A stretch of 2,149 nucleotides of DNA, from positions 1 through 2,149 of the forward strand of contig CH709177.1 of assembly GCA_000004695.1 (NCBI GenBank), in the 5' to 3' direction. A program made the translations under genes and the position numbers. The notes beneath the pieces were generated by a model that worked only from the letters and a program-made list of their open reading frames with translations, ran no database searches and was not told the origin of the DNA. Below are positions 1 through 2,149 of the stretch, one piece after another (within the stretch, counting starts at the first letter, position 1; each line of letters opens with the position of its first letter). Origin of the DNA: Dictyostelium discoideum (Eukaryota).

Positions 1-227
<227 letters not shown>

Positions 228-244
<17 letters not shown>

Positions 245-925
245 ATTGGAAGAGGAGAGAAAACAAGAACAAAAGAAAAAGAAAGAATTGGATGATCAAG
301 AATGGAAGAGAAAGGAACAACAATATCAATCTGATCTTCAATTGGAAAAAGAGAAACAATCTGCATTAGAGTTGGAACGTGAACGTGAAATTCAATCAAT
401 TCTTGAATCAGAGAAACAACGTCAACAACAAGTTGAACTTGAAATTCAACAAGAAAAAGAAAGAACCAAACAATTACAACAACAATGGGAACAAGAGAAA
501 TTGAAATTGGAAGAGGAAAGAAAAGGATTGGAAAATAAAAAATCATTGGAAATGGCTCAAAAGAAACAAGAACTATTAGAGTTAAATAAAAAGATTGAAC
601 AAGAACAACGTGATCTAGAAGAACGTATTCAAAAAGAACAAAAAGAAAAAGATCAAAGAGAAAAGCAAGATCAATTGGCTCAAATGGAATTAGAAAGAGA
701 AAGAGAAAGAGAAAAAGAAGAAAAAAAGAGAAAACAACAACAATTGGCTCAATTAGAAAAAGAAGAAAGAGAAAGAAATGAAAAACTTGAAAAAGATAGA
801 CAATTACAATTAGAACAAGAAATTGAAAAAGAAAGAAAATTAAAACAACAACAAAAAGAAAAAGAACAAAAAGAACAAAAAGAAAAAAGAGAACAAAGAG
901 AAAAAGAAGAACAAAAATCAAAAGA
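228..925 (+). repeat. Tandem direct repeat copy 1 of a ~700-bp coiled-coil module. Its partner is 1209..1906 (period 981 bp).
   Basis: By-eye alignment shows 698 bp identical except 527 g / 1508 a and 665 g / 1646 a. The two copies are separated by a 283-bp segment (926..1208) that contains the junction motifs, the (AAT)n tract and the N-rich/acidic segment. Confidence 0.9.
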
Positions 926-965
926 AATGTTTGTTGATCAATTGGAACACCAAATAAAAATGTAA
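234..965 (+). CDS. Coiled-coil E/K/Q/R-rich repeat protein ORF (tandem copy 1). It has no ATG start: the frame opens directly after the TGA at 210..212, and the track's start at 234 is a TTG. Possibly a headless or pseudogenised copy, or part of a larger frame-shifted gene.
   Basis: ORF-track frame is open 213..962 with stop TAA at 963..965. The translation is a long low-complexity coiled-coil: LEEERKQEQKKKKELDDQEW...LEREREREKEEKKRKQQQLAQLEKEERERNEKLEKDRQLQLEQEIEKERKLKQQQKEKEQKEQKEKREQREKEEQKSKE, then MFVDQLEHQ from a second copy of the unit-start motif, then IKM*. Codon usage is typical of AT-rich amoebozoan genes. Internal ATGs are only at ~551 and ~683. Confidence 0.5.
905..953 (+). repeat. 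Junction element J (unit-end aaagaagaacaaaaatcaaaagaa + unit-start aatgtttgttgatcaattggaacaccaa), occurrence 1. Occurrence 2 is at 1172..1226 with 4 extra nt (gata). Inverted partial copies lie at 2..21 (unit-end) and 198..225 (unit-start).
   Basis: Exact shared strings were found by inspection: 24 nt unit-end and 28 nt unit-start in both direct occurrences, and 20 nt plus 27 nt in the inverted occurrences that flank the kinase fragment. Confidence 0.85.
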
Positions 966-975
966 AGAATAATAA

Positions 976-1006
<31 letters not shown>

Positions 1007-1210
1007 GGAAATAATAATACTACTTTAATAAATACTGAAAATAATAATAATATAACTAAATTTGATGACGACTCAGAAAAAGAATCTGAAGAAGAACCAA
1101 AGCCAATTATCATAAAAGAAGAACCAAAAATAGTTTCAGTTAAAGTTGAATCCAAAAAGGTCGTCGTTAAAGAAGAAGAACAAAAATCAAAAGAAGATAA
1201 TGTTTGTTGA
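938..1210 (+). CDS. Asn-rich / acidic coding-like segment in frame +2 (no ATG). Possibly a linker exon of a larger repeat protein whose reading frame is broken at both flanking junctions.
   Basis: Frame 2 reads SIGTPNKNVKNNKYNNNNNNNNNGNNNTTLINTENNNNITKFDDDSEKESEEEPKPIIIKEEPKIVSVKVESKKVVVKEEEQKSKEDNVC and stops at TGA 1208..1210. Segment 1061..1199 is less AT-rich and looks like coding sequence. The other two frames are full of stops here. The segment is bounded by unit-start motif 926..953 and unit-end motif 1172..1195. Confidence 0.3.
978..1006 (+). repeat. (ATA/AAT)n trinucleotide microsatellite, ~9.7 units. A shorter (AAT)4 lies at ~1040..1051. In frame 2 it encodes poly-Asn.
   Basis: ataataataataataataataataataat is read directly from the sequence. 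Poly-Asn tracts of this kind are characteristic of dictyostelid coding regions (established knowledge). Confidence 0.9.
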
Positions 1211-1940
1211 TCAATTGGAACACCAATTGGAAGAGGAGAGAAAACAAGAACAAAAGAAAAAGAAAGAATTGGATGATCAAGAATGGAAGAGAAAGGAACA
1301 ACAATATCAATCTGATCTTCAATTGGAAAAAGAGAAACAATCTGCATTAGAGTTGGAACGTGAACGTGAAATTCAATCAATTCTTGAATCAGAGAAACAA
1401 CGTCAACAACAAGTTGAACTTGAAATTCAACAAGAAAAAGAAAGAACCAAACAATTACAACAACAATGGGAACAAGAGAAATTGAAATTGGAAGAGGAAA
1501 GAAAAGAATTGGAAAATAAAAAATCATTGGAAATGGCTCAAAAGAAACAAGAACTATTAGAGTTAAATAAAAAGATTGAACAAGAACAACGTGATCTAGA
1601 AGAACGTATTCAAAAAGAACAAAAAGAAAAAGATCAAAGAGAAAAACAAGATCAATTGGCTCAAATGGAATTAGAAAGAGAAAGAGAAAGAGAAAAAGAA
1701 GAAAAAAAGAGAAAACAACAACAATTGGCTCAATTAGAAAAAGAAGAAAGAGAAAGAAATGAAAAACTTGAAAAAGATAGACAATTACAATTAGAACAAG
1801 AAATTGAAAAAGAAAGAAAATTAAAACAACAACAAAAAGAAAAAGAACAAAAAGAACAAAAAGAAAAAAGAGAACAAAGAGAAAAAGAAGAACAAAAATC
1901 AAAAGAGAAAAACAAGATCAATTGGCTCAAATGGAATTAG
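1200..1940 (+). CDS. Coiled-coil E/K/Q/R-rich repeat protein (tandem copy 2), with the ATG at 1200 lying inside the unit-start motif ([15 protein letters not shown]...). The ORF track begins it at TTG 1146.
   Basis: Frame 0 is open 1146..1937 with stop TAG 1938..1940. The first in-frame ATG is at 1200..1202 in an A-rich context (aagataATGttt). The protein is identical to copy 1 except G->E at one position (527 g vs 1508 a). The C-terminus KNKINWLKWN* results from an out-of-frame junction into the third partial repeat at ~1906. Confidence 0.5.
   Translation: MFVDQLEHQLEEERKQEQKKKKELDDQEWKRKEQQYQSDLQLEKEKQSALELEREREIQSILESEKQRQQQVELEIQQEKERTKQLQQQWEQEKLKLEEERKELENKKSLEMAQKKQELLELNKKIEQEQRDLEERIQKEQKEKDQREKQDQLAQMELEREREREKEEKKRKQQQLAQLEKEERERNEKLEKDRQLQLEQEIEKERKLKQQQKEKEQKEQKEKREQREKEEQKSKEKNKINWLKWN
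1209..1906 (+). repeat. Tandem direct repeat copy 2 of the coiled-coil module.
   Basis: See copy 1. The offset of 981 bp is a multiple of 3, so both copies are in the same reading frame. Confidence 0.9.
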
Positions 1941-2149
1941 AAAGAGAAAGAGAAAGAGAAAAAGAAGAAAAAAAGAGAAAACAACAACAATTGGCTCAAT
2001 TAGAAAAAGAAGAAAGAGAAAGAAATGAAAAACTTGAAAAAGATAGACAATTACAATTAGAACAAGAAATTGAAAAAGAAAGAAAATTAAAACAACAACA
2101 AAAAGAAAAAGAACAAAAAGAACAAAAAGAAAAAAGAGAACAAAGAGAA
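1808..2149 (+). CDS. Frame +2 open reading frame that continues the coiled-coil repeat (third, partial copy) to the window end. It is 3'-partial and the first ATG is at 1931.
   Basis: The last frame-2 stop is TGA 1805..1807. From 1904 the frame reads REKQDQLAQMELEREREREKEEKKRKQQQLAQLEKEERERNEKLEKDRQLQLEQEIEKERKLKQQQKEKEQKEQKEKREQRE, identical to copy-2 residues, because 1902..2149 duplicates 1636..1883 with a 266-bp (= 2 mod 3) offset. Confidence 0.3.
1902..2149 (+). repeat. Nested partial third copy. It duplicates 1636..1883 (and therefore 656..903) at an offset of 266 bp and runs off the window.
   Basis: The sequence from aaagagaaaaacaagatcaattggctcaaatgg to the end matches 1636..1883 base for base. 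The junction lies at ...aatcaaaaga|gaaaaacaag, and the internal site is preceded by the near-identical gatcaaaga (microhomology). Confidence 0.85.

Follow-up and report, generated by a model that had tools for sequence, protein, structure and literature searches.

A short Dictyostelium discoideum contig carrying a kinase gene fragment and near-identical repeats between shared linkers: a possible chimera of dictyostelid sequences

The stretch of DNA considered here, hereafter the window, comprises the 2,149 nucleotides (nt) at positions 1 to 2,149 of contig CH709177.1 of Dictyostelium discoideum (assembly GCA_000004695.1). It holds a module, M, in two full copies and one partial copy; an inverted fragment of a kinase gene, K; a further segment, U; and two short linkers, a 28-nt head (J1) and a 20-nt tail (J2), which bracket all three of these unrelated inserts and do so in both orientations. 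The features are as follows.

2-21, minus strand: J2 tail linker, inverted copy (GAAGAACAAAAATCAAAAGA), taking the place of the kinase sequence after TLPKI
16-208, minus strand: K, a piece of an NdrA-type NDR kinase gene covering only subdomains VIII-X, its peptide ending WKQTLPKI
198-225, minus strand: J1 head linker, inverted copy (TAATGTTTGTTGATCAATTGGAACACCA), with inverted exact matches of 28 nt to 1198-1225 and 27 nt to 926-952
198-244, no strand assigned: perfect palindrome with an 18-bp stem and an 11-nt loop, connecting the inverted K unit to M copy 1
213-215, minus strand: in-frame TGA inside 12 inserted nt (TGTTGATCAATT, about 207-218) that separate the kinase codons for SNV and GTPDY
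227-925, plus strand: module M copy 1, its J1 head shortened to TGATCAATTGGAACACCAA, with G at 526 and G at 665
904-953, plus strand: J2 (904-926) abutting J1 (926-953), read in the M frame as a 16-residue peptide, then IKM, then a stop
954-1172, plus strand: U, the sole unique stretch of the spacer, open in frame 3 only, poly-Asn and acidic/Lys-rich, without a start codon
1173-1226, plus strand: J2 (1173-1195), GAT and J1 (1198-1226), with an ATG at 1200 that opens the M frame
1208-1906, plus strand: module M copy 2, with A at 1507 and A at 1646
1902-2149, plus strand: partial third M copy, a 266-bp head-to-tail duplication of 1636-1901, ended by the window edge

A preliminary description of the window had reported two near-identical blocks of about 700 bases, and these are genuinely in the record: positions 227-925 correspond to 1208-1906 over 699 nt, at an offset of 981 and an identity of 99.71%, far above chance, with two G/A differences. 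The extent of the repeat was given correctly except at its start, which lies at 227/1208, one base before the 228/1209 assigned to it. The first difference does replace Gly with Glu (GGA to GAA), at 526/1507 and not at 527/1508, an error of one base; the second, at 665/1646 (AAG to AAA), is silent, as claimed. With J1 included, the full M unit occupies 1200-1907, that is 708 nt or 236 codons, and the two modules are two copies of this one unit. No second M-containing sequence was present in the protein and contig collections searched.

The same description held that the copies do not form a simple tandem array. This is true of the two full copies, which are not the head-to-tail copies with a kept reading frame of a concerted-evolution array, lying about 282-283 nt apart with stops in the M frame between them, but a partial third copy, missed at that stage, directly follows copy 2. 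Positions 1902-2149 are 100% identical to 1636-1883, carry copy 2's A at the second variable site, and appear in tandem repeat finding (TRF) with a period of 266. Since this offset is not a multiple of 3, the third copy is out of frame with copy 2, by 2 nt. At its junction (1906/1907) only 5 exact nt (AAAGA) are common, set in about 40 nt that match imperfectly. On its left the window extends 1 nt past J2, and on its right it stops 1 nt before the J2 22-mer would be expected to start.

The frame of M contains 0 stops, while the two alternative frames contain 9 and 16, and none of 20,000 shuffles was open. Its conceptual translation consists of 27% E, 19% Q, 18% K and 8% R, with 57% of residues charged, and AlphaFold2 predicts for it one helix over residues 2-235 (pLDDT 90.7). 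Pairs of opposite charge at i/i+4 number 49, compared with 37 +/- 4.7 in shuffles (p about 0.01). The modules had been called coiled coils, a label that the heptad signal, no better than in shuffles, does not sustain: the power at a period of 3.5 is 0.18, the mean for shuffles being 0.36, with 83% of them equal or better, and a/d occupancy reaches at best 0.62, compared with 0.59 for shuffles, short of a heptad coiled coil. Because there is one long predicted charged helix and no heptad signal, M is better read as a single alpha helix (SAH) than as a coiled coil. By prediction it has the long uninterrupted E/K/R-rich helix and the i/i+4 pairs of ER/K single alpha helices and, if it is real coding sequence, looks like a long, highly charged E/K/Q/R-rich helix of that type, although its Q content is unusually high for an SAH and the prediction alone is still compatible with a coiled coil. 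A word search with M in 5.8 billion proteins gave 8,000 candidates, none of them significant, and an exhaustive phmmer search of 1.84 billion representative proteins, a library that includes at least one dictyostelid proteome, gave 0 hits. This null result is informative, since a control indicated that a relative at about 30% identity would have been detected.

Within the window J1 occurs in three copies with 0-1 mismatch, where 0 are expected by chance, and J2 in four exact copies, where 0.03 are expected; one J1 and one J2 are inverted along with K. The 283-bp spacer between the full M copies had been taken as unique, a claim overturned by the linkers: 926-953 repeats 1199-1226 (J1) and 1173-1195 repeats 904-926 (J2), and only 954-1172, the segment U, is unique. 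U has no Pfam match and no protein hit spanning it. Six strings (parts of J1 and J2 in both orientations, MFVDQLEHQ, and the 16-residue M/J2 peptide) were absent from the searchable literature, neither linker is a recognised primer or adaptor, and no named laboratory procedure was found that yields exactly these linkers. REMI or restriction-site linkers, considered for the TGATCA and CAATTG within J1, were rejected on the grounds that CAATTGGAA recurs naturally across M. Read in the M frame, J1 gives a natural-looking start (MFVDQLEHQ), the QLE of which is this same recurring string.

Boundaries of this kind could in principle belong to a mobile element or natural cassette, with J1 serving as a 28-nt TIR (198-225, 926-953) around M copy 1, or J2 plus J1 as a recombination site of about 50 nt around gene fragments that it had captured (K, U, M), after the manner of fragment-capturing transposons. 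As in a TIR-bounded element, perfect inverted repeats of 27-28 nt flank a 700-bp segment (27 nt of 198-224 and 926-952 are exactly complementary), and heterogeneous inserts, a host-gene fragment among them, lie between identical boundaries in both orientations. Against such an element, there is no target-site duplication, the flanks being ...TATAGTC and AATAAAAA..., conserved kinase coding sequence makes up the left "TIR" over its outer 11 nt, J1 of copy 2 is in direct orientation only, and the window encodes no transposase or recombinase. Nor were dispersed copies found: of two linker-containing sequences, a 25-mer of M gave no exact match in viral, metagenome or genome contigs, and a J1 20-mer gave none in viral contigs. 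A pattern scan of viral contigs for U was likewise negative. The mobile-element explanation is very improbable. Hardly credible, too, is a previously undescribed native system of Amoebozoa, in which the J2+J1 boundary of about 50 nt would bracket, in either orientation, K as a piece captured from the NdrA kinase gene of the host, an ER/K-helix module and a poly-Asn acidic segment, and inserts would be captured or shuffled by site-specific recombination.

The kinase fragment at the left end of the window was overlooked in the preliminary description. K matches positions 158-222 of the 263 in the Pfam Pkinase profile (E = 3.3e-16), finds its best solved structures in STK38/NDR1 (7e-28) and Cbk1 (2.4e-24), ahead of ROCK and PKA, and bears the C-lobe signature of the NDR subfamily. 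Its peptide is identical at 60 of 61 residues to the Polysphondylium violaceum protein KAF2072955.1 and to the protein of an intact 547-aa gene on metagenome contig L001. At the nucleotide level 170 of 194 positions agree with the intact L001 gene, and codon by codon (183 nt) 23 nt differ, 20 of them at third positions, making 21 synonymous codon changes and 1 non-synonymous change. That 21 of the 22 codon differences are synonymous implies that K was copied very recently from a functional gene. D. discoideum NdrA and NdrB are NDR/LATS kinases, and in NDR kinases a regulatory Ser stands before GTPDY and an insert between subdomains VII and VIII precedes the activation segment (PMC4120859). K does not contain a complete catalytic domain (subdomains I-XI), the missing parts of which can be seen in the intact L001 gene, nor an intact activation segment with its preceding insert, the reverse complement of M sitting upstream instead. 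K is a gene fragment, not a gene. A pattern scan for K found no match in viral and genome contigs and, among metagenome contigs, L001 only, an orthologue and not the source; further kinase-derived k-mers inside M or U were no more frequent than by chance.

Both ends of K are damaged where they meet the linkers. The native flanks in L001 and P. violaceum read AYSNV/GTPDY and TLPKI/MEEAKAEV; K translates as SNVC*SIGTPDY (the asterisk marking the stop), where both orthologues have AYSNVGTPDY without the insertion. At the other end K has a 1-nt deletion relative to its orthologue, between 22 and 23 and beside J2, L001 having ATTATGGAAGAAGCC (MEEAKAEV) and the window ATCA-GGAAGAACAA. Homology to the kinase extends over 11 nt of J1 and 7 nt of J2 and then ends, as it would after joining at short microhomology or after mis-priming. 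Three other ideas were rejected: recoding of the TGA as Trp or Cys, the codon lying within a 12-nt insertion that orthologues lack; an intron masking it, there being no usable acceptor and an intron of 30 nt being too short; and placement of K as one exon in a kinase that carries M and U as a giant insert, these two lying on the opposite strand and in other frames. K is inverted and stands head-to-head with M at a hairpin (198-244) whose DNA fold has an energy of -18.7 kcal/mol (z = -7.5). A perfect short hairpin join is typical of the junctions of fold-back chimeras.

These junctions bear on the option, raised in the preliminary description, that the repeat is purely the work of an assembler: a de Bruijn or overlap assembler would have walked the J1 and J2 k-mers repeatedly, so that one M became two or three. 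The sizes of J1 (27-28 nt) and J2 (20-23 nt) fall in the range of small-k overlaps, and both ends of the window lie at J2 boundaries. However, the 1906/1907 junction shares 5 exact nt and the hairpin arms 18 nt, and a graph with k of at least 21 can make neither; a graph traversed twice, moreover, gives identical copies, not copies that differ by two substitutions. Simple expansion or collapse of a repeat by an assembler is on these two counts improbable, even though the wider anatomy favours the artefact among the interpretations first put forward, the others being very recent duplication and gene conversion or concerted evolution. Furthermore, since the overlap of native K with the linkers is limited to 11 nt and 7 nt, the joins between J1 and K and between K and J2 must already have existed in the reads.

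No reading frame runs through the whole mosaic: the frame of M copy 1 closes with IKM and a stop, and U is open only in another frame. The window holds no coherent gene, and is not a two-module gene. Exact look-ups of 10-11 of its open reading frames (ORFs) in an index of 15 billion proteins found none on record, and searches for Rfam families, tRNAs and plasmid (vector) sequence gave no match in the window. On the opposite strand, a stop-free frame of 564 codons is a consequence of the purine-rich strand, and ORF callers would make a spurious protein of it. K, M and U share their composition and codon usage, with about 28% GC and a preference for CAA, GAA, AAA and AGA/CGT, which argues for an origin in one organism or in close relatives and fits a native locus as well. 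Scrambled ciliate genes with pointer sequences were discarded, codon usage and the orthologue being dictyostelid and Gln always being encoded by CAA, as were composite primers of the LAMP type, for which the pieces are not long enough and lie too widely separated.

A native dictyostelid locus, carrying a gene for an ER/K-rich helical protein and shaped by very recent nested tandem duplications, is the main rival to the reading favoured below, possible but rather unlikely. It comes close to the "recent duplication" of the preliminary description. A 981-bp unit (J1-M-J2-J1'-U-J2') would have been duplicated, and then a 266-bp piece within copy 2, by slippage or unequal exchange in low-complexity sequence, while K would be a pseudogene fragment from an adjacent inverted rearrangement. 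Consistent with this, the right three-quarters of the window can be derived by ordinary tandem duplication in two nested rounds, with periods 981 and 266, the copies at these offsets being 99.7% and 100% identical; the 266-bp junction falls within about 40 nt of imperfect similarity, as slippage predicts; 981, 708 and 273 are all multiples of 3; and codon usage is uniform and dictyostelid-like. A k-mer graph assembler, in addition, cannot write copies that differ by substitutions, which suggests that the copies existed on real long molecules. Yet the identity at offset 981 has the linkers (227, 925) as its exact limits and does not continue through the whole unit, and internal duplicates of J1 and J2 are needed already in the ancestral unit. 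K has an inverted J1 and J2 that its orthologues do not, the resulting locus encodes nothing intact, and no searched proteome contains a homologue of M or U.

The reading favoured here, to which we assign about an even chance, is that the window is a non-native chimera of real dictyostelid sequences, as its anatomy suggests. A patchwork of gene fragments joined at the same two linkers makes the duplication more likely a stitching artefact than a product of gene evolution. As in a chimera, independent segments meet at short shared sequences and native flanks are lost, those of K giving way to J1 and J2. Five or more cassette-like units, all with a J1 head and a J2 tail (inverted K, M, U, M and partial M), would be pieces of real dictyostelid DNA or cDNA joined outside the genome. 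On this reading the joins would have arisen in vitro or in silico and not within a genome, perhaps by template switching, by ligation of amplification products that share ends, or by chimeric cloning or contig building, and the two G/A differences may be polymerase errors, sequencing errors or allelic variants. Random chimeras are not known to return four times to one and the same pair of junction sequences; such reuse points to pieces with common ends, primer-like or repeat-like. Several observations run against a chimera. The abutment of J2 and J1 at 925/926 leaves the M frame intact (708 = 3 x 236), a 1-in-3 coincidence under random ligation; J1 makes a natural-looking start to the M frame; the codon usage of K, M and U is uniform; and nested tandem duplication would account for the right three-quarters of the window. 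The window may, alternatively, be a computer-generated or synthetic sequence.

The main value of these results is as a flag of quality: neither concerted evolution nor a modular coiled-coil gene should be argued from this record. If the locus is native after all, it would document a low-complexity gene of a dictyostelid in which nested duplications took place extremely recently, and the identical boundaries around unrelated inserts would merit a proper look.

Among known systems, the 61-residue peptide of K matches the dictyostelid NdrA-type NDR/LATS kinases, with human STK38/NDR1 and yeast Cbk1 as the nearest structures, but K retains only about one quarter of the kinase domain and is without the N-lobe, the insert between subdomains VII and VIII, and the hydrophobic motif. 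M resembles SAH domains of the ER/K type in its E/K/R content, uninterrupted predicted helix, i/i+4 pairs and lack of a heptad signal, and differs from them in having neither a homologue nor flanking folded domains. Near-identical direct repeats of 981 and 266 bp in low-complexity, coding-like DNA recall recent tandem segmental duplication or concerted evolution. Unlike the products of recent tandem duplication, however, a different cassette lies between the full copies, their identity ends at the linkers, the 266-bp copy breaks the frame, and an unrelated, inverted kinase fragment has the same boundaries. The window is also like the fold-back and template-switch chimeras of MDA or PCR and the hairpin artefacts of cDNA, in which an inverted segment is likewise attached through a short perfect palindrome, joins lie at microhomology, small indels accompany the joins, and no reading frame is kept.

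The preliminary description of this stretch had two ~700-bp coiled-coil modules with two substitutions between them and a unique 283-bp spacer. Position-by-position comparison upholds the near identity of the modules (M): 227-925 and 1208-1906, at an offset of 981, differ at 2 sites over 699 nt (99.71% identity). The repeat begins one base sooner than had been proposed, at 227/1208 and not 228/1209, and the first mismatch was likewise placed one base off, the G/A difference lying at 526/1507 (GGA to GAA), where the Gly to Glu change stands, as does the second, silent difference at 665/1646 (G/A, AAG to AAA). A partial third copy, missed earlier, occupies 1902-2149, matches 1636-1883 at 100% and extends past the window end; its offset of 266, equal to 3 x 88 + 2, puts it in a different frame from copy 2. 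Nor is the whole spacer unique, since its ends repeat elsewhere (926-953 = 1199-1226; 1173-1195 = 904-926), and exact-match mapping on both strands leaves only 954-1172 as a unique core (U). Inside M (630-925, 1611-1906) there are degenerate periodicities of 9, 18, 27, 36 and 69 nt, and of about 210-213 nt, by which M itself would be composed of older, decayed repeats.

Two short linkers, at the head (J1, 28 nt) and tail (J2, 20 nt), bracket M, U and an inverted fragment of an NdrA-type NDR kinase (K), as follows.

198-225 (inverted), 926-953 and 1198-1226 (direct): J1, TAATGTTTGTTGATCAATTGGAACACCA, by exact-match mapping on both strands
2-21 (inverted), 906-925, 1175-1194 and 1887-1906 (direct): J2, GAAGAACAAAAATCAAAAGA, by exact-match mapping on both strands
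198-244: palindrome with an 18-bp perfect stem and an 11-nt loop, joining the inverted K unit to M copy 1

J1 matches 3 times with no more than one mismatch, where chance would give none, and its final 19 nt also start M copy 1 (227-245); J2 has 4 exact copies against 0.03 expected. With each insert read in its own sense, the units run J1-K-J2 (inverted), J1'-M-J2, J1-U-J2, J1-M-J2 and partial M, the M unit including J1 being 708 nt (1200-1907; 236 codons). For the palindrome as single-stranded DNA, the folding energy is -18.7 kcal/mol (z = -7.5). The window extends 1 nt past J2 on the left and stops on the right 1 nt short of the start of the J2 22-mer, which suggests that the record ends were set by the J2 repeat, as a contig break or a unit end. 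Every J1 copy (203-212, 227-236, 935-944, 1208-1217) holds overlapping BclI (TGATCA) and MfeI (CAATTG) palindromes, TGATCAATTG, which could hint at an engineered linker; counter to this, CAATTGGAA (Gln-Leu-Glu) recurs naturally across M. That the bracketed units form a mobile-element or cassette system is highly improbable, as tests for a target-site duplication and for other copies of a transposon were negative.

Translated, 1-227 on the minus strand gives a kinase peptide matching positions 158-222 of 263 of Pfam Pkinase, and the nearest solved structures are STK38/NDR1 and Cbk1. In NDR kinases an insert separates subdomains VII and VIII, and the activation segment comes after it (PMC4120859). 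A 27-mer from K matched one metagenome contig, L001 (Ga0256900_1012357, 1-2207; an environmental dictyostelid), with a complete, intronless NdrA-type NDR kinase gene (547 aa) on its minus strand; the protein clusters at at least 90% identity with KAF2072955.1 of the dictyostelid Polysphondylium violaceum, and is on record, exactly, in 6 contigs (JGI/IMG and Logan). Alignment of K with L001 gives 170/194 identical nt (window 16-208), and across the 61 common codons 23 nt differ, 20 of them at third positions (21 codon changes synonymous, 1 non-synonymous); K thus comes from an NdrA-type gene that was functional in a related dictyostelid. K is a piece of a known kinase family and not a member gene. 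It carries a stop and a frameshift, and its native flanks are missing in the window: where orthologues read AYSNV/GTPDY the window adds 12 nt (TGTTGATCAATT) with an in-frame TGA, and where they read TLPKI/MEEAKAEV it is one base short and then runs on as J2. Homology continues for 11 nt of J1 and for 7 nt of J2, then stops. Because native K and the linkers have only these 11 nt and 7 nt in common, because the 1906/1907 join shares no more than 5 exact nt and each arm of the hairpin measures 18 nt, and because two substitutions are not expected if one graph edge was traversed twice, a pure assembler artefact arising from a k-mer-graph walk is improbable; the joins therefore existed on molecules, genomic or in vitro.

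J1 itself looks, from its sequence, as if assembled out of kinase pieces. Its last 11 nt equal the kinase codons (V)GTP, and the G before J1 plus the first 12 nt of J1 exactly match the opposite strand of kinase codons K-Q-T-L at 32-43, which would make the ends of the K unit panhandle-like. The 12-mer GTAATGTTTGTT occurs once per strand in the window, at 32-43 (+) and 215-226 (-). For 10-mers common to K and the J1 region the expected count is 0.02, and M and U have no excess of kinase-derived 10-mers such as the J1 region shows. None of the snap-back and template-switch schemes tried reproduces this make-up, and no mechanism for it was found.

M is open in a single frame (0 stops, versus 9 and 16 in the others; 0/20,000 shuffles open), with dictyostelid-like codon usage (CAA, GAA, AAA, AGA/CGT) and a GC content of 28%, as in K, U and L001. 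Its predicted product is 27% E, 19% Q, 18% K, 11% L and 8% R, and AlphaFold2 without an alignment models residues 2-235 as one helix (pLDDT 90.7). The coiled-coil assignment is unproven, since M shows no stronger heptad periodicity than shuffles do and its i/i+4 opposite-charge pairs are enriched over them; by prediction only, M resembles ER/K-type single alpha helices, which fit better. M has no Pfam match, no significant match among 8,000 word-sharing protein candidates, and, when 1.84 billion representatives were scanned exhaustively with phmmer, no hit at E <= 0.001; by a control, relatives with as little as about 30% identity would reach around 1e-11 in a database of that size.

No reading frame is continuous across the mosaic. 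The frame of M copy 1 meets a stop soon after the copy ends; U, in a different frame, is flanked by TGAs that sit within J1; and the frame of copy 2, which opens at ATG 1200, runs to ...KEKNKINWLKWN and a stop owing to the shift of copy 3. Only frame 3 of U is open, as poly-Asn and then an acidic/Lys-rich stretch; U lacks a start codon and gave no homologue in a protein search. The (AAT)n microsatellite at 968-1052 reads in frame 3 as the poly-Asn tract, which is typical of dictyostelid sequence. The sole long open frame across everything, 564 F/L/V-rich codons on the minus strand (223-1917, both modules and the spacer), is a nonsense by-product of the purine-rich plus strand, M being 57% A and 15% T; a bacterial ORF finder would call it as a 559-aa protein.

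The chances that the mosaic is a non-native chimera appear about even. Such an origin would fit the same two boundary sequences on three unrelated inserts in both orientations, K flanks replaced exactly in the way of mis-priming or of a join at microhomology, the fold-back junction, small lesions adjoining the joins, the loss of all frames, M and U without homologues, and window ends at J2. Junctions reused so often in identical form are not expected of random chimera formation. Native, very recent duplications next to a kinase pseudogene fragment are possible, if rather unlikely. In their favour, a nested pair of ordinary tandem duplications (981 and 266 bp) can account for everything from 227 onward, the unit lengths of 981, 708 and 273 are multiples of 3, the stretch has uniform codon usage, and J1 reads as a natural M-frame start; if native, the duplication would be nothing unusual, a very recent event in low-complexity DNA. 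Further options, including synthetic or generated sequence, take what probability remains. The record does contain the duplication, but as a feature of biology it is probably not genuine. Its copies are not head-to-tail in frame, as in a tandem array, and the overall anatomy of the window is closer to that of amplification or fold-back chimeras than to a concerted-evolution array.

Follow-up and report, generated by a model that had tools for sequence, protein, structure and literature searches.

False junctions in sequence records are known to arise from template switching, from ligation and from fold-back reads (bioRxiv 10.64898/2026.06.24.734375; PMC2927423), and the artefacts known as nanopore follow-on reads as a rule retain some 35 nt of adapter between the joined parts (bioRxiv 10.64898/2026.06.24.734375). 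Capture of gene fragments via template switching is documented in other eukaryotes (PMC8277862).

The window analysed here is a stretch of 2149 nt of Dictyostelium discoideum DNA, both ends of which lie inside repeats. Our preferred reading, to which we give about even odds, is that it represents a mosaic, in which a coil repeat is joined to pieces of unrelated genes, and that it is more likely a technical chimera than a stable chromosomal locus. A preliminary description of the window had reported intact modules with a frameshift at each junction, a pattern that, at face value, could easily be taken for recoding or a new repeat protein. The junction elements are, as described below, recombination seams that are common to an inverted kinase fragment, and the pattern is therefore without translational meaning.

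Coil, linker and kinase modules

The features of the window are listed in Table 1. The coil unit comprises 708 nt (236 codons), beginning with ATGTTTGTTGATCAATTGGAACACCA (element B) and ending with GAAGAACAAAAATCAAAAGA(A) (element A), and its frame is continuous across the head-to-tail joint. Element A represents the last 20 nt of the unit and element B the first 27–28 nt. Copy 1 lacks an ATG because the fold-back replaces its first 8 bases. Comparison of 227–925 with 1208–1906 revealed differences at only 2 of 699 positions, one of which replaces Gly by Glu (526 G/A) and one of which is synonymous (665 G/A), and all 21 of the A/T runs of at least 5 nt common to the two 699-nt copies (about 109 nt) are equal in length. 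The two substitutions suggest at least two distinct copies, in a genome that should be haploid, an observation that speaks against a technical origin. The third, partial copy is identical to 1636–1883 and is joined at a 5-nt microhomology, AAAGA (1902–1906). Exact internal repeats of 299, 260 and 248 nt were found in the window.

The composition of the coil unit is 27% Glu, 20% Gln and 18% Lys, and one continuous α-helix was predicted for residues 2–234 by AlphaFold2 from the single sequence (mean pLDDT 90.9). Long charged helices rich in E, K, R and Q are common in dictyostelid proteins. No Pfam family was found for the unit and no homologue was detectable in 5.8 billion protein clusters, and it is therefore not assigned to a named family.

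Table 1. Features of the 2149-nt window
Feature	Position	Strand	Description
Element A, inverted copy	2..21	−	gaagaacaaaaatcaaaaga; last 20 nt of the coil unit, adjoining the 3′ end of the kinase piece
NDR-family kinase gene fragment (D. discoideum)	22..208	−	187 nt; kinase subdomains VIII–X only
Element B, inverted copy	198..225	−	taatgtttgttgatcaattggaacacca; first 27 nt of the coil unit
Fold-back joint	198..244		18-nt arms (198–215/227–244), 11-nt loop
Coil copy 1	227..925	+	Frame 0; 699 nt; without the first 8 nt, including the ATG
Native-looking in-frame head-to-tail coil joint (A + a + B′)	906..953	+	...EEQKSKE/MFVDQLEHQ
Linker L	954..1172	+	Frame 2; 219-nt coding sequence of foreign origin, first Asn-rich, then acidic/Lys-rich
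Last 23 nt of the coil unit (including A), resuming past the linker	1173..1195	+	904–926 = 1173–1195
4-nt GATA insertion	1196..1199	+	Not present in the in-frame unit joint; from J1 versus J2
Coil copy 2, complete	1200..1906	+	MFVDQLEHQ...EEQKSKE
Coil copy 3, partial (unit positions 437–684)	1902..2149	+	266-bp duplication shifting the frame; TRF period 266

Both the coil and the linker show dictyostelid codon usage. The coil, the linker and the ORFs derived from the window were absent from every protein and contig collection searched, and the coil and linker were also absent from the annotated D. discoideum proteomes. These searches comprised viral, metagenome and genome pattern scans, exact ORF look-ups, megablast against plasmids and phages, the NDR locus with 10 kb on either side, and fetched proteins and loci; an identical coil would give an E value of 1e–100. 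Exact look-ups of six ORF variants from the window returned none on record. The linker matched neither the coil unit nor the NDR locus, and no homologue or parent gene was found for it in the protein collections searched. No native source of either coil or linker came to light in these searches, so that the assignment of backbone and insert, including that of the linker as the substitute for the interior of one coil unit, draws on internal logic only. The coil unit (a 236-residue helix) and the Asn-rich/acidic piece may derive from a gene that is either unannotated or specific to one strain.

The left end of the window contains a piece of a D. discoideum NDR-family kinase gene, on the minus strand. 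The preliminary description had missed this fragment (in 1–212), as well as the inverted junction elements (2–21 and 198–225) that bracket it. The piece matches the native gene (L002) exactly over 23–194 and 196–208, with a single mismatch at 195. Overall, 3–208 is 97% identical to the kinase gene, and the identity ends abruptly on both sides. The encoded peptide, of about 62 codons, is the same as in D. discoideum and D. purpureum proteins, being identical to P0242 and P0245 over GTPDY..TLPKI, and ends with NWKQTLPKI. It was recognized by Pfam Pkinase (E=3e–16) and by STK38 (6bxi; E=1e–28), with only positions 158–222 of the 263 in the Pkinase profile present. The full set of a complete catalytic domain (subdomains I–XI, with VAIK, HRD and DFG), activation-segment Ser and hydrophobic motif is not found in the fragment, which is not a functional NDR/LATS protein kinase gene.

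The intact parent gene, to which the description of a short Ndr type applies (PMC4120859), was found at L001/L002 and specifies a full 542-aa product (P0242, 'ACTFIW_007816'). The piece in the window corresponds to the central part of that gene's last exon, is truncated on both sides and is disabled; it is thus a gene fragment or pseudogene piece. Because the piece contains no intron, DNA and mRNA origins are indistinguishable. The flanks of the piece in the native gene are ...GCATATTCAAATG/TTGGAACACCAGAT and CCAAAAATCATGGAAGAAGCAAAAGC, neither of which is B or A. Upstream, NVC*SI, with an in-frame TGA, is found in place of RRVLAYSNV; downstream, the gene is left after TLPKI (native ..MEEAKAEV) and the frame is lost. 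The divergence, 1 mismatch in 186 nt, is at the level between two D. discoideum isolates, and the absence of decay indicates an event that was either very recent or in vitro. Neither coil nor linker was found within 10 kb on either side of the native NDR locus.

Some other relationships to the kinase gene were considered. The possibility that linker, B and kinase piece together represent a natural insert in the activation loop of an NDR kinase was rejected after comparison with the sequence of the native gene and with dictyostelid orthologues. The N-terminal 'REEQKS' region of the native gene matches A over 15 nt, which was judged to be due to chance in A-rich coding DNA (about 3 expected, by our own estimate), and a 12-nt match of 215–226 to the forward strand of the kinase gene was not significant.

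Joints and reading frames

It is apparent that elements A and B bound the coil, linker and kinase bodies alike, one set being inverted. The copy of A at 2–21 is an exact inverted repeat of 906–925, 1175–1194 and 1887–1906, and the inverted copy of B overlaps the kinase piece by an 11-nt microhomology, TTGGAACACCA (198–208). Two further microhomologies are of 6 nt (GAAGAA, plus a 1-nt loss) and 5 nt (AAAGA). With the parent known, the overlap of the kinase piece is seen to be 11 nt for B and about 6 nt for A. Small fillers, GATA and C, are also present at the joints. Both foreign pieces replace a unit interior between nearly identical boundaries. Independent random switches would be expected to give a less regular pattern, and this is an observation against the reading preferred here.

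The fold-back at 198–244 (ΔG −28 kcal/mol; z=−7; 0 of 200 shuffles) marks the point at which the orientation changes, with the inverted kinase unit on one side and coil copy 1 on the other. No adapter-like insertion was seen there, an observation against a nanopore follow-on artefact. The inverted repeats of the window consist of the A and B copies plus low-complexity A/T-rich matches only. Neither terminal inverted repeats nor target-site duplications were seen in the window, which may be too short for element ends, and Rfam, tRNA and tandem-repeat scans of the window revealed nothing further than the repeats already listed.

Translation confirmed the preliminary description in that the frame is broken at all three junctions (J1–J3) while the module bodies are open. 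At J1, where the A5 run is located at 956–960 as had been reported, frame 0 runs into a stop codon (TAA, 963–965). In frame 2, an open run of 90 codons (938–1207) lies between the TGA codons at 935–937 and 1208–1210; the Asn-rich stretch is open in this frame only, together with the acidic part, and the other frames hold 6 and 26 stops in the linker region. J2 has, as also described previously, four extra bases in comparison with the in-frame joint at J1 (caaaagaa/atg). The GATA puts the linker frame onto the TGA at 1208–1210, and the ATG of MFVDQ in the next unit (1200–1202) stays in frame 0. The offset at J3 is, as had been stated, 266 (2 mod 3), with frame 0 ending in KNKINWLKWN* (TAG, 1938–1940) and frame 2 free of stops for the remainder of the window. 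The shifts needed at J1, J2 and J3 are −1, +1 and −1, respectively, and are thus mixed in direction.

Stop-free sequences were obtained in none of 3000 dinucleotide shuffles for the coil unit, none of 3000 for the linker and 17 of 3000 for the kinase piece; the three bodies are true coding sequence. Under random joining, the probability that all joints would be out of frame is 0.30 for three joints and 0.13 for five, and the finding that every joint is out of frame is unsurprising by itself.

Origin of the frame breaks

In the reading preferred here, the backbone would be a tandem in-frame coil repeat, with a 708-nt unit, from a D. discoideum-type genome. Two units would have had their interiors swapped for a piece of another gene, only the first ~27 nt and the last 20–23 nt being kept. 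One of these, at the left end of the window, would have received 187 nt of the last exon of the NDR-family kinase gene, taken from its central part and in inverted orientation, and the other 219 nt of Asn-rich/acidic coding sequence in a different frame; in a third event, 266 bp of coil would have been duplicated. The microhomology, fillers and fold-back resemble the signature of template switching, by a polymerase or a reverse transcriptase, and the switch point at the unit start appears to lie inside a small CAATTGG/CCAATTG hairpin that could stall synthesis. The parentage of the kinase piece, the anatomy of the joints and the frames are demonstrated here; we infer both this mechanism and a technical origin, the source of which might be a library, clone or long-read artefact, or a junk contig. 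The sequence is clean and devoid of homopolymer noise, and it is therefore not a raw noisy read, an observation that counts against a technical origin. Because joints made by template switching ignore the reading frame, frame breaks with intact bodies would be mere seams. There is no translation across the seams and, unless reads show the contrary, the record is best regarded as chimeric or rearranged.

The preliminary description listed several explanations and favoured none. Those in which the frame breaks have a translational or sequencing cause fare poorly. It is very improbable that three single-base homopolymer errors have broken what is really one repeat protein of over 600 aa, with the order coil, linker, coil and coil. 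The arithmetic of that proposal, made in the preliminary description, stands, in that each break is repairable by a single run length (A5 at 956–960, T3 at 1203–1205 and A4 at 1902–1905), but homopolymer error is rejected as the cause: all 21 runs are equal between the copies, J2 is a 4-nt insertion and so differs from an in-frame joint by 4 nt and not by 1, J3 is a 266-bp duplication at 5 nt with similar strings in different codon phases, and the kinase/A joint departs from the native gene by more than 1 base. The inverted kinase fragment bounded by the same elements would be left unexplained, and the first coil copy has no start codon. The earlier suggestion of a decaying pseudogene array comes nearest, since at its joints the array does not function; the module bodies are pristine, however, so that the cause would be patching with foreign fragments rather than decay. 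Separate small genes, each extending from the ATG in B to just past the next junction, had also been suggested and are likewise very improbable. Copy 2 would specify 246 aa from the ATG at 1200 to the stop at 1938–1940, and the TGA of the linker frame overlaps the ATG region of that copy. However, the ATG is present in copy 2 only and not in copy 1, the linker frame has no ATG, GTG or TTG, AT-rich intergenic spacers are absent between the modules, each 'gene' would finish in a few junk codons of the next module, and none of the six ORF variants is on record as a product. A non-standard code, with TGA or TAA reassigned, was rejected: the frame-0 stops in 963–1200 are all TAA or TAG, but in the coil all 46 Gln are encoded by CAA and all Trp by TGG, and a ciliate-type code is therefore unsupported. 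Concealment of the breaks by spliceosomal introns was also rejected, as no GT...AG pair restores the frame across J1 or removes the TGA in B. The least credible of the earlier proposals, with a probability close to nil, is programmed ribosomal frameshifting or other recoding that reads through the junctions to give one long protein. Open frames do abut at each junction, and the stop codon at J2 is situated at a would-be +1 site (UGU UGA U, 1205–1211), which we take to resemble antizyme/RF2 sites superficially. The sequences at J1 (A_AAA_AUG, 956–962) and J3 (A_AAA_GAG, 1901–1907), however, do not represent slippery heptamers (X_XXY_YYZ), and A-site re-pairing is impossible at both. Downstream structure is lacking as well: in comparison with shuffles, no stable stem-loop or pseudoknot of the kind required 5–9 nt downstream of a −1 frameshift site was found at J1 (951–1050; MFE 0 kcal/mol, z=+1.48) or J3 (1895–1994; MFE −2.6 kcal/mol, z=+0.23), and the 100 nt downstream of J2 fold no better than shuffles (z=−0.95). 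There is no common frameshift signal, because the required shifts differ in direction. Moreover, the junction elements are recombination joints common to an inverted fragment of an unrelated gene, and no homologues were found that would show conservation.

The same mosaic may instead have formed in vivo, a possibility that we regard as doubtful but well ahead of those just described. It would then represent a rearrangement, specific to the strain, of a chromosomal coil-repeat gene: replication or repair mediated by microhomology (MMBIR/FoSTeS or a polymerase-theta-type templated insertion) would have taken up pieces of the NDR gene and of a second gene and left a recent, non-functional, pseudogene-like array. 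The 5–11 nt of microhomology, small fillers, inverted segment and duplication fit such repair, the two substitutions fit distinct genomic copies, the sequence is clean at the consensus level, and the eukaryotic precedents cited above are in accord. Against this are the presence of at least 5 abnormal joints within 2.1 kb, none of the pieces showing decay, the absence of coil and linker from the annotated D. discoideum proteomes and all contig collections searched, and a record that is short and repeat-ended and in which mobile-element terminal inverted repeats or target-site duplications were not seen. If the joints are chromosomal, the window would be a compact case of microhomology-mediated patchwork repair in Dictyostelium. 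A more specific version, which we consider improbable, is that of a real chromosomal locus in some D. discoideum isolate, with the coil repeat as an acceptor array that captures gene fragments: synthesis would stall at the CAATTGG/CCAATTG hairpin, switch by microhomology to the DNA or RNA of another gene, and return at the A-rich unit end. This would fit the near-identical boundaries of the kinase and linker replacements better than random chimerism, and if true it would be a natural mechanism of gene-fragment capture or exon shuffling caught in action. An in-silico misassembly, in which a short-read de Bruijn walk passed through short shared k-mers, is far less probable than either. The lengths of A (20 nt) and B (28 nt) equal k−1 for k=21 and 29, which are values from assembler defaults; two pairs of B contexts have exactly 28 nt in common, A and the kinase end have 20 nt in common, and the window starts one base beyond A. 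This coincidence was dropped once the true parent showed overlaps of 6–11 nt: the overlaps with the parent (11 and ~6 nt) and that at J3 (5 nt) are far below a usable k, and so fall short of the k−1 expected of such joints, and the long exact repeats are incompatible with a simple path at k≤141. Together, the 299-, 260- and 248-nt repeats and the 5–11-nt joints indicate that there is no simple short-read de Bruijn path and that the joints were therefore present on real molecules.

Comparison with known systems

The window shares with programmed frameshift sites (−1 heptamer plus structure; +1 antizyme/RF2) the overlapping open frames and the J2 stop at the shift position, but differs from them in the absence of a heptamer, of structure and, in the collections searched, of homologues that would show conservation, and in the inconsistent direction of the shifts. 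The coil is similar to charged E/K/R/Q-rich long helices (coiled-coil or single α-helix) in composition and predicted helix. With regard to the D. discoideum NDR-family (NDR/LATS, AGC) kinase, 23–208 of the window is its DNA, with one mismatch; in contrast to the native gene, the piece is partial, inverted relative to the coil and away from the native locus. The combination of terminal inverted repeats and a target-site duplication that characterizes Pack-type transposon capture was not found in the window, and in this respect it differs from Pack-TIR capture (PMC8277862). It is like MMBIR/FoSTeS and Pack-TIR type capture in its close breakpoints, microhomology, small fillers (templated or untemplated in such events), inverted segments and internal gene fragments. 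In comparison with library and sequencing chimeras ('RT-facts', PCR chimeras, and fold-back and follow-on reads), the window differs in a fold-back without an adapter-like insertion and in two inserts at nearly the same boundaries, but is alike in its joints at short direct repeats or microhomology, its duplications and deletions between similar strings, its fold-back inversion and the presence of unrelated loci on one molecule.

Reading frames across the window

The window is AT-rich, with codon usage of the dictyostelid type. Translation bore out the three frame breaks that the preliminary description had placed at the module junctions J1 (953-962), J2 (1193-1202) and J3 (approximately 1906). 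At J1, frame 0 ends at the TAA at 963-965, and frame 2 runs open over 938-1207, as far as the TGA at 1208-1210. The coil copy that follows J2 has its ATG at 1200-1202. At J3, a partial third copy begins at 1902, at a 266 bp offset; frame 0 stops at the TAG at 1938-1940 and frame 2 stays open to the window end. The coil unit, the Asn-rich/acidic linker and the kinase piece all code beyond chance: stop-free dinucleotide shuffles numbered 0/3000 for each of the first two and 17/3000 for the kinase piece. Frame-blind joining of coding pieces would place three joints all out of frame with P = 0.30, so that every junction breaks the frame is unremarkable. The preliminary description of the modules, accurate as to these breaks, missed a kinase gene fragment (minus strand, 1-212) bracketed by inverted copies of elements A and B, the end and start of the coil unit.

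Coil units and their joints

Each base was assigned either to the NDR kinase gene or to a tandem coil unit in idealised form; the main features are tabulated here.

Features of the window
Feature	Position	Description
Element A	906-925, 1175-1194, 1887-1906; inverted 2-21	gaagaacaaaaatcaaaaga; repeat comparison
Element B	925-952, 1198-1225; inverted 198-225	taatgtttgttgatcaattggaacacca; repeat comparison
8-bp hairpin	1211-1230, also 230-249	TCAATTGG-AACA-CCAATTGG; start of every coil unit; two CAATTG palindromes
Linker, 219 nt, frame 2	leaves coil at 953/954	after 27 nt of next unit; foreign coding, Asn-rich then acidic/Lys-rich
Return to coil	1173-1195	last 23 nt of a unit
GATA insertion, 4 nt	1196-1199	precedes complete unit
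Complete coil unit	1200-1906	downstream of GATA insertion
Coil copy difference 1	526 vs 1507	G/A, Gly to Glu (RKGLENK vs RKELENK)
Coil copy difference 2	665 vs 1646	G/A, synonymous

The stretch 906-953 (A, 'a' and B') is an in-frame head-to-tail joint (...EEQKSKE/...) of the 708-nt (236-codon) unit. Of the 699 bases in coil copies 227-925 and 1208-1906, all but 2 agree; copy 3 matches copy 2 throughout and carries its allele at the single difference site that falls within it. The unit is predicted to form a single long helix (pLDDT 91), and no Pfam family was found for it. Its last third (655-925, 1636-1906 and 1902-2149) is internally repetitive, with TRF periods of 9, 18, 27, 36 and 69 nt; each of these is divisible by 3, which suggests that in-frame micro-duplications enlarged the unit. 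Antisense to the coil runs the longest ORF of the window (223-1902, minus strand; 559 aa, MIFVLLFLFVLFF...). It is a mechanical by-product and not a gene, because the complement of the purine-rich sense strand has few A or G and hence few stop codons, but it would mislead a prokaryotic gene caller.

A and B are present at every coil junction and, inverted, on both sides of the kinase piece. B includes an 8-nt palindrome, TTGATCAA, and the change of orientation is marked by an 18-nt fold-back (198-215/227-244; dG -28 kcal/mol, z = -7). The kinase 'unit' is laid out as the linker unit is: the unit's first 27 nt, 176 foreign nt and the unit's last 20 nt. Both foreign pieces join exactly within the 8-bp CAATTGG/CCAATTG hairpin, after ...GGAACACCA. 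J3 is a 266-bp duplication with its joint at AAAGA; the strings confused there, aaaaaTCAAAAGAG and aaagaTCAAAGAG, differ in codon phase.

Source of the kinase piece

Minus strand 1-212 codes for a Pkinase C-lobe of NDR/STK38/Cbk1 type. An exhaustive HMMER search gave a dictyostelid relative at 86% (P0096, Synstelium polycarpum), and named dictyostelid orthologues were retrieved with a full-length relative as query. The GTPDY...TLPKI of the window is identical in D. discoideum (P0242) and D. purpureum (P0245); in DNA alignment, 3-208 is 97% identical to the D. discoideum gene versus 85% for D. purpureum. Blocks 23-194 and 196-208 match the D. discoideum gene exactly, and the fragment as a whole diverges from that gene as little as two D. 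discoideum isolates do from one another. The match breaks off abruptly at either end, where the native gene reads ...GCATATTCAAATG/TTGGAACACCAGAT (RRVLAYSNVGTPDY) upstream and CCAAAAATCATGGAAGAAGCAAAAGCAGAAG (PKIMEEAKAEV) downstream. B shares only TTGGAACACCA (11 nt) with the kinase gene, and A only GAAGAA (6 nt), next to which 1 nt has been lost. The piece sits midway along the last exon of the native gene (7716-8528 of locus L002), and therefore its ends are not exon boundaries; neither coil nor linker was found within 10 kb on either side of the native locus. The abrupt ends, the 6-11-nt overlaps, the mid-exon position and the lack of coil or linker nearby show that the window is not the NDR locus, and that it contains a 187-nt internal fragment of the gene joined at microhomologies to other sequence.

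The P0096 model (EukProt) jumps from ...KSKMIEKHQ directly to RRVLAYSNVGTPDY, so that most of the catalytic core is missing, and is probably mis-spliced or mis-assembled in the public set. Fifteen nt of A (GAAGAACAAAAATCA, coding REEQKS) recur in the N-terminal region of the native gene (L002 6461-6475; L001 6483-6497), 1.4 kb upstream of the captured piece; in coding DNA so rich in A this was judged to be coincidence, approximately 3 such matches being expected by our estimate. The NDR gene spans 2571 nt in L001 and 2531 nt in L002, the loci of the two isolates, and the product of a neighbouring gene is 1055 and 1030 aa long, respectively, which shows ordinary repeat-length polymorphism.

Origin of the junctions

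Several readings of the frame breaks fail. Homopolymer sequencing error is contradicted by the 21/21 long runs of equal length in the coil copies, and leaves the 4-nt difference at J2 and the kinase fragment unexplained. Separate small genes, also proposed earlier, find no support: just one module has an ATG, the linker frame lacks a start codon and there are no intergenic spacers. Recoding would require shifts of -1, +1 and -1; the junctions have no slippery heptamer, no structure lies downstream of them (fold z = +1.5, -0.95 and +0.2) and no conservation can be invoked. Short-read k-mer misassembly is suggested by the lengths that A and B have in common between contexts, precisely 20 and 28 nt, but this coincidence loses its force against overlaps of only 6-11 nt with the true parent; nor do the exact repeats of 299, 260 and 248 nt within the window fit a simple de Bruijn path. 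Neither alternative genetic codes nor hidden introns account for the breaks.

The frame-break observation is correct, yet it is not a functional feature: the breaks are the seams of a patchwork of D. discoideum-type coil repeat, NDR kinase gene fragment and one more coding fragment. A single molecule that combines pieces of unrelated genes with 5-11-nt microhomologies, 1-4-nt fillers or losses, a fold-back and a local duplication has the pattern of template switching by a polymerase or reverse transcriptase, which is proposed to have built the mosaic. The hairpin at the unit start would be a plausible stall site for the switch, and such joints ignore reading frame, which accounts for pristine bodies with broken junctions.

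The same mosaic could have arisen by rearrangement in vivo, at a real locus. The coil copies differ by two substitutions, the sequence is clean, the fold-back contains no adapter and the boundaries of the two replacements are strikingly alike; even so, we regard a real locus as rather unlikely. No piece shows decay, the kinase fragment included; at least five abnormal joints fall within 2.1 kb of a short, repeat-ended record; and the window sequences, the orphan coil and linker among them, were absent from every collection searched, although a coil identical to this one would have been returned at E = 1e-100. These points favour a chimeric molecule of technical origin, to which we give about an even chance. 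False junctions have been documented to arise from template switching, from ligation and from fold-back reads (bioRxiv 10.64898/2026.06.24.734375; PMC2927423).

Follow-up and report, generated by a model that had tools for sequence, protein, structure and literature searches.

A coding-like orphan segment between exact boundary sequences in a patchwork of gene fragments

In the window, by which the whole analysed stretch of 2149 nt is meant, a segment that resembles coding DNA lies between copies of the two short sequences that elsewhere open and close a coiled-coil reading frame, and the same two sequences flank a piece of a protein kinase. The locus raises the question of what such a segment may be: a gene, a cassette exchanged between dedicated boundaries, a native part of the kinase, a spacer between tandem genes, or a fragment that came to its place when unrelated pieces of DNA were joined. 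Here the boundaries are described first, then the segment itself (termed the cargo), the kinase piece and, finally, the readings of the patchwork as a whole.

Boundary sequences and modules of the window

The window is AT-rich, its plus strand is purine-rich and it consists of five pieces (Table 1). The coiled-coil ORF is rich in Lys, Glu and Gln; from its ATG to its last sense codon it runs in frame for 708 nt with no stop at the end, and about 2.35 copies of this unit are present. Within the unit copy 1 and copy 2 differ only at 526 (G/A) and 665 (G/A), and the partial third copy has the copy 2 allele. No homolog of the unit came up when 1.84 billion representatives were scanned exhaustively with HMMER (0 hits), nor in the word-based search, which was saturated.

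Table 1. Modules, boundary copies and joins of the 2149-nt window
Feature	Position	Strand	Remarks
J-end copy	2..21	-	closes the inverted kinase module at its 3' end; 1 nt of window lies outside it
NDR/Cbk1-type protein-kinase C-lobe fragment	22..197	-	58 aa given; Pfam Pkinase; out of frame with its J-end
J-start copy	198..224	-	kinase frame reads NVC-TGA-SIGTP
Head-to-head J-start join	198..244	.	perfect 18-bp hairpin, 11-nt loop; right-hand copy lost 9 nt; 1-2 nt filler
Coiled-coil copy 1	227..925	+	truncated J-start 227-244, body 245-905, J-end 906-925
J-start copy	926..952	+	directly abuts J-end; frame 3 crosses the join in frame and stops at IKM*
Foreign interior (cargo)	953-1174	+	between exact J-start and J-end copies
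Cargo part A, Asn tract in frame 2	953..1060	+	91.6% AT, AAT phase
Cargo part B, acidic/Lys/Val-rich coding-like stretch in frame 2 (FDDDSEKESEEEPKPIIIKEEPKIVSVKVESKKVVVKE)	1061..1174	+	codon-position G
J-end copy	1175..1194	+	EEQKSK in the cargo frame
Filler AGAT, 4 nt	1195..1198	+	between J-end and J-start; missing from the 925/926 join; shifts the frame
J-start copy	1199..1225	+	TGA 1208-1210 ends the cargo reading; coiled-coil reading starts at ATG 1200
Coiled-coil copy 2	1200..1907	+	708 nt, in frame, 981 nt downstream of copy 1
Partial coiled-coil copy 3	1902..2149	+	equals 1636-1883; joined out of frame to the J-end of copy 2

J-start (AATGTTTGTTGATCAATTGGAACACCA) denotes the 27 nt with which the coiled-coil ORF begins, its ATG included, and J-end (GAAGAACAAAAATCAAAAGA) the 20 nt with which it closes. 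Exact copies of J-start occur at 926-952 and 1199-1225 and, as the reverse complement, at 198-224, and a further copy without its first 9 nt occurs at 227-244; J-end is found exactly at 906-925, 1175-1194 and 1887-1906 and as the reverse complement at 2-21. Shuffled sequences are expected to give 0 chance matches of J-start and 0.17 of J-end. Each module reads from J-start to J-end on one strand, one of the modules being inverted, and in the kinase, coiled-coil and cargo modules alike the identity to these sequences breaks off at one and the same nucleotide. After ...GGAACACCA the kinase module continues with GACTAT, the coiled coil with ATTGGAAG and the cargo with AATAAAAATG, while GAAGAAC... 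is preceded by AAATCAG in the kinase module, by GAGAAAAA in the coiled coil and by GTTAAAGAA in the cargo. With 27 nt and 20-23 nt the boundaries have the length of oligonucleotides, and their nearest-neighbour Tm values are 58 and 46-50 C; J-start holds the overlapping palindromes TTGATCAA and CAATTG, and the two boundary sequences are not inverted repeats of each other. An earlier note on this DNA, made from the letters alone, had placed the cargo between a unit-start and a unit-end copy, and this was borne out, with an interior that lies 1-3 nt off the limits first read.

The modules are joined in several ways. At 925/926 J-end passes into J-start in frame and with no filler, and at 1194-1199 J-end is followed by AGAT and then J-start, whereas copy 2 and copy 3 are joined at 1907 through an imperfect 8-9-nt microhomology, ATCAAA(A)GAG, at an internal site of the unit and out of frame. 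The hairpin of the head-to-head join at 198-244 is stable (dG -18.7 kcal/mol, z -7.5), and the search for an RNA gene or tRNA returned only sub-threshold hairpin noise at the same place. At the J-end/J-start junctions no significant recombination-site-like fold was found (z -1.5 and -3.0; -5.3 and -8.3 kcal/mol). Aligned to internal paralogous repeats, the segment that spans the junction gave z = 2.1, 1.7 and 1.0 against shuffles. There is no translatable reading across the joins and none of them is crossed by a long ORF: the reading of copy 1 is halted by IKM* at 963-965, that of the cargo by a TGA, and the reading of copy 2 closes with KNKINWLKWN*. At its left edge the window has 1 nt outside a J-end, and at its right edge it breaks off 3 nt short of the place where another J-end is expected.

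De Bruijn-graph misassembly at a shared motif was also considered as a source of such joins. It was thought unlikely, since the motifs are shorter than a typical final k and a stretch of 700 identical nt is repeated in the contig.

Coding character and novelty of the cargo

On the plus strand the cargo is open in frame 2 only, as had been claimed: 954-1171 contains no stop in this frame, 6 in frame 3 and 25 in frame 1. One frame of the antisense strand is likewise open, being part of a 559-aa shadow ORF (223-1902) that is rich in F and L, the type expected opposite a purine-rich coding strand. In first-order Markov simulations the probability that any plus-strand frame stays open across 954-1171 was ~4e-4; taken alone, the half 1061-1171 gave an open-frame probability of 0.33, which is not significant. 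The frame is closed on both sides by TGA codons that lie within J-start copies (935-937 and 1208-1210). Its peptide, NKNVKNNKYNNNNNNNNNGNNNTTLINTENNNNITKFDDDSEKESEEEPKPIIIKEEPKIVSVKVESKKVVVKEEEQKSKEDNVC, or in shorthand NKNVKNNKYN(9)GNNNTTLINTENNNNITKFDDDSEKESEEEPKPIIIKEEPKIVSVKVESKKVVVKEEEQKSKEDNVC, agrees with the first description of a poly-N tract and no ATG: an Asn tract is followed by an acidic, Lys- and Val-rich stretch that lacks Met, and no in-frame ATG, GTG, TTG or CTG is present.

The base composition was said to shift from ~95% AT to a coding-like value. The shift is real and 1061-1199 is 69.8% AT, but the figure for 966-1060 was too high and has to be corrected to 91.6%. Despite this composition the first half of the cargo behaves as an Asn tract and not as a spacer, because its AAT runs keep their phase and its interruptions are whole codons: 21 of the 23 AAT triplets and all four AAT runs are in frame-2 phase, and the phase of the tract matches that of part B. 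In 1061-1171 G makes up 46% of the first and 0% of the second codon positions of frame 2, and under a codon model built from the kinase and coiled-coil pieces this frame exceeds the others by 20-26 log-likelihood units. The cargo is coding-like along its whole length, and the view that it is not simply an intergenic spacer is upheld by the AAT phase, by the codon-position G and by the fit of its codon usage to the other two pieces.

These data also bear on a simple tandem gene duplication with a period of 981 nt, in which 966-1060 would separate the genes as an intergenic spacer and 1061-1199 would belong either to the end of an upstream ORF or to the leader of the next copy. The spacing of copy 1 and copy 2 is exactly 981 nt, the ORF of copy 1 stops at 963-965, the ATG at 1200 opens copy 2, and the would-be spacer has the high AT content given above. 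Nevertheless, the Asn-codon phase is held across four runs and into part B, so that part A behaves as coding sequence; the period is seen only once, with an inverted kinase piece upstream and an internal jump downstream; an overlap of 11 nt would arise between the upstream ORF and the next ATG; and the shared ends of the kinase piece are left unexplained. A duplication of this kind is very unlikely.

Two further ways of reading the cargo were tried and rejected. As an intron it would have to use the sole GTAAAG (962) with the next AGs (1076, 1082), which leads to immediate stops, while frame 2 is open throughout; more generally, an intron or intergenic spacer is not supported, as there is no frame-restoring GT...AG pair and stops are not present in every frame. 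The ciliate genetic code would open frame 3 from 234 to 1940, all six frame-3 stops of the cargo being TAA or TAG. It was ruled out, since CAA encodes every one of the 46 Gln residues of the coiled coil, in which no in-frame TAA or TAG occurs, and frame 3 would yield poly-Ile.

Asn-rich homopolymer tracts are common in dictyostelid-type proteomes (PMC13093961). The tracts covered there resemble the cargo in their long AAT-encoded Asn runs with whole-codon interruptions, in phase with the flanking ORF and within a very AT-rich genome; the cargo peptide differs from them in having no match to any dictyostelid or other protein searched.

The searches were negative at every level. The earlier note had looked to protein comparison for relatives of the frame-2 peptide, and had named a lack of similarity, together with absence from transcripts, as what would leave a junk spacer; no similarity was seen: the cargo alone gave no match at E<=0.1 in a collection of 5.8 billion protein clusters, and a composite query of cargo and kinase gave no cargo match in the same collection. 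No family match was found in Pfam, PHROGs or NCBIfam, and AlphaFold2 predicted no secondary structure (pTM 0.16). At the DNA level a 41-mer of the cargo and a 24-mer of J-start each gave 0 matches in viral, prokaryotic-genome and metagenome contigs, and the whole window matched none of the plasmids and phages. No entry for four ORF products of the window was found in the exact-protein index, no second copy of any module in the collections searched, and no J string, as primer or as peptide, in the searchable literature. Neither the coiled-coil body, as first stated, nor the kinase piece is related to the cargo: BLASTP gave nothing and BLASTN only low-complexity words of <=10 nt. The cargo sequence is new, in the sense that none of the collections searched contains a match to it, and it is neither a gene nor a known domain.

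The kinase fragment and its relatives

The kinase piece aligns without gaps to STK38 and Cbk1, and its identity to fragments from uncultured eukaryotes is 79-85%; no relatives were found in viral contigs. The window contains neither the DFG motif nor the kinase N-lobe. Read in the kinase frame, the TGA of J-start aligns with the activation-loop Ser of NDR kinases (LAFSTVGTPDY in STK38, NVC*SIGTPDY in the window), and where the window has J-start the relatives read ...KRKRR..A[YF]S[TN]VGTPDY. A basic stretch stands just upstream in all relatives with readable context (WKAQRRVLAYS, WKRKRRLL-VSS, WTKKRREM-VYS, WKRKRRVEADS), against QKSKEDNVC* in the window. In two of the relatives an intron lies directly before V-[YS]-S-[NT]-V-GTPDY. 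None of the relatives with readable context contains an Asn-rich or acidic insert or a J motif. J-start seems foreign to the kinase, because its TGA falls on the activation-loop Ser, the J-end of the kinase module is out of frame and the relatives carry no J motifs.

One may ask whether the cargo is instead the native activation-loop insert of an NDR-type kinase, in the order cargo - EEQKSKED - NVC(S)SIGTPDY - kinase, which was later split by coiled-coil repeats. NDR/LATS kinases such as STK38 and Cbk1 have an activation-segment insert, and the cargo recalls it in that its frame stays in phase with ...SIGTPDY, with which the conserved segment after the insert begins: cargo, EEQKSKE of J-end and NVC*SIGTP of J-start are in phase through the 4-nt filler. 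J-start also aligns gap-free to the A-F-S-T-V-G-T-P of NDR kinases and, as V-x-S-x-V, to two relatives, and after a shift of 1 nt TLPKI+EE resembles TLPKIMEE of P0001. However, all J-start copies have an in-frame TGA in place of the essential Ser, the position that is phosphorylated in the known insert-bearing kinases, and the cargo lacks the basic autoinhibitory stretch, which the relatives with visible context show as ...WK(R/K)KRR... and not as an Asn-rich or acidic insert. The kinase piece is not adjacent to the cargo, which is followed in the window by the coiled coil; the J-end that follows the kinase does not keep its frame; and J-start likewise supplies the ATG of the coiled-coil ORF, which runs on from it as good coiled coil. 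A native insert is quite unlikely on this evidence.

Origin of the patchwork

The reading that we favour, and to which about even chances are given, is that the patchwork is an end-to-end concatemer of linear pieces with common primer-like ends, in which the cargo is an internal fragment of an unrelated gene. Such a concatemer is most likely non-functional, neither a gene nor a functional cassette. The source molecules would have been the intended product, i.e., the coiled-coil ORF, and by-products that had been primed off target from the two boundary sequences or had begun and finished on them by copy choice; the kinase piece and the cargo would be such by-products. The linear units, with J-start and J-end at opposite ends, would then have been ligated end to end in either orientation, whether in vitro (as a chimera of amplification, of the library or of assembly), in a chimeric read independent of the assembler, or in cells, as concatemerised introduced DNA. 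The S-I-G-T-P reading of J-start may reflect a 3'-end similarity that permitted priming on the kinase gene, and where J-end is read in phase behind the cargo as EEQKSKE, this may reflect annealing on a GAA-repeat. Both the mechanism of priming and end joining and the technical or introduced-DNA origin, the latter judged purely from the architecture, are put forward with a confidence that is evenly balanced.

A primed and ligated origin is proposed because the termini are of oligonucleotide length, the unit starts at an ATG and ends in frame without a stop, the breakpoints are identical, and the fillers and losses are small. Three unrelated interiors share nucleotide-exact boundaries, the joins resemble end joining, and the cargo is a coding-like orphan. 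The common termini end at the same nucleotide, and the joins run from terminus to terminus with a filler or loss of a few nt, with the exception of 1907. The ends of the window, too, lie 1-3 nt from module boundaries. The ligation of linear PCR donors end to end into concatemers is a documented outcome (10.1101/841098). The arrays described there likewise have units that reach within a few nt of the same termini, little unexplained sequence and truncated units; they differ from the present case in that here three interiors share the termini, so that off-target or copy-choice products must be assumed, and in that one join was made by microhomology.

Several observations speak against the concatemer. 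The in-frame join at 925/926 could equally be a native junction of a tandem-repeat coiled-coil protein, and the two sites at which copy 1 and copy 2 differ also fit real paralogous copies. In the kinase frame the J-start reading V-C-*-S-I-G-T-P is colinear with V-[YS]-S-[NT]-V-G-T-P of the relatives, a closer resemblance than an artefact of priming alone would call for. The join at 1907 is microhomology-mediated and not blunt, and the two putative oligonucleotides (AATGTTTGTTGATCAATTGGAACACCA and TCTTTTGATTTTTGTTCTTC) have rather different melting temperatures.

Some of these observations may be accommodated by a natural and recent rearrangement, in which a tandem 708-nt coiled-coil gene received templated insertions (FoSTeS/MMBIR-like, or through very-short-arm recombination) and became a non-functional mosaic. 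This is possible, though distinctly less probable than the concatemer, and the same doubt attaches to its two insertions, the inverted kinase exon piece and the Asn-rich/acidic piece, which would have been copied from other loci. In FoSTeS/MMBIR short segments from other loci are inserted, in direct or inverted orientation, into a duplicated region, with microhomology at some of the joins. The microhomology of 8-9 nt between copy 2 and copy 3 at 1907 and the presence of both direct and inverted segments resemble this process. Near-identical coiled-coil copies that nonetheless differ at 526 and 665, with copy 3 following the copy 2 allele, the in-frame join at 925/926 and one AT-rich codon style common to all pieces also agree with a rearrangement, as do window ends at repeat boundaries, where an assembler would break at real repeats. 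Breakpoints are, however, normally not reused in FoSTeS/MMBIR, whereas the two foreign pieces here have their limits at identical nucleotides, so that two independent insertions would need the same start and end nucleotides of the unit. Moreover, the foreign pieces bring their own J-start and J-end in their own orientation, and the inverted kinase module misfits a target-site-duplication geometry.

The exactness of the boundaries invites yet another reading, that J-end and J-start together act as a functional boundary for the exchange of unrelated coding segments, at which recombination or priming would take place. The earlier note leaned to this view when it found that the cargo parallels a kinase cassette between the same boundaries. 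The shared ends stand, exact copies being present around both pieces, but a meaningful cassette cargo is not supported: the segment has no start codon, is closed by TGA and has no homolog, family or fold, and the J-end/J-start junction lacks recombination-site-like structure. Sharp and exact boundary repeats around three unrelated interiors, one of them inverted, and the overlapping palindromes of J-start are what cassette exchange can point to. On the other side, no significant secondary structure is seen at the junction, J-start and J-end are not mutual inverted repeats, the interiors are truncated, start-less and stop-closed, no recombinase or other machinery is present within the window, no long ORF spans the joins, and J-start occurs nowhere else in the searched collections or at the kinase loci of the relatives. 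Cassette exchange is highly improbable, and very little credence can be given to the more specific proposal that the 47-51-nt J-end/J-start junction is a fixed-breakpoint site at which fragments enter the tandem coiled-coil array of an AT-rich eukaryote, by cassette shuffling or programmed templated insertion. No new kind of system is required.

What follows for the use of this contig depends on which of these readings applies. If the origin is technical, the contig should be flagged, lest the kinase fragment, the coiled-coil "tandem repeat" and the orphan peptide enter annotations as genuine genes or as a novel modular element. A genuine rearrangement would be a compact case of several foreign gene pieces at identical repeat-unit breakpoints, of modest interest for repair and replication in AT-rich genomes. 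Only a cassette system would be important, and that reading is the unlikely one.

Known systems that carry unrelated segments between constant sequences offer partial likenesses. Integron cassette arrays share with the window the unrelated, promoter-less coding segments parted by a recurring boundary sequence; they differ in that the window has no attC-like imperfect inverted repeat or hairpin, no integrase-like ORF and an eukaryote-type content (the NDR kinase), its fragments are not complete ORFs and one of its modules is inverted. Capture by Pack-MULEs or Helitrons also places fragments of unrelated host genes between constant terminal sequences, but the termini here are 27 and 20 nt long, are not inverted repeats and are the two ends of a coding ORF; no 5'-TC...CTRR-3' ends are evident on reading the boundaries, and the inverted module is without target-site-duplication geometry. 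That geometry does fit the cargo (J-end+J-start / cargo / J-end+J-start), and it fails for the inverted kinase module because the latter carries its own termini in its own orientation.

The J-start boundary beside the kinase fragment

The intron found directly before V-[YS]-S-[NT]-V-GTPDY occupies a position common to two distant relatives of the NDR/Cbk1-type kinase fragment (at loci L001 and L005), and in the window this shared position falls within 3 nt of the onset of identity to J-start, the 27-nt recurring sequence that forms the 5′ end of the coiled-coil unit. All copies of J-start contain TGATCA, whose TGA coincides with the activation-loop phospho-Ser of NDR kinases (NVC*SIGTPDY in the window vs. 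LAFSTVGTPDY in STK38), therefore read-through from upstream into the kinase fragment is impossible.

Two J-start ends are joined head-to-head, which makes a perfect 18-bp inverted repeat with a loop of 11 nt (dG −18.7 kcal/mol, z −7.5); Rfam matches at this hairpin were miRNA-like noise only, all of them sub-threshold. J-start also carries overlapping palindromes (933–945 and the other copies), namely TTGATCAA and TGATCA, the latter a BclI site, together with CAATTG, a MfeI site. These palindromes could be there by chance, or they could hint that the sequence was engineered or stems from an oligonucleotide.

Positions of boundary-related features and of the antisense reading frame
Feature	Position	Strand
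Intron site, L001 (locus coordinates)	about 2405–2463	
Intron site, L005 (locus coordinates)	about 3997–4046	
TGATCA, or its TGA alone, in J-start copies	208–213	minus
	935–937	
	1208–1210	
Head-to-head J-start inverted repeat	198–244	
J-end-like motifs of the cargo and J-end region, compared	1088–1106, 1115–1131, 1172–1190	
Jump of copy 2, own J-end vs. internal unit site	1897–1915 vs. 1631–1650	
559-aa antisense ORF	223–1902	minus

Coiled-coil copies and their joins

The coiled-coil copies (700 nt) differ at two sites only, 526 and 665, both being G/A transitions, one of which changes Gly to Glu (GGA/GAA) while the other is silent (AAG/AAA). Copy 2 jumps out of frame from its own J-end, i.e., the recurring last 20 nt of the unit, to an internal site of the unit, passing via the imperfect microhomology ATCAAA(A)GAG, and partial copy 3 has the sequence of copy 2, not of copy 1. 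Both window ends, 1 and 2149, lie 1–3 nt from J-end boundaries, which suggests that it was at this recurring boundary sequence that the contig or read broke or ended.

The cargo and misleading reading frames

The cargo, the Asn-rich and acidic segment between J boundaries, contains two internal J-end-like motifs, GAAGAAGAACCAAAGCCAA and AAAGAAGAACCAAAAATAG, and their peptides, EEEPKP and KEEPKI, are similar to the J-end peptide EEEQKS. Sequence that resembles J-end is therefore common in such low-complexity coding DNA.

All six frame-3 stops of the cargo (954–1171) are TAA or TAG, and a ciliate-type code would leave this frame without a stop between 234 and 1940. This code was rejected, because CAA is used for every Gln of the unit (46 of 46 codons) and frame 3 would encode poly-Ile. 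The F/L/V-rich antisense ORF extends across the cargo and across copies 1 and 2 of the coiled-coil unit. It is a shadow ORF that mirrors the purine-rich coding strand; its product has no record as a gene product, and the ORF could be a trap for gene callers.
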